64,000 bases of DNA, taken from NCBI GenBank assembly GCA_045606105.1, contig JAZURI010000011.1, forward strand, positions 32,001-96,000, written 5' to 3'. The DNA is from Spirochaetia bacterium. Lineage in GTDB: Bacteria > Spirochaetota > Spirochaetia > CADAEX01. Positions 1 to 64,000 of the stretch are shown piece by piece; position 1 is the first letter of the stretch, and each line of letters starts with the position of its first letter. The notes under the pieces were generated by a model. That model made no database searches. It was not told the DNA's origin and saw only the letters and a program-made list of their open reading frames with translations. The translations under genes and the position numbers were made by a program.

Positions 1-1293
1 CTTGTCAATAATTCTCTTTGCCTTGCCCTCGAATCTGGTGATGCTCTTAGGCTCCACAAGCTTGATCTTGGCATAGATACCCAGCTTTGACTTTACAGAC
101 TGGGAGAGCTTGTTCTTGAGTTCCTCCAGCTTTCTTGTTTCGTCAAAGAAGGACTTGTCATCCATCTCGATCTGGATTTCAAGCTCATCAAGATGATTTT
201 CCCCTCTTGTGAGGATAATCAGGTAGTTAGGGGTAAGTCCCGGAATCTGGAGCAGAAGCTGTTCGATCTGTGATGGGAATACGTTTACACCCTTGATGAT
301 AAGCATGTCATCGATTCTTCCGAGAAGACGATGCATCTTTACGGTGGTTCTTCCGCAGGCACATTTTTCTCTGTAAAGATAGGTAATGTCCCTGGTTCTG
401 TATCTGATGATAGGAGTTCCCTCTTTCCTGAGTGTGGTGATTACAAGCTCACCCTTTTCTCCGTAAGGAAGGACCTCTCCTGTTTCCGGATTTATGATTT
501 CAGGATAGAAAATATCCTCGGCCACATGGAGTCCGCTCTGGCATTCACACTCTCCCGCAACACCAGGTCCTGCAATTTCTGTCAGTCCATAAATGTCGTA
601 GGCCTTGATGCCCAGCTTGTTCTCGATTTCCTTTCTTGTATTGTCGCTCCATGGTTCGGCACCGAATACACCGGCCTTGAGCTTGATATCCTTTCCGGGC
701 TGAATTCCCTTGTTCTTGAGCACCTCTGCAATGTAAAGGGCATATGACGGTGTACAGGTCAGGACAGTTGAACCGAAATCCTTAAGGTAATTGATCTGAC
801 GCTCTGTGTTTCCGGAGGAGATAGGAATAACTGTGGCTCCCACCTTCTGACCGCCGTAATGAACACCCAGACCACCTGTAAAAAGTCCGTAACCGTATGC
901 ATCCTGGATAATGTCGTCTGCGCCGATTCCACCTGAAGCAAGAACACGGGCAACACCCTCTCCCCAGTCGCTGACATCATTTGCGGTATAAGCATCTACT
1001 ACAGGAATACCTGTAGTACCCGACGACGCGTGAACTTCAACTATATCCTTCATAGGACAGGCAAGGAGACCGAATGGATAGGTTTCCCTGAGATCGCTCT
1101 TGCTTGTGAACGGAAGATGTCTGATATCATCCAAGGATCTGATGTCTTCGGGCTTGATTCCCTTCTCATCAAATCTCTCCTTGTAGAAAGGGACATTTTC
1201 GTAAACTTTCTTTACAAGCTTTCTGAGATCTTCAAGCTGAATTCTCTGTCGTTCTTCCAGCTGCATTGTTTCTGCAACTTTGTTAAAAATCAT
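1..1293 (-). CDS. paaK: Phenylacetate--CoA ligase family protein (3' end runs off the window)
   Basis: Not in the ORF track; read manually from ATG at 1293 (SD AAGGAG): [37 protein letters not shown]...[12 protein letters not shown]...[15 protein letters not shown]...[21 protein letters not shown]...[12 protein letters not shown], typical PaaK motifs. Confidence 0.9.
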
Positions 1294-1387
1294 TTATTAC
1301 TCCTTAATTGACAAAAATTCTATAACTTTTTCCCGTTTTATAAAAGATATATTAGCAATATTTTTATATGTATGATATATTCAGGTT

Positions 1388-2164
1388 ATGGTGGCATTCA
1401 ACAAGAGAAATATTATAGTCGTATTCTCGAATTTTCTGTCGGTGGCTTTCCTGATCTGCTTCATCTGGCTGCTTTTCATCCTCTCCAAGGACCTGCCGGA
1501 AACATTCCTGGAGCTGCTTATCGCCCCGAATGTCATGATACCCATCATCTCACTGATTTTTTCGGTTCTTTCGGTCTATTTCATCAGAAAGTTTTTTCTG
1601 AAGCATACCAGGGCGGAGATATTCTTTTTCCTGCTTTTCCTGCTTACCATAAATTTTGATGCGATAAGGTCGGTGGTGTTTCTTTTTGAACAGCTGGGGA
1701 AGCCGGAGGGATATACGATACTTCTTTCCAGAGTAGCCTATTTCGGGAAGATACTGGGAATTTTCTCGCTGCTCTCATTTGCACTCATGTCCAACGACAG
1801 CGAGTACAAGCCCTTTACCGCCCTCTGCAGCCTGACTGTGATATTGTCCCTGTTCATGGCATACATGCTTCCGTTTGCACCGGAAAAAGGGCAGAACGCA
1901 CTGTTTCTTCCGGGACAGGCCGCCTTTGTCAATACCATGATCTTCATCATGATAATAACCTTTGTTCTCCTGGTTTCGGTTTTTGTACAGAACAGGAACT
2001 TTGAGTATCTGAACATGGCTGTAAGCACAGTCTTCATGTTCGTGGGATCATCGGTGCTTTTCTTTACCGCCTCTTTCCTACCGGCACTTCTCGGACTGAT
2101 TCTGCTTACAACCGGCACGGTATTCATTTCATACCGTATCCACAAGCTTTACCTGTGGGACTGA
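1388..2164 (+). CDS. Hypothetical polytopic membrane protein
   Basis: 258-aa ORF with about 7-8 hydrophobic segments; fills the gap between paaK and ribH. Confidence 0.75.
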   Translation: MVAFNKRNIIVVFSNFLSVAFLICFIWLLFILSKDLPETFLELLIAPNVMIPIISLIFSVLSVYFIRKFFLKHTRAEIFFFLLFLLTINFDAIRSVVFLFEQLGKPEGYTILLSRVAYFGKILGIFSLLSFALMSNDSEYKPFTALCSLTVILSLFMAYMLPFAPEKGQNALFLPGQAAFVNTMIFIMIITFVLLVSVFVQNRNFEYLNMAVSTVFMFVGSSVLFFTASFLPALLGLILLTTGTVFISYRIHKLYLWD

Positions 2165-2632
2165 TTATTTCTTTATTTCCCTGATAAGGTTTACCATTTC
2201 AATGGCACTTACGGCACAGTCATAGCCTTTGTTTCCGGCCTTTGTTCCTGCCCTTTCGATAGCCTGCTCGATGGTATCGGTTGTAAGTACACCGAACATT
2301 ACAGGAATACCGCTGGAAAGGCTTACGGAAGCAATTCCCTTGGAAACCTCGCTGCATACATAGCCATAATGGTCTGTGCTTCCCCTGATTACCGCACCGA
2401 GACAGATAATGGCATCATATTTTCCGCTGGATGCCATCTGGGATGCAATGAGAGGGATTTCAAATGCACCCGGTACCCATGCAACCGTGATTTCATCATC
2501 TGTAACATCGTGGCGGAGAAGTCCGTCCATTGCCCCTGCAAGAAGCTTGGATGTGATGAATTCATTGAAACGGGAAGCAATGATTCCCACCTTTATTCCC
2601 TTTGATACTAAATTTCCTTCAAGAGTCTTCAT
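2165..2632 (-). CDS. ribH: 6,7-dimethyl-8-ribityllumazine synthase
   Basis: Motifs [47 protein letters not shown]. Confidence 0.97.
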
Positions 2633-2649
2633 GATATATTTCTCCTTTT

Positions 2650-3849
2650 TTAATATTCAAGAATATGTCCCATTTTTTTCTGCTTTGTCTGAAGATAAAA
2701 CAGGTCGTGGGATGTGGCATCCATCTGTATAGGAACCCTTTTCTTTATTTCCATTCCGAATTCGGAAAGCTGATATACCTTGTCAGGATTGTTTGTAAGA
2801 AGATTCATGGTTTTCACCCCCAGGTCCCTGAGAATCTGGGCACCGATGTAATATTCCCGTTCATCCCCAGCAAAACCCAGTGCAATGTTTGCATCCATGG
2901 TATCCATTCCCTGCTCCTGAAGCTCATAGGCGCGGAGCTTGTTGATAAGACCGATTCCTCTTCCCTCCTGGCGCATGTAGAGAAGAACTCCTCTTCCCGC
3001 CTTCTCAATCTGCTCCATGGCTGAAGCAAGCTGCTGTCCGCAGTCGCAGCGGAGTGAACCGAAGGCATCGCCGGTAAGACATTCGGAATGAACACGGCAC
3101 AGTACATCCTGTCCGTCCCCCAGGTCTCCCTTTACCAGAGCCACATGATGCTCTCCGTTGAGGCTGTTCACATATCCGTAGGCAACAAAATCACCGTATC
3201 TGGTAGGCATTTTTGTTACAGCCACCCTTTCTATGAATTTTTCATGACATTTTCTGTAATTGATAAGGTCATGGATGGTGATGAACTTGATGTTCCATTT
3301 TTCGGCCAGCTGCATAAGCTCCGTGGTTCTCATCATGGTTCCGTCATCCCTCATGATCTCACAGCAGAGTCCGCACTCCTTAAGTCCGGCAAGACGGCAG
3401 AGATCCACTGTGGCCTCTGTATGGCCGGTTCTCTCAAGAACTCCGTTTTTCTTTGCCAGCAGCGGAAACATATGTCCCGGTCTTCTGAAATCCTCCGGCT
3501 TTGAATCCTCATCCACGCTCCTGATGGCAGTAACAGATCTTTCCGCTGCCGAAATACCGGTGGAGGTGGAGGCATGATCTATGGAAACAGTAAAGGCTGT
3601 TTCATGGTTGTCGGTATTCTGAGACACCATCTGGGGAAGATCAAGCTGCTTTATATATTTTTCAGCCATAGGCATACAGATAAGCCCCTTTCCGTAGGTA
3701 GCCATGAAGTTTACGTTTTCTGTGGTGGCAAACTGGGCCGCACAGATAAAATCCCCTTCATTTTCCCTGTTGGGGTCGTCTACAGCCAGGATAATCTTAC
3801 CCTGCCTGAGATCTTCCAATGCCTCTTCAATGGTATTGAACTTGTTCAT
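2650..3849 (-). CDS. ribBA: Bifunctional DHBP synthase / GTP cyclohydrolase II
   Basis: [24 protein letters not shown]; [35 protein letters not shown]. Confidence 0.97.
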
Positions 3850-3859
3850 TCTATTCTCC

Positions 3860-4510
3860 TTAAAATCCGTACCTTGTCAGGAATTCCCGGGTTATCCCTC
3901 CGTTGCCGGAGCTCTTTTCACCGCTTCCCTTCACAAAGCGTTCTATATATTTTCCGATAATGTCATTTTCAAGGTTAACCGGGTCCCCGACCCTGCATTC
4001 ATGAAGAATGGTTACCTCATTTGTATGGGGAATGGTGGAAACGGAAAAGCTGTCGGGTCCCACTCCGGCAACCGTAAGGCTGATACCGCTGATGGCTACC
4101 GAGCCTTTTTCCACTATGTATTTCATTATTTCCGGCGGCGCCTGGATAGTATACCAGATGGCAATTCCATCCCTGCGGATACCGGTGATTGTTCCCGTAC
4201 CGTCTATGTGACCGCTTACTATATGCCCTCCGAAACGGCCGTCGGCAGCCATGGCTCTTTCCAGGTTTACCCTGCTTCCGGCCCTGAGAACCGAAAAAGA
4301 GGAGCGTCTTATGGTTTCATGCATTACATCCACGGTAAACCAGGTGCTTCCGAAATCGGTTACGGTAAGACAGATTCCGTTTACTGCGATACTGTCCCCC
4401 TTTTTCACATCCTCAAGCACCTTGGAGGCCCTTATCCTGAGTACTGCAGAATCGCCGCCTCCGGAGATTCTTTCCACAGTTCCTATTTCCTCGACTATTC
4501 CGGTAAACAT
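3860..4510 (-). CDS. ribE: Riboflavin synthase (alpha chain)
   Basis: N-terminal [32 protein letters not shown]. Confidence 0.96.
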
Positions 4511-5598
4511 TATGCTTCAACCTCACTTTCAATCAGAATATCGGAGCCTATCATGGTGATACTGCTGTTCCTGAGCCTGAGACAGCTTTCAGGATCTTCA
4601 AAACCAAGCCCCTCCACAGGACTCTTTGCTCCCGCACCGCCCAGAAGCTTAGGTGCCACATAGGCCTGAACCTTCTGTACCGCCCCTGCCTTTACTGCAG
4701 ACCAGCCCAGAGTTCCGCCCCCCTCAAGAAGAACGGAGGTTATTTTCTCTTTACCGAGTTTTTTCATCAAATCCCGGATATCAACATGTCCATCCAGACA
4801 CTCAACAGGAAGAATCCTGCATCCCTTTTCTATATACGGAGCCTGCTTTTCAGGGTCGCTGCAGCAGGTAGCTATGATAAGGGGAATTTCTCCCGCTGTC
4901 CTGACCAGATTTGATTCAAGAGGTGTCCTGAGTCCGGTATCGCAGATTATCCTGATAGGATTCCTGCCCCCTTCCACACGGCAGTTAAGCATGGGATCAT
5001 CAGCCAGAACAGTTCCCAGCCCCACCATGATGGCGTGATTTCTGCTTCTCATCTTGTGGACATGCTCCCTGGCTTCCGGTCCGGTAATCCATTTTGATTT
5101 TCCTGTATAGGCTGCAATCTTTCCGTCCATGGTCATGGCATATTTCAAGGTAACAAAAGGGGTTCCGGTTTTAATGAAATGAAAGAATGCCTCATTGAGC
5201 CTGCAGCACTCCTCCTCCAGGACTCCTGTAATTACCTCGATTCCGTGATTCCTGAGTATATCGATTCCACGGCCGCATACCACAGGATTAGGATCTCCTG
5301 CCCCCATGAAGACACGGCGTATACCGGCCTCAATCAATGCATCGGTGCAGGGTGGCTGCTTTCCGTAGTGACAGCAGGGCTCCAGGGTTACATAAATGTC
5401 AGCACCGGCCGGATTTTCGGTACATGCGGCCAGAGCATCCCTTTCGGCATGGAATTCTCCGCATTTACGGTGATACCCTTCCCCTATTATCCTGCCGTCC
5501 TTTACAATGACAGCACCTACCATAGGATTTGGACAGGTTCTTCCGGCCCCTTTTTCAGCCAGCTGAAGTGCCAGTCTCATAAATGCTTCATTGTTCAA
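4510..5598 (-). CDS. ribD: Riboflavin biosynthesis deaminase/reductase
   Basis: PNPMVGAV, HAE, TLEPCCH..PPC, VLLEGGG; start set at TTG 5598 downstream of GGAGG (the track's 5685 start runs into the riboswitch platform). Confidence 0.95.
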   Translation of the reverse strand: MNNEAFMRLALQLAEKGAGRTCPNPMVGAVIVKDGRIIGEGYHRKCGEFHAERDALAACTENPAGADIYVTLEPCCHYGKQPPCTDALIEAGIRRVFMGAGDPNPVVCGRGIDILRNHGIEVITGVLEEECCRLNEAFFHFIKTGTPFVTLKYAMTMDGKIAAYTGKSKWITGPEAREHVHKMRSRNHAIMVGLGTVLADDPMLNCRVEGGRNPIRIICDTGLRTPLESNLVRTAGEIPLIIATCCSDPEKQAPYIEKGCRILPVECLDGHVDIRDLMKKLGKEKITSVLLEGGGTLGWSAVKAGAVQKVQAYVAPKLLGGAGAKSPVEGLGFEDPESCLRLRNSSITMIGSDILIESEVEA

Positions 5599-5610
5599 TA
5601 CGGTACCTCC

Positions 5611-5642
5611 AAAAAATAACCCCGGACAAGGTAAGTCCGGGG
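5611..5642 (-). terminator. Intrinsic terminator, expression platform of the FMN riboswitch
   Basis: Minus strand CCCCGGAC-TTACCTT-GTCCGGGG followed by TTATTTTTT, then the ribD SD GGAGG. Confidence 0.8.
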
Positions 5643-5685
5643 CAAAAAAAAGGAATATCAAACAGATATTCCAGAGCATACACAA

Positions 5686-5800
5686 CTTCTTCTACCATCC
5701 AGACTGTACTGTCGGTTCCGGAATTTCACCGAATCATGCGCAATTTCACGCTCGCGGACTTTACCGCCGGTCGGGAATCTAACCCTGCCCTGAAGACTCA
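5686..5800 (-). ncRNA. FMN riboswitch (RFN element)
   Basis: Minus strand TCTTCAGGGCAGGGTTAGATTCCCGACCGGCGGTAAAGTCCGCGAG...GATTCGGTGAAATTCCGGAACCGACAGTACAGTCTGGATGGTAGAAG matches the RFN consensus; lies upstream of the rib operon. Confidence 0.96.
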
Positions 5801-5812
5801 ACTGTTAAAAAA

Positions 5813-5841
5813 AATATATGCTTACTTTATCATAATGTCAA
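5813..5841 (-). promoter_or_regulatory. Sigma70-type promoter of the riboswitch/rib operon
   Basis: TTGACA (5841-5836), 17 nt, TATATT (5818-5813). Confidence 0.75.
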
Positions 5842-5857
5842 TAACCCGGACAAAGAT

Positions 5858-5885
5858 AAAAAAAGGCATCCCTTCCGGGATGCCT
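5858..5885 (-). terminator. Intrinsic terminator after hppA
   Basis: Minus strand AGGCATCCC-GGAA-GGGATGCCT followed by a T-tract. Confidence 0.85.
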
Positions 5886-5906
5886 CTATATCTTTAAATA
5901 ACTCTC

Positions 5907-7913
5907 TTATTTAAGAAGACCGCCGATTGAAACAAACAGTGGAGCAAATACAACAGCAATGATTGTCATAAGCTTGATAAGGATGTTGATTGATGGTCCG
6001 GATGTATCCTTGAACGGGTCACCTACTGTATCACCAACAACTGCTGACTTATGAGTTTCTGAACCTTTACCGCCGTAAACGCCGCTTTCAATATATTTCT
6101 TTGCATTGTCCCATGCACCGCCGGCATTTGACATCATGATAGCAAGAAGAACACCTGCAGCAAGAGATCCGGCCAGCATACCGCCGAGAGCAGCAGGTCC
6201 GAGAATGATACCTACAGCAAGAGGAGCAACGATTGCCATAACACCAGGCATAACCATTTCCTTGAGAGCAGCACCTGTGGAGATGTCTACACATCTTGCA
6301 TAGTCAGGCTTTGTCTTTCCTTCCATGATTCCCTTTGTCTCTCTGAACTGGCGTCTTACTTCCTCAATCATCTGGTTTGCAGCTCTACCAACAGAGTTCA
6401 TTGTCATTGCAGAGAAAAGGAACGGAAGCATTGCACCGATGAAGAGACCGATGATAACAACCGGCTCAAGGAGTGAAATTGCATCCAGCTTTGTAACTGC
6501 TGCATATGAAGCGAAAAGTGCAAGAGCTGTAAGGGCAGCTGAACCGATTGCAAAACCTTTTCCGATAGCTGCTGTTGTGTTACCTACAGAGTCAAGTGTG
6601 TCTGTAATCTTTCTTACGCCAGGATCAAGCTCTGACATTTCTGCGATACCGCCGGCATTGTCGGAAACAGGACCGTAAGCATCAACAGCTACTGTCATAC
6701 CTGTTGTTGAAAGCATACCTACAGCTGAAAGAGCGATTCCGTACATACCGCCGAAGTAGTATGCCACGAATACACCGATACTGATAAGGATGATAGGCCA
6801 CATTGTTGACATCATACCAACTCCGAGACCTGAGATGATTGTTGTAGCAGCACCTGTCTGTGACTGTTCCGCAATCTTCTTTACAGATGCGTAATCTGCA
6901 GATGTATACACCTCTGTGATCTTTCCGATTGAGATACCAACCAGGAGACCTGCGATGATTGACCATGCGTAGTTGAATGTTCCCAGCATGCTGTTTGAAA
7001 GGATAACTGCTGTAACGATAACGATGATACCGCTGATATATGTTCCCATGTTGAGAGCGCTTGCAGGATTCTTTCCTTCCTTGCCCTTAACGCAGAGAAT
7101 ACCGATTACTGATGCGATGATTCCCACTGCTGAAATGATGAGAGGGAAAGATGCGTATGTTTCGGCAGCAAGCGGGCTGTTTGCAGCTGCTACTGCAGAA
7201 AGTGTAATAACGGAAATGATGGAACCTACATAGGATTCGAAAAGGTCAGAACCCATACCGGCAACGTCACCTACGTTGTCACCTACGTTGTCTGCGATTA
7301 CTGCAGGGTTACGAGGGTCATCCTCAGGAATTCCTGCCTCTACCTTACCTACAAGGTCAGCACCTACGTCTGCAGCCTTTGTATAGATACCACCGCCTAC
7401 ACGGCCGAAGAGAGCCATTGATGATGCTCCGAAACCGAATCCTGTAACACACTGTGTAACTGTTGCAAGATCGATGGCAACAAGAATAATACCGATTCCG
7501 AGAAGTCCGAGACCTGAAACACAGAGACCCATAACAGCTCCTGATCTGAAAGCAACCTTGAGGGCCTTGTTCATACCGGAATCCTTGGCAGCTGCGGCTG
7601 TTCTTACGTTACCCTTTGTAGCAACGTTCATTCCGAAGAAACCTGCAAGAACGGAGAGAAGAGCACCGAAAAGATAAAGGGCTGCTGTGAGCCAGTCCAA
7701 TGCGGCACCGATAAGAATGAAGAGAACGGCAATAACAATGGCCATTGACTTATATTCTCTCTTAAGGAACGCAAATGCTCCTTCCCTGATGAATCCGGCG
7801 ATTTCCTTCATACGATCTGTGCCGGCATCTGTTGAGCCGATCCACTTTGCAAGGACAAGAGCCACGCAAAGACCGACTGCTGCAGCAATAACGGCAAAAA
7901 GTGCGAGTGTCAT
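5907..7913 (-). CDS. hppA: Membrane-bound ion-translocating pyrophosphatase, K+-dependent, likely Na+-pumping
   Basis: [38 protein letters not shown]; GNTTAA (Ala variant = K+-dependent); DLFESY glutamate typical of Na+-PPases. Confidence 0.95.
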
Positions 7914-7988
7914 TTTAATACCTCCAATGAACTATCGTCGTACATTACCATTTTTAATAAAGAATATCAATAATATGAGAAAAAAAAC

Positions 7989-8672
7989 TTATTCGGCAGA
8001 AGAATATTCGGCCACTTTCTGCTGGATGCGCTCCATCCTGGAATCAAGCTCGGCCCCTGTGACGGCACATTCATAGAGCTCGTCAAAAATCTGATGGGCA
8101 ACCTCGTCGGGAATGTTCTTCTTGTAGCGGATCTTGTGCTCAAGACTGGCCCACCACTCCATGGAAATGGTCCTGAACTGAACCTCAACCTTCATGGGCT
8201 TCTTGTATTCCTGGAGAAAGATAGGGATTTCCACTATCAGGTGAAGACTCCGGTATCCGTTGGGCTTAGGCTTCTCGATATAGTCCTTCTTCTCGATAAG
8301 CTTGATGTCATCGTGCTTCAGAAGGGCTTCGGAAAGCATATAGATATCGGAAGGATGGGAGCAGATTACCCTTACTCCGGCAATATCGAAGATATTTTTT
8401 TCTATACTCTCCGTGCTCATGGGAAGATTCCTGCGGGTAAGCTTGTCAAAAAGGCTTTCCGGGGATTTGAGACGGGATTTTATGGATTCAATGGGATTTC
8501 TGTCATATTGAAGAGAAAGCTCTTCATTCATCACGCGGAATTTTGTTTCCACCTCCATCATAGCACATCTGTAATAAGCCATCAGCTCCTTGTACGGAAG
8601 AGTATTCTTGCTCATCCACTGCTTGATGACATTCTTTGGCATAATGGATAAAAGTACATCTTTTAGAGCCAT
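7989..8672 (-). CDS. Small alarmone synthetase (RelP/RelQ-like GTP pyrophosphokinase)
   Basis: SRLKSPESL, DIAGVRVIC, KDYIEKPKPNGYRSLHL, EVQFRTISMEWWASLEHKIRYK; synthetase domain only. Confidence 0.92.
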   Translation of the reverse strand: MALKDVLLSIMPKNVIKQWMSKNTLPYKELMAYYRCAMMEVETKFRVMNEELSLQYDRNPIESIKSRLKSPESLFDKLTRRNLPMSTESIEKNIFDIAGVRVICSHPSDIYMLSEALLKHDDIKLIEKKDYIEKPKPNGYRSLHLIVEIPIFLQEYKKPMKVEVQFRTISMEWWASLEHKIRYKKNIPDEVAHQIFDELYECAVTGAELDSRMERIQQKVAEYSSAE

Positions 8673-8734
8673 ACTTTATTTTACAACACAAAAACGGAAT
8701 TGACAACCTTCAATTTGTAAAATAGAGTTTAACT

Positions 8735-9160
8735 ATGAAATTCAGGATAATATTAATTATATCGTTACTGCTTCTTGCGTCAGGATGCAAAGGGAAAAAC
8801 AGCTATGAAACAGTGACCCTGCGGATAAACCAGTGGGAAATATCGGCCGAAATCGCCGACACCCTTGAAAAACAGCAGCTGGGACTCATGCACAGGAAAA
8901 CCCTTCCCGAAAACAGCGGAATGATTTTTGTCTACAGCCATGACAGCAGGAAATCCTTCTGGATGAAGAACACCTCCATCCCCCTTTCCATTGCCTACAT
9001 AGCAAAGGACGGCACCATCAAGGAAATCTATGATATGGAGCCCTTTTCAAAAAGAACCACGGATTCTAAATTTTCGGTGAGATATGCCCTGGAGGTAAAC
9101 AAGGGAGCATTTGAAAAGCACGGGATCAAGCCGGGAGACAAGGTGGAATTTCTCCCCTGA
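8735..9160 (+). CDS. DUF192 family lipoprotein
   Basis: Lipobox LASGC; EIADT..QLGLMHR, GMIFVY, FWMKNTSIPLSIAYI, YALEVNKG. Confidence 0.9.
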   Translation: MKFRIILIISLLLLASGCKGKNSYETVTLRINQWEISAEIADTLEKQQLGLMHRKTLPENSGMIFVYSHDSRKSFWMKNTSIPLSIAYIAKDGTIKEIYDMEPFSKRTTDSKFSVRYALEVNKGAFEKHGIKPGDKVEFLP

Positions 9161-9162
9161 AG

Positions 9163-9393
9163 CTACTCCTCAAGCTCGGGAAAAAGCTCAAGAACCGGTT
9201 TTTCCTCCGGTGTATCAGGCCTGTTCCTGAGGATTTCAATCTTTCTTTCAACCCTGGCCAGCTCCTTTTCCAGTGCAGAAGCAAGCTTTATCCCTTCCTC
9301 GAAATATTTCATGGCAGTTTCCAGAGGGAGATTTCCATCCTTCATTTTTTCATTGAGCACTTCCAGTCTTTCTATCTTTTCTTCAAAACTCAT
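9163..9393 (-). CDS. xseB: Exodeoxyribonuclease VII small subunit
   Basis: SFEEKIERLE..LPLETAMKYFEEGIKL; overlaps the xseA stop. Confidence 0.92.
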   Translation of the reverse strand: MSFEEKIERLEVLNEKMKDGNLPLETAMKYFEEGIKLASALEKELARVERKIEILRNRPDTPEEKPVLELFPELEE

Positions 9394-10529
9394 AAATTTC
9401 CCCCTTTGACGATTGCTTCGGTTACTCCGTCGGCAAAATGGATGACAAGCTCGTCACCGGCAGCGGAGAGAGCCGAGGATACGGCCTGCTTCCCTTTGGT
9501 CCTGTTGTAAACTGCGGCATACCCCTTCTTCAGTATGGCTTCCGGAGAGGAGGCCCTGAATTCACCGGACAGAAGCTGAAAACGGTGCTTTCTGGCAGTT
9601 ACTACATCCTTTACGGTACGGAGATTGTCCTCCCTGGCATTATCCAGTCTCATGGCACAGTTATCAAAGATCCTGGTAAAATTCCTTTCAAGCTCGGCCC
9701 CGGCGGTGCGGATCCTTTCAAGAAGGCTGCCCGTTTCCCGGGAGACTATTTCCGCCGCTGCCGACGGGGTCGGGGCCCTGAGGTCGGCTGCAAAATCGCT
9801 GAGAACCACATCTATCTCATGCCCTACCGCAGATATCACCGGAATTTCCGATGCAGCCACCGCCCGTACCACCTCCTCGTCCGAAAAAGGGAGAAGATCC
9901 TCGGGAGCCCCTCCCCCTCTTGTAACAAGAAGGACATCGCACAGACGGAACATGTTGGCTCTCCTTATCTGGGATGCAATGAGGGCTGCCGCCTCATCCC
10001 CCTGTACGGGAGCGGGCAGGACCACGATATCTATCGTATTGTTCCTTCTCTTGAGAACCCTGAATATATCCTTGATGGCAGCTCCCGAGGGAGATGTCAC
10101 CAGTCCGATTTTCTTAGGATAGGGAGGAATGGCCTTCTTACGGGCAGAATCAAAGAGTCCCTCTGCCGCCAGCCGCTGCTTTCTTTTTTCCAGTTCTGCA
10201 AGGATATCCCCCTCACCCGATTTTTCAACCCGGCTGCAGACTATCTGATACGAGCCTGACCTGGCATAGACATTGACATTTCCGGTAACCTTTACAAGAT
10301 CCCCGTCCCTGGGAATATAGCCGATGCTGCCGAGTGAACGGTTGAAGATAACCCCTGAAATGGAGGCTGAACTGTCCTTGAGTGTAAAATAGTAGTGGCC
10401 GGTGCTGGAAATCTTGAAGTTGGAGATCTCTCCTTCAATGCTTACCGCAAAGAATTCCCCCTCCAGAAGTTCCTTTATGAGAGCGGTGATCTCCGAAACC
10501 TTGTAGCTTCTCCCCTTTACCGGAGTCAT
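9390..10529 (-). CDS. xseA: Exodeoxyribonuclease VII large subunit
   Basis: GEISNF..GHYYFTLKD, VTSPSGAA, RGGG, SAVGHEID, RAPTPSAAAE. Confidence 0.95.
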   Translation of the reverse strand: MTPVKGRSYKVSEITALIKELLEGEFFAVSIEGEISNFKISSTGHYYFTLKDSSASISGVIFNRSLGSIGYIPRDGDLVKVTGNVNVYARSGSYQIVCSRVEKSGEGDILAELEKRKQRLAAEGLFDSARKKAIPPYPKKIGLVTSPSGAAIKDIFRVLKRRNNTIDIVVLPAPVQGDEAAALIASQIRRANMFRLCDVLLVTRGGGAPEDLLPFSDEEVVRAVAASEIPVISAVGHEIDVVLSDFAADLRAPTPSAAAEIVSRETGSLLERIRTAGAELERNFTRIFDNCAMRLDNAREDNLRTVKDVVTARKHRFQLLSGEFRASSPEAILKKGYAAVYNRTKGKQAVSSALSAAGDELVIHFADGVTEAIVKGGNL

Positions 10530-11476
10530 GGCCTGAAATCTCCGGCCGCCTGGGTACCGTAGGCACTTTCAGCCTTGAGAACAGCATCGTTTATGGCTTT
10601 CGCCACCACATAGGCTGCCAGATCTCCCAGTGCATCCTGATTCACATCAACCTCTCCCTTTGAAAGGAAAAAGAGGGTATCTCCGTCGCAGGAGGTATGA
10701 ACAGGTCTGATGGCCCTGGCAAATCCGTCGTGTCCCATTTCCGCCAGCTTGTTGCACTGAGGCTTGCTGAGCTTTGCATTGGTTATGACACAACCTATGG
10801 TAGTATTGCCTGTAAATACATTCTTTTTCTTGTCGATGGTATCCCACATCACCTGACTTGTAAGACCGGTCTTAAGTCCGGCAAGCTTCTTTCCGGTATC
10901 GATGTCGAATATATCCCCGAGAGCATTGCACACGACAACAGCTCCCACCTTCAGGTCGCCCACCTGTACGGCATAAGTTCCCAGTCCCCCCTTCATGAGA
11001 TGCTGAAAACCGAGATATTTTCCTACAGTGGCCCCGGTACCGCCGCCGTGGTTTCCGGTTCTGAAAAGAGTGATATCTTCTGAATTGCGGGCTGCTTCGT
11101 AGCCCATTTCCCTGTCGGGACGGCAGTTGAAGTCGGCTATACAGAGGTCGTAGACACAGGCTCCGGGAACAATGGGAACAACACCAAGCCCCACATTGAA
11201 GCCTATTCCCCGTTCCTCCAGATACTTCATGACACCGCTGCAGGAATCGAGTCCGTAGGCACTTCCCCCCGAAAGGACAAGACCGTAAACCTCGTTACAC
11301 ATCTTTTCAGACTTGAGAAGCTCTGTTTCCCGTCCTGCAGGACCTCCGCCCTGGACGCTGACACCTCCCACAGCCCCTTTTTCACAGATAATGACGGTAC
11401 AGCCTGTACCGCCCTGAGTATTCTCGGCATTGCCGATCCTGAAATTTTCTATATCGATAAAATTTATCTCTTTCAT
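10526..11476 (-). CDS. P1 family (DmpA/S58) aminopeptidase
   Basis: TGCTVI, GGGPAGRET, LSGGSAYGL, GNTTIG (autocleavage site), PVHTSCDGDTLF. Confidence 0.88.
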   Translation of the reverse strand: MKEINFIDIENFRIGNAENTQGGTGCTVIICEKGAVGGVSVQGGGPAGRETELLKSEKMCNEVYGLVLSGGSAYGLDSCSGVMKYLEERGIGFNVGLGVVPIVPGACVYDLCIADFNCRPDREMGYEAARNSEDITLFRTGNHGGGTGATVGKYLGFQHLMKGGLGTYAVQVGDLKVGAVVVCNALGDIFDIDTGKKLAGLKTGLTSQVMWDTIDKKKNVFTGNTTIGCVITNAKLSKPQCNKLAEMGHDGFARAIRPVHTSCDGDTLFFLSKGEVDVNQDALGDLAAYVVAKAINDAVLKAESAYGTQAAGDFRP

Positions 11477-11477
11477 A

Positions 11478-13079
11478 TCAGGTAATGGAACTGAGTGCTA
11501 CCACAAGAGCTCTGATAACACCGGTGATTCCCTCTCCTCCAAGAAGTCCGGAAGCAACAATGAGACCGCTGTTGCTTTCCTTGATTTTAGGTATACATCT
11601 GTCTGTGGCAAGCCTGATCATTCCGCCGATAAAAACAGTGGCAGACATGAAGAACGGCAGATAGACACCAAGACCAAGAGTCATTACAGGAATATTGAGA
11701 CAGTAAAGAGCAAATGCAGCCACAAGACCTATCATAAAGGCAGGAAGATTTGAGATACCGCCTACCATGGCTGAAACTGCTCCGGCCTGGGCTGCAGGAA
11801 ACATATCTGTTCCGAAGCTGGCACCGCCGTAAGCCTTCACTATAACCATGAGAACACCTACTGATACAAAGGCTCCCACAAGAGCTCCCACGCACTCTCC
11901 TATCCACTGGGCCTTAGGATCTGTATCCAGTAAACGGCCGGCCTTGAAGTCGTTCATGATATCGCCGCAGAGACCGCAGGCAACAGTTACCACAGCCGCA
12001 ACATAAAAAGCCTCGGTTCCTTCAATGGCTGTAATGGCCTTTACTGCCAGCAGTACTATGATTCCGAAAATTTCCATAGGGTTGATTCCGGTAAGACCTA
12101 CACATTCCGATGACATTGCGGTAGCAAGCCATACTCCGATAATGGTAAGACAGGAGGCAATAACTCCCAGACCCAGCCATTTTGTAAATACAAAAGCAAG
12201 GAAAACCAGAAGAATCGGTGCCCATCTCATCGGGATAACATCAGCTTTTCCCTGATTTTTTGAAAACATGCCGCCGAAAATCGATTTCGCCTTGGGAATG
12301 ATGCTCTTGCAGAGGATACCGATACCGGTTCCCACCATGAGGCCGATTCCCAGGGACTGCTTTATGGTCATGGCTGTATCAGAATTCCACAGCCCGGCTT
12401 TTGTACAGGCAAAAAGGATACCGAAATCGGCAAGAAGAGCTCCGATGAACCATACTGTATTGTTCTTAGGGCCGATGATATAACCTACTCCGGCCAGCAT
12501 CGGGCTTACATAGACTCCCGCCTTGGAGCCGTAGACCAGCATCTCCTTGTTGATGAGAACGGCAGGAATCTTGTGGAGAAAATCCCTGAGAAATGCAAAA
12601 AGGGAAGCAATTCCCATAGTTGTGAAAAGTACAACTGCCTTCTTCCCCCCTTCGTCCCCGGTTTCCAGGGTTTCGGCACAGGCCTGTCCCATAGGATAGG
12701 GAAGATCGGCAGTATCTATGAAATGCTTTCTTACCAGAGCTGTAAAAATAAGCCCCATGATAACACCGCCCAGGGTAAGGATGAGAACACTCAGCCAGTT
12801 TACCTCGGCATTGCTGTTGACCATCCAGATACCGGGAATGGTAAAGGCAAGTCCTCCTGCAACCATGGAACCGGCAGACATGGCGGTCTGGGTCACATTG
12901 ATTTCCTTAAGGTTTGTATTTCCCATCAGCTTGAGGCTGAACAATGAAACCAGGGTTACAAAGATGATAGGCCATGGCAGAGAGCTGAGCTTCAGTGCGA
13001 TGAACATGGAACTGGTAGTAATAATTACGGTTCCGATCACACCGATGACCAGACCTCTTGCGGTAAGTTGCTTATTCAT
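11478..13079 (-). CDS. OPT/YSL family oligopeptide transporter
   Basis: QLTARGLVIG, EINVTQTAMSAG, LPYPMG, DIMNDFKAG, ASGLLGGEGI; many TM helices. Confidence 0.88.
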   Translation of the reverse strand: MNKQLTARGLVIGVIGTVIITTSSMFIALKLSSLPWPIIFVTLVSLFSLKLMGNTNLKEINVTQTAMSAGSMVAGGLAFTIPGIWMVNSNAEVNWLSVLILTLGGVIMGLIFTALVRKHFIDTADLPYPMGQACAETLETGDEGGKKAVVLFTTMGIASLFAFLRDFLHKIPAVLINKEMLVYGSKAGVYVSPMLAGVGYIIGPKNNTVWFIGALLADFGILFACTKAGLWNSDTAMTIKQSLGIGLMVGTGIGILCKSIIPKAKSIFGGMFSKNQGKADVIPMRWAPILLVFLAFVFTKWLGLGVIASCLTIIGVWLATAMSSECVGLTGINPMEIFGIIVLLAVKAITAIEGTEAFYVAAVVTVACGLCGDIMNDFKAGRLLDTDPKAQWIGECVGALVGAFVSVGVLMVIVKAYGGASFGTDMFPAAQAGAVSAMVGGISNLPAFMIGLVAAFALYCLNIPVMTLGLGVYLPFFMSATVFIGGMIRLATDRCIPKIKESNSGLIVASGLLGGEGITGVIRALVVALSSIT

Positions 13080-13095
13080 TTTTTTCCTTCATTGT

Positions 13096-14229
13096 TTATT
13101 TGATAGACGAAAGCCTTATAGGCTCAGGATTTTCATTGTTTCCGAGATACTGGGCAAGCTCTTCCATAACAGCCTTCCCTCTGGAGCTGAGCTTTTCAGG
13201 AATAACTACCTGGATTTTTATGTAAAGATCCCCTTTTTTGCTGTCGTGATGAATGAACGGAACCCCTTCTCCCTTGAGACGGAGCATCTTTCCGTTCTGG
13301 ATTCCTGCAGGAATCTTCAGCTTGACCTTCTTGTCGTCAAGTGTATTGACGCTGATGGTACATCCCAGAGCAGCCTGAGCCACATTTATAGGTACGGCAC
13401 AATAAAGATCGTTTCCGGCCCTTTCAAAATATTCATGGGGCCTTACGTTTACAAAAACATAAAGATCACCGGCAGGACCGCCTGCAACACCTGCATCTCC
13501 CTGTCCCGGAATATTGATCTGTCTACCCGGTTCTATACCGGCAGGAATTGATACCTTTATTTTCTGAACCTTTCTGGTTACGCCGCTTCCGCCGCAATGT
13601 CTGCATGGCTTCTCGATAATGGAGCCTTCGCCTCGGCATGTGGAGCATGTGGATGCAATTGAAAAGAAACCTGAACTTCTGCGGACCTGTCCCACACCTC
13701 CGCAGGACGGACAGATCTTTCTTCCCGAACCGGAGGCGGAACCGCTTCCCTTGCATTCGGAACATGAGTTGTTCTTGTTATATGAAATTTCTGCTTTTGT
13801 ACCGTAAACCGCATCCTTGAAAGTGATATCAAGGTTGTACCTGAGATCGGCGCCTCTGTAGGCTCCGCCTGTTCCTCCGGCACTTCTGGCCCTTCTGCCG
13901 CCCCCTCCGAAACCGAAAAGGGTCTCGAAGATACTGGAATCTCCGAAAAGGTCCTCGAAGTCATGAAATGCATTAGAGTAGCCCTGGGCACCGGCGGCAC
14001 CTCCGTCTACTCCTGCAAAACCGAACTGGTCGTATGCCTGCCGTTTCTTTTCATCACTGAGAATCTCGTAGGCCTCGGTAGCTTCCTTGAACTTATCCTC
14101 GGCCTCGGGATTTCCCGCATTCTTGTCCGGATGATACTTTACGGCAAGCTTACGGTACGCTTTTTTTATTTCTTCCTTGGAAGCCCCTTTCTCGACTCCC
14201 AGAACCTCGTAATAATCACGCTTATCCAT
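13096..14229 (-). CDS. dnaJ: Chaperone DnaJ
   Basis: J domain with HPD, G/F-rich linker, four CxxCxGxG repeats. Confidence 0.98.
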
Positions 14230-16169
14230 TATTTTTTATCGTCATCTACCACTTCGAAATCCACATCGTCTACAGTTCCGCTTTTTGGACCTGCATTCTG
14301 TTCAGGGGTAGGACCCGCTTCCGGTCCGTTAGGTCCGGCAGCACCTGCGCCTGCTGCACCTGCAGCGTTGTTAGCGGCATACATCTGTTCTGCAAGCTTG
14401 TATGCGGCCTGTTTCAATGCTTCAATCTTAGATTTAATATCGTCGATATTATCGGTTTTTGCTGCTTCTTTCAAGTCATTGAGAGCAACTTCAATCTTTG
14501 ACCTGTCATCTGCAGAAATCTTGTCACCATATTCCTTCAGTGATTTTTCAGTCTGATAAATCATGGAATCAGCTTCGTTTCTTACTTCGATCTTGGCTCT
14601 TTCCTTCTTGTCCTCTTCGGAATGAAGTTCAGCTTCCTTCACCATCCTGTCGATTTCGTTCTCTGAAAGACCGGATGAAGATTCAATCTTGATCTTCTGT
14701 TCCTTTCCTGTTGCAAGATCCTTGGCTGAAACATGAACAATACCGTTGGCATCAATGTCGAAGGTTACTTCGATCTGAGGAATTCCTCTAGGAGCAGCCG
14801 GAATACCTACAAGGTCGAACTTTCCGAGTGTCTTGTTGTTGGCAGCCATTTCTCTTTCACCCTGAAGAACATGGATGGAAACTGCTGTCTGTCCGTCTGC
14901 GGCTGTGGAGAAAATCTGGCTCTTTCTTGTAGGAATTGTGGTGTTTCTTTCAATAAGCTTTGTGAAAACACCGCCGAGAGTCTCGATTCCGAGAGAAAGA
15001 GGGGTAACATCAAGAAGAAGAATATCCTTAACATCACCGCCGAGAATACCGCCCTGGATAGCTGCACCCATTGCAACAACCTCATCCGGGTTAACGCTCT
15101 TGTTAGGGTCCTTTCCGAAAATCTGCTTTACCATGGCCTGAACTGCAGGGATTCTGGAAGAACCTCCTACAAGAATAACCTCGTCAACCTCGGAAGCGGA
15201 AAGACCTGCATCCCTGAGAGCCTTGATACATGGCTCCTTTGTCTTGTTGATGAGATGTTCCACCATACCTTCGAATTTTGCCCTTGTAAGAGACATCTGG
15301 AGATGCTTAGGACCTGAAGCGTCTGCTGTGATGAACGGAAGATTGATTTCTGTGGACTGTGCGCTTGAAAGCTCAATCTTAGCCTTTTCTGCAGCTTCCT
15401 TGAGTCTCTGAAGTGCCATCTTGTCCTTTGAAAGATCGATTCCTGTGTCACCCTTGAATGCATCAATCATCCAGCGGATGATTTCCTGGTCAAAGTTATC
15501 TCCTCCGAGATGTGTATCTCCGTTTGTGGATTTTACTTCAAAAACGCCGTCACCCAGCTCAAGAATGGAAATATCGAATGTACCTCCGCCAAGGTCGTAA
15601 ACTGCGATTTTTTCTTCTACCTTATCTTTTCCGAAACCGTAGGCAAGTGATGCTGCTGTAGGCTCGTTTACAATTCTCTTTACTTCAAGGCCGGCAATTT
15701 TTCCCGCATCCTTGGTAGCCTGTCTCTGGGCATCGTTGAAGTAAGCAGGTACTGTGATTACAGCCTCTGTTACTGTTTCACCGAGGTAATCCTCTGCTGT
15801 TTTCTTCATTTTCTGGAGAACTGCAGCTGAGATTTCAGGTGCGGAATACTGCTTTCCTCTGATGTTCACCCTGATATCCTGACCCGGACCGGCTTCCATC
15901 TTATATGGCATGAGAGCTGCATCTGACTGCATTTCACCGAACTTGCATCCGATGAATCTCTTGATTGAATATACTGTATTTTCAGGGTTTGTAACCATCT
16001 GGTTCTTTGCAGGCTGACCTACAAGTCTTTCTCCCTTGTCTGTGAATGCCACGATAGAAGGTGTTGTTCTCTGTCCCTCAGAGTTGGAGATAACGATAGG
16101 TTCTCCCCCTTCCATTACAGATACACATGAATTTGTTGTACCAAGGTCAATTCCAATTACTCTTCCCAT
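14229..16169 (-). CDS. dnaK: Chaperone DnaK
   Basis: [35 protein letters not shown]. Confidence 0.99.
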
Positions 16170-16203
16170 TTTATTCCTTCCTTTTCTATATTAAATAGAT
16201 TCT

Positions 16204-16752
16204 TTATTCGTTTTCTTTTTTTGCAGGCATGCTCACCTTTACCTTGGCATGTCTGATAATCCTGTCGTTGAGGATATATCCGTTCTGATAAACCTCCGCA
16301 ACAGTCGCTTCACTTACATCAGGCGATTCCGCCATCATAAGGGCTTCATGTTTTTCCGGATCGAAAGGCTCGTTCAACGGAGCAAACTTCTTCAATCCCC
16401 ATTTCTTTTCCAGCAGAGAAAGCATCTGCTTTTCAATCATCTGAACACCGTTGATTACGGTTTCGATATCCTTTGCTTCCCTGGATGAAGTTCCGGCGCG
16501 TTCGAAATCATCAAGAATTCCCACAAGGTCACTGAGAAGCGATGTATTTGCATACTTCACGGCATCTTCCTTATCCCGAAGAATCCTTTTTCTGAAATTT
16601 TCAAAATCAGCATATTTTCTGATATACTGATCCTTCATTTCATTGATTTCTGCCTCAAGCTTTCCTATCTGTTCCCTGAGAGAAGACACCTCTTCTTCCG
16701 GAGTCTGAACAGATTTAATTTCTTCATCCTGAGTTTCAGTACCCTTTTTCAC
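16204..16752 (-). CDS. grpE: Nucleotide exchange factor GrpE
   Basis: ADFENFRKR, FDPEKHEA, QNGYILNDRIIRHAKVKV; GTG start with AAGGA SD. Confidence 0.96.
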   Translation of the reverse strand: MKKGTETQDEEIKSVQTPEEEVSSLREQIGKLEAEINEMKDQYIRKYADFENFRKRILRDKEDAVKYANTSLLSDLVGILDDFERAGTSSREAKDIETVINGVQMIEKQMLSLLEKKWGLKKFAPLNEPFDPEKHEALMMAESPDVSEATVAEVYQNGYILNDRIIRHAKVKVSMPAKKENE

Positions 16753-16839
16753 AATATGTCCTTAATATTTAGTGTTATTCTTTTCTTTCCTAAAATATAA
16801 TAATTTGAGTATAAAAAAGTCAATGTATGTATAAATTTT

Positions 16840-18186
16840 TTAGCCTTTAAAGTAGAATTCCCGTATGTAATCCACTTCGCTTTCGCTGATACCCAGATTA
16901 TCGGCTATATGCCTGTTGTCCCAGCCCAGCTCTATGAGCCTCTTTATGTGGTTCTCGGTTTCGCTGCTGTTCTTTTCCGGTACGGCTGATGTTGCCGGTC
17001 TGTTTCCGGTAAGGCCTCCCAGAAGAGAGATATTTTCCTCCGCCCTCTTGTTCTGGTCCATGAGACCGGTTTCAGTTCTGGCAATCCATGCCATCCTGGA
17101 GCTTAGCTCCTCCAGCTGCTTTTCGGTTACAGGCCTCAGCTCCCTGAGCTCCTCCAGCATCTTTCCTGTTTCTTCAATCAGTGATGCCTGTGCCTCTATG
17201 GTGCTGCTGAGACTGCCCAGCTTTTCACGGTATTCCGCACTGAGCCTTTCATATTCATCCCTGAAGCCCCGGACAAAATCCTCCGAAAAAACCGAAATCT
17301 TTCCTGAAATATCGGTGGCTGCAACCTCACGGAGAGTATCAATTTCCCCCTTGAGTCCGTTGAAGGTCTCCTCAAGCTTTTCACTTCCTGATATAAGCTG
17401 TTCCACTGCTGCAAGTCTGCCTCCGATGGCTTCCTTATATGCATCAAGCTGTGCGAAAACATCATTTTTAAGGGTTTCCAGCCTCTGCCGGCTCTCCCTG
17501 TCCAGTTCTGCAAAAAGACCCTCTTCGGCATTTCTGTTGGATTCCTTAAGGAGGTTGAGTCCGGCTGTATGCTCTGCGGCAATTTTTTTAATGTCTGACT
17601 CCACATCGTCCCGGAGCTTTGCCGTCTTTTCATTGAAGCCGGCATACCGTTCCTCGGCCAGTTCAAGTTCATTCCTGATGGAATTGAGCTTCAGCTCCAC
17701 ATTGTTGAGAACCTTTACTCCCAGCGCCTCCACGGCAGACTGGTTGCTTCTGTTCAGCTCCTCCAGAACCGAGATTCTTTCCCTTTTTACATTTTCCAGT
17801 TCTTCCCGGAGAGAGGTGACAATCCTTCCCTTTTCTTCCAGTATGGCAAGATTGGCATCTGCACTTTTTGTGGCATCGGCTACTGTATTTATGGCTTTAC
17901 GGCAGGCTTCGACCTCCCCGTGCCGTCGTCTGAAATCATCGTATACACCCTGGAGTGTCTTTTCCTCCGCTTCCAGCATGCTGAGGAGATCGGAAATTTT
18001 CTGTTCTGTTTCCTCTACTTTTTTATCAAGCTTACGGAAAGCACCTTCAGCCCGCTTAGAGAAGTTTTTTACAGTATTGAGAGATCTATCGGAGGCTCTG
18101 AAAAACAGGCTGACAACCACAACCAAAAAGATAGTTATGCCGATGTTGATCCAGAAACCTGCATTACCTATCATTTCCAAGTACAT
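16840..18186 (-). CDS. Membrane-anchored coiled-coil protein with C-terminal HTH-like tail (resembles spirochaete SpiroCoCo-type proteins)
   Basis: N-terminal TM helix, about 350 aa of heptad-rich E/K/L/R sequence, C-terminal IKRLIELGWDNRHIADNLGISESEVDYI. Confidence 0.7.
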   Translation of the reverse strand: MYLEMIGNAGFWINIGITIFLVVVVSLFFRASDRSLNTVKNFSKRAEGAFRKLDKKVEETEQKISDLLSMLEAEEKTLQGVYDDFRRRHGEVEACRKAINTVADATKSADANLAILEEKGRIVTSLREELENVKRERISVLEELNRSNQSAVEALGVKVLNNVELKLNSIRNELELAEERYAGFNEKTAKLRDDVESDIKKIAAEHTAGLNLLKESNRNAEEGLFAELDRESRQRLETLKNDVFAQLDAYKEAIGGRLAAVEQLISGSEKLEETFNGLKGEIDTLREVAATDISGKISVFSEDFVRGFRDEYERLSAEYREKLGSLSSTIEAQASLIEETGKMLEELRELRPVTEKQLEELSSRMAWIARTETGLMDQNKRAEENISLLGGLTGNRPATSAVPEKNSSETENHIKRLIELGWDNRHIADNLGISESEVDYIREFYFKG

Positions 18187-18835
18187 ATCTCCGTAAAACT
18201 TCGTAATCCGAAAAGGTCAGATCTGCAATGCTGCCTGGCACTTCCTTTCGGGAAAAATGAGCTGCCAGCATTCCGGCACCCTTTGCCCCTATTATATCAT
18301 ATTTATAATTATTTCCAACATAAATTATTTCTTCAGGTGAAATACCAAGCTGCTCCGACATCATAAGGAAGGGCGCGCTGTCAGGCTTGAGACTTCCTAC
18401 CTCGTCGGCAGAGAGGGCCGAATCCCAGAAACGGTCCAGACCCAGATATGAAAGCTTGTTTCTGATAGGGAAATCCGAAATGACACCCAGCTTCAGCCCT
18501 GCACTGCGGAATTCCTCCAGAACGGGACTCACCTCCGGAAATGGTTTTACATCACGGAACATGGACATGTATTTTCCGTAGATAAGCTCCTCAAGAAGAT
18601 ACTCTGCCTTTTCAGCCGGAATCCTGAGATATCCTGCTGCCAGGGAAACCTGTGCCAGATGAAGATCCTCCACGCCGCCTATCTGCCTTACATCCCGGCG
18701 AAGCTGATTGAAGGCCAGGCTGATGAGGGGATGGGAAAGAAAAAAACGGACAGAACGGGAAATCATACAGCTATTCGGATAAAGTGTCCCGTCAACATCA
18801 AAAACCACTGCCTTAATTATTCTTTCTTTTTCCAT
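18164..18835 (-). CDS. HAD family hydrolase
   Basis: FDVDGTLY motif I, VISD, KP, YVGNNYKYDIIGA. Confidence 0.9.
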   Translation of the reverse strand: MEKERIIKAVVFDVDGTLYPNSCMISRSVRFFLSHPLISLAFNQLRRDVRQIGGVEDLHLAQVSLAAGYLRIPAEKAEYLLEELIYGKYMSMFRDVKPFPEVSPVLEEFRSAGLKLGVISDFPIRNKLSYLGLDRFWDSALSADEVGSLKPDSAPFLMMSEQLGISPEEIIYVGNNYKYDIIGAKGAGMLAAHFSRKEVPGSIADLTFSDYEVLRRYVLGNDR

Positions 18836-18873
18836 ATTATATATTTATAACAAAAGCCGACTACTTGCAAGCG

Positions 18874-18903
18874 AAAAAAAAGGCTTCCTTTTCAGGAAGC
18901 CTT
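18874..18903 (-). terminator. Intrinsic terminator after the decarboxylase operon
   Basis: Minus strand AGGCTTCCT-GAAA-AGGAAGCCT plus T-tract. Confidence 0.88.
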
Positions 18904-18922
18904 CCGCAATCAATAAGATAAC

Positions 18923-20041
18923 TTATTTTGCAAGAGAAAGGAGAATACCGGCAGCAACTGCTGATCCGATTACACCCGCTACGTTTGGTCCCATAGCGTT
19001 CATAAGGAGGAAGTTGCTAGGATCGGCTTTCTGACCCTCTTTCTGTACAACTCTGGCTGCCATAGGTACGGCAGATACACCGGCTGCACCGATCATAGGG
19101 TTTACCCTGCCCTTTGTGATAATCTTAAGAAGCTGTCCGAAGAGTACACCACCTGCAGTTCCCATACAGAATGCAACAAGACCCATACAGATGATCATGA
19201 TTGTCTGGATAGTGAGGAAGTGCTCTGCTGACATCTTTGAACCTACCGCGAGACCCAGGAAGATTGTTACGATGTTCATGAGTTCGTTTCCGGCTGTCTT
19301 TGTAAGTCTTTCTGTAACACCGCATTCCTTGAAGAGGTTACCGAGCATGAGCATACCGAGGAGGGCAGCTGAATCCGGAACCAGGAGAGATGCTACGATA
19401 CATACGATGATAGGGAAAAGGATCTTAGTTGTCTTTGATGCTTCCTTAACTTCTGACATTCTTATCTTTCTGTCCTTCTCGGATGTAAGAGCTCTGATGA
19501 TAGGAGGCTGGATAAACGGTACGAGAGCCATGTAAGAGTAGGCTGCTACCGCAATAGGTCCCAGCAGATGAGGTGCCAGCTTTGATGTTACGAAGATAGC
19601 TGTAGGTCCGTCCGCACCACCGATAATACCGATGGAAGCAGCTTCGCAGAATGTGAATCCGAGAGCCTTTGCACCGATAAGTGTAGCGAAGATACCGAGC
19701 TGAGCCGCAGCACCGAGAAGGAATGTAATAGGGTTTGCAAGGAGCGGACCGAAGTCTGTCATCGCACCGATTCCCAGGAAGATGATTGGTGGGAAAAGAC
19801 CCTTTTCTACACCGAAGTAGAAATACTTGAGAAGTCCTCCCTCATCCATAAGTCCTGTGATAGGAAGGTTTACAAGAATACAACCGAATCCGATCGGAAC
19901 CAGGAGGAGTGGTTCAAACCCACGTACAATACCGAGATAAAGGAGGATACATCCGATACCTATCATCACGATATACTGCCATGTGAGGTTTGTAAAACCT
20001 GTACTGGAGAAGATGGACTGAATTAAATCTAAAATTTCCAT
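18923..20041 (-). CDS. mmdB: Na+-translocating decarboxylase beta subunit (OadB/MmdB)
   Basis: EPLLLVPIGFG, GIGAMTDFGPL, IGIIGGADGPT, AMGPNVAGVIGS. Confidence 0.93.
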   Translation of the reverse strand: MEILDLIQSIFSSTGFTNLTWQYIVMIGIGCILLYLGIVRGFEPLLLVPIGFGCILVNLPITGLMDEGGLLKYFYFGVEKGLFPPIIFLGIGAMTDFGPLLANPITFLLGAAAQLGIFATLIGAKALGFTFCEAASIGIIGGADGPTAIFVTSKLAPHLLGPIAVAAYSYMALVPFIQPPIIRALTSEKDRKIRMSEVKEASKTTKILFPIIVCIVASLLVPDSAALLGMLMLGNLFKECGVTERLTKTAGNELMNIVTIFLGLAVGSKMSAEHFLTIQTIMIICMGLVAFCMGTAGGVLFGQLLKIITKGRVNPMIGAAGVSAVPMAARVVQKEGQKADPSNFLLMNAMGPNVAGVIGSAVAAGILLSLAK

Positions 20042-20051
20042 GCTTTACCCC

Positions 20052-20477
20052 TTATGCCAATTTAACGATGGCCTGGCCTTTCTGTACGCTTGCTCCCGCT
20101 GCAAGACAAACTTCAGCAACTGTTCCGTCACATGGAGCGAATACTTCCATGTCCATTTTCATTGCTTCCATGATAACTACAACCTGTCCGTTCTTAACTG
20201 CATCGCCCGGTTTAACCTTTACGTCTTTTACTGTTCCAGGCATTGGAGCTGCTACGTCCTTAGCGCCGGCTGCTGCTACAGGTGCAGGAGCTGCTGCTAC
20301 AGGTGCTGCTGCAGGTGCTGCAACAGGTGCTCTTCTTGGTGCTGCCTTCTTGGCGCCTCCGAGAATCTTTACGCTGTATGTCTTACCATCTTTTGTAAGT
20401 GTGAGGTTGTCTCCGTCTCTTTCAACGTCAACTTTGTATTTGTTTCCCTCAAATTCGAAATTAATTTCTTTTTTCAT
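20052..20477 (-). CDS. mmdC: Biotin carboxyl carrier subunit
   Basis: Ala/Pro-rich linker, APMPG, EAMKM biotinylation site. Confidence 0.9.
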   Translation of the reverse strand: MKKEINFEFEGNKYKVDVERDGDNLTLTKDGKTYSVKILGGAKKAAPRRAPVAAPAAAPVAAAPAPVAAAGAKDVAAPMPGTVKDVKVKPGDAVKNGQVVVIMEAMKMDMEVFAPCDGTVAEVCLAAGASVQKGQAIVKLA

Positions 20478-20821
20478 CTGTTAACTCCAGAAAATCTTTT
20501 TGTTACCCTTGGCGCAGAAGCCCAGGAGTCGTATTTCAAGTTCTCACTTGGTGTCCATGCAAGAGCTGATACCGGCTCTTCATCCTCTTCAATGTATGCG
20601 GCAACTGCTGCAATGATCCAGTCATTGTTCTCAGCTGCACTTTCTGCTGCTGGAGCAGCTGCTGCAGCTGCAGGAGCCGGAGCTGCTGCAGGAGCTTTCT
20701 TTGCGTTGTCGATCTTTCCGAGAATAACCATAACAACTGCAAGGAATGCAAGGAAGAAGAAAACGAGTGGTACACCGATAAGTGTAGATACTAATACATA
20801 ACTCATTGTGTCGATATTCAT
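20474..20821 (-). CDS. mmdD: OadG/MmdD-type membrane subunit
   Basis: Single TM (GVPLVFFFLAFL), Ala/Pro linker, IIAAVAAY; position in the operon. Confidence 0.8.
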   Translation of the reverse strand: MNIDTMSYVLVSTLIGVPLVFFFLAFLAVVMVILGKIDNAKKAPAAAPAPAAAAAAPAAESAAENNDWIIAAVAAYIEEDEEPVSALAWTPSENLKYDSWASAPRVTKRFSGVNR

Positions 20822-20835
20822 ATCTCACCCCAACA

Positions 20836-22386
20836 TCAGAGAGGAATGTTACCATGCTTTTTAGCCGGTCTGTCTTCTCTTTTTGTAATGTGCATTTCAA
20901 CAGATCTGATAAGCTCTGTTCTTGCGTATTTAGGATCGATAACATCGTCAACATATCCGTAACCAGCAGCTACGAATGGGTTCATAACTTCTGCTTCGAA
21001 TTCAGCGATCTTTTCAGCTCTCTTTGCAGCAGGATCTTCAGCAGCCTTGATGTCCTTTCTGAAGATGATGTTTGCAGCACCGGCAGCTCCCATTACAGCA
21101 ATCTGTGATGTAGGGAATGCGATGGTTCTGTCATATCCGAGCTGTTTTGCTGACATTGCGATGAATGCTCCGCCGTATGACTTTCTTACGATGAGAGCTA
21201 CCTTTGGAACTGTTGCTTCTGCAATAGCGTAAAGGATCTTTGCACCGTGTCTGATGATTCCGCCGTGTTCCTGTTCAACGCCTGGGAGGAAGCCCGGTAC
21301 GTCTACGAGTGAAATGATAGGAATGTTGAATGCATCACAGAATCTGATGAATCTTGCACCCTTGTCGGATGAATTGATGTCAAGTGAAGCTGCGAAGAAT
21401 TTAGGGTTGTTGGCGAAAATACCAACTGTTCTACCGTTGAGCTTTGCGAAACCTACAACTACGTTCTTTGCGAAATCAGCCTGTACTTCGAGGAAGCTGT
21501 CTGTATCGAAGATTGAGTAGATGAATTCCTTCATGTCATAGCCCTGGTTGATGTTGTCAGGGAGAATATCCATAAGTTCAGGAGTTTCTCTGTCAACAGG
21601 GTCTGTGCAAGGTGCAACAGGAGCTGGCTCCATATTGTTTGCAGGGAGATAGCTGAGAAGCTTTCTTACACCTTCGATACAAGCCTCTTCTGTAGGGTAT
21701 CTGAAGTGTGCAACACCGCTTGTTCCGCAGTGAGCCTGAGCACCGCCGAGAGCTTCCTGTGAGATGTCCTCACCTGTTACCGCTCTGATAACTTCAGGTC
21801 CTGTGATATACATGTTACTGATACCGTCAACCATGAAGATGAAGTCTGTGATTGCAGGGGAATATACAGCACCGCCTGCGCAAGGTCCGAGAATTACGGA
21901 AATCTGAGGAATAACACCGGAAGAAATTGTATTGTTTCTGAAAAGTTTTCCGTATCCGCCGAGTGCAAGGATACCTTCCTGGATTCTAGCTCCGCCGGAA
22001 TCGTTAACCTGGATAAAAGGTGTTCCGTTCTTGAGTGCAAGTGCCTGAGCATTTGCAATTCTTTCTGCGTGCATCTCACCGAGTGATCCGCCGAGTACTG
22101 TAAAGTCCTGTGAAGAAACAAAAACCTGTTTTCCGTCTACCTTACCGCAACCTGTAACAACACCGTCTCCCAAGAATTTCTGTTTGTCGAGTCCGAACTT
22201 GTCAGCACGTCCTGTCATGTAAGTTCCGTCTTCAATGAAAGATCCCTCGTCAAACATGAGATTGATTCTTTCTCTTGCTGTGAGCTTTCCTTTTTCGTGC
22301 TGTGCAGCTATTCTGGCTTCTCCGCCACCTGCAAGCATCTTGGAGCGCATTTCCTTAAATTTCTGTAACGCTTCTTTGTTACCCAA
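20836..22386 (-). CDS. mmdA: Acyl-CoA (methylmalonyl-CoA) decarboxylase alpha / carboxyltransferase subunit
   Basis: GKLTARERI, QDFTVLGGSLG, DSGGARIQEG, GPCAGGAVYSPA, DVPGFLPG, KKHGNIPL; TTG start with AGGAGG SD. Confidence 0.9.
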   Translation of the reverse strand: MGNKEALQKFKEMRSKMLAGGGEARIAAQHEKGKLTARERINLMFDEGSFIEDGTYMTGRADKFGLDKQKFLGDGVVTGCGKVDGKQVFVSSQDFTVLGGSLGEMHAERIANAQALALKNGTPFIQVNDSGGARIQEGILALGGYGKLFRNNTISSGVIPQISVILGPCAGGAVYSPAITDFIFMVDGISNMYITGPEVIRAVTGEDISQEALGGAQAHCGTSGVAHFRYPTEEACIEGVRKLLSYLPANNMEPAPVAPCTDPVDRETPELMDILPDNINQGYDMKEFIYSIFDTDSFLEVQADFAKNVVVGFAKLNGRTVGIFANNPKFFAASLDINSSDKGARFIRFCDAFNIPIISLVDVPGFLPGVEQEHGGIIRHGAKILYAIAEATVPKVALIVRKSYGGAFIAMSAKQLGYDRTIAFPTSQIAVMGAAGAANIIFRKDIKAAEDPAAKRAEKIAEFEAEVMNPFVAAGYGYVDDVIDPKYARTELIRSVEMHITKREDRPAKKHGNIPL

Positions 22387-22547
22387 CTTAATCCTCCTGT
22401 CGGTTTTTTATATAAAACTATAAAAAAATACTTTTTTGCTAAAAGTATAAATTAGTTTTTTATACCATATTTGGTTCTTTTAAACTACAAACAAGACTGA
22501 ATTAAACAGTCGATTATTCATAATTTTTCTCATTGCCTTCATAACCG

Positions 22548-23381
22548 TCAGTTATTCTTTTTGAAATTTTCAATAAGTTTCCGACTGATACTTCCGAAGG
22601 GCGGAATTTCAGGGAGCTCGTCCGCACCGAACCAGCCTGCCTTGTCCAGCTCTTCCCCGTCGGGAATCACCTCTCCGGACTCGTACTCGGCAGTAAATCC
22701 CAGCATCATGGAATTGGGAAACGGCCAGCTCTGGCTTCCGAAATACCTGATATTCTTAACAGTGATGCCAACCTCCTCCATAAGCTCCCGGCGGATGGTG
22801 TCCTCCGCACTTTCCCCGCTTTCAACGAAGCCTGCCAGGACACTGTACCTTTCCGGTACATGGTTGTATCTCACATTATGGGCCAGCAGCAGCTTGTCTC
22901 CCTTGGTCACGGCCACTATAACTGCCGGAGAGATAACCGGATAATCGGTTCTTCCGCAGCCTGTGCATACCTTTGCCCTTTCCTTTACGGAATTGACTGC
23001 GGGGCTGCCGCATGCCGGGCAGAATTTCCAGCTTTCGTTCCAACGGCAGATATGGAGCGCCCGGCATACCAGGGCAAACCACTCCTCCCCTATGGTACAG
23101 AAAAGATCCCTGGGGGATGCATAGTTGAAGCTGGCAACGCCGCAGCAGTTGTAGCACAGCTCCTCTGTTTCAAAGACCTGGGCGGCAAAGACATTCTTAC
23201 CGTCAAGCTTTCCTATGTAAACCGGCTCCGTGGTTTTCAGTCCCAGCTCGGAGGGAGCCAGGAGTACCGGAAATGTTATGTCATTTCCCTTGCCGAAGTA
23301 AAGGATAGTATCCTTCTTGAAAAGAAACCAGTAACCCCTTTCGGATTGATTGCTGCAGTGCAGTCCCGGTTCAAAGTTCAT
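22548..23381 (-). CDS. nudC: NAD(H) pyrophosphatase
   Basis: Zn ribbon FCPACG..CTGCG, Nudix box AGFVESGESAEDTIRRELMEEVG, SQSWPFPNS. Confidence 0.93.
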   Translation of the reverse strand: MNFEPGLHCSNQSERGYWFLFKKDTILYFGKGNDITFPVLLAPSELGLKTTEPVYIGKLDGKNVFAAQVFETEELCYNCCGVASFNYASPRDLFCTIGEEWFALVCRALHICRWNESWKFCPACGSPAVNSVKERAKVCTGCGRTDYPVISPAVIVAVTKGDKLLLAHNVRYNHVPERYSVLAGFVESGESAEDTIRRELMEEVGITVKNIRYFGSQSWPFPNSMMLGFTAEYESGEVIPDGEELDKAGWFGADELPEIPPFGSISRKLIENFKKNN

Positions 23382-24013
23382 ATTTCCCCCTGTTTGTCTA
23401 TCTTCACGAAATTCCGCTCGTCATCAAGGAACGGAACCTCTGCCCTGATTATCGATGCCGATTTCCTGATATCCTCAGGCAGCATGGCTGTTTCCCTTTC
23501 CGCCTCCGCCCTTTTTCCCTTGAAGGCAAAAAGGGATCCTCCCGGAGAGGCCAGATTATAAAGGGCCGGAAAGTATTCATGGAATTTTCCCAGAGCCCTG
23601 AAAAAGACTATGTCATACCGATCCCTGACCAGTGCGGCATCCATGTTCAGGACCTCCACATTGGGTGCATTTATCATGACGGCGGTATTGGCAAGAAAAT
23701 CGCTTTTACGCCCTGAACGCTCAATGAGGGCAAACTTCCTGTCAGGAAAGGCAATGGCCATTATCATCCCGGGAAAGCCGCCGCCGCTTCCCACATCACA
23801 GGCTGTCGAGAAATTCATCCTGCGTATATGGGGGACAGCCGAAAAGGAATCGAGAAAATGCTTTACCGTAAGCTCATCACCGGAGGCATTGACCAGACCG
23901 TACTTGCCGTTCCAGAGCTCCAGCTCCTGTCTGTAGAGCATGACCTGTCTCTTCTGTCTTTCATCCAGCTCTATTCCCAGCCTTTCAAGGCCTTCATTCA
24001 GCAGTGTTTCCAT
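23378..24013 (-). CDS. rsmG: 16S rRNA m7G527 methyltransferase
   Basis: HFLDS, DVGSGGGFPG; follows mnmG. Confidence 0.93.
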   Translation of the reverse strand: METLLNEGLERLGIELDERQKRQVMLYRQELELWNGKYGLVNASGDELTVKHFLDSFSAVPHIRRMNFSTACDVGSGGGFPGMIMAIAFPDRKFALIERSGRKSDFLANTAVMINAPNVEVLNMDAALVRDRYDIVFFRALGKFHEYFPALYNLASPGGSLFAFKGKRAEAERETAMLPEDIRKSASIIRAEVPFLDDERNFVKIDKQGEI

Positions 24014-25874
24014 TATTCTTCCCCAGATGTATCATAAGCACGGCTATGTCAGAGGTCCTGACACCTGAAATCCTGGAGGCCTGTCCCAGTGTTGCCGGAA
24101 GTACCTGCCTGAACTTAAGCCTGGATTCCGCAGAAAGGCTCTCCACCGAATCGTAGTCGAAACCGGCAGGAATAACCATCTTTTCCATACGCTCCATCCT
24201 GCTGTTCTGCCTTTCCTGCTTGGCAATGTAGCCGTCATACTTTATATCCAGCTCTATCTGGTCCAGCCAGGCCGGATTCACCCCTTCACGGATGGAAGGA
24301 TCAAGCTCCAGAAGCGTATTGAGTGCCACCTCAGGATCCCTGATTATCTGTTCAAAGCTCTTGCCTGTATGACGGCGGAGAACCCGGTCACCGGCCAGCC
24401 TTTCGCTGCGGTCCAGCTCCTTTCCCCCCAGTCTCCGTTTTGCAAGAAGCTCCTTGATTTCGTCAATCTTTGATTTTTTCTCCAGGAACATGTCGTGGAT
24501 GACCTCAGGTACAAGCCCTGCCCTGTAACCCTTTTCCAGAAGACGCAGATCTGCGGTATCGTGCCTGAGAGAAAGACGGTGCTCGGCCCTGGAGGTGAAC
24601 ATCCTGTAGGGCTCCTTGGTTCCCATGGTTACCAGATCGTCGATAAGGACACCGATATAGGCCTCTGTTCTCGTAAGGACGAGAGGCTCCTTTCCCTGAA
24701 GATACATGGCTGCGTTTATACCTGCCATGAGCCCCTGGCATCCGGCCTCCTCATAGCCTGAGGTACCGTTTGTCTGACCGGCCATGAAAAGCCCCTTCAG
24801 CCTTTTGGTCATAAGGGAAGGATAAAGCTGCATAGGGTCAAGATAATCGTACTCAACCGCATAGCCCGGTCTCATTATTTCCACATGCTCCAGTCCCGCC
24901 AGGGTATGGAGAAAACGGCTCTGTACCTCCTCCGGCAGGGAGGATGAAATTCCGTTCAGGTACATCTCCTCCGATTCAAGCCCTTCCGGCTCCACGAAGA
25001 TCTGATGCCTTGTCCTGTCGGGAAACCTCTTCACCTTGTCCTCTATGGAAGGACAGTAACGGGGACCGGCTCCGGTTATCATTCCTGAAAAAAGAGGAGA
25101 CTGATGGAAATTGTCCCTGATTATCTTATGGGTCTCCTCGTTGGTATATGTTATCCAGCAGGGAAGCTTTGGACGGGAAACCTTTTCTCCGAAAAAGGAG
25201 AACTGCAGCATCTCCTCATCGCCGTCCTGCCTTTCCATCTTTCCGTAATCCAGGGAATCTCTCCTGACCCTGGCCGGAGTACCGGTCTTCAGACGCCCCA
25301 CCTGAAAACCAAGTCTTCTGAGACTGACTCCCAGACCCTCGGCGGCAGGCTCTCCCAGACGGCCCGAAATCTTGGAATATTTTCCGATGAAGATACGCCC
25401 CTCCATGAAGGTTCCTGTGGTAAGCACCACGGCACGGGCAGTGAAACGCATGTTTCTTTCGGTTATGACCCCCTCTACGGACCGGCCGTCGGAGGAAATG
25501 ATGAAATCTGTTACGGTATCCTGGAACAGATGGAGATTCTTCTGCATTTCAAGGGTATGCTTAGCAAGGGCACTGTAGGCAAACTTGTCGGCCTGGGCCC
25601 TGGGTGCCTGTACCGCCGGTCCCCTGCTCCGGTTGAGGATCCTGAACTGGATCATTGTCCTGTCTATGAGATGGGCCATTTCGCCCCCCAGGGCATCAAT
25701 CTCCCTTACGATGTTTCCCTTGGAAAGGCCACCCACCGCAGGATTGCAGGACAGCTTACCGATGGTATCGATATTCTGTGTTATGAAAAGAGTGTTGAAA
25801 TCAAGTCTTGCGAGAGCCAGTCCTGCCTCTATTCCGGCATGCCCTCCTCCGATTACTATTGCATCAAAATCCAT
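23994..25874 (-). CDS. mnmG: tRNA uridine-5-carboxymethylaminomethyl modification enzyme
   Basis: IGGGHAGIEA, SCNPAVGG, RLKTGTP, GPRYCPSIEDK, AGQTNGTSGYEEA. Confidence 0.98.
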   Translation of the reverse strand: MDFDAIVIGGGHAGIEAGLALARLDFNTLFITQNIDTIGKLSCNPAVGGLSKGNIVREIDALGGEMAHLIDRTMIQFRILNRSRGPAVQAPRAQADKFAYSALAKHTLEMQKNLHLFQDTVTDFIISSDGRSVEGVITERNMRFTARAVVLTTGTFMEGRIFIGKYSKISGRLGEPAAEGLGVSLRRLGFQVGRLKTGTPARVRRDSLDYGKMERQDGDEEMLQFSFFGEKVSRPKLPCWITYTNEETHKIIRDNFHQSPLFSGMITGAGPRYCPSIEDKVKRFPDRTRHQIFVEPEGLESEEMYLNGISSSLPEEVQSRFLHTLAGLEHVEIMRPGYAVEYDYLDPMQLYPSLMTKRLKGLFMAGQTNGTSGYEEAGCQGLMAGINAAMYLQGKEPLVLTRTEAYIGVLIDDLVTMGTKEPYRMFTSRAEHRLSLRHDTADLRLLEKGYRAGLVPEVIHDMFLEKKSKIDEIKELLAKRRLGGKELDRSERLAGDRVLRRHTGKSFEQIIRDPEVALNTLLELDPSIREGVNPAWLDQIELDIKYDGYIAKQERQNSRMERMEKMVIPAGFDYDSVESLSAESRLKFRQVLPATLGQASRISGVRTSDIAVLMIHLGKNNGNTAE

Positions 25875-25875
25875 T

Positions 25876-27222
25876 TTATTTTCCTACGCAGAAATGAGAA
25901 AACATGTTTTCAAGAATGTCGGCGGTGGTTATTTCTCCCGTAATCTCACCCAAGGCCGAAACAGCCTCACCGAGATCCACGGCTATTGCATCCACAGGCA
26001 TTCCCGCAGCCCTGCCCAGCCTGACCTGTCCCAGCGCCTCCAGAGCCCTTTCCAGAAGTTCCTTCTGCCGCTGTGAATTTATAACAGCCTCACCGGTATT
26101 CAGGCTCTGTCCCCTTGAGGCTCTTCTGGTTATCTCTTTTTCCAGGATACCGAAGCCGGCGGCGGTAAATGCACTTACCGGGACAAAGCCCTCCGGCGGC
26201 TCCAGTCCTGATAAATCGGTCTTGTTCCAGACCGGAATACAGTCATGGTTCCTTATGAAATCCAGATCCTCTTCATCTGCCCCTGCGGTACTGTCCACAA
26301 GGTACAGGATAATGTCGGAATTCTCGATGATCATTCCGCTGCGGCGGATACCCTCCGCCTCCACCGGGTCATCGGAAATCCTCAGTCCGGCAGTATCTAT
26401 GAGAACTGCGGGAATACCGCATACCTCCGCCGGCGCCTCTATATAGTCCCTGGTTGTTCCCCGGTAATCTGAAACAATGGAGCGGTCCTCCTTGAGGAAC
26501 AGGTTGAAAAGGGCTGACTTGCCGGCATTGGTCTTTCCGGCCAGGGCAATCCTTATCCCCTCCCTGTAAAGCTTTCCCACGCTGTAGGTGGCAAGAAGGC
26601 TGCTGAGAATACCATAGGCCTCATCCAGCTTCTCCTCATCAAATTCCGCCGAAGGGTCTGCTTCGTCCTCCGCATAGTCCAGCTGTATTGAAAGTGCGGC
26701 CATGATATCGGCCAGAAGATGCTTTGCCCGGTCAACGGCATTGAAAACCGTTCCTGAAAGGCGGCTGAGAGCCAATGCCTGGGCCTGCCTGCTCCCTGCG
26801 GTTATGATTTCATGGACAGCCTCTGCCCTGGTAAGGTCCATCTTTCCGTTGAGAAAGCTTCTCAGCGTGAATTCCCCCGGCTGCGCACTGCGGAAGCCGT
26901 TTTTTCTGAGAAGCTCAAGTACAGCCCTGATTCCCGGAAGACTTCCGTGACAGAAAATTTCTGCCATATCCTCTCCCGTATAGCTTTTCGGAGCCCTGTA
27001 GATACCCAGGACAACCTCGTCAACCGGATTATCCCCGTCCATGAGCTTTCCGTAAACCATGGAATACCCGTCCAGCTCCGACGGCTTCCTGCTGCCTTTG
27101 AAAATTCCGGAAATTCTCTCAAGAGCCCCTTTGCCCGATGTACGGATTACTGCAAGAGCGCTTTCACCCCACGGAGTGGAAAGGGCGGCAATGAGATCTT
27201 CTGTATCATAACCCTGAATCAT
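25876..27222 (-). CDS. mnmE: tRNA modification GTPase
   Basis: GKTNAGKS, GTTRD, DTAG, NKTD, C-terminal FCVGK. Confidence 0.97.
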   Translation of the reverse strand: MIQGYDTEDLIAALSTPWGESALAVIRTSGKGALERISGIFKGSRKPSELDGYSMVYGKLMDGDNPVDEVVLGIYRAPKSYTGEDMAEIFCHGSLPGIRAVLELLRKNGFRSAQPGEFTLRSFLNGKMDLTRAEAVHEIITAGSRQAQALALSRLSGTVFNAVDRAKHLLADIMAALSIQLDYAEDEADPSAEFDEEKLDEAYGILSSLLATYSVGKLYREGIRIALAGKTNAGKSALFNLFLKEDRSIVSDYRGTTRDYIEAPAEVCGIPAVLIDTAGLRISDDPVEAEGIRRSGMIIENSDIILYLVDSTAGADEEDLDFIRNHDCIPVWNKTDLSGLEPPEGFVPVSAFTAAGFGILEKEITRRASRGQSLNTGEAVINSQRQKELLERALEALGQVRLGRAAGMPVDAIAVDLGEAVSALGEITGEITTADILENMFSHFCVGK

Positions 27223-27272
27223 AATATAAAATCATATCTTAAAAATAATTCTTGGACAATAGTCAGCCCATG

Positions 27273-27479
27273 TCAAGGAACAATTTCCTCCCAGATGGAA
27301 TCCATGCCGGAAGAGGTGGGAACATCCCTGGTTATTTCGAAGGGAATACGGTTTTCCCTAACTGCCTGACGGAGAAAGATATTCAGCGCCGTAGTCATGT
27401 TCATTCCCAGGTCACTGAAAAGTGCCTCGGCCTGTTTTTTGAGGAATGTATCGGTCTTGAAGTTTATATTTGTTGTCAT
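27273..27479 (-). CDS. RelB/DinJ family antitoxin (short; no adjacent toxin)
   Basis: MTTNINFKTDTFLKKQAEALFSDLGMNMTTALNIFLRQAVRENRIPFEI matches the RelB/DinJ RHH pattern; start at ATG 27479. Confidence 0.85.
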   Translation of the reverse strand: MTTNINFKTDTFLKKQAEALFSDLGMNMTTALNIFLRQAVRENRIPFEITRDVPTSSGMDSIWEEIVP

Positions 27480-27580
27480 CTTATATACTGTGTAAAACTT
27501 TATATGCATATTGTCAACATCATTTAAAATAATATAACTTTTTTCTTCTATTGAATTGTGAATTATGCTATATTGGATAT

Positions 27581-28576
27581 ATGGGTCGTTTTATTTCGGT
27601 TGCAACAGTTGGTAAGGATGATGAAGGAAGACGCTGTGACAAGATTTTCAGGCTGATTTTTCCGGAAATGCAGTTAAGCGGCATCTACAAGGAAATCAGG
27701 AACGGAAACATCAGGGTCAACGGAAGGAAGGTAAAGCAGGAGGATCATCTCCGGGAGGGGGATGTGATAGAAGCCACACGCTTTCTTGCCTCCTTTGTCA
27801 GTTCTGCACCCAAAACACCCAAAGTGCCGGCCCTCAACAAGGAAAATTTCAGGAAAAGGGTTGTTTTCGAGAACGATGCCCTGGTTGTCATAAACAAGAA
27901 AAAGGGAGAGCTGGTCCATCAGGCCGGTAAAAACAGGAACTTCTCCACACTGGACATGCTGGTAAGGCAGTATCTCGATTTCGATGAGGGAAGCTCCCTC
28001 TCCTTTGCACCGGGACCTCTTCACCGCCTGGACAGGAATACCTCAGGAATCATAGCCTTCGGGAAGAGTGCCGAGGGGGCAAGGAAATTCTCGCTTCTGC
28101 TGCAGGGACGGGAGGTAAAGAAATGCTATATCGCCCTTATGGAGGGAAATCTGAAGCAGGAGGTGCTCTGGAGAGACAGGATTGCCAGGCAGGAGGAGAA
28201 GAACATATCCCTGGTCTTTCCCATAAGTCACGAAACAGGGGATGAAGCTGTAACCACCGCAATTCCGGTTCTCAGGTCGGGAGGCAGAACCCTGACCATG
28301 GTGGAGATCGGTACGGGAAGAACCCATCAGATAAGGGCACAGTCCTCATACCACGGATTTCCCCTTACGGGCGATGTAAAATACAACGGCGGTAAAAATC
28401 CTGCCGGATACTATCTCCATTCTGCGGGAATAGCGGCAGAGAGCAATATTTTTACGGCATCACCCGATTCATCCTTCATCAATGAGACTGCAGAGCTTAT
28501 GAAAACATCTCCCCAAACCATAAAAAAAGCAATAAATCACATTTTAGCTTTATTTGCCGAAAAATATACCGTATAA
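27581..28576 (+). CDS. RluA family pseudouridine synthase with S4 domain
   Basis: VINKKKG..VH, HRLDRNTSG, TGRTHQIR, GDVKY; start at ATG 27581. Confidence 0.92.
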   Translation: MGRFISVATVGKDDEGRRCDKIFRLIFPEMQLSGIYKEIRNGNIRVNGRKVKQEDHLREGDVIEATRFLASFVSSAPKTPKVPALNKENFRKRVVFENDALVVINKKKGELVHQAGKNRNFSTLDMLVRQYLDFDEGSSLSFAPGPLHRLDRNTSGIIAFGKSAEGARKFSLLLQGREVKKCYIALMEGNLKQEVLWRDRIARQEEKNISLVFPISHETGDEAVTTAIPVLRSGGRTLTMVEIGTGRTHQIRAQSSYHGFPLTGDVKYNGGKNPAGYYLHSAGIAAESNIFTASPDSSFINETAELMKTSPQTIKKAINHILALFAEKYTV

Positions 28577-28583
28577 TATAAAT

Positions 28584-29444
28584 ATGAAGTTACCATTCTT
28601 TATCAGAAAAATGTTCGGAATCAAGGTTTATGCACTGGTGGGCAGAAGCGGCACCGGTAAAAGCTTCCGCGCCCGTCTGGTGGCGGAAAAAAACGGTATC
28701 GAGCTTATCATCGATGACGGACTCCTTATAAAGAATGACAGCATCATTGCAGGAAAATCGGCCAAGAGCGAAAAGATTTACCTTACAGCCATCAAGACCG
28801 CCCTCTTCGATTCGGTGGAGCACAGGACCGAGGTAAGGGACAAGCTTCAGAAGGAGCAGTTCAACAAGATTCTTCTGCTAGGAACCTCCGAAGCCATGGT
28901 ACAGAAAATCGCCAAGAGGCTTCATCTTCCCAAGCCTTTCAAGATTATAAAAATAGAAGATATAGTAACCCAGGAAGAGATTGAAATGGCTCTTAAGGAA
29001 AGGGCATCGGGAAAGCATGTTATTCCTATCCCTACCGTGGAGGTGGAAAAGGATTACGGGGATATCATTTCAGGCTATATCAACGAAACCATACAGAAGG
29101 GAATATTCCTTTTCAAGCAGCACAAGAATATCGAAAAGACCGTGGTTCAGCCAAGCTTTGCCCAGAGTTCCAAAGGCAAGGTGACCATTGCCAAGGCTGC
29201 CCTCGTCCAGATGATCATCCATTGTGCCGACGAGTTCGATTCTTCCATAGAAATAAAGAAGATAAAGATAGGGGTGGACAGCTCAGGCTCCTACAAGATC
29301 AAGCTCTTCATCAAGGCCTCCTACAAGACCCAGCTTTCGGGAAAATACCACAATTTCCAGCAGTATCTGACCCAGAGCCTGTTCAGGTATACCGGAATAA
29401 CAATCAAGGAAATGAATATAGAAATTGACTCAATGAAGGATTAA
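28584..29444 (+). CDS. Uncharacterised P-loop protein with C-terminal Asp23/Gls24-like domain
   Basis: Walker A VGRSGTGKS, IIDDGLLI; C-terminal GKVTIAKAALVQM...YTGITIKEMNIEI resembles Asp23; start at ATG 28584. Confidence 0.7.
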   Translation: MKLPFFIRKMFGIKVYALVGRSGTGKSFRARLVAEKNGIELIIDDGLLIKNDSIIAGKSAKSEKIYLTAIKTALFDSVEHRTEVRDKLQKEQFNKILLLGTSEAMVQKIAKRLHLPKPFKIIKIEDIVTQEEIEMALKERASGKHVIPIPTVEVEKDYGDIISGYINETIQKGIFLFKQHKNIEKTVVQPSFAQSSKGKVTIAKAALVQMIIHCADEFDSSIEIKKIKIGVDSSGSYKIKLFIKASYKTQLSGKYHNFQQYLTQSLFRYTGITIKEMNIEIDSMKD

Positions 29445-29446
29445 GC

Positions 29447-30541
29447 TCAGGCTTCCTTTACTGTCTCATTCTTTGGCTTAGGCTGACTGCGTCTGGCCTT
29501 CAGCTTGAATCCGTTCTTGGACATGATTGTCCTCACCGCATCTATGAGTGCCGCATTAGGTGGAATCATAGGTCTGAGGAAATGCTTGAGGGAATCGATA
29601 ACCTCTGCAAAAGGCATGTTTGCCACATTGTCATAGAAGGTCACTGTTTCCAGGTAGTCGGTAATGAGAGGTTCCACCAGGCTGCCGGTTCTGGCCAGAT
29701 CCAGCTTTCCGTTCTTCTTGTCATTGTCAAAGCTCTCCAGTGTCTGGTAAAAAAGGCTGTTTTTCTGGATTTCGTATACACCCGGCAGGATATACCTGAG
29801 AATGTTCAGCTTTGCAAGACGGCGGAATACCTGGGTTGTGTTCTCCATCTTCATTATCTTGAAAATCTCCTCAGTAAGTCTGGAGGATGAGACATAGAGA
29901 ATCCTGGAGGAATACCTTATCATGCTCAGCTTAAGGAGAAGTGGAATATCACCTCCGATCATCACGGAATACTTGACTGCACGGATAAGCCTTACCGGAT
30001 CCTCCATGAATATGGTACGGAGAGGAATAACCGGTCTTACAATCCTTTTCCTTACATCCTTGTAGCCGCCGATGAAATCAATGATGGTTTCGGAATGGGT
30101 ATCATAGTAAAGGGCATTGATGGAAAAATCCCTGCGCCACACATCCTCCTTCATGGTTCCGAAGCAGTTATTGTCCCCTGCCACGGGAGCATTGGCCCTA
30201 AAGGTGGAAATCTCGTAGATATCCTTTCCCATTATTACATGAACCAGGAGAAATCTTCTTCCGATAATCCTGGCATTCCTGAAAAGCTTCTTTATCTGCT
30301 TTGGGTACGCATCGGTTACAATATCAAAATCCTTAGGCTTGTGTCCTGTAAGAAGATCCCTGACAGCACCGCCCACAATATAGGCCTCGTAGCCTGCATT
30401 CCTGAGCTTGTCACAGATGAAAAGGGCATTGCGGTCTATTATTTCCCTGCCTATGCCGTGATCGTTCTTGTCGTAATATTCTGCAAGACGGACTGCTTTT
30501 CCCCTTGCGTTCTTGTAGTAGCGTACCTTCACAGGGTGCAT
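29447..30541 (-). CDS. pcnB: Poly(A) polymerase I
   Basis: YIVGGAVRDLL, KDFDIVT, PAP-specific signature IIGRRFLLVHV, RRDFSINALYY, EDPVRLIRA; start ATG 30541 or GTG 30532. Confidence 0.88.
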   Translation of the reverse strand: MHPVKVRYYKNARGKAVRLAEYYDKNDHGIGREIIDRNALFICDKLRNAGYEAYIVGGAVRDLLTGHKPKDFDIVTDAYPKQIKKLFRNARIIGRRFLLVHVIMGKDIYEISTFRANAPVAGDNNCFGTMKEDVWRRDFSINALYYDTHSETIIDFIGGYKDVRKRIVRPVIPLRTIFMEDPVRLIRAVKYSVMIGGDIPLLLKLSMIRYSSRILYVSSSRLTEEIFKIMKMENTTQVFRRLAKLNILRYILPGVYEIQKNSLFYQTLESFDNDKKNGKLDLARTGSLVEPLITDYLETVTFYDNVANMPFAEVIDSLKHFLRPMIPPNAALIDAVRTIMSKNGFKLKARRSQPKPKNETVKEA

Positions 30542-30640
30542 TATTTCATATTTTATACATTTGGTAAAGTTAGCCCAAAATTTCTTTTCCATATTGTTAT
30601 AAAAAGAAAATGGGTATATGTTTTTCCTGTAGGTAAAACA

Positions 30641-32464
30641 ATGAATCCCGAAAACATAAGAAATATTGCAATAATAGCCCATGTAGACCATGGAAAGACC
30701 ACCCTTGTGGATGCCATGTTCAGGCAGAGCGGAATGGTTGCCGGCATGGATAAGATGGGCGACAGGATAATGGACAGCGGAGAGATCGAGCGGGAGAGAG
30801 GTATCACCATCTCGGCAAAGAACTGCGAGGTCGTATGGAAGGATACAAAGATAAACATTCTCGACACACCGGGACATGCAGATTTCGGCGGCGAGGTTGA
30901 AAGAGCCCTTTCCATGGTGGACGGAGTGGTACTGCTGGTGGATGCGGCGGAAGGTCCCCTTCCCCAGACAAGATTTGTCCTGCAGAAGGCCCTGTCACTG
31001 GGACTCAGACTTATCATACTGGTAAACAAGATAGACAGGGAGGATGCCCGCCCCGAAGAGGTATACAACGAGGTACTGGAGCTGCTTCTGGAGCTGGAGG
31101 CAGATGATTCCTACCTGGATTCTCCGGTTCTCTATGCCAACGGAAGAAGAGGTATTGCAAAAAGAAGCCTTGAGGATGAATCGGACAACCTGGCTCCTCT
31201 CATGGATACTGTGGTGGAGCATATTCCGGCCCCGGAATGCAGCCCTGAGGAGCCTTTCAGTATGGTGGTGGCAGATCTTGATTATTCCGATTATCTGGGC
31301 CGCATGGCTATCGGCAAGATCAAGGGAGGCCGCGTTTCCCTCAACGACAGGCTGGTAAGCATCGGTGCCGGAAATGCGGTAAAGCCCATAAAGGTATCCC
31401 AGCTGCAGGTCTACAAGGGAACATCCCTGGAGCCGGCAGATTCGGTTTCGGCCGGAGATATTGTCATCATGGCAGGTGTCAGCGACATCTTTATCGGAGA
31501 TACCATCTGCAGCGCCGCCGAACCGAAGGCATTGCCGAGGATAGAAATAGATGAGCCTACTGTTTCCATGAGATTTCTTCCTAACTCCTCTCCCCTTTCG
31601 GGCAGGGAAGGAAAAATCGTACAGGGAAGCAAGATTCTAGAAAGACTCAGAAAAGAGGGGCTGCGTAATGTTGCCCTCCAGATAGAGGAGGCCACCGATA
31701 ACGAAGGGGGCTATATAGTAAAGGGAAGAGGCGAATTCCAGATGGCCATCCTTATCGAGACCATGAGGAGGGAGGGCTTTGAATTCTGTGTGGGCAGACC
31801 TAAGGTAATCTTCAGGACCGACAGCAACGGAAAAAAGCTGGAGCCGATGGAAAGGGTCACAATCAGCGTCAGCAAGGATTATGCCGGAGTGGTTTCCGAA
31901 ACCCTGATGCAGAGAAAGGGAATAATAGAAAACTATTCATCAGCCCAGGGGGATCATGTAATCATGGAATTTGCCATTCCGTCCAGATCTCTTATCGGAT
32001 ACAGGGACAAGTTCCTTACAGATACAAAGGGAACAGGAATAATGAACTCCTATTTCACAGGCTACGGAGAATACAAGGGTGACTTTGCCTCAAGACTGAC
32101 AGGCTCATTGGTAGCAGACAGAAGCGGAGAGGCAGTGGCTTACGGAATCTTCAACCTGGAGCCGAGAGGAAAGATGTTCATTGTACCGGGAGATCCGGTT
32201 TACGAAGGAATGATCGTAGGAGAACACAACAGGGAATATGACCTTTACCTGAACCCGACAAAAACCAAGCAGCTTTCAAACATGAGAGCCTCAGGAAAGG
32301 ACACCAACGTTATCCTTACACCGGTGCTTCCCATGACACCGGAAAGAGCCCTGAACCTGATCCGGGATGACGAGCTGGTGGAAATAACTCCCCTTTCGGT
32401 ACGACTCAGAAAAAAGATCCTGAGCCGTCTTGAAAGAAAAAAGACTGAACGCTTCGAGGATTAA
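30641..32464 (+). CDS. typA: Translational GTPase TypA/BipA
   Basis: IRNIAIIAHVDHGKTTLVD, ERERGITI, DTPGHADFGGEVER, NKID, DELVEITP; start at ATG 30641. Confidence 0.97.
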   Translation: MNPENIRNIAIIAHVDHGKTTLVDAMFRQSGMVAGMDKMGDRIMDSGEIERERGITISAKNCEVVWKDTKINILDTPGHADFGGEVERALSMVDGVVLLVDAAEGPLPQTRFVLQKALSLGLRLIILVNKIDREDARPEEVYNEVLELLLELEADDSYLDSPVLYANGRRGIAKRSLEDESDNLAPLMDTVVEHIPAPECSPEEPFSMVVADLDYSDYLGRMAIGKIKGGRVSLNDRLVSIGAGNAVKPIKVSQLQVYKGTSLEPADSVSAGDIVIMAGVSDIFIGDTICSAAEPKALPRIEIDEPTVSMRFLPNSSPLSGREGKIVQGSKILERLRKEGLRNVALQIEEATDNEGGYIVKGRGEFQMAILIETMRREGFEFCVGRPKVIFRTDSNGKKLEPMERVTISVSKDYAGVVSETLMQRKGIIENYSSAQGDHVIMEFAIPSRSLIGYRDKFLTDTKGTGIMNSYFTGYGEYKGDFASRLTGSLVADRSGEAVAYGIFNLEPRGKMFIVPGDPVYEGMIVGEHNREYDLYLNPTKTKQLSNMRASGKDTNVILTPVLPMTPERALNLIRDDELVEITPLSVRLRKKILSRLERKKTERFED

Positions 32465-34589
32465 CCCTTTTTAACAGACCTGTATTTCCTGAGCCTGAGA
32501 GCATTGGTCACCACCGACAGGGATGATAACGACATGGCTGCGGCTGCCAGCATAGGATTGAGAAGGATTCCTGTAAAGGGATACAGGATACCGGCAGCAA
32601 TGGGAAGCCCCAGCACATTGTAGCCGAATGCCCAGATAAGGTTCTGCTTGATATTGCCCATGACATGGCGGCTCAGGTTAACAGCCTCGCTTACTCCTCT
32701 GATATCGTCACTTACAAGAACTATGTGGGCCAGATCCTTGGTACAGTCGGCCCCGGCACCCACAGCAATGCTGACATCAGCTTCAGCCATGGCTACCGCA
32801 TCGTTTATACCGTCTCCTGCCATTGCAATGACAGAATTGTCCTTTTTCCATTTTTTCAGTCTGGAAGCCTTGTCCTCAGGCAGCATTGAGGCATGGAATT
32901 CCTCTATACCCACCTGCTCTGAAACAACGGCTGCACTTTTCCTGTTGTCCCCTGTAAGAAGAACCGGCTTGATTCCGTGCTCCTTCAGCCATTCCACAGC
33001 TTCACGGCTTTCAGGCTTGACCACATCGGAAAGAGCTATTATTCCGGCAAATCTTGAATCCACAGCCACATAGATAAGGGTCTTGCCCTGGTTATAGAGC
33101 GCCTCTTCTCCCTTGAAGCTGATTTTTACCTTGTTTTCCTCCAGGAAGCCCCGGTTTCCTACCAGAAGACTTTTTTCTCCGGCATTACATCTGATTCCCT
33201 TACCGGTAACCGAATTGAAATGGGATACCTGATACGGAGTTATATTCTTTTCCGAGGCATGGTTCACCACTGCACTTCCCAGGGGATGCTCCGAGTCCTT
33301 TTCCGCCCCTGCAGCCAGGGCCAGAAACTCGTTTTTATCCATTCCGTCGGTTATGATATCGGTAACAAAAGGCTTTCCCTTTGTCAGGGTACCGGTCTTG
33401 TCAAAGGCAACAGTTCTGACAGATGACAGGGTTTCGAATACTGCGGCATTCTTGAAAAGGAGTCCCAGCTCGGAGCCGCGGCCTATTCCTGTAATTACAG
33501 CCACCGGAGTAGCCAGACCGAGAGAGCATGGGCAGGCCATTACCAGAACCGAAACAAAAATCCTTACTACAAAATCTATTTCTTTTCCGACAAAGAACCA
33601 TATTCCGGCTGCAACCAGGGCAAAGGCCATAACAGCAACGGTAAACCAGCCCGATACCTTGTCGGCCAGACGGGCAATTTCAGGCTTGGAGCTCTGGGCC
33701 TTTTCCACCATGGAAATGATACCGGCCAGAACTGTGTCCCGCCCTACCTTTTCGGCACGGAAACGGAAACTTCCATTAAGGTTTATGGTTCCTCCGATAA
33801 CCTTTTCACCCGGCTTTTTCTCCACCGGCATGCTTTCTCCGGTAAGAAGAGCCTCGTCCACATGGGAGAAGCCCTCGGTTACCACACCGTCAACAGCGAT
33901 TCTGTTTCCCGGCTTCACAACCACTATATCTCCGGGAAAAATATCGTAGGAAAAAACCTCGGTTTCAACACTTCCCCTGAGAACCGTAACCTTGTCGGGA
34001 ATAAGGTCGGTAAGCTTCCGGAGTGCATCACCGGTTCTGGCTACCGAAACGCTTTCAAGATACTTTCCGAACATCACCAGGGTAATGATTACCGCCACAC
34101 TGTCGAAATAACCGTAGAAAAAGGAGGCCGTGGTACTGACAGCCACAAGACTGTCCATATTAGGTGAAAAGCGGAGAAGATTTCTGTAGCCTTTGATATA
34201 GAAGCTCCTCCCGATAATCATTACGGGAACAGCTAAAAGAAACGAAAAGATTTTTACCATATTTCCGGGAAGATCCAGAAACATGGAACTCATTGAAAGA
34301 AGGAAAAGGGGAACCGTAAAAAGAAAAACTGAAACAAGCCTTGTTTTAGCCTGCTTCAGTTCTTTTTTTTTTCACCCTCTATATCTTCGACAACAGTAAA
34401 GCCTGCTGCCTCAATAGTTTCGCGGAACTTGTCCACAGAAACTTTTTTTTCATTATATTCTATTTCTGCCTTTGCAGCTGCAAGATTAACCGAAACCGAT
34501 ATAACTCCATCAAGTTTACCAAGTACCCTTTCACAAGCCGAAGAACATCCGGCACAACGCATTCCTGCAATCTGCAATGTAGTTTTCAT
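32461..34589 (-). CDS. copA: Cu(+)-type P1B ATPase; full-length product requires a -1 frameshift at 34362-34372
   Basis: TGES, CPC, DKTGT, HP, GDGIND, YN, MSLSS in the 32461-34293 frame. That frame is open up to the A10 run (ELKQAKTRLVSVFLFTVPLFLLSM = first TM helix) and joins the upstream HMA-domain ORF by a -1 shift. Confidence 0.85.
34318..34372 (-). other. Candidate -1 slippery site (A10 / A_AAA_AAG) plus 14-bp stem-loop and U-tract
   Basis: Minus strand A10-G-AACTGAAGCAGGCT-AAAACAA-GGCTTGTTTCAGTT-TTTCTTTTT. Confidence 0.7.
34356..34589 (-). CDS. copZ: Heavy-metal-associated domain protein, CopZ-like (zero-frame product of copA)
   Basis: 77 aa, GMRCAGC metal-binding motif, VSVNLA, IEAAGF. 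Confidence 0.8.
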   Translation of the reverse strand: MKTTLQIAGMRCAGCSSACERVLGKLDGVISVSVNLAAAKAEIEYNEKKVSVDKFRETIEAAGFTVVEDIEGEKKKN

Positions 34590-34611
34590 ATCTTTAATTT
34601 AGCAGAAATAC

Positions 34612-34650
34612 AAAAAAAAAGCAACATTCCGCAAGGAAATGTTGCCTTTT
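34612..34650 (-). terminator. Intrinsic terminator after glnA
   Basis: Minus strand GCAACATTTCC-TTGC-GGAATGTTGC followed by T9. Confidence 0.85.
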
Positions 34651-34667
34651 ATCAATTTTAGAACAAA

Positions 34668-36092
34668 TCAGCAGTTGAAGTAGGAGTCAAATTCTGCAGG
34701 ATGCGGAATCTGATTGATCTTCATAACTTCTGCTCTCTTTGTCTTGATGAAGTTTTTAATAAGTTCTTCAGGGAATACTCCGCCTGCTGTCAGGTAGTCA
34801 TGATCCTTCTCAAGAGCTGTAAGTGCATCTTCAAGGCGTGTAGGAAGCTGCTTGAGCTTTGCCTTCTGCTTCTCAGGGAGATTGTAAAGGTTGAAATCGA
34901 AAGGACCCCATCCGTTTGCCTTAGGATCGATCTTGTTCTTGATTCCGTCAAGACCTGCCATAAGGATTGCAGCATAAGCGAAATATGGGTTACATGTTGC
35001 ATCAGGGTTTCTGATTTCGAAACGGCGCATCTTAGGTGTCTTTGCATAAGCAGGGATACGGATTACAGCTGAGCGGTTTGATGTGGCATAACCAACTGTT
35101 ACAGGTGCCTCGAAGCCCGGTACAAGTCTCTTGAATGAGTTTGTGCTTGGGTTTGTGATGGCACAGAGTGAGTTGATGTGCTTGAGAAGACCGCCGATGA
35201 AGTAATGAGCTGTCTCGCTGAGATGTGAATATCCGTTGTCATCTGAGAAAACCGGTTCTCCGTCCTTGAGGAGGAGCATGTGGACATGCATACCGCTTCC
35301 TGCTTCGCCGAATACAGGCTTTGGCATGAAGGTTGCAGTCTTTCCGTATTTTGCAGCAACGTTGCGGATGATGTACTTGATGTTCATTGTAGCATCTGCC
35401 ATCTTTGACATAGGTCCCAGCTTAGGCTCGATCTCGAACTGTCCGGAAGCACCAACTTCAGGATGATGATATTTTACCTCAACACCTGTCTTTTCGATTT
35501 CAAGACACATTTCGCTTCTTGCATCGTAGCTTGTATCGAGAGGCTTTGCAATGTGATAGGCCTTCTGGTGTCCGATTACGTTTCCGAGACCTTCTGTTGC
35601 TGTATTCCAAGGAGCCTGCTCTGAATCAACGGCTGCACTGATATTGTTATGGCTTACTTCCCAGGCTGCTTCGTCAAAAAGATAGAACTCGAATTCAGGA
35701 AGAATCATCATTGTGTCTGCAATACCTGTATCCTTCATGTACTGCTCTGCCGCACGTACGATGTTTCTTGGGTACTGTGCCAGAGGACGGTTGTTAGGAT
35801 AGTCGATGATCATTGCGTTTCCTGTCATGGAAAGAGTAGGAATTTCGCAGAACGGGTCGATGAGTGCTGTGTCCGGGTCCGGAATGAAAACCATGTCTGA
35901 TTTTTCAACAACCGCATAACCGTAGTTTGATGCATCAAATCCGATTCCTTCCTTGAGGATATCTTCATTGAAGTGGTTAGCAGGAATTGTTACATGGCGG
36001 TACTGACCGTTGATATCCACCATCTTAAAGTCTACCATTTTGATGTCATTGGCCTTGATAAGCTCAATAATATCTTTTGCTGTTTTTGCCAT
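34668..36092 (-). CDS. glnA: Glutamine synthetase type I
   Basis: GFDASN, HHPEV..GQFEI, TFMPKP, GSGMHVH, KRLVPGFEAP, NRSAVIRIP, NLY adenylylation-site motif. Confidence 0.96.
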   Translation of the reverse strand: MAKTAKDIIELIKANDIKMVDFKMVDINGQYRHVTIPANHFNEDILKEGIGFDASNYGYAVVEKSDMVFIPDPDTALIDPFCEIPTLSMTGNAMIIDYPNNRPLAQYPRNIVRAAEQYMKDTGIADTMMILPEFEFYLFDEAAWEVSHNNISAAVDSEQAPWNTATEGLGNVIGHQKAYHIAKPLDTSYDARSEMCLEIEKTGVEVKYHHPEVGASGQFEIEPKLGPMSKMADATMNIKYIIRNVAAKYGKTATFMPKPVFGEAGSGMHVHMLLLKDGEPVFSDDNGYSHLSETAHYFIGGLLKHINSLCAITNPSTNSFKRLVPGFEAPVTVGYATSNRSAVIRIPAYAKTPKMRRFEIRNPDATCNPYFAYAAILMAGLDGIKNKIDPKANGWGPFDFNLYNLPEKQKAKLKQLPTRLEDALTALEKDHDYLTAGGVFPEELIKNFIKTKRAEVMKINQIPHPAEFDSYFNC

Positions 36093-36169
36093 AATTTATC
36101 CTTAAAATAAAATTTCAGAATTTTTGTGATGCTATTTTATATTAATTATTATATCATTACAATAAATTT

Positions 36170-38740
36170 TCAGCTAAAAATTAAATTTCCGTCCTTTTCA
36201 TCCACAAAAACATCGGTTCTGTTTCCATATTCCCCTGCCAGTATCCTTTTTGCCAGCTCATTCTGAACCATGCTCTGGATTGTCCTTTTAAGAGGTCTGG
36301 CACCGAAATCGGGCTGATATCCTTCCCTGACAAGGAGCTTCTTTGCATTTTCGCTGACTGTGAGGTTCAGCTTTCTTCCCCTGAGCCGCTGTGCCAGCTT
36401 CTCCAGTTCTATATCCACGATCTTCACTATCTGATCCTCTCCCAGCCTGTTGAACATGATGATTTCGTCAATCCTGTTGAGGAATTCGGGTCTGAAGGTG
36501 TGCCTGAGAAGATCATCGATCCTTCCTCTTGCATCCTCCGGGTTTTCCGCACCGAGAATAAAGTCGCTTCCCAGGTTGCTGGTCATGATGATGATGGTAT
36601 TCCTGAAATCCACCACCCTTCCCTGACCGTCGGTAAGCCTTCCGTCATCCAGGAGCTGCAGCATAACGTTGAAGACATCGGGATGGGCCTTCTCTATCTC
36701 GTCAAAAAGGATAACGGAATAAGGTCTTCTCCTGACTGCCTCCGTAAGCTGGCCACCCTGGTCATAGCCCACATATCCCGGAGGGGCTCCGATAAGCCTG
36801 GATACCGAATGCTTCTCCATGTACTCGCTCATGTCGATACGGGTAAGGGAGTGCTCGTCGTTGAAAAGGAATTCGGCCAGCGCCTTGGCCAGCTCGGTCT
36901 TTCCCACGCCGGTAGGGCCCAGGAAAATAAAGGTTCCCAGAGGTCTTCCCTCCTCGGAAAGGCCGGCCTTGTTTCTCCTGATGGCATCCGAAACCACCTT
37001 GATAGCCTTGTCCTGTCCCACTACCCTTGCGGAAAGGGTGCTTTCCAGCCTGATGTATTTCTCTATTTCGGAAGCCATCATCCTGGTTACCGGGATTCCT
37101 GTCCAGGCCGAAACAACACGGGCTATATCCTCTTCGCCTACCTCCTCCTGAAGCATGCTGCTCTCGCCCTGGATCTTCTGGAGCTCAAGGCTTTTTTCAT
37201 CACGCTCCCTGGTTACCTGAGGAATAAGACCGTGCTTGATTTCCGCCGCTTTGGTAAGGTTTCCCTCCCTTTCGAACCTGGCCTCCTCCGATTTAAGGTC
37301 CTCCAGCTTCTGTTTAAGGGCACGGAGCTCCTCGATGGCGCTCTTTTCGTTCTTCCACTGCAGCTTCATGGCACCCTGCTTTTCCTTCAGCTCGGCCAGC
37401 TCCTTGTCGATATTGGCCATCCGGGCCATGGAATCACCGTCGGTTTCCCTGGACAGGGCATGCTTCTCGATATCCAGCTGCAGGATCTTTCTCTCGATCT
37501 TGTCCAGCTCGGTAGGCTGGCTTTCAATCTCCATCTTCAGCTTGCTGGCCGCCTCGTCCATAAGGTCGATGGCCTTGTCGGGAAGGAACCTGGAGGTAAT
37601 GTACCTGTCGGAAAGGACTGCAGAGGCAATGATGGCCTCATCCTTGATGCGGACACCGTGATGGAGCTCGTACCTGTCCTTCAGTCCCCTGAGGATAGCA
37701 ATGGTATCCTCAACCGTAGGCTCCTTGGCATAGACTGTCTGGAAACGCCTTTCAAAGGCAGCATCCTTTTCGATATATTTCCTGTACTCATCCAGGGTGG
37801 TGGCACCGATACAGCGGAGTTCTCCTCTGGCCAGGGCCGGCTTCAGCAGGTTGCTGGCATCCATGGCCCCCTCTGCGGCACCGGCACCCATAAGGGTGTG
37901 AAGCTCGTCGATAAAGAGAATGATACCGCCGTTGCTGTCGGTAATCTCCTTCAGCACTGCCTTGAGACGCTCCTCAAATTCTCCCCTGAACTTGGCACCT
38001 GCCACAAGAGCCCCCATATCAAGGGCCAGAAGCTGCTTGTTGCGCAGGGATTCGGGAACATCCCCTGCCACTATACGCCTGGCAAGTCCCTCAACCACAG
38101 CAGTCTTTCCTACACCGGGCTCTCCGATAAGGACCGGATTGTTCTTGGTTCTTCTGGAAAGAACCTGCATGATACGCCTGATCTCCTCATCACGGCCGAT
38201 AACCGGGTCCAGCTTGTCCCGTCTTGCCAGCTCGGTAAGGTCGCGGCAGTATTTTTCCAGGCTCCGGAACTTGTTTTCGGGATCCTGGTCGGTAACCCGC
38301 TGGTTGCCCCTTATGGACTGAAGAGCCCTGAGAATGGTGTCACGGTTTATTCCGTTTTCCGAAAGAAGCCTTCCGCAGCCGGTATCTGACATGGCAACAG
38401 CCATGAAAATATGCTCGGTGCTGATATATTCATCCTTCAGCTTGTCGGCCTCACGACCGGCCTCGGTAATGATACCGTAGGCACTGCTGCTGAAGCCCAC
38501 CATGGCATTTCCGCCATAAGCACGGGCCATTTTCGAAAGCATCTGTTCTGTTTCCGAAACCAGAAGATTCCGGTCAGCCCCCAGCTTGTCCACCAGAGGA
38601 GGAACTATTCCCTCCTGCTGTGTAAGAAGAGCAAGGAGAAGGTGCTCCGGCTCCAGGGCCGGGTGATTGTATTTTTCCGCAAGCTGCTGTGCAGCTCCGA
38701 TTGCATCCTGTGTCTTTAAAGTAAATTTGTTCTGATTCAT
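36170..38740 (-). CDS. clpB: Disaggregase ClpB
   Basis: Two AAA modules ([16 protein letters not shown]), long coiled-coil M domain, GAPPGYVGY. Confidence 0.98.
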
Positions 38741-38839
38741 ACCTATAAATTACAAACGAAAAAGAGTAATCGTCAACAGTCAAAAGAAATGGTTGCGGAT
38801 ACGGCAAAATTTGGTTATCATTACATCAAGGGAGGAAAA

Positions 38840-39769
38840 ATGGAAACAACAGCTGATCTCATCATAGCGGGAGCAGGCCCGGCCGGTCTTTCCGCGGCTC
38901 AGTACGGTGCAAGGGCAAATCTCCGTACCATAGTACTGGAAGAGGCTTCGGTGGGAGGGCAGAGTCTCCAGATTACCGAACTTGAAAATTATCCCGGTTT
39001 TGACAGACCTGTCACCGGACAGGAGCTGGCAGAGCACATGCGCCGCCAGGCTGAGAATTTCGGCGTCAGCTTTCTCTCCGCTTCGGTGATATCCGTAAGC
39101 AAGGAAGGTGACATCATCACTGTCAGGACCGATTCCGGAACACTTACCGCCTATGCCCTGATAATTGCCACCGGAGCCACCCACAGGAAGCTTGGGGTAA
39201 AGGGAGAAGCAGAATTTACCGGAAGAGGGGTTTCCTACTGTGCCTCCTGCGACGGAGCTTTTTTCAGGGACAGGAAGATACTGGTAATAGGGGGAGGCGA
39301 TTCTGCCTGTGCGGAGGCCCTCTACCTTTCAAATCTCTCGGACAGGATAATAATGATTCACAGAAAAGATCGTTTCCGTGCCCAGAAAGCCCTGGCCGAC
39401 CGGGTTCTTGCCAACAGGAACATAGAGGTACGCTTCAATACCGTATGCAGGGAAATAACCGGAAGCATGGGGGTGGAGGGAGTCGTACTTGAGGAAAACG
39501 GCATAAGCTACAGCCAGGATACAGATGCGGTTTTCATATTCACCGGTACGGTTCCCAGAAGCGAAAGCTTTCCGGACCTTGAAAAGGAGAGCAGCGGAGC
39601 CATTATCACGGACGAAAGGATGGAGACCTCGGTAAAGGGAATCTTTGCTGCAGGCGATGTGAGGAACACCCCTTTCAGACAGGTGGTTACAGCCTGCGGA
39701 GACGGAGCCGTGGCAGCCCATTATGCCGGTGAGCATGTCTACGGGATAAAAGGGGAAGCCTACATCTGA
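38840..39769 (+). CDS. trxB: Thioredoxin-disulfide reductase
   Basis: GAGPAGLSAA, ENYPGF, GVSYCASCDG, GGGDSA, FAAGD; start at ATG 38840 after GGAGG; promoter TTGCGG-17-TATCAT. Confidence 0.93.
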   Translation: METTADLIIAGAGPAGLSAAQYGARANLRTIVLEEASVGGQSLQITELENYPGFDRPVTGQELAEHMRRQAENFGVSFLSASVISVSKEGDIITVRTDSGTLTAYALIIATGATHRKLGVKGEAEFTGRGVSYCASCDGAFFRDRKILVIGGGDSACAEALYLSNLSDRIIMIHRKDRFRAQKALADRVLANRNIEVRFNTVCREITGSMGVEGVVLEENGISYSQDTDAVFIFTGTVPRSESFPDLEKESSGAIITDERMETSVKGIFAAGDVRNTPFRQVVTACGDGAVAAHYAGEHVYGIKGEAYI

Positions 39770-39770
39770 A

Positions 39771-40640
39771 ATGAGCTGGATACTTACAGAGGATTTCTTT
39801 GCATCTCCGCTGCACCGGGAGCTGAAGGCCTTTCTTACAGCCGAGGAATACAGCTGCATTGACATTACATCCCTTCTGGCCGCCCCGGACTACAATGATA
39901 AAAAGGGTGAATATACCCTTCTTGTACATGTGAGGGACAACGGAAGCCCGGATGCCGTCATATTCATTACAGCCTTCGGGAAGATGATCCCGGTTTTTGC
40001 CGATGATTTCCTGTACAGAAGAAGATATACGGAGGAGCTGCTCCGGCTGGCAGGAGAACGGCTGGAAACAGTTACGGTGATTTCAGGCAAGCCCAGGGCA
40101 GTTGAAACCGCGGCACGGGAATTCAATCCCATGGGAAACCGTATTTTCATCGATTACTACATAATGCAGCTCAGGAAGGAGAATCTTGTCCGGCCGGCCG
40201 CTGCCGAAAACACCAGGGCCCACAAGGGCTCCCTGGTTCACCTCCCCTTTCTCATACCGCTGCAGAAGGAGTATGAAATGGAGGAGGTGCTTCTGAATCC
40301 CGACTATTTTGACCAGATGGAATCAATCCGGTGGCTGAAGGCAATACTGACCAGGGAAATATGCTTTTATTCCATGACCGGACTGAAGTATACCTCCAAG
40401 GCCAATACCAATGCCAGGGGCTTCTGCCATTTCCAGATAGGGGGAGTCTTTACCCACAGGGACTTCAGGGGCCGTGGAATAGGAAAAAATACCGTCCATG
40501 CCCTGTGCAGCCACATTTTCTCACACCACGACATGCATGTATCACTTTTCGTCAAGCAGGACAACGCCTCTGCCATAAAGGCATATACAGACCTGGGTTT
40601 CAGGAACATGAACAGGATGAGAACTATCTATTATTACTGA
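39771..40640 (+). CDS. GNAT family N-acetyltransferase
   Basis: C-terminal QIGGVFTHRDFRGRGIG and NASAIKAYTDLGF. Confidence 0.85.
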   Translation: MSWILTEDFFASPLHRELKAFLTAEEYSCIDITSLLAAPDYNDKKGEYTLLVHVRDNGSPDAVIFITAFGKMIPVFADDFLYRRRYTEELLRLAGERLETVTVISGKPRAVETAAREFNPMGNRIFIDYYIMQLRKENLVRPAAAENTRAHKGSLVHLPFLIPLQKEYEMEEVLLNPDYFDQMESIRWLKAILTREICFYSMTGLKYTSKANTNARGFCHFQIGGVFTHRDFRGRGIGKNTVHALCSHIFSHHDMHVSLFVKQDNASAIKAYTDLGFRNMNRMRTIYYY

Positions 40641-40651
40641 TTTATCCGATA

Positions 40652-41161
40652 TTACCAGCGGTTGAAGGAAATGACCTGATCGGTGCTTTTTCTTGCCTGC
40701 TTCCGGTTTTCATCATCTTTCTCCCCCACAACAAGCAGCATTACCGCCCGCATGGAATAAGGAAGACTGAGAATCTTCATGACAGAGGACTCGTTGAAGG
40801 TGGTAATGACACAGCTGCCGTACCCCTCCTTTTCGGCCTGAAGCATCATGAACGAAACTGCAAATGAAATATCAATGGGATATGAAAGCTGACCGTTGGG
40901 CATGACATATTCCACATTTGTGGAGCAGGCCACGATTACCGCACCGGCATCCCGCACATGTGACTGACCGTATGCAGCCTCTGCTATCCTTTCCTTGAGC
41001 TCAGGATTATCTATAACCACAAAACGCCACGGCTGACGGTTCTTGGCCGACGGAGCAAGCCTTCCGGCTTCGAGAATTCTGCTTAATTTTGAAGGATCCA
41101 GCTCTGTTTTCTTGAATTTTCTGACACTGGACCGATTTTCAATTTCTGGCAACAGTCCCAT
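40652..41161 (-). CDS. Nitroreductase family protein
   Basis: RSSVRKF, APSAKNRQPWRFVV, LQAEKEGYGSC. Confidence 0.92.
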   Translation of the reverse strand: MGLLPEIENRSSVRKFKKTELDPSKLSRILEAGRLAPSAKNRQPWRFVVIDNPELKERIAEAAYGQSHVRDAGAVIVACSTNVEYVMPNGQLSYPIDISFAVSFMMLQAEKEGYGSCVITTFNESSVMKILSLPYSMRAVMLLVVGEKDDENRKQARKSTDQVISFNRW

Positions 41162-41196
41162 AATTCATTATAATCCTTTATTTTATTTGTAGTCAA

Positions 41197-42297
41197 TCAT
41201 CTGAACTGCTCCGGCGGATTGAAAAGCTCCTTTACCGAATCGATGGCAAAGGTATCTGTCATTCCCGAAACATAATCCTGGATAATGTTTTCATGGCTTT
41301 TTTCCACATTCATGTAAAAATTTTTCATTTTACCCAGATAATGACCGAATTCTCCTGCCAGTGTCGTTTTTTCAGAAGCATATTTTTCGGTATCAAAGCC
41401 GTGCCTGTCAAAGATTTCCGAAAGATAGTGCCACAGGGTACGGATAATCCTTTCGATATACTGATGATAGTTCACCAGATGACTGCTGGTATATATCCTA
41501 CTGATATTGAACTTGTGGAGGCTCAGCATTGCCTCGTAGACAGGGTCTGAAAAACCTATCATTCCATGGGTTCCGGCATTGGTTATGACATCCTTCACCA
41601 TGGTATCTATCATTTCTCCGTTCTTGGCACCGAGATTCTTCAGTACAGGAGCCGGAATATCATCCTTGCTGACAATCCTGAGGCTTATAGCATCCTCCAG
41701 GTCCCTGCCCATATAGGCTATCTTATCCGACATCCTGACCACTATTCCCTCCCAGGTACACGGAAGAAAGGTTCTGGTCCTGATACCGTCCAGCTCTGCC
41801 GGCCGGGATGAAGGGGAAAGAAACTGCTCGAACTTCTCGCCGCAGTGATTGATTATTCCGTCCCTTACCCCGTAGGAGAGGTTGATTCCCTTTCCGTCGT
41901 TGATAAGATAATCCACCACCCTGAGGGAATTTATCTCGTGACAGAAGCCGTAACCGCCGTTTTTCCTTATAAGATCTGAAATTATGCTCTCTCCGGTATG
42001 ACCGAAGGGGGTATGTCCCAGATCGTGCCCCACGCTGATGGCCCATGCCAGGTCCGTATTGAGCCCCAGCTTGTTGCAGATGGTTACCGCAATGGTGGCC
42101 ACATGCATCACATGCTCGATTCTTGTACAGATATGATCGTTCTGAGGAGCAAAGAAAACCTGTGTCTTGTGCTTCAGTCTTCTGAAGGGATATGAATGGA
42201 TTATGGCTGTCAGGTCACGGAAAAAAGGCTCCCGCACATCATCTGCACGGGAGTCTCTGCGTCTGTATAAATCCTTGAGATCTATATGATTCTGCAT
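41197..42297 (-). CDS. dgt: dGTP triphosphohydrolase-like HD protein
   Basis: FRRLKHKTQVF, TRIEH, GHDLGHTPFGHTGE, DKIAY, DYVSGMTD. Confidence 0.9.
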   Translation of the reverse strand: MQNHIDLKDLYRRRDSRADDVREPFFRDLTAIIHSYPFRRLKHKTQVFFAPQNDHICTRIEHVMHVATIAVTICNKLGLNTDLAWAISVGHDLGHTPFGHTGESIISDLIRKNGGYGFCHEINSLRVVDYLINDGKGINLSYGVRDGIINHCGEKFEQFLSPSSRPAELDGIRTRTFLPCTWEGIVVRMSDKIAYMGRDLEDAISLRIVSKDDIPAPVLKNLGAKNGEMIDTMVKDVITNAGTHGMIGFSDPVYEAMLSLHKFNISRIYTSSHLVNYHQYIERIIRTLWHYLSEIFDRHGFDTEKYASEKTTLAGEFGHYLGKMKNFYMNVEKSHENIIQDYVSGMTDTFAIDSVKELFNPPEQFR

Positions 42298-42302
42298 CTT
42301 TA

Positions 42303-43367
42303 TCAGAATGAAATACCGCCGACAACACCTGCGGAGCAGCTGATTGCATCTTCAAAATAGATTGCGAAAGGAACCTCAAGATGTACCGGACCGAGAGAGA
42401 GTCCCAGACCTGCCATAGCCTTGAATCTGATGAAATCATCATCGCCCTCAACCTTTCCGGAAGCGCTTACATCTCCCTGAAGAGCATCCCACCCTGAACC
42501 TGTTCCGTCATCGTAGCGGATAATACCCTTACCGGTATATTCAAGCTCGCTGTCTCTTCCGAACATGATATCGGCACCGAGACCTGCGTAAACATCAAGA
42601 ACCTTCAAAGCGCTTACACCTGTGATGATTTCAACAGGAACAACAAATCCTGAAACCTCTGCCTTTGTTTCAAGCTCAGGCTTCATGTTGATCTTCTTTG
42701 TTATGGAACCGTCTGTCCATGAATGGGAGATACTTCCGAGACCGTCATCCTTCCAGTCCATTTCACTGTGATAATAGGTAAGTCCGGCACCCACATTGAT
42801 ACCGTTCCATCCGAAGCCTAACTTTGAAGCAGGCTTGATAAGCTGATAGTTGACCATGACACCGAACAGATGGGATTCAAAATCGATATCCTCGGCCTCC
42901 ATTGTTGACTTTCCTGCCTTGAGAGTAACATAAAGTCCCTTCTCCATTCCCAGCATGTGTCCCAGGTTGAAGCCTACTGTTCCCACAAGAGCCTGAAGAC
43001 CGGCACCTGCATAGATATCACCCTTGCTGTGGTAATCATCCAGAAATTCATCAATACCGGTATCATCGAAAACAACAGCTCCGTTGCAGGCAAGACTTAC
43101 GGAAATCCACTTGTAGTCCATTGCAGACCTGAGATATCCGCCGTCGGAAGCATAAGCTGATGCATTCCCGAGACCTCTGGCTACATCCTCGGCTTCTCCG
43201 TATTTATTGAAGAATTCGCCGAATTCACTGTTAATATCATCAATACGGCTTGTAATATCTGTCTCAATACCCCAGCCGCTGTCAGGAAGAGTGATATGGA
43301 AATCTGCCGCAGAGGCTGTTCCGGCTGCAAAAAACAGAATAAAAAGAACTGCCAAAAACTTTTTCAC
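42303..43367 (-). CDS. Putative outer-membrane/surface beta-rich protein
   Basis: Signal peptide ending ASA-A, alternating beta-strand pattern, C-terminal Phe (GGISF); GTG start with AAGGAG SD. Confidence 0.65.
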   Translation of the reverse strand: MKKFLAVLFILFFAAGTASAADFHITLPDSGWGIETDITSRIDDINSEFGEFFNKYGEAEDVARGLGNASAYASDGGYLRSAMDYKWISVSLACNGAVVFDDTGIDEFLDDYHSKGDIYAGAGLQALVGTVGFNLGHMLGMEKGLYVTLKAGKSTMEAEDIDFESHLFGVMVNYQLIKPASKLGFGWNGINVGAGLTYYHSEMDWKDDGLGSISHSWTDGSITKKINMKPELETKAEVSGFVVPVEIITGVSALKVLDVYAGLGADIMFGRDSELEYTGKGIIRYDDGTGSGWDALQGDVSASGKVEGDDDFIRFKAMAGLGLSLGPVHLEVPFAIYFEDAISCSAGVVGGISF

Positions 43368-43474
43368 ATTTTTCTCCTTTTATCAGTTTGTGTACTTCTA
43401 TATTATACATTCATTTATTTAAAACTCAAAGTATTTTGTTGTTTTTTAGTAAAAATTATTATATATATAAAAAT

Positions 43475-44344
43475 ATGGATATAAACAGAATCATTTCCTC
43501 CACCGCAGACCGGCTGGAGGAGAGCATAACAAAAAAATATCATGTGGAAACCAGCGAAGAGCTGGGCTTTTCGGGAAGACAGGGTGTCTATGAAATCCTG
43601 GACAACATCCTTTCCATCCTTTTTCCGGGCTGTTACAGCGAGAACAAGATAAGAGAGGGGGAAATCAACTACTTCCTCAATGAAAAGCTCCGCTTTATCA
43701 GCTACCGCTTTCTCAGGTACATAAAGGACTGTCTCAAATACAACTGTCAGGAAGCAAGATGCAACAGCTGCTGCTGCAACGAAAGAGCCGAAGCCATACT
43801 GGCCCGTTTCCTCGAGGCACTTCCCAGCATAAGAAATCTTCTCATTACAGATATCAATGCTGCAAAGAACGGAGACCCTGCGGCAGAATCACTGGATGAG
43901 ATTGTTTTCAGCTACCCTTTTCTTGAGGCCATAGCTACTCACCGCATTGCCCATGTCCTTTATAACGAAAAGCTTCCTATCATTCCGAGAATGATGAGTG
44001 AAAGGGCCCACTCCAGAACCGGAATCGACATTCATCCCGGTGCCTCCATCGGAGAAAGCTTCTTTATCGACCACGGGACAGGTGTGGTAATCGGCGAGAC
44101 CACCACCATAGGAAACAGGGTAAAGATATATCAGGGTGTGACATTGGGAGCCCTTTCCCCTTTCGACAAGAAGGGAGCACCGCTGGTGGGAAAGAAAAGG
44201 CATCCTGACATACAGGATGATGTGATCATCTATGCCAATGCCACTATTCTGGGAGGAAGCACCGTCATAGGGGCCGGCTCCATTATCGGCGGTAACACCT
44301 GGATAACAAAATCGGTTCCCCCTAACAGCATGGTTTACAAATAA
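43475..44344 (+). CDS. cysE: Serine O-acetyltransferase (EpsC-type)
   Basis: GDPAA, HRIAH, TGIDIHPGA, FFIDHGTGVVIGET, KRHP; start at ATG 43475. Confidence 0.93.
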   Translation: MDINRIISSTADRLEESITKKYHVETSEELGFSGRQGVYEILDNILSILFPGCYSENKIREGEINYFLNEKLRFISYRFLRYIKDCLKYNCQEARCNSCCCNERAEAILARFLEALPSIRNLLITDINAAKNGDPAAESLDEIVFSYPFLEAIATHRIAHVLYNEKLPIIPRMMSERAHSRTGIDIHPGASIGESFFIDHGTGVVIGETTTIGNRVKIYQGVTLGALSPFDKKGAPLVGKKRHPDIQDDVIIYANATILGGSTVIGAGSIIGGNTWITKSVPPNSMVYK

Positions 44345-45048
44345 GGGTCAAATTCCCTGTATTCACCGGGTCCCAGGGCAGAATCCAGCTCCCAGGGGCC
44401 TATTTTTTTTCTTATGAGCCTGACAACATTGTTTTCCATGACAGAAAACATCCGTCGTACCTGCCTGAACTTCCCCTCCTCCACCGTTACGGTACAGAAG
44501 AAGCTGTTTTTCCACTCAAGAACCGCACTTTTACAAAGAAAAGCTTTTCCCTTCTTCTCTTCCGGCAGATAAAGCCCTTCCCTGAATTTTTCCGTATATT
44601 CCATCTGCTCCCAGGGTGAGACACCGAATTCCAGCTCCACCTCGTAGGTCTTGGAAACAGAAGCCTCCGGAGAGGTTATGTAATGGGAAAAGCTGCCGTT
44701 GTCGGTAAGCAGGAGAAGCCCCTCGGAATCCTTGTCCAGGCGCCCTACCGTAAAAAGGGAACCGTATCTTTCATCCAGCAGGGAAAAGACTGTGGGACTC
44801 CGGTCTGAAACGGTGGAACAGACATAACCGGCCGGCTTGTTCATCATGAGATAGGTATAGCGGGGATTGGGAATCCCGGTTCCGTTTACAAGAACCTCAT
44901 CCCGTTCCGGATCCAAAGCATAATTCCAGTCGGTAATCCGGATACCGTTGACTGAAACCAGGTTCTTTTCAAGAAAGCTGTATGCCCTCCTGGGAGAGCA
45001 TACCTTACGTTCAGATAAAAAATGTCTGAGAGGCTCTTCTATCCGCAT
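44335..45048 (-). CDS. RsuA family pseudouridine synthase
   Basis: S4 domain, MNKPAGYV, VGRLDKDSEGLLLLT, EGKFRQVRRM; start at ATG 45048. Confidence 0.9.
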   Translation of the reverse strand: MRIEEPLRHFLSERKVCSPRRAYSFLEKNLVSVNGIRITDWNYALDPERDEVLVNGTGIPNPRYTYLMMNKPAGYVCSTVSDRSPTVFSLLDERYGSLFTVGRLDKDSEGLLLLTDNGSFSHYITSPEASVSKTYEVELEFGVSPWEQMEYTEKFREGLYLPEEKKGKAFLCKSAVLEWKNSFFCTVTVEEGKFRQVRRMFSVMENNVVRLIRKKIGPWELDSALGPGEYREFDPYL

Positions 45049-45577
45049 ATTTTTCCATAAGATGTAAAGCAAGAGGTAAAACACATAACTGCAGGATAAG
45101 TCCGGGATAACCGGCCCTGACTGCAGCCCAGACCATTTCGGCCGGTGCATCGGTCAGGAGAAGGATACAGCCCAGATAAAGGATCCTTCCCGCAAGCTGT
45201 GCCCAGAGGACCTTGAAAAAGAGAGGAATGCGTACATTGTATACGATTCCGGCCATAAGCCCCAGGGAAGCAAGTTCAGCCATCATGAACGGAACTTTTG
45301 CCGCCTCAGGCATACCTGAAATCAGGCAGCTGACAACCGGGCTGGCTGCTCCGATGATTCCTCCGGCAACGGGACCGGCTGCAATACCGGCTATTATTAC
45401 CGGGATATGCATAGGGAGCCAGGTCTTCCCGGGAAATGCTCCCGTGCCGGTAAGTACACCGGCAAGATGAAAGAGCTGGGGAAGAAGAACTGCGGCTGTC
45501 ACGGCCAGCAGGGCTGTGACAGTCTGCTTCCGCAGGGAAGGAAATGGCTTCTCCGTAAAGATTGAGGAAAAGGTCAT
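45011..45577 (-). CDS. ECF transporter S component
   Basis: LLPQLFH, LPMHIPV, SPVVSCLISGMP, PGLILQL; about 6 TM helices. Confidence 0.8.
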   Translation of the reverse strand: MTFSSIFTEKPFPSLRKQTVTALLAVTAAVLLPQLFHLAGVLTGTGAFPGKTWLPMHIPVIIAGIAAGPVAGGIIGAASPVVSCLISGMPEAAKVPFMMAELASLGLMAGIVYNVRIPLFFKVLWAQLAGRILYLGCILLLTDAPAEMVWAAVRAGYPGLILQLCVLPLALHLMEKYADRRASQTFFI

Positions 45578-45591
45578 GGATTCTTATCCTG

Positions 45592-45969
45592 TTATTTTGC
45601 AGCCCAGAGGCTGTGAAGGTTGCAGTATTCGTAAACTGCCACGATCTCATCATCATCCATGAGAGCGAAAACTGCTTCAGGCTTGTCACCCGGCTTCAGG
45701 ATTTTTCTCTGGTTTCCGTTCTTTGTCTGGAGTGCAATCCACTGGATATAGTGTTCTTCAGCCATAGGATGTTCAACGGAACCGATTTTTACTGTTACCT
45801 TGTTTCCCTCTTTTGTAACTACAGGAACATGTTTTTCCTGTGCTGCATCGGTGGTTCCCGGAACAAGCAGCTGCATTGCCTCGCCGCAGCAGATTGTAGG
45901 AACAGGTGTCTCGTTAACCATTGCAACGATTTTTCCGCAGATTCTGCATCTATAAAATTTCATTTCCAT
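45592..45969 (-). CDS. dfx: Desulfoferrodoxin (2Fe superoxide reductase)
   Basis: CRICG...CCG desulforedoxin site; EKHVP, HPM..EHYI, CNLH; start at 45969 after AGGAG. Confidence 0.93.
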   Translation of the reverse strand: MEMKFYRCRICGKIVAMVNETPVPTICCGEAMQLLVPGTTDAAQEKHVPVVTKEGNKVTVKIGSVEHPMAEEHYIQWIALQTKNGNQRKILKPGDKPEAVFALMDDDEIVAVYEYCNLHSLWAAK

Positions 45970-46025
45970 AATATTCTCCTTATATTTATAGAATAAATAA
46001 AACAATCCGAAATTGCAAGCTTTTT

Positions 46026-46433
46026 TTACTTGTCAAGACGACCGTTGTAATCAAGGATTCCTCCGATTTCTATAACCTTGGTATATCCCATTTCCGCCAG
46101 CTTACGGGACGCCTCCTTGCTTCTCCGACCGCTTCTGCAGTAGACATATACCTCCGTTCCCTTGTCGGGAATAAGCTTTTCTGCCTTGGCAAGGGACATT
46201 GTCTCATTTGTGAGAAGAAGAGCCCCGGGAATGTGTCCCCCCTTATATTCATCGGGACGGCGTACATCCAGAAGGACAAAATCCTCTGACTCTGCCATCA
46301 TTTTCATTCCCGAGGCCATGGAGACCGACTTGAAGGAGGCCTTTTCCCCTTTGTTTTTTCCGGCATGGCAGCCGCTGAATATACAGACTGCCAGAAACAG
46401 CACCAGAACTACGATAATAAGATTCTTTGTCAT
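46026..46433 (-). CDS. Rhodanese-like domain lipoprotein
   Basis: Lipobox FSGC; LDVR..EY..GHIPGA; YCRSGRRS. Confidence 0.88.
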   Translation of the reverse strand: MTKNLIIVVLVLFLAVCIFSGCHAGKNKGEKASFKSVSMASGMKMMAESEDFVLLDVRRPDEYKGGHIPGALLLTNETMSLAKAEKLIPDKGTEVYVYCRSGRRSKEASRKLAEMGYTKVIEIGGILDYNGRLDK

Positions 46434-47701
46434 TTCTTACCTCTCATAAAATAATCTGCCACCGCCTCGTATGCCGGTATGGACAACGGGTCGATGTACT
46501 TGTTTGAAGCCAGCGGATTAGATGCAAAACGGACTATAACCATCTCTGCCGCAGGATCGATATAAATAGCCTGTCCGTGAACACCTCTGGCCATATATGC
46601 TCCGTGGCTGTTGTTTGTTATCCACCACATGTTATGGTAGCTCCAGCCTTCAAGAAGCGGATATTCCCCGGAATCGGCAAAAGCCTTCCGGCTTCCCCCT
46701 CCCGATACCTCAAGAACGGCTGCCTCAGGGATAATCTGTTTCCGCCCCACTTTGCCTCCGTTTCTGAGCATTTCACCGAAGGCAGCCATATCACGGAGAT
46801 TAAGGGAGAAGCCGCCGCCTGCCGATGCCTTTCCTGCAGGATCCACAAGGTAATATCCATCATGGCGGGCTCCCATAGGAATCCAGATTCTTTCCGAAAT
46901 AAGCTCGGTAATACATTTTCCGGTAACCCTGGAGATTATCCAGCCCATTACCTCTGTATTTACGGTCTTGTATCCGAATACAGCTCCGTGCTCCCGGTCC
47001 GGAAGCTTCTTTACTGTCTTCAGATACTCATAATAGTTTGCAGGCCCCTTGTATCCGGCAGGCCGGAACGGGTTACCGGCTGCGGAATAGGCCCAAACTT
47101 CAGCCTTCGGGTTGTTGTAATCCTCGCTGTAGCTGACAGCGGAGGTCATGTTCAGCAGCTGCTGTACCGTTGCATCCCCGAAGCCTGAACCGGCCAGCTC
47201 GGGAAGATACTCCCTGACAAGCCGGGAAGGATCAATCTTTCCCTCAGCTATGAGTATAGAAGCAAGAATCCCGGTGAAGGACTTGCTTACCGACATTGCG
47301 GCATGGGTTCCGTTACGGTTAAGCCCTGCCGGATATTTTTCATAGACAATCTTTCCCTTGTGAAGAATGATTATTCCGTCCGTATAGTTCTTTTCAAGAG
47401 ATTCCTCCCAGGTCATGGGATGCTCCGAATTCCACGGAACAAAAGTGATTTCATCTATCCTGTTGTCAATGTTTTCCTTGAAAACATAATAATTTCCCTC
47501 AGCAGCCGGAACAGCCCTTGAAGGGAAAAACTCTCTCATGTGATTTACACTGTAACGAATTGCGGGAAACTCGAAAAAGGAGCCGTCCGATGCTGAAATT
47601 ATCTTGTCTTTTTCAGGAGGGAAGCCCTTCATCCAGTCCTGTGCATAAATACTTTCCATACCTATACCTGCCATCAGAATAAAAGCAACAAATTTTTTCA
47701 T
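46430..47701 (-). CDS. Secreted serine hydrolase, beta-lactamase-related (NylB-like)
   Basis: Signal peptide, SVSK catalytic motif, LLNMTS, RGVHGQ. Confidence 0.85.
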   Translation of the reverse strand: MKKFVAFILMAGIGMESIYAQDWMKGFPPEKDKIISASDGSFFEFPAIRYSVNHMREFFPSRAVPAAEGNYYVFKENIDNRIDEITFVPWNSEHPMTWEESLEKNYTDGIIILHKGKIVYEKYPAGLNRNGTHAAMSVSKSFTGILASILIAEGKIDPSRLVREYLPELAGSGFGDATVQQLLNMTSAVSYSEDYNNPKAEVWAYSAAGNPFRPAGYKGPANYYEYLKTVKKLPDREHGAVFGYKTVNTEVMGWIISRVTGKCITELISERIWIPMGARHDGYYLVDPAGKASAGGGFSLNLRDMAAFGEMLRNGGKVGRKQIIPEAAVLEVSGGGSRKAFADSGEYPLLEGWSYHNMWWITNNSHGAYMARGVHGQAIYIDPAAEMVIVRFASNPLASNKYIDPLSIPAYEAVADYFMRGKK

Positions 47702-47746
47702 TTCCTGCCTCCTTACTTAAAAAATACTTACGGCAGGCAGATAGGG

Positions 47747-48607
47747 TCAACTTAAAAAGCTTTTTATCTTTCCGAGAATATTTTCTGCATCCCTGCGCCC
47801 AAGCTCATAGGTACGGAGAATCTTTCCCCGGTTTCTTTCGGTACGCCCGGCCTCAGGTTTTTCGGAAGGTCTGATAATGATGACGTTTCCCTTTCTTTCC
47901 TCTTCCTCAAGATAATCCAGCTGGGCATTGTAAACGTTGTGCCTGTTTTCGACCGCCTTTACAAACTCGGGAAAAGCCTTGTAGATGAACCGTATCATCG
48001 GAAGCATGGAGTTCGGTTTCTTCCTGTAGCCCTTTTCCTGGGTCAGGATTACCACATTTTTTCCGTAGCCCATTTCCTGCATCTTCTTTATAGGGATGGA
48101 ATCGGCAATTCCTCCGTCCAGATAGAAACGGTTATCGATATTCACCACCGCCGCAGCCAGAGGCATGGATGATGAGGCCTGAAGCCATTTTATCTTTCTT
48201 CCCCGGAGAGAATCGCAGAGATGATAATCTGCTTTTCCGGTCTTTATATCTGTAGCAACTGTATAGAAAGGAACAGGATTGGCATCGAAGGTATCGTTGT
48301 CAAAAGGGTCCAGTTCATCGGGGAGCCTGTAGTAACAGAACTTCACATTGAAATAATTTCCTGTGGTAAAAAGGGATTTGAGTCCCATGTATGCAGGATC
48401 GTTGCAGTAACGGGAGGTATATCTGACAGAACGGCCCGGCTGTCCCGAAAGATAGCTTGCGGCATGGATAGCTCCGGCAGAAACGCCCATTATTCCGTCA
48501 AAGGAGATTTTGTTCTCGGCAAAAACATCAAGAACACCGGCTGTATAGATACCCCTGTGGCCACCCCCTTCAAGGACAAGACCTGTTGAATTGACAAGCT
48601 GTTCCAA
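47747..48607 (-). CDS. Patatin family phospholipase
   Basis: LEGGGHRG, GVSAG, DGG motifs. Confidence 0.9.
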   Translation of the reverse strand: MEQLVNSTGLVLEGGGHRGIYTAGVLDVFAENKISFDGIMGVSAGAIHAASYLSGQPGRSVRYTSRYCNDPAYMGLKSLFTTGNYFNVKFCYYRLPDELDPFDNDTFDANPVPFYTVATDIKTGKADYHLCDSLRGRKIKWLQASSSMPLAAAVVNIDNRFYLDGGIADSIPIKKMQEMGYGKNVVILTQEKGYRKKPNSMLPMIRFIYKAFPEFVKAVENRHNVYNAQLDYLEEEERKGNVIIIRPSEKPEAGRTERNRGKILRTYELGRRDAENILGKIKSFLS

Positions 48608-48608
48608 T

Positions 48609-50207
48609 TTATTCTCCTATTACTTTTATTCGTCCCTGCGGATCGGCATATTCCTTTCCTATTTTCCCGCCGAGACATTCCGTTATGTACATTTCCAGAA
48701 TATCTGTATCTGCAATCCCTGTATTGACCTTGTTCACGGCATCCTTAAACATTGAAGCGCCCCCACCCATGGATTCGATAAGATAATCTGTTGAAGCAAT
48801 TGAATACATGTGTGATTTTCTGAGTTTTCTGTATTTTCCCGATTCCGGATCCAGAATCCTTATATCCCTGATTCGCCTTTTTCCGTCAATACCGGTGAAA
48901 AATCCGTTCTCATCAAGCTGCACGGGAGAGGGAACTGATGGATCGAAGCTGAACGTAAGCCCCGAAAAATGATAGAAGCTTCCTGTCTCCTCCGGATAAT
49001 TCCTGACTGAAAACTCAAGAAAGTCCCTGAGCTGACGGCCGGTTATCTCAGCTGTGCATATGTTGTTTTCGAAAGGGATAGCATTGACAATATCGAGATG
49101 GGTCACATTTCCGGCACTGATCCCTTTCCTGATCCCTCCGCCGTTCATGGCCCCGATACAGGCTCCTGTCATGATACGGTAGGAATCAGACACCAGGTTT
49201 CCTATATTTGTTTCCCGGCATCTTACGATTCTCTTTCCATCTTTGGAATTTACCTCAAGATCTGCTTCAGAAACCGCAAAGGCACGCTGTCCGTTTAATT
49301 CATTTTCCCGGTTGATTCCTGCTATGAAATCATCCACGGCCCGGTCCCGGCGGGGGTACTTTTCCACGGAAACAAGTTCAGTAGTAACGCGCCCGGGGGT
49401 CAGGGTAAGCTTTCCCATATATGCAAATCCGGAGCCGGTAGAGGAAAGGACCACCTCCTTGCCTGACCTGTCGGTGATTCTCCTGTGTTCCATAACGGTG
49501 TGGGAATGGGCATCCAGCACTGCCGAAAGACCGGATGTATTTTTTATAAGCTCTATGGAGCTCAATTTTTCAGGAACATCCTCACTGCCAAGATGGGCAA
49601 GGGCAACCACGTAATCGGCACCGGCGGCCTTGGCTGCATCTATGCTTTTCTGCACATTCTCAAACAGGTTATCGGAACAGAAGCTGTAGTAAACAACACC
49701 GTTCCTGGTATAAAATGTGGAGCGGGTCGACTTATATGTATCAGGAGTAATGACCCCCACAAAGGCAACATCGGCATCCCCGCAGCGGACAATCGTATAA
49801 GGACTGAAAACATGCTTGTTTTCCCGATCCAGGAAATTACAGCAGACAAAGGGAGCCTTGGACATATCGGCAAGCTCCTTGAGCCGGGCCACTCCGTAAT
49901 CAAACTCATGGTTTCCGGGAGCCACCGCATCGTAACCCACTATATCCATTATCCCGGTAATGTATTCCCCTTTGGAAACAGCCCCATACCAGCCCCCCTG
50001 AATAAAGTCGCCCACAGAGACAGCCGCCACTTTTCCGTGCTTTGCTTCGAGCTCCTGCCTGAAGGCAGAAAATTTGGAATATCCGTCCACGGCACAGTGG
50101 ACATCGTTTTCGTACAGAATTACCGCCTCGGACTGCTGAGCAAAGGCAGGAGCGGAAAAAAACAGTACCAGTAAGGAAACAATCAGTAAAGCAAGCTTTT
50201 TCTTCAT
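48609..50207 (-). CDS. Secreted 5'-nucleotidase / metallophosphoesterase
   Basis: Signal peptide, NDVH, GDF.QG, GNHEFDYG, DAHSH, NGGGIR, PFEN; start at ATG 50207. Confidence 0.9.
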   Translation of the reverse strand: MKKKLALLIVSLLVLFFSAPAFAQQSEAVILYENDVHCAVDGYSKFSAFRQELEAKHGKVAAVSVGDFIQGGWYGAVSKGEYITGIMDIVGYDAVAPGNHEFDYGVARLKELADMSKAPFVCCNFLDRENKHVFSPYTIVRCGDADVAFVGVITPDTYKSTRSTFYTRNGVVYYSFCSDNLFENVQKSIDAAKAAGADYVVALAHLGSEDVPEKLSSIELIKNTSGLSAVLDAHSHTVMEHRRITDRSGKEVVLSSTGSGFAYMGKLTLTPGRVTTELVSVEKYPRRDRAVDDFIAGINRENELNGQRAFAVSEADLEVNSKDGKRIVRCRETNIGNLVSDSYRIMTGACIGAMNGGGIRKGISAGNVTHLDIVNAIPFENNICTAEITGRQLRDFLEFSVRNYPEETGSFYHFSGLTFSFDPSVPSPVQLDENGFFTGIDGKRRIRDIRILDPESGKYRKLRKSHMYSIASTDYLIESMGGGASMFKDAVNKVNTGIADTDILEMYITECLGGKIGKEYADPQGRIKVIGE

Positions 50208-50217
50208 ATCAGAAATT

Positions 50218-51636
50218 TCACTTTTTTCTGTATACCGCAGAAAGTTTAAAAAGATAGAATACAAAGGAGGCTGCCGCTAACAGGATTCCTGCCGGATATG
50301 AAACCGATGCACCCAATGCAAAACCCTCCCTGGCCATAAGAATGTATGTAACACAGACTCCTGTCATGAACGCAGCAGGAACTGCAGTAATAAGCGAGCT
50401 GAATTTTCCCTTTCCTTTCCTGATGAAATAGGCGGTAGCAACCCATAAGGTAATCATGGCAAGAGTCTGGTTGCCCCATGCGAAATAACGCCACAGAATA
50501 TTGAAATCAATCTGGGTGAGAATACCGCAGACTGCAAGGACAGGAATTGTAATGATAAGCCGGTTCTTTACGGATGACTGGTCAAGTCCGGTACATTCGG
50601 AAAGGATAAGCCTGGCACTCCGGCAGGCAGTGTCCCCTGAAGTAATCGGACAGACCACCACACCTATGACAGCAAGAATACCGCCCAGGGGACCGAGGAG
50701 AGTACAGGAGATATCATAAACCACCCCGGACTGTCCCATGCGGACAAGTGCATCACCCAATGCATCCGTAGCCCCGTAGAATGCCACACCTGCCGCCGCC
50801 CAGACAAGGGCAATAACAGATTCGATAATCATGGCACCGTAGAAAATACTGCGGCCCAGATGCTCTCCGGTAATGCATTTGGCAATCATCGGAGACTGAG
50901 TGGCATGAAAACCCGATATGGCGCCGCAGGCTACCGTAATAAACATAAACGGCCATATAGGGAGGTTATCGGGATGAAGATCTGCAAAGGTGATTTCGGG
51001 AATATGATATTCGCCGGAAAAGCAGATACCCACAAAAATTCCCAGAGCCATAACTATAAGGATTACCCCGAAAACCGGATATATCTTTCCGATTACTTTG
51101 TCGATAGGCAGAAGGGTTGCAAGCAGATAGTAGATAAAAATCACAACAGCCCAGAATCCCACATTCAGTTTCTCGGGGGTGAGCATGGCAAGAAGAACAG
51201 CAGGACTGGTAATGAATACTGCTCCCACCAGGATAAGCATCGGAACGGAAAAAAGCCTCATGAACCACTTTATCGGTTTTCCGCAGTAGATTCCGGCAAG
51301 TTCGGCAATGGACTCCCCGTTATGCCTTATGGAAATCATACCTGAAACATAGTCATGAACCGCACCGGCAAAGACAGATCCCAGTACAATCCAGAGAAAT
51401 ACCACAGGGCCGAACATGGCACCCATAAGAGCCCCGAAGATAGGGCCTGTACCTGCAATATTCAGAAGCTGGATAAGGAAAGCCTTCCAGGTCTTAATAG
51501 GAACCCTGTCGACACCGTCCGGATGGGCAATGGCAGGAGTAGGTCGGTTATCAGCACCAAATATCTTTTCCGTAAAACGGCTGTATACCAGATATCCGAC
51601 AAGAAGAACCATAAAAGATAAAATCAATGATACCAT
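50218..51636 (-). CDS. cstA: Carbon starvation CstA family transporter
   Basis: IQLLNIAGTGPIFG, GAVHDY, CGAISGFHATQSP, PITSGDTA, WRYFAWGNQ. Confidence 0.9.
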   Translation of the reverse strand: MVSLILSFMVLLVGYLVYSRFTEKIFGADNRPTPAIAHPDGVDRVPIKTWKAFLIQLLNIAGTGPIFGALMGAMFGPVVFLWIVLGSVFAGAVHDYVSGMISIRHNGESIAELAGIYCGKPIKWFMRLFSVPMLILVGAVFITSPAVLLAMLTPEKLNVGFWAVVIFIYYLLATLLPIDKVIGKIYPVFGVILIVMALGIFVGICFSGEYHIPEITFADLHPDNLPIWPFMFITVACGAISGFHATQSPMIAKCITGEHLGRSIFYGAMIIESVIALVWAAAGVAFYGATDALGDALVRMGQSGVVYDISCTLLGPLGGILAVIGVVVCPITSGDTACRSARLILSECTGLDQSSVKNRLIITIPVLAVCGILTQIDFNILWRYFAWGNQTLAMITLWVATAYFIRKGKGKFSSLITAVPAAFMTGVCVTYILMAREGFALGASVSYPAGILLAAASFVFYLFKLSAVYRKK

Positions 51637-51698
51637 AATTTATGATATAACACAGAAGTTTTATTTTGTCTTGCGGAATATGAATTATTTCAGGAAAA

Positions 51699-52418
51699 CT
51701 AAACCAAAATCACGGGAACGGAAGCATCGGCAGTCACAGTACCCGGAACAACCCGGCAGTCCACAGCCATGATCCGTACCCCAGCCTCGGAAGCGGCTTT
51801 CAGGGCATCGGCAAAGGCAGGATCGGTTTCCCGGTTGGGTATAAAACGTCTGCACCCCTTCATCTGGATGACAATGAGAACCCCGCACAGGTATGAACCG
51901 GACAGAGCCAGCTCAGTCAGCTCCTTCACATGCTTTACCCCTCTTTCGGTGGGAGCATCGGGAAACATGGCCACACCGTCCCTTTCCAGAGTGCACCCCT
52001 TTACCTCCAGAAGCATTTTTCTTTCGGTACCTGAAACATCCCTGTATCTTATAAAGAAATCAAATCTGGATTTTCCGACCTTGAATTCGGGCCGGAGTTC
52101 AATGATTCCGGGAAAAAGCTCCCGGTTTCCGGAAATCCACTCTGCAGCAATCCTGTTGGGAGCCTGGCTGTCCATGTTTACGGGATTTGTACTGCCGTCC
52201 GGCATGATCTTTTCCACCGTAACCAGGTCAAAGGCTGTCTTTCTGGCAGGATTGCTTCCCCTTTCCAGGTAGACGGCCGCCCCGGGAACCAGCAGCTCCC
52301 TGCACCGCCCCGTATTCTTGACATGGACTGTCTCTTCCCGGCCGTCCAACAGGACACGGGCTATGAAGCGGTTGGGTCTGCTTATGAATTCTGCTTTAAC
52401 TATATTTTCATACTTCAT
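51699..52418 (-). CDS. sfsA: DNA/RNA nuclease SfsA
   Basis: RPNRF, HVKNTGR, SRFDF, EVKGCTL, FPDAPTERGVKH. Confidence 0.93.
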   Translation of the reverse strand: MKYENIVKAEFISRPNRFIARVLLDGREETVHVKNTGRCRELLVPGAAVYLERGSNPARKTAFDLVTVEKIMPDGSTNPVNMDSQAPNRIAAEWISGNRELFPGIIELRPEFKVGKSRFDFFIRYRDVSGTERKMLLEVKGCTLERDGVAMFPDAPTERGVKHVKELTELALSGSYLCGVLIVIQMKGCRRFIPNRETDPAFADALKAASEAGVRIMAVDCRVVPGTVTADASVPVILV

Positions 52419-52494
52419 GTTTTTTTATTGCCTAATCAAACCAAATCTGATAATTTCATTTATTATATATAAATTCAATTCCAAGGAAAAGCTT

Positions 52495-53721
52495 ATGTCA
52501 GGAAAGAAAATGCCGCTGGCCGTCAGAATCTTCATCGGTCTTACGGTAGGTATTGCCGCAGGTATCATACTTATAAACATTGACGGCGGTATTGAAATCG
52601 CAAACAAATATATCAAACCTTGGGGAACCATATTCCTTAATCTGCTGAAGTTCGTGGTTGTTCCGATAGTACTTCTTTCTATCATCTCGGGTGTAATTTC
52701 CATGAGGGATATACGCAAGGTGGGAAGCGTAGGTATCAAGACCCTGATCTACTATATAGTCACAACAGCATTTGCCATTGCACTGGCCCTTTTACTTTCC
52801 ACCCTGGCAAAGAGTATGCATATTTTTACTCCTATCAATACTTCGGATCTCGCCTATAAAGCTCCTGCAAATCAGGATTTTATCACCACTATCATTAACC
52901 TTTTTCCGTCTAACATAGTAGCACCGCTTCTTAACGCCAACATGCTTCAGGTAATCATGGTTGCCCTTTTCATAGGATTCGGGATCCTGTCTGTGGGAGA
53001 AAAAGGAAAACCGGCTGCTGCTGTCATCGAAAGCTTCAACGAGGTTTTTGTCAATATTATCGATACCATCCTGAATATAAGCCCTTTCGCGGTCGCATGT
53101 CTCATCTGCCCGGTGGTAGCTGCAAACGGAGCCGACATTCTAGGGAACCTTGCGATTGTCATACTGGTCACATACATCGGATACATAACTCATGCCGCAG
53201 TGGTATACTCGATAACAGTAAAGACACTGGGAAATATTTCTCCGCTGAAATTCTTCAAGGAAATGATTCCTGCCATAATCTTTGCATTCTCCTCATCATC
53301 TTCCGTAAGTACACTTCCTATCAACAGGGAATGTACCGAAAAGCTGGGTGCTGACAAGAATATCACATCTTTCGTTCTTCCTCTGGGAGCAACCATAAAC
53401 ATGGATGGAACTGCAATCTACCAGGGAGTATGTGCCGTATTTATCGCATGCTGCTTCGGAATCGACCTGACCTTGTGGCAGATGATTACCATTATCATCA
53501 CCACTACCCTGGCTTCTGTGGGAACTGCAGGTGTACCGGGAGCCGGAGTGATAATGCTGACCATGGTTCTTCAGAGTGTTAACATACCGCTGGAGGGAAT
53601 TGCCATTGTAGCCGGAGTAGACCGTATCTTTGACATGGGACGTACCGTAATCAACATTACAGGGGATGCCGCATGTACCATAGTAGTTTCGGGACTGGAG
53701 AAAAAATCAGAAAAAATTTGA
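52495..53721 (+). CDS. Dicarboxylate/amino acid:cation symporter (DAACS)
   Basis: FSSSSS, LGATINMDGT, ASVGTAGVPG, DRIFDMGRT..N..GD; start at ATG 52495. Confidence 0.93.
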   Translation: MSGKKMPLAVRIFIGLTVGIAAGIILINIDGGIEIANKYIKPWGTIFLNLLKFVVVPIVLLSIISGVISMRDIRKVGSVGIKTLIYYIVTTAFAIALALLLSTLAKSMHIFTPINTSDLAYKAPANQDFITTIINLFPSNIVAPLLNANMLQVIMVALFIGFGILSVGEKGKPAAAVIESFNEVFVNIIDTILNISPFAVACLICPVVAANGADILGNLAIVILVTYIGYITHAAVVYSITVKTLGNISPLKFFKEMIPAIIFAFSSSSSVSTLPINRECTEKLGADKNITSFVLPLGATINMDGTAIYQGVCAVFIACCFGIDLTLWQMITIIITTTLASVGTAGVPGAGVIMLTMVLQSVNIPLEGIAIVAGVDRIFDMGRTVINITGDAACTIVVSGLEKKSEKI

Positions 53722-53728
53722 TGCTGAA

Positions 53729-54913
53729 TCAGCCTTTGGTCTGCTTCCTTCCGTGGAAAAACCAGTAAACCGGCAGAGCAATAAAGGAAAGAAAAGCCCC
53801 TGCAAAATAGAGGGCATGAAAGCCTGAAGCCTCTGCCACAAATCCCAGAAGAGCAGGCGCCACCCCTACTCCCAGATCGGAAAAGGCCCAGTATGTGGTA
53901 ACGGCAAAAGGACGGCGTTCATTATCCACCTGCCGGTTAACAATGACATTCAGAGTGGAATTAAGGGTTCCGTATCCCAGAGCGCCGCATACGGCACAGA
54001 TTACAATGGTTGCCATACAGGGTTTCCAGGCCAGAAGTGCTATACCTACAGCCTGTGCCGTGATACAGGGATAACAGATTATATTATCACCGTAAATATC
54101 CTGAAGCTTTCCTGCAAACGGACGGGAAAATACAAGTACTCCGGCATATATCAGGAAAAAGTATGAAAACTCCTCTGCCATATCCAGATATACGGCATAA
54201 AGACGATAGAATGACATGAGGGCCGCATAACCGAAGCAGAGAAAGAAGATACAGAGAGAAACAGGAACTGCCTTCGGCTCCAGCAGGGAAAGGATTGAAA
54301 AAGGCTTTTTTTCTGCAGGAGAAGGATTATTACGAGTCTCATACCATGGATCGATACTGCGGGTTTCGGCCCCTGAAATGAAAATTACAATCAGCAGCGA
54401 AAGAACAGAAGCTGTAATGAAGCAGCCGTTGCCTCCGAAGAAATCATATATAAGACCGCCGAAGAAAGGGCCCAGGGCAATACCGAGAGCAGTAGAAAGC
54501 ATGAAATAGCCGGCTGCCTCACCGAAACGGCTTTTGGGAAGAGAGGCCATCCCAATCAGCATTATGGCATTGGCGGTAGCACCGAATCCGATTCCGTGTA
54601 TGAATCTGATAATCATGAGCCAGAGCGCATTTCCGGCCAGCATATAGCAGCTGCCGGCGATGAAGTGAAGGACACCGAAAACCAGGGCCACATGCTTCCA
54701 GCCGTATTTTTTCATGACCGAACCGGAAAACATACGGGAGACAAGCCCTCCCACTACATAAATCCCGGAAATGAAACCGGCAAGAGAAGCAGCAACTCCC
54801 ATTCCGGCAGCATATTCGGTAACGGTGGACATCATTGTATACAAAACCAGGGCCAGACAGAGCTGTGCCATGAAAGTACAGATAAAATTCCGGGTTACAA
54901 TTCTTTCCTTCAT
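53729..54913 (-). CDS. MFS transporter
   Basis: About 12 TM helices; RFIHGIGFG, RPFAGKLQDIYG. Confidence 0.88.
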   Translation of the reverse strand: MKERIVTRNFICTFMAQLCLALVLYTMMSTVTEYAAGMGVAASLAGFISGIYVVGGLVSRMFSGSVMKKYGWKHVALVFGVLHFIAGSCYMLAGNALWLMIIRFIHGIGFGATANAIMLIGMASLPKSRFGEAAGYFMLSTALGIALGPFFGGLIYDFFGGNGCFITASVLSLLIVIFISGAETRSIDPWYETRNNPSPAEKKPFSILSLLEPKAVPVSLCIFFLCFGYAALMSFYRLYAVYLDMAEEFSYFFLIYAGVLVFSRPFAGKLQDIYGDNIICYPCITAQAVGIALLAWKPCMATIVICAVCGALGYGTLNSTLNVIVNRQVDNERRPFAVTTYWAFSDLGVGVAPALLGFVAEASGFHALYFAGAFLSFIALPVYWFFHGRKQTKG

Positions 54914-54980
54914 AATGGGGCATTATAGCAGAAAACAGTTTTTTTGTTTAATAAGATATGAAAGGAAAAAGATGTCAGAA

Positions 54981-55021
54981 AAGGGAAATTAGGGGAAATT
55001 AGTGGAAAATTTCCCCTAATT
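54981..55021. repeat. Tandem 10-bp repeats and a perfect 14-bp inverted repeat upstream of the Fic promoter
   Basis: AAGGGAAATT/AGGGGAAATT/AGTGGAAAAT; AATTAGGGGAAATT (54987-55000), N7, AATTTCCCCTAATT (55008-55021). Confidence 0.85.
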
Positions 55022-55024
55022 CAG

Positions 55025-55053
55025 TTGTCAGTACACGAATTAGATGATATATT
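55025..55053 (+). promoter_or_regulatory. Sigma70-type promoter of fic (leaderless)
   Basis: TTGTCA-17-TATATT, 6 nt before ATG 55060. Confidence 0.65.
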
Positions 55054-55059
55054 TAAAAC

Positions 55060-56361
55060 ATGATTGAAAAAACACCCAAAAACAAAGATGTTACTTTTCA
55101 AAAAATATCTGAAATTCTGCTGAATCCCGAATATCGGGCAAATCTTGAGGAAATAGAAAAAGAATATCTTTATTGGGACAAGGCAAAGTTTTATAAGCCG
55201 CAGAAAATAAATGACCATGATTACTGGGCAGCAATAAAATTTTCAAGAATAGGTGAATCTGTTTCATTTCATAATAAAGTTTTCAAATTCAGAATAACTA
55301 AATATATGCAGAAATATCTCCATGATTTTGATATGTATTCCGGAGGCACACTCCCGTCAGCTGATATAATCTCACAGAAAAAAAGGCAATATTATCTGCT
55401 TAGTTCTCTGATGGAAGAAGCTATTGCATCCAGCCAGATGGAGGGGGCAAATACCACAAGAAAAATCGCAAAAGATATGCTCAGAAAAAAATCAAAGCCA
55501 TGCAACAAAGATCAACAGATGATTGTAAACAATTATAACACAATAAGATTTTTGTCTGAAAACAAAGATAGGAGCCTTTCCCCAGAGTTCCTGTCTGAAA
55601 TACACAAAAAAATTTCAGAGCACACACTTGAAAATCCTTTGGATGAAGGAAATTTCAGAACTGATGACAATATAGTTGTCATGGATGCCCTTCAGGGAGA
55701 AATTGCACATACCCCGCCAATACATACAGAAATAAAACAATACATTACGGATTTATGTAATTTTGCCAATAATGATGATCAGTACATACATCCGGTGGTT
55801 AAAGCAATCATCATTCATTTTATGATTTCATATCTGCACCCGTTTACTGACGGAAACGGAAGGACAGCCCGTTCATTATTCTATTGGTATATGCTGAAAA
55901 AAGGATATTGGTTTACAGAATTTCTTTCCATCTCAAGGATTATTTACAAAAGTAAAAGGCAATATGAACGCTCTTTCTTATATGTAGAAAACGATGATAT
56001 GGATTTAGGATATTTCATCAATTATAATATAAAAATAATCGATAAATCACTTAATGATCTGAAAGAATACCTGAACAGAAAAACTCTGGAAGAAGAATCT
56101 CTTCTTAAGTTTAAAATCATTGATGATATAAACGAGAGACAGGCCGGAATCTTAAAAATTGCCTCTGAGAGACCATCTACAATTTTTATTGCAAAAGAGC
56201 TGGAAACCATATTTTCTGTTTCGGTAAAAACAATCAGAAACGACCTGAAAAAATTAACCGAAGCGGGTTTTCTGGATATTGTACCGTTAAATCTTCGTTT
56301 ACAAGGATATGTAAGAAGTAAACATTTTGAAGAAAAAATAAAGTTCCTAAAAGAAAACTGA
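55060..56361 (+). CDS. Fic family protein with C-terminal winged HTH
   Basis: HPFTDGNGRTAR catalytic motif, SSQMEG inhibitory motif, C-terminal FSVSVKTIRNDLKKL; visibly AT-rich. Confidence 0.93.
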   Translation: MIEKTPKNKDVTFQKISEILLNPEYRANLEEIEKEYLYWDKAKFYKPQKINDHDYWAAIKFSRIGESVSFHNKVFKFRITKYMQKYLHDFDMYSGGTLPSADIISQKKRQYYLLSSLMEEAIASSQMEGANTTRKIAKDMLRKKSKPCNKDQQMIVNNYNTIRFLSENKDRSLSPEFLSEIHKKISEHTLENPLDEGNFRTDDNIVVMDALQGEIAHTPPIHTEIKQYITDLCNFANNDDQYIHPVVKAIIIHFMISYLHPFTDGNGRTARSLFYWYMLKKGYWFTEFLSISRIIYKSKRQYERSFLYVENDDMDLGYFINYNIKIIDKSLNDLKEYLNRKTLEEESLLKFKIIDDINERQAGILKIASERPSTIFIAKELETIFSVSVKTIRNDLKKLTEAGFLDIVPLNLRLQGYVRSKHFEEKIKFLKEN

Positions 56362-56364
56362 ATT

Positions 56365-56398
56365 AAAAAAGGCTGCCTTTTCAGACAGCCTTTATTTT
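56365..56398. terminator. Probably bidirectional terminator between fic and gpmI
   Basis: A6-GGCTGCCT-TTTC-AGACAGCC-TTTATTTT. Confidence 0.75.
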
Positions 56399-58055
56399 AT
56401 TTCATGTTGATGATTGACTTGTCGTATTCCTCAGGCGGGAAATAACCCATGAGGCTGAGCAGGGTTGCAGGCCATGAGCTGATTCCAAGGCCTTCGTTCA
56501 GGTTCTCGGTATCATATTCACCCTGATATTCAGGGTCGTAGATAATGGCCGGCACCAGGTTCAGGGAATGGGAGGTCTTGGTTCTCGGTTCCCCGTTCTC
56601 GTCAGTCTTGATTCTTCCGTCCTTGGCGTGGACAAACATGTCGTCGGAGTTTCCGTGATCTGCTGTAAGGCACAGGATTCCCCCTGCCTCCTCAATGGCA
56701 GCCTTCAGACGACCCAGCTGCAGGTCAAGAGCCTCCATGGAGCAGACTACGGCATTGAATACTCCGGTATGTCCCACCATATCTCCGTTGGGATAATTGA
56801 GGCGGATATGCTCATATTTTCCTGATTTAATTGCTTCTATTACCTTGTCGGTGATTTCGGCACACTTCATCCACGGTCTCTGCTCGAACGGAACCACATC
56901 GGACGGTACCTCTACATAATCCTCCAGCTCCTCGCTGAATTTGCCTTGTCTGTTTCCGTTGAAGAAATAGGTAACATGGCCGAATTTCTGGGTTTCGCTG
57001 ATTGCCATAAGGTGAACTCCGCTGTTTGTCAGATATTCTCCCATGGTACGGTCTATGCATGGCGGGCTTACCAGGAACTGTGCAGGAATATGGGCATCTC
57101 CGTCATATTCCATCATTCCGGCATACTCAACCGCAGGTACTCTCTTTCTGTCGAAGTACGGGAAATCTCCCTCTGCCGGGGTCTCAAAGGCGGCTGTCAT
57201 TTCCAGTGCACGGTCTCCCCTGAAATTGAAAAGAACAACGCTGTCGCCGTCATTTATGGTTCCTACCGGCTTTCCGTTTTCGGTAATGACAAATTCATGC
57301 ATATCCTGATCCAGAAGCTCAGGATTTTCCTTCCGATAGGTCTCAATGGCCTCTGCTGCGCTGCTGAAAGCTCTTCCCTCCCCCAGCACATGGGTATACC
57401 ATCCCCGCTGAACCATGCTCCAGTCTGCATTGTAGCGGTCCATGGTCAGGTACATACGTCCTCCGCCGCTGGCAATCCGGTAATCACGGTATACAAATGA
57501 AGCAAGATACTCCTCAAGAGGTCTGATATAATCAAGGGCACTGACAGGATCCACATCACGACCGTCAAGAACGGCATGGACACGGAGCTTTTCGATACCT
57601 TCCTTGTCTGCCTGTGCAATCATGGCCTTCAGATGATCTATATGTGAATGAACGTTTCCGTCTGAAACAAGTCCGATAAAATGAAGTACGGAGTCCTTTC
57701 TGATAACATTGAGGGTAAGCTTCTGCCAGGTCTTGTCCCTGAACATGCTGCCCGAAGTGATGGAATCGCTTACCAGCTTGGCACCCTGGGCGAAAACCCG
57801 TCCGCAGCCCATGGCATTGTGTCCTACCTCGCTGTTTCCCATATCGCTGTCCCCCGGAAGCCCGACTGCTGTTCCGTGAGCCTTCAGCTTGGTGAAAGGG
57901 CTGTTTGCCATAAACCAGTTCAGATACTTCATACGGGCTGCCTGAACCGCATCACCTTCAACATATTTTCCGCATCCCACACCATCCATTACAACCAGGA
58001 CTACAGGACCGCGGCGTCCCTTCCATGCAGGATTTTTACTTAATACTTCTTTCAT
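56397..58055 (-). CDS. gpmI: 2,3-bisphosphoglycerate-independent phosphoglycerate mutase
   Basis: VMDGVG, MGNSEVGH, SDGNVHS, NFRGDR, DMVGHTG, TADHGN. Confidence 0.96.
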   Translation of the reverse strand: MKEVLSKNPAWKGRRGPVVLVVMDGVGCGKYVEGDAVQAARMKYLNWFMANSPFTKLKAHGTAVGLPGDSDMGNSEVGHNAMGCGRVFAQGAKLVSDSITSGSMFRDKTWQKLTLNVIRKDSVLHFIGLVSDGNVHSHIDHLKAMIAQADKEGIEKLRVHAVLDGRDVDPVSALDYIRPLEEYLASFVYRDYRIASGGGRMYLTMDRYNADWSMVQRGWYTHVLGEGRAFSSAAEAIETYRKENPELLDQDMHEFVITENGKPVGTINDGDSVVLFNFRGDRALEMTAAFETPAEGDFPYFDRKRVPAVEYAGMMEYDGDAHIPAQFLVSPPCIDRTMGEYLTNSGVHLMAISETQKFGHVTYFFNGNRQGKFSEELEDYVEVPSDVVPFEQRPWMKCAEITDKVIEAIKSGKYEHIRLNYPNGDMVGHTGVFNAVVCSMEALDLQLGRLKAAIEEAGGILCLTADHGNSDDMFVHAKDGRIKTDENGEPRTKTSHSLNLVPAIIYDPEYQGEYDTENLNEGLGISSWPATLLSLMGYFPPEEYDKSIINMK

Positions 58056-58153
58056 ACTTAAAATATATACGATTTTCCGCGGTTTTACAATGATTGATTT
58101 ACCTTACTTTTATCTTGACTTTTATATATTAAAAAATATAATGACTATTCCTT

Positions 58154-59497
58154 ATGAAAGCAGTTTCGGATTTTACCCAAGGCAGAATTCTTTTTCCTCT
58201 GATAAAATTTACCCTTCCTTTGATGCTGGCTATCTTTCTCCAGACCATGTACGGGGCAATCGACCTGCTGGTGGTGGGTCAGTTCGGAACTGCGGCTGAT
58301 GTGTCGGCCATCTCCACAGGCTCCTATATAATGATGGCGATAACCTTTATCATTGCAGATACGGCAATGGGGCTGACCATTCTCCTGGGACGGAAGATCG
58401 GGGCAAGGGAAACCGAAGAGGCAGGTAATGTTATCGGCTCGGGAATTCTCCTTTTTACAGTAATTTCACTGATAATCACAGTCGTGATGCTTCTTTCCGC
58501 ACCTCTTCTTTCAAGAGCCATGATGATACCGGACGAAGCCTTTGCTTCATGCAACAACTATACCAGGATCTGCTCCTCAGGGGCTCTCTTCATAGTAGGC
58601 TATAACCTGATAGGGGCAATTTTCCGAGGTCTGGGAAATTCCAGGCTTCCGCTGATAGTAGTTGCCATTGCCTGCTTTTTCAATATAGTCGGGGATCTGA
58701 TTTTTGTGGCAGTTTTTGGCATGGGAGCTGAAGGAGCTGCCCTGGCTACGGTAATTTCCCAGGGTCTCAGCGTGATTATCTCTTTTTTCATTGTAAAAAA
58801 GATGAAAAAGCCTTTTTCCTTCGGCATCCATTCACTCAGGTGGAACAGGCTTTATAACAATACTGTTCTCAGACTCGGTTTTCCTCTGGCAATCCAGGAA
58901 ATAATGGTAAATGTTTCATATCTGGTAATTGCCGCAATAGTAAACACCTTCGGAGTGATTCCTTCTGCCGGGGTAGGAATTGCCGACAAGCTGGTAGGCT
59001 TCATATTCATTGTTCCGGTAAGCTTTATGCAGGCCATGGCTGCCTTTGTTGCACAGAATCATGGGGCAAGGAAGCCTGAAAGGGCTGAAAAGGCACTGGT
59101 TTACGGTATAGAATGCTCGATTTTACTGGGATTGATGATCGGATACATGACATTTTTCCACGGAGACCATTTCCTGCGCCTCTTCTCTCCGGACCATCAG
59201 ATTATAGCGGTGGGATTTGAATATCTGAGAGCATTCTCCCTTGAATGCCTTATCATAGCGGTTCTTTTCTCGTTCCTGGGATATTTCAACGGAATGGGAA
59301 AAACAAACTTTGTCATGTGGCAGGGAATATCAGGAGCGACTCTGGCAAGAATACCTCTGGCATTCCTTATAAACGCACTGATGCCGGGTAACATTTTCAT
59401 GCTGACCCTGGCTATACCGTTTTCATCCTTTCTGCAGATTATCCTGTGCATCTTCTACATGAAGAGATTAAAGCGGAAGCAAGCTCAACAATCTTAG
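58154..59497 (+). CDS. MATE family efflux transporter
   Basis: DFTQG.I..., YGAIDLLVVG, FRGLGNSRLPL, GAALATVISQ; 12 TM helices. Confidence 0.92.
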   Translation: MKAVSDFTQGRILFPLIKFTLPLMLAIFLQTMYGAIDLLVVGQFGTAADVSAISTGSYIMMAITFIIADTAMGLTILLGRKIGARETEEAGNVIGSGILLFTVISLIITVVMLLSAPLLSRAMMIPDEAFASCNNYTRICSSGALFIVGYNLIGAIFRGLGNSRLPLIVVAIACFFNIVGDLIFVAVFGMGAEGAALATVISQGLSVIISFFIVKKMKKPFSFGIHSLRWNRLYNNTVLRLGFPLAIQEIMVNVSYLVIAAIVNTFGVIPSAGVGIADKLVGFIFIVPVSFMQAMAAFVAQNHGARKPERAEKALVYGIECSILLGLMIGYMTFFHGDHFLRLFSPDHQIIAVGFEYLRAFSLECLIIAVLFSFLGYFNGMGKTNFVMWQGISGATLARIPLAFLINALMPGNIFMLTLAIPFSSFLQIILCIFYMKRLKRKQAQQS

Positions 59498-60311
59498 AGG
59501 GTGAAAGGATTTCTCCCCTGTCTCCCGGCTTCACCCCTACCGATTCGCAGGCAGCCTGAACATTTTCCGCACCGAAATGACGGAGATTGTTGAGAATAGT
59601 CTTTCTTCTTGAAGAAAAGATATCACGGATTATTCCCAGAACCTCTTTCCTGTTTTCCATGGTAAAGAAATCATCCCTGGGGCTGAAGGTCACTATTCCG
59701 GAAACCACTTCAGGTACGGGATAGAAGCATCCCCCCTTGATATCCCCTTTATAAGCCACATCGCAGGAGAGCTGGCACAGAACCGAAAATGAGGAATAAT
59801 CACTGCATCCCGGCTTTGCCGCAATACGCTGTCCCGCCTCCTTCTGGACGGTAAAAACCATCTCCGGAGCCAGACAATCCCCTTCAATCAGGGAGCTGAT
59901 CATTGCAGAAGCGCTGTTATAGGGAAGATTACCGAAAATGACATCCGGCTTTCCGTATTTTTCAAAAATACCTTTCCATGTCTTCACCATATCCCCTTCC
60001 GCAATCTCGAAACCGGGATTGGCACCGAACTGCTCTCCGAGAAATGAAATATAGCCCCTGTCGATCTCAAAAACCACAAGACGACCTGTATCCCCCACCC
60101 TTTTCAGGGCCATGGAGGTCATGGAGCCCAGACCGCCGCCGATTTCCCAGACATAGCTTCCCTCTTTTATGTTGACGAAGCTGAGAACCTTTTCACGGGC
60201 TGAAGGAGAAATCATGAAGTTCTGACCGAATTTCTTGGTGGGGCTGAGTCCCCTTTCCTTAAGGAGGGCACATATTTCACTTTTTGAATCGTAGTTCAAC
60301 GGTATCTGCAT
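59439..60311 (-). CDS. rsmA: 16S rRNA adenine dimethyltransferase
   Basis: KKFGQNF, EIGGGLG, GNLPY, QKE, FYPVPEV.S, RRKTILNNL. Confidence 0.95.
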   Translation of the reverse strand: MQIPLNYDSKSEICALLKERGLSPTKKFGQNFMISPSAREKVLSFVNIKEGSYVWEIGGGLGSMTSMALKRVGDTGRLVVFEIDRGYISFLGEQFGANPGFEIAEGDMVKTWKGIFEKYGKPDVIFGNLPYNSASAMISSLIEGDCLAPEMVFTVQKEAGQRIAAKPGCSDYSSFSVLCQLSCDVAYKGDIKGGCFYPVPEVVSGIVTFSPRDDFFTMENRKEVLGIIRDIFSSRRKTILNNLRHFGAENVQAACESVGVKPGDRGEILSPSKIVELASALISSCRRCTG

Positions 60312-61642
60312 GGAAAACATATCAATACAATAACAATTAACTGAAAAAATAGTAATACCCCGAAGGAAATATTTCCGTTTAAAGGTAGCCCCGGAACCAT
60401 GGCTGCCGTATCGGTGATAAGGTAGATTCCTCGGGTAAGAAGGGCAAAAAGCTGCTGCTCAAAGGGAAAAAGGGGGAGAAATACACAGGCAAGCCCGGCG
60501 CACATGTAAACAGTCACCAGCGGAGAAACGACCATGGAGGCGATAATCCCGGCGGGATAGATAATACCGAAATTCCACAGCACCACGGCCGATGTCATTA
60601 TCACGGCACCCAGGGAACAGGCTATGGCAGAGCCCACATACCGGGCCAGGGGCTTGGTCAGGATCAGTATGCCGGCAAGCGCCAGAAACGAAAGCTGAAA
60701 GGAAATGGAAAAGAAGTATGAAGGAAAAATCATCAGTGAAACAGAGTATGCAAAAAAAAGTACCTGAAGCAGATCGGTCTTACGGCCGGTCATCTTTCCC
60801 AGAGAAACAATGAAAAACATCAGCACGGCCCGGAAAAGGGAGGGAGAGATGCCGGCAAGCAGTAGATAGAGTACATTTATCACATTTACAGCAATCAGCG
60901 ACGGGATGGGACCGGCCACCCTGCGGGCCAGAAAGAAGACGAAAAAAGAAATGATACCCAGATGCATGCCGGAAAGGGCCAGCACATGGGAAAGTCCTGC
61001 CATCCGGAACTTATCCCGTATCTCTACCGGCAGATGATCCCGGTTTCCCAGGAAAAGGGCCTCTGCCAGGGAGCTTTCCCGGCCGAACACCCGGTTTATC
61101 TTTTCGGTAAAACAGGCAACGCCCCTTTTACGAAGCCGGAAGAATGGGCCGGGGACTCCCGCAGAGGAAGCTTTTCCGGCGGAAAAGCTTGATCCGTCCC
61201 TGCCGGGACGGACCTTTTCAAAGCATACACTTTCGCCCCAGAAGAATTTTTCCCCACGGGCAAATACCGTTATTTCGGCAGGGTACTCCATAAAAAGGTT
61301 GCCGCAGACGATACGGGTTACCGACAGGTCGTAAAGGTAGCTTCCTCCCGATATCATCCTTCCGTCTCCCTTCAGGACACCCTCCACTGCCGTGATATTT
61401 TTAAGTCCGGGAGGAAGCCCCTTTGCTGCAGGCTCGTACCTTACGGCTGTAATCCCGGCGGAAACCAATCCCCATATAATGAAAACTGCAAGCCTCTGAC
61501 AACGGAGAACCTTTTTGTTCAGAATCCATGCAGCTCCGGAAAAAATGATGAGCCACGGAAAGAACAGCCCCCTGTCCGTAAAGAACAGGGGAACTGAACT
61601 AAAAAGAATGACTATGTAGGGTAGAAAATTTATTACGCCCAC
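60296..61642 (-). CDS. comEC: ComEC/Rec2 competence-domain membrane protein
   Basis: ALFLG, GLSHVLALSGMHLG, SPSLFRA, SFQLSF; no beta-lactamase domain. Confidence 0.88.
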   Translation of the reverse strand: MGVINFLPYIVILFSSVPLFFTDRGLFFPWLIIFSGAAWILNKKVLRCQRLAVFIIWGLVSAGITAVRYEPAAKGLPPGLKNITAVEGVLKGDGRMISGGSYLYDLSVTRIVCGNLFMEYPAEITVFARGEKFFWGESVCFEKVRPGRDGSSFSAGKASSAGVPGPFFRLRKRGVACFTEKINRVFGRESSLAEALFLGNRDHLPVEIRDKFRMAGLSHVLALSGMHLGIISFFVFFLARRVAGPIPSLIAVNVINVLYLLLAGISPSLFRAVLMFFIVSLGKMTGRKTDLLQVLFFAYSVSLMIFPSYFFSISFQLSFLALAGILILTKPLARYVGSAIACSLGAVIMTSAVVLWNFGIIYPAGIIASMVVSPLVTVYMCAGLACVFLPLFPFEQQLFALLTRGIYLITDTAAMVPGLPLNGNISFGVLLFFQLIVIVLICFPCRYR

Positions 61643-61701
61643 GCCCTTTATAAAGGACGAAAGCGCATTTCTGCTTCAAGATAAGAAAAAAAAGTCAGAA
61701 A

Positions 61702-64000
61702 TCAGTCTGCACGAGGCCCGGCAACAAACTCGTATTCGTTTGCACTTGAATAGAAGATGTCATTGAGCGTATCGTACATACCCACCTTTCCGTCAGACAG
61801 CCTTCTGCAAGGATACAGGTCTCCGATCAGCGTATGGTCATGGTGCAGCTGCAGGTAATACAGCTTTCCGTGAGCCGATTCCGGAGTTGAGTTGTCCCTG
61901 AATACAAGAAGTACGTCATCGTTGAACGATCCTACCGGTGACACATCAATGTTGAATGCATTGGACTCATTTTCGGCATTGATTACACCGAATCCGTGAT
62001 AACGGCACAGATGCATCTTGCAAGGACCCTGGTCAAACCTTACCTCAAGACCCTGGTATGTTGTAGGTCCGTAATCAGCCTCAAAGATACGGAGAATACT
62101 GTTTCCGCGGAGTCTGAGGTCCGAGCTTCCGAATATGGTTCTGGAGTGATGTCCGCCGTACCAGAACTTGATATCCACTCCTGTCTTTTCGTTAGGAGTA
62201 TACGGAATGATAAAGTACGCATCATTTCCGTCCACGTTCTCGATATATTCCAGCCTCTCGTACCAAAGGGCATAGATGGTTGTGTTGCTGTTGATCACTT
62301 CGGTATTGAAGTCAAACTTTTCTGTCTTGGCCGGGTTCTTGTACCAGCCGGCAAAGATATATCCTGATTTAACCGGGTCTGTCGGAACAGGAGCCGATTC
62401 ACCTTCCAATACATTGATTGAAGAAGGATTAAGTGTACCACCGTCGGTATCATAGGTAACTTTATAGACACTACTGCTGCTGGACCATTCGCCGTAAAGG
62501 GTCATATCCTGGGTTACAGGCTGAGTGAAATCCCATTTATTATTCCAATCAAACAATGCACCAAGGGCAGATCCGTACCAGCCTCTGAAAGCCTTGCCTG
62601 CCTCCAGGCTGACCTTAGGAATCTCCAGATAACCTCCCGTAGGAACAATCTGTGTATCTACCGTTGTTGTAGAAAGTGACCATCCGCTGTCCCTGATTAC
62701 AAATGAAACTGTACATGTTGTATCATTTCCGTCGTCAACGCTGCCACCAAAGATACTTGTAGGAACAGCAATCCACTGCGCATAGTATGTGGTATTCTCT
62801 GTCAGTGCAGTATGTTCATGAACTCTGGTTCCGCCGTTTACTTCAGTACCCCATCCGTTGAGTACGAAGGTAACCCACCTGAGGCCTGCGGCATTTACCG
62901 TTGCTTCAGGAAGCAGTCCGATATGGTCTCCCTTGTATCCGCTTACAGTTGCAGGTGTAACATTTGTAGTATATGTGTTACCGTTATAGGAAGGCCTGTT
63001 TCCGTCAAATGTTACTGTAATCCATTCCCTGTGGGCATAGAGATTCATGTCTTCGGTAAAAGGCTCCATGGAAGTGAATCTTGTACCGCCGCCTCCGTTA
63101 CCGTCTTCAGGTGCTGTATACCAGTATCCGTCCGAAAGTTCTCCCAGAGGAGGAAGGTCTGTCTGATCGGAAACTCCGCTGTAGGTCCTGAAACGCTGAG
63201 GTGTAGGATTATTGAAATAATAGAGGTTTATTTCTATGGCATCAGCTATTTTCAGATAGCATACGGCCGGAGATACCGTATCTCCGTCCACGATACATTT
63301 TATTTCAAAGTTTCCGTATTCGTCCGCTTCATAGAGAAAGTTCCTGTTTGATCCGAACTGTACCAGAACTTCGTCCACATACCAGTCAAAATTTTCTCCC
63401 TGGCTTCCGCAGAGCAGACTGATTATTTCATCAAGGTCATTCTCCATGACTGTGGTTTTGCCCTTGAGCAGGAGGTTCCCCGAAGTAAACTCACCGGAAA
63501 CCACGGCCTGATGATCCTCAAGCACCTCTACGGTGATTACCTCTCCGTAGTGATATCCCACATATTCATCCCCGAATGTGAATGCCAGAGTATAGAATCC
63601 CACTTCAAGATCGTCAAGTGTTCCTGTAAACCTGAGAATTCCGTCGCTTCTGGTCATTGCAAAATCGGTGAAGAACTGTGTTTTTTCTCCCACAAGGGTA
63701 TAGTTTACCGTAAGGTGTCCCCCCTGGCTTGAGACCTGAGGAATAGTAACATCCATACGGATGGAGCCGGTTCCCATAGAGAGTTCCAGATCCACATCCA
63801 CAAAATTGATTCCCATATTGATGTAGGTCTCGCACTCACCATACATCAGTATATGGTCACTGCTGTCAAAGGCTGCAACGGTAAAATGCCATAATCCCTG
63901 GGAAAGTCCCACGGCATCCCCTATTGTAAAAGGCTGCCATTCGCGTACGGTACCGAAAGGAGTCAGCCCCGAGTCAAGCTCGAACAGAGGTTCTGCCTTA
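61702..64000 (-). CDS. Large surface protein with InlB B-repeat (Listeria/Bacteroides-type) domains; 5' end outside the window
   Basis: Frame is open from 63999; repeats such as VTYDTDGG..P..SGYIFAGWY..FDF..I..NTTIYALW and FRGWY..WDF..PVTQDMTLYGEW. Confidence 0.8.
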   Translation of the reverse strand, partial: KAEPLFELDSGLTPFGTVREWQPFTIGDAVGLSQGLWHFTVAAFDSSDHILMYGECETYINMGINFVDVDLELSMGTGSIRMDVTIPQVSSQGGHLTVNYTLVGEKTQFFTDFAMTRSDGILRFTGTLDDLEVGFYTLAFTFGDEYVGYHYGEVITVEVLEDHQAVVSGEFTSGNLLLKGKTTVMENDLDEIISLLCGSQGENFDWYVDEVLVQFGSNRNFLYEADEYGNFEIKCIVDGDTVSPAVCYLKIADAIEINLYYFNNPTPQRFRTYSGVSDQTDLPPLGELSDGYWYTAPEDGNGGGGTRFTSMEPFTEDMNLYAHREWITVTFDGNRPSYNGNTYTTNVTPATVSGYKGDHIGLLPEATVNAAGLRWVTFVLNGWGTEVNGGTRVHEHTALTENTTYYAQWIAVPTSIFGGSVDDGNDTTCTVSFVIRDSGWSLSTTTVDTQIVPTGGYLEIPKVSLEAGKAFRGWYGSALGALFDWNNKWDFTQPVTQDMTLYGEWSSSSSVYKVTYDTDGGTLNPSSINVLEGESAPVPTDPVKSGYIFAGWYKNPAKTEKFDFNTEVINSNTTIYALWYERLEYIENVDGNDAYFIIPYTPNEKTGVDIKFWYGGHHSRTIFGSSDLRLRGNSILRIFEADYGPTTYQGLEVRFDQGPCKMHLCRYHGFGVINAENESNAFNIDVSPVGSFNDDVLLVFRDNSTPESAHGKLYYLQLHHDHTLIGDLYPCRRLSDGKVGMYDTLNDIFYSSANEYEFVAGPRAD

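What the first reader, a model, noticed from the sequence alone, without database searches (positions are those of the whole stretch)
32461..34589. copA split by a -1 frameshift with hallmarks of programmed recoding: CopZ in the zero frame, full CopA only after slippage
Seen in sequence: the HMA ORF ends ...GAG GGT GAA AAA AAA AAG AAC TGA. The -1 frame is closed by TGA just before the A10 run (34363-34372) and is open from there into the ATPase. It encodes ELKQAKTRLVSVFLFTVPLFLLSM, the missing first TM helix, so any shift must occur inside the run. The run ends in an in-frame A_AAA_AAG, has an SD-like GAGGG a few nt upstream, and is followed immediately by a 14-bp stem (AACUGAAGCAGGCU / GGCUUGUUUCAGUU, three G-U pairs, 7-nt loop; 34361-34327). 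Established: A_AAA_AAG with an upstream SD and downstream hairpin is the E. coli dnaX -1 frameshift signal. Long A runs drive transcriptional slippage in Thermus dnaX. E. coli copA yields a CopZ chaperone by -1 frameshifting, but there the transporter is in frame and the chaperone is the shifted product. Inference: here the logic is inverted (chaperone by default, about 709-aa pump on shifting), which would set a chaperone:pump ratio from one gene.
Basis: partly seen in the sequence, partly recalled or inferred. Interest (0 to 1): 0.85.

Follow-up and report, generated by a model that had tools for sequence, protein, structure and literature searches.

The report
Copper pump gene needing polymerase slippage
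In a small group of gut spirochaetes the only copper-export pump gene is permanently interrupted by a run of ten A's, so normal reading gives just a small copper-binding protein and the full pump can be made only when the cell's copying or reading machinery slips on that run.

Summary
On the minus strand a 77-aa HMA/CopZ-like ORF (34589-34356) ends two codons after an A10 run (34372-34363). A Cu-type P1B ATPase continues in the -1 frame to 32461.

The break is real. A10 with the same frame layout occurs in two other species of the genus (81% and 57% protein identity, synonymous sites near saturation), in two independent DNA assemblies, and in every close protein cluster in a 5.8-billion-protein database. 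No fused close relative was found.

The 24 codons between the run and the first ATG have no start codon. They are under purifying selection only in the ATPase frame and align to helix MA of Legionella CopA. So the pump needs recoding at the run.

The dnaX-like stimulators are not conserved. The hairpin is significant only in this species, the SD-like GAGGG is absent in the relatives, and tRNA-Lys(CUU) is present. Only the run is invariant.

A second poly(A) junction, in an LCP gene, is conserved family-wide. I therefore favour RNA-polymerase slippage (A10 to A11 in mRNA), with -1 ribosomal frameshifting as a possible contributor. No direct RNA evidence was obtained. This is a new variant of known recoding.

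The parts
34356..34589 (-). Zero-frame ORF, 77 aa: an HMA (CopZ-like) domain with GMRCAGC, ending GEKKKN-stop. This is the default product.
   Evidence: Pfam HMA 9.2e-17. NCBIfam CopZ model matched 1-65 of 66 at 70.7 bits, below its cut-off of 91. It is the only HMA domain in the genome.
34363..34372 (-). A10 run (T10 on the + strand). This is the recoding site. It ends in the in-frame heptamer A_AAA_AAG (34368-34362).
   Evidence: Invariant A10+G in G005 and G001. No indel in DNA contigs X1 and X5 or in RNA-library contig X13. One of only 4 ten-nt A/T runs in the genome, and the only one in coding context.
34372..34374 (-). TGA that closes the ATPase (-1) frame immediately 5' of the run. There is no start codon between it and the run.
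   Evidence: Read. In G005 and G001 the ATPase frame is likewise closed 5 codons before the run's three Lys codons, with no start codon.
34356..34358 (-). Zero-frame stop TGA, two codons after the run.
   Evidence: The position is the same in G005 and G001.
34346..34348 (-). Stop (TAA) in the third frame, five codons after the run. Transcripts with A9 or A12 would also give a short CopZ-like product of about 80 aa.
   Evidence: the third frame reads TEAG*, AEAG* and TESC* in the three species.
34291..34362 (-). 24 codons in the ATPase frame, ELKQAKTRLVSVFLFTVPLFLLSM: the linker end plus the first transmembrane helix (MA). It contains no ATG, GTG or TTG before the final ATG.
   Evidence: pN/pS is 0.171/0.645 in the ATPase frame, against 0.346/0.218 and 0.329/0.279 in the other two frames (G000 against G005). 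The segment aligns to Legionella CopA (3RFU) residues 84-100. The final Met is an internal conserved residue in fused homologues: IAMAPM.
32461..34371 (-). ATPase frame, 636 aa from the run: a Cu(I)-type P1B ATPase with CPC, DKTGT, GDGxND, YN and MxxSS visible in the translation.
   Evidence: Pfam E1-E2_ATPase 9.1e-57 and Hydrolase 3.8e-34. TIGR01511 at 568.5 bits, above its cut-off of 397. Legionella CopA 3RFU 9.5e-144. It is the only P1B ATPase match in the genome.
34324..34364 (-). Sense-strand RNA hairpin: 15-17 bp with three or four G-U pairs and a 7-nt loop, starting at the last base of the heptamer. It is specific to this species.
   Evidence: z -4.06, 0 of 200 shuffles. The terminator scan lists it with 17 pairs. 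It is not significant in G005 (z +0.14) or G001 (z -1.26), and the consensus fold is weak.
34318..34328 (-). U5CU5 tract overlapping and following the 3' arm. Together with the hairpin it looks like an intrinsic terminator or pause site inside the gene.
   Evidence: It is not conserved in G005 or G001. The function is inferred only.
34375..34379 (-). SD-like GAGGG, 6 nt before the heptamer.
   Evidence: It is absent in G005 (GAAGGCG) and G001 (GAAGAAG).

Best explanation
The copA gene of this gut spirochaete lineage is permanently out of frame at an A10 tract in the linker between its single metal-binding domain and the first membrane helix.

Faithful transcription and translation give a 77-aa CopZ-like copper-binding protein. 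When RNA polymerase slips on the A10/T10 tract and adds one A, the two frames are joined and ordinary translation gives the 709-aa Cu(I) pump. Losing two A's would also join the frames. Slips to the third frame terminate after five codons and give a similar short protein.

The slippage frequency would therefore set a chaperone-rich, pump-poor ratio from one gene. A -1 ribosomal shift on the terminal A_AAA_AAG would give the identical protein and may contribute, especially in this species, where a strong hairpin follows.

Shown here: the break is real and conserved, both parts are under purifying selection, and the helix-MA segment has no start codon of its own.

Inferred: that slippage occurs, that it is transcriptional, and that the short product acts as a chaperone.
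For: 1. The break is real.
- A10 with the same frame layout is found in 3 of 3 orthologues (G000, G005 at 81% identity, G001 at 57%).
- DNA contigs from two other studies (X1, X5) and an RNA-library contig (X13) cross the run without an indel.
- In the 5.8-billion-protein database, all 4 clusters at 56% identity or more lack HMA (607, 610, 614 and 536 aa). All 3 HMA clusters are exactly 77 aa and end in EKKK[N/S]. No fused close relative is listed.

2. The gene is not decaying.
- Synonymous sites are near saturation (pS 0.61-0.85) while pN is 0.10-0.20 in HMA.
- The 24-codon MA segment is constrained only in the ATPase frame.
- This is the sole P1B ATPase and the sole HMA domain in the genome.

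3. The pump needs the upstream frame.
- There is no start codon between the -1-frame stop and helix MA in any of the 3 species.
- The MA segment aligns to Legionella CopA residues 84-100.
- 83 of 86 assessable homologous loci have HMA and ATPase in one frame.

4. The run itself is the conserved element.
- From codon usage in 592 long ORFs, GAA AAA AAA AAG is expected at about 0.049 per lineage (AAA 0.365), yet it is invariant.
- The SD-like motif and the hairpin are not conserved.

5. tRNA-Lys(CUU) is present. The review links two Lys tRNAs with polymerase slippage in Thermus dnaX. It also states that runs of 9 A/T slip efficiently, and that 12-50% of transcripts are corrected in endosymbionts (passages).

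6. A second poly(A) junction, in an LCP gene, is present in 18 of 18 family genomes that have the gene. Its N-terminal ORF is in the -1 relation in 15 of 17 scorable genomes and in frame in 2. Val GTA, which a ribosomal heptamer does not need, extends the run in 9 of 9 genomes of the genus.

7. Stops follow the run closely in both other frames in all 3 species, as described for Thermus dnaX.
Against: - There is no direct evidence of heterogeneous mRNA. The one RNA-library contig that crosses the run reads A10. Contigs drop minority variants, and DNA may be present in that library, so this neither supports nor excludes slippage.
- The run ends in a textbook in-frame A_AAA_AAG, and this species has a strong hairpin right after it. 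Ribosomal -1 frameshifting cannot be excluded and would give the same protein.
- Only three species carry the gene and they are related, so the conservation statistics overstate independence.
- Slippage rates of this organism's RNA polymerase are unknown.
- A chaperone role for the 77-aa product is inferred from domain content only.
Confidence: 0.58

Rival explanations
1. Programmed -1 ribosomal frameshifting of the dnaX type. Ribosomes slip on A_AAA_AAG, stimulated by the upstream GAGGG and the downstream hairpin, and this is the main route to CopA.
For: An in-frame A_AAA_AAG is conserved in 3 of 3 species. In this species a very stable sense-strand hairpin follows it (z -4.06), and GAGGG lies upstream.
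Against: - The hairpin is not significant in G005 (z +0.14, 104 of 200 shuffles as stable) or G001 (z -1.26). The consensus fold is -5.28 kcal/mol with covariation term +1.89.
- The hairpin starts at the last heptamer base. From recall, known stimulators sit about 5-9 nt downstream.
- GAGGG is absent in both relatives.
- tRNA-Lys(CUU) is present. The review says it pairs tightly with AAG.
- The whole 10-nt run is conserved, not just 7 nt. In the LCP gene the run-extending GTA is conserved too.
Confidence: 0.17
2. The mechanics are the same (polymerase slippage) but nothing is programmed. A one-base deletion in a Lys-rich A-tract linker became fixed in a reduced genome and is merely tolerated, because slippage rescues enough pump. 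This is the situation described for insect endosymbionts. The short product is then a by-product.
For: - The genome is small (1.46 Mb).
- A-runs of 7-10 nt are common in this linker in in-frame homologues: 28 of 83 have 7 or more, one has an in-frame A10 (L042) and one an in-frame A9 (L083). A single deletion is therefore an easy accident.
- There is endosymbiont precedent (review passage).
Against: - The out-of-frame state has persisted through synonymous-site saturation in three species, and no reversion was seen in any assembly or protein cluster.
- Close stops in both other frames are kept in all three species.
- The genome has no other HMA protein.
- None of this proves an adaptive role.
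Confidence: 0.15
3. Two separate genes. copZ ends at the TGA, and a shortened pump starts independently. It would start either at the ATG at 34293 (610 aa, as gene callers annotate it), or at the CTG that overlaps the TGA, by reinitiation helped by the A-rich leader.
For: - Databases annotate 607-614-aa ATPases and 77-aa HMA proteins separately.
- The zero-frame TGA overlaps a CTG codon in all 3 species.
- P1B ATPases without N-terminal metal-binding domains exist (recalled).
Against: - Starting at the ATG would delete helix MA, which is constrained in the ATPase frame and aligns to MA of Legionella CopA. That Met is an internal conserved residue in fused homologues.
- There is no ATG, GTG or TTG upstream of MA in any species.
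- CTG is kept although the synonymous TTG would be a better start codon.
- The LCP case cannot work this way, because the LCP domain would lack its membrane anchor.
Confidence: 0.05
4. DNA-level phase variation. The A tract changes length by replication slippage and switches the pump on and off in the population.
For: Homopolymer tracts are classic contingency loci. In the LCP gene the tract length differs between genera (9-12), and 2 of 17 scorable genomes are in frame.
Against: For copA every observation is A10 or out of frame: 3 species, 3 contigs from other data sets, and 7 protein clusters. For LCP, 15 of 15 out-of-frame genomes share the same -1 relation, rather than a mix of the two off-frames.
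Confidence: 0.03
5. Homopolymer sequencing or assembly error. The true sequence is A11.
For: Homopolymers are error-prone on some platforms. Raw reads could not be inspected, because all the runs offered were contigs.
Against: The same A10 appears in three species-level genomes with very different contiguity (11, 50 and about 240 contigs). It also appears in contigs from two other DNA studies and in one Illumina RNA library, and in protein clusters drawn from several archives.
Confidence: 0.02

Closest known systems
E. coli copA / CopA(Z): programmed -1 ribosomal frameshifting (Meydan et al. 2017; Drees et al. 2017). Known to me through the Atkins 2016 review passage and Loughran 2022 passages and reference list. 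The primary papers were not held.
   Same: One copA gene yields both a small protein, consisting of the first metal-binding domain, and the full pump. The recoding site lies just after that domain.
   Different: In E. coli the pump is the zero-frame product and the 70-aa chaperone is the shifted product, and the event is ribosomal. Here the short protein is the default, the pump needs the shift, the site is a 10-nt homopolymer, and transcriptional slippage is the better supported mechanism.
dnaX: Thermus thermophilus transcriptional slippage on an A9 run, and the 'reversed' two-ORF dnaX genes with A10 runs (Antonov 2013, passages; Atkins 2016, passages).
   Same: A long A run, nearby stops in both alternative frames, two Lys tRNAs, and two products that share an N-terminus. 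In the two-ORF dnaX genes the long product likewise needs the shift and the short one is the default.
   Different: A different gene family and a different purpose. None of these papers' main texts mentions a metal ATPase: 0 occurrences of 'ATPase' or 'metal' in Antonov 2013.
Rescue of frameshifted genes by polymerase slippage at poly(A) tracts in Buchnera and Blochmannia (cited as reference 244 in Atkins 2016; passage seen; primary paper not read).
   Same: Chromosomal, non-mobile genes are kept out of frame at long A tracts in small genomes. 12-50% of their transcripts are corrected.
   Different: There the unshifted product is regarded as useless. Here it is a complete, conserved metal-binding domain and the only HMA protein in the genome.
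IS-element transposases made by programmed transcriptional realignment (Sharma 2011 and Baranov 2005, as summarised in passages).
   Same: A-run slippage fuses two ORFs, and the upstream ORF alone is the default product.
   Different: Those are mobile elements. This is a housekeeping metal-homeostasis gene, with no transposase nearby.

Membership tests
P1B-1 Cu(I)-exporting ATPase (CopA) | E1-E2 ATPase core with a HAD domain, and a score above the copper-ATPase family cut-off. | tested here: met
   Pfam. TIGR01511 at 568.5 bits against a cut-off of 397. Legionella CopA 3RFU at 9.5e-144.
P1B-1 Cu(I)-exporting ATPase (CopA) | Signature motifs CPC (TM4), DKTGT, YN (TM5) and MxxSS (TM6). The motif list is recalled. 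| tested here: met
   ACPCS, FDKTGT, GYNVLG and AMSLSS can be read in the translation.
P1B-1 Cu(I)-exporting ATPase (CopA) | An N-terminal HMA domain and helix MA contiguous with the core in one reading frame. | tested here: not met
   HMA is in the zero frame, while MA and the core are in the -1 frame. 83 of 86 assessable homologous loci are in one frame.
dnaX-type programmed -1 ribosomal frameshift signal | An in-frame X_XXY_YYZ heptamer. | tested here: met
   A_AAA_AAG in 3 of 3 species.
dnaX-type programmed -1 ribosomal frameshift signal | A conserved downstream stimulatory structure at a spacer of a few nucleotides. | tested here: not met
   The structure is significant only in G000. G005 gives z +0.14 and G001 gives z -1.26. 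The consensus fold is -5.28 kcal/mol. The spacer is 0 nt.
dnaX-type programmed -1 ribosomal frameshift signal | A conserved upstream SD-like stimulator. | tested here: not met
   GAGGG occurs only in G000. G005 has GAAGGCG and G001 has GAAGAAG.
dnaX-type programmed -1 ribosomal frameshift signal | A single tRNA-Lys(UUU), which makes AAG shift-prone. | tested here: not met
   ARAGORN finds both tRNA-Lys(ctt) and tRNA-Lys(ttt).
Programmed transcriptional realignment (polymerase slippage) | A homopolymeric A/T run of about 9 nt or more at the frame junction. | tested here: met
   A10. The length threshold comes from review passages.
Programmed transcriptional realignment (polymerase slippage) | The full run is conserved across species despite synonymous divergence. 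| tested here: met
   A10 in 3 of 3 species, with pS 0.61-0.85. The codon-usage expectation is 0.049 per lineage.
Programmed transcriptional realignment (polymerase slippage) | A heterogeneous mRNA population (A10, A11, ...) from a homogeneous DNA template. | tested here: inconclusive
   Only contigs were available. RNA-library contig X13 reads A10. The X20 contigs stop at 34349 and resume at 34398, at depth 4.
Phase-variable contingency locus | Tract-length polymorphism, with on and off alleles, among strains. | tested here: not met
   Every copA observation is A10 or split. Raw reads were not available.

The most novel reading that the evidence does not exclude
These gut spirochaetes use RNA-polymerase slippage on poly(A) tracts as a standing expression device for ordinary chromosomal genes. 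It acts in at least two of them:
- family-wide in an LCP cell-envelope gene;
- in one sub-lineage in copA.

In copA the polarity is the reverse of E. coli. The copper chaperone is the default product and the pump is the minority, slippage-dependent product. Homologues with an in-frame A10 or A9 in the very same linker (L042, L083) would make the chaperone by slippage instead. If so, the HMA-MA linker is a recurrent evolutionary 'slippage dial' for chaperone:pump stoichiometry that exists in both polarities.
Probability: 0.4. Interest if true: 0.8.

Novelty: new variant of a known kind. Interest (0 to 1): 0.66.

Why it matters
If confirmed, this would be a conserved, non-mobile, non-endosymbiont bacterial gene whose main enzyme product depends on slippage. 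It would also be a second, mechanistically independent solution to the chaperone-plus-pump problem that E. coli copA solves by ribosomal frameshifting, but with the opposite default product.

There is a practical consequence too. Annotation pipelines currently split or truncate these genes: databases name the pieces 'cation transporter' and 'cadmium-translocating P-type ATPase'. The LCP case shows the same blind spot across a whole family.

Finally, it offers a natural system for asking how a fixed slippage rate sets protein stoichiometry.

Tried and rejected
- I translated from the wrong first base, so the output was out of frame and was not used.
- Metagenome scan: all 80 loci were 48% identical or less. 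It gave no additional orthologues of the split clade, only in-frame outgroups.
- Family-level genome search: the family holds only 20 genomes, and none beyond G000, G001 and G005 carries the split type.
- Hairpin covariation: one apparent A-U to G-C change and a 3-nt-shifted 3' arm in G005. With three sequences and a positive covariation term, I do not count this as support.
- RNA evidence: the two X20 contigs stop on either side of the run and hairpin (at 34349 and 34398) at depth about 4. This could reflect a graph bubble from length heterogeneity or simply low depth. I treat it as no evidence.
- Terminator reading of the hairpin plus U5CU5: the scan found 3 terminator-like sites against 3.2 expected from shuffles, and the feature is not conserved in the relatives. 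I keep it as a lead only. The title of Drees 2017, seen in a reference list, mentions differential transcript formation in E. coli copA.
- Genome-wide screen for other A/T runs of 8 nt or more at ORF junctions. It returned copA, the LCP gene, one A9 between two phage-like ORFs (probably just neighbouring genes), and five A8/T8 cases that I did not examine.
- Literature: six searches found no report of a copA or P-type ATPase that needs slippage. The cluster tables of Antonov 2013 and Sharma 2011 are in supplements or papers I could not open, and they may list such a cluster.
- Complex prediction, structure prediction and fold search were not used, because no claim here depends on them.

Full report
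**1. The observation**

The minus strand of the window reads ...GAG GGT GAA AAA AAA AAG AAC TGA.
- The ORF from 34589 to 34356 encodes 77 aa. It is an HMA domain (Pfam 9.2e-17). It matches the Bacillus-type CopZ model over 65 of 66 positions, although below that model's strict cut-off (70.7 bits against 91).
- The run is exactly ten A's (34372-34363).
- In the -1 frame a TGA (34374-34372) lies directly before the run. From 34371 that frame is open for 636 codons to 32461.
- The -1 frame product is a P1B ATPase: E1-E2_ATPase 9.1e-57 and Hydrolase 3.8e-34. It scores above the cut-off of the copper-translocating model TIGR01511. Its best solved relative is Legionella CopA, 3RFU, at 9.5e-144.

All coordinates and sequence statements in the finding are correct.

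**2. Is the break real?**

*Genomes.* The genome (1.46 Mb, 11 contigs, 46% G+C) belongs to a genus with 9 species genomes in the collection, in a family of 20.
- Two congeners carry an orthologue, G005 (81% protein identity) and G001 (57%).
- Both have A10 followed by G, a zero-frame TGA two codons later, and the ATPase continuing in the -1 frame.
- The other congeners have a different CopA, about 45% identical, 816-861 aa and in one frame.

*Other assemblies.* Contigs from two other DNA studies (X1 with 4 substitutions, X5 with 7 substitutions and 2 indels, both upstream of the gene) cross the run with no indel. So does a contig from an Illumina metatranscriptome library (X13).

*Protein database.* In the 5.8-billion-protein collection only four clusters are 56% identical or more to the ATPase.
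- They are 607, 610, 614 and 536 aa, and none contains HMA.
- The next hits are 51% or less, fused to HMA, and mostly named from Clostridia.
- The HMA query finds three clusters, all exactly 77 aa and all ending EKKKN or EKKKS. Two of them differ by one or two residues from the genomes I hold, so they are further strains.
- No fused close relative appears anywhere.

An assembly error and on/off phase variation are therefore both very unlikely.

**3. Is it a dead gene?**

No.
- Between G000 and G005 the proportion of synonymous differences is 0.61. Against G001 it is 0.84, which is saturated. Non-synonymous differences in HMA are 0.10-0.20.
- The 24 codons between the run and the first ATG show pN/pS of 0.171/0.645 in the ATPase frame. 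In the other two frames the values are 0.346/0.218 and 0.329/0.279. So this stretch is translated in the ATPase frame.
- It contains no ATG, GTG or TTG in any of the three species, and the frame is closed just upstream of the run.
- It aligns with residues 84-100 of Legionella CopA, the first membrane helix.
- The 'start' ATG used by gene callers is an internal conserved Met in fused homologues (IAMAPM).
- The gene is the only P1B ATPase and holds the only HMA domain in the genome.

The pump can therefore only be made by passing from the HMA frame into the -1 frame within or next to the run.

**4. Which mechanism?**

A -1 ribosomal shift on A_AAA_AAG and the insertion of one A by RNA polymerase give the same protein (...GEKKKELKQAK...), so the sequence context has to decide. 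The dnaX-like accessories fail the conservation test:
- The hairpin is no better than shuffles in G005 (z +0.14, 104 of 200 shuffles as stable) and weak in G001 (z -1.26, 19 of 200).
- The three-sequence consensus fold is -5.28 kcal/mol, with a covariation term of +1.89.
- The stem begins at the last base of the heptamer, leaving no spacer.
- GAGGG is replaced by GAAGGCG and GAAGAAG.
- The genome has both tRNA-Lys(CUU) and tRNA-Lys(UUU). The Atkins 2016 review ties the shiftiness of AAG in E. coli to its single Lys tRNA, and suggests that two Lys tRNAs explain why Thermus dnaX uses polymerase slippage (passage).

What is invariant is the full ten-base run.
- AAA is the minority Lys codon (0.365 in 592 long ORFs). 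GAA AAA AAA AAG is expected in about 5% of E-K-K-K strings per lineage.
- Ten is the longest A/T run in the genome. The other three ten-base runs lie in non-coding contexts.
- Both alternative frames stop within 2 and 5 codons in all three species, as described for Thermus dnaX.
- The review and Antonov 2013 state that runs of 9 A/T slip efficiently in bacteria. They also state that two-ORF dnaX genes with A10 exist in which the long product needs the shift, and that 12-50% of transcripts are corrected at poly(A) tracts in endosymbionts (passages).

**5. Independent support from a second gene**

Screening the genome for long runs at ORF junctions turned up an A9 at G000:C2:176701-176709.
- There a 368-aa ORF ends ...SSVKKN*, and an LCP domain (PF03816, 3.2e-27) continues in the -1 frame, without a start codon before the domain.
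- A poly(A) run sits at this junction in 18 of 18 family genomes that have the gene, out of 20 searched. It is A9 in 9 of 9 genomes of the genus and A10-A12 in the other three genera.
- In 15 of 17 scorable genomes the two parts are out of frame, always in the same -1 relation. In two genomes (A11 and A12) they form one 676-aa frame, which proves they are one gene.
- The Val codon GTA, which only serves to lengthen the run, is kept in 9 of 9 genomes of the genus, although its usage is 0.317.

This looks like an established use of polymerase slippage in this family, and it makes the same reading of copA more credible.

**6. Where did the copA site come from?**

In 83 in-frame homologues the HMA-MA linker is often Lys-rich.
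- 28 of the 83 have an A run of 7 or more, 8 have A8, one has an in-frame A9 (L083) and one an in-frame A10 (L042: CGA AAA AAA AAA GAA) at the homologous spot. Stops lie close by in the other frames of both.
- The out-of-frame state is thus one deletion away from a common ancestral state.
- In-frame long runs would be expected to give the opposite polarity: pump by default, HMA-only product by slippage.

**7. What remains open**

- I have no direct evidence of slipped transcripts. Only assembled contigs were served. The one RNA-library contig across the run reads A10, and a second library's contigs stop on both sides of the run at depth about 4. Neither observation decides anything.
- The strong, G-U-containing sense-strand hairpin followed by U5CU5 in this species is unexplained. 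It may add ribosomal frameshifting, or it may act as an internal terminator or pause that enriches a copZ-only transcript. It is not conserved, so it is not part of the core device.
- It is also unproven whether the free 77-aa protein works as a chaperone or is a tolerated by-product.

**8. Comparison with what is known, and novelty**

The nearest systems are these:
- E. coli copA(Z): the same gene and the same two products, but the opposite default and a ribosomal mechanism.
- Thermus dnaX and the two-ORF dnaX genes: the same mechanism, and in the two-ORF genes the same polarity.
- Endosymbiont poly(A) rescue.

Six literature searches found no report of a copper ATPase that depends on slippage. 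The supplementary cluster tables of the two large recoding surveys could not be opened and might contain one.

I rate this a new variant of a known kind. My confidence is about 0.85 that recoding at the run is required and conserved. It is about 0.6 that polymerase slippage is the main route.

Noticed in passing
G000:C2:176701-176709 (outside the window; L113:901-909, minus strand): An A9 run joins a 368-aa N-terminal ORF (ending VKKN*) to an LCP (LytR_cpsA_psr) domain in the -1 frame. A poly(A) run of 9-12 nt sits at this junction in 18 of 18 family genomes that have the gene. It is out of frame in the same -1 relation in 15 of 17 scorable genomes, and in frame in 2 (G018, G010; 676-aa frame). 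This is probably a family-wide polymerase-slippage site.
   Followed up: partly
L042:1500-1509 and L083:1495-1503 (metagenome contigs): In-frame CopA homologues (about 43-46% identical) carry an A10 and an A9 at the homologous HMA-MA linker, with stops close by in the other frames. If polymerase slips there, they would make an HMA-only product by slippage, which is the opposite polarity to the window's gene.
   Followed up: partly
G000:C1:69727-69735 (L119:1628-1636, minus strand): An A9 run lies near the end of a 406-aa ORF. It is followed by a long open -1 frame that leads into a 419-aa ORF. The sequences look phage-like, and these are probably just neighbouring genes.
   Followed up: partly
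window 34590-34667: The glnA-like gene (34668-36092, minus strand) ends in a terminator-like hairpin plus T9 (34650-34616). That leaves only about 26 nt before the HMA start codon. The scan found no sigma-70-like promoter there and no obvious SD, so the transcript may have a very short leader or come from read-through.
   Followed up: no
window 32461-32464: The ATPase stop overlaps, by 4 nt, the end of a convergent TypA/BipA-like GTPase ORF (30095-32464, + strand). The listed 789-aa ORF probably starts later than its first ATG.
   Followed up: no
one search hit list: The nearest fused CopA relatives (51% identity or less) are named mostly from Clostridia, not spirochaetes. The other congeners carry a different CopA, about 45% identical. 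The split copA may have entered this sub-lineage by horizontal transfer. No tree was built.
   Followed up: no
G000:C5:226-238 and G000:C7:1011-1020: A G13 run and a G10 run lie near contig ends. They could be phase-variable tracts or assembly-end artefacts.
   Followed up: no
window 34349-34398: In RNA library X20 the two contigs stop on either side of the run and hairpin. DNA contigs and RNA-library contig X13 run through. Depth is about 4, so this may mean nothing.
   Followed up: no
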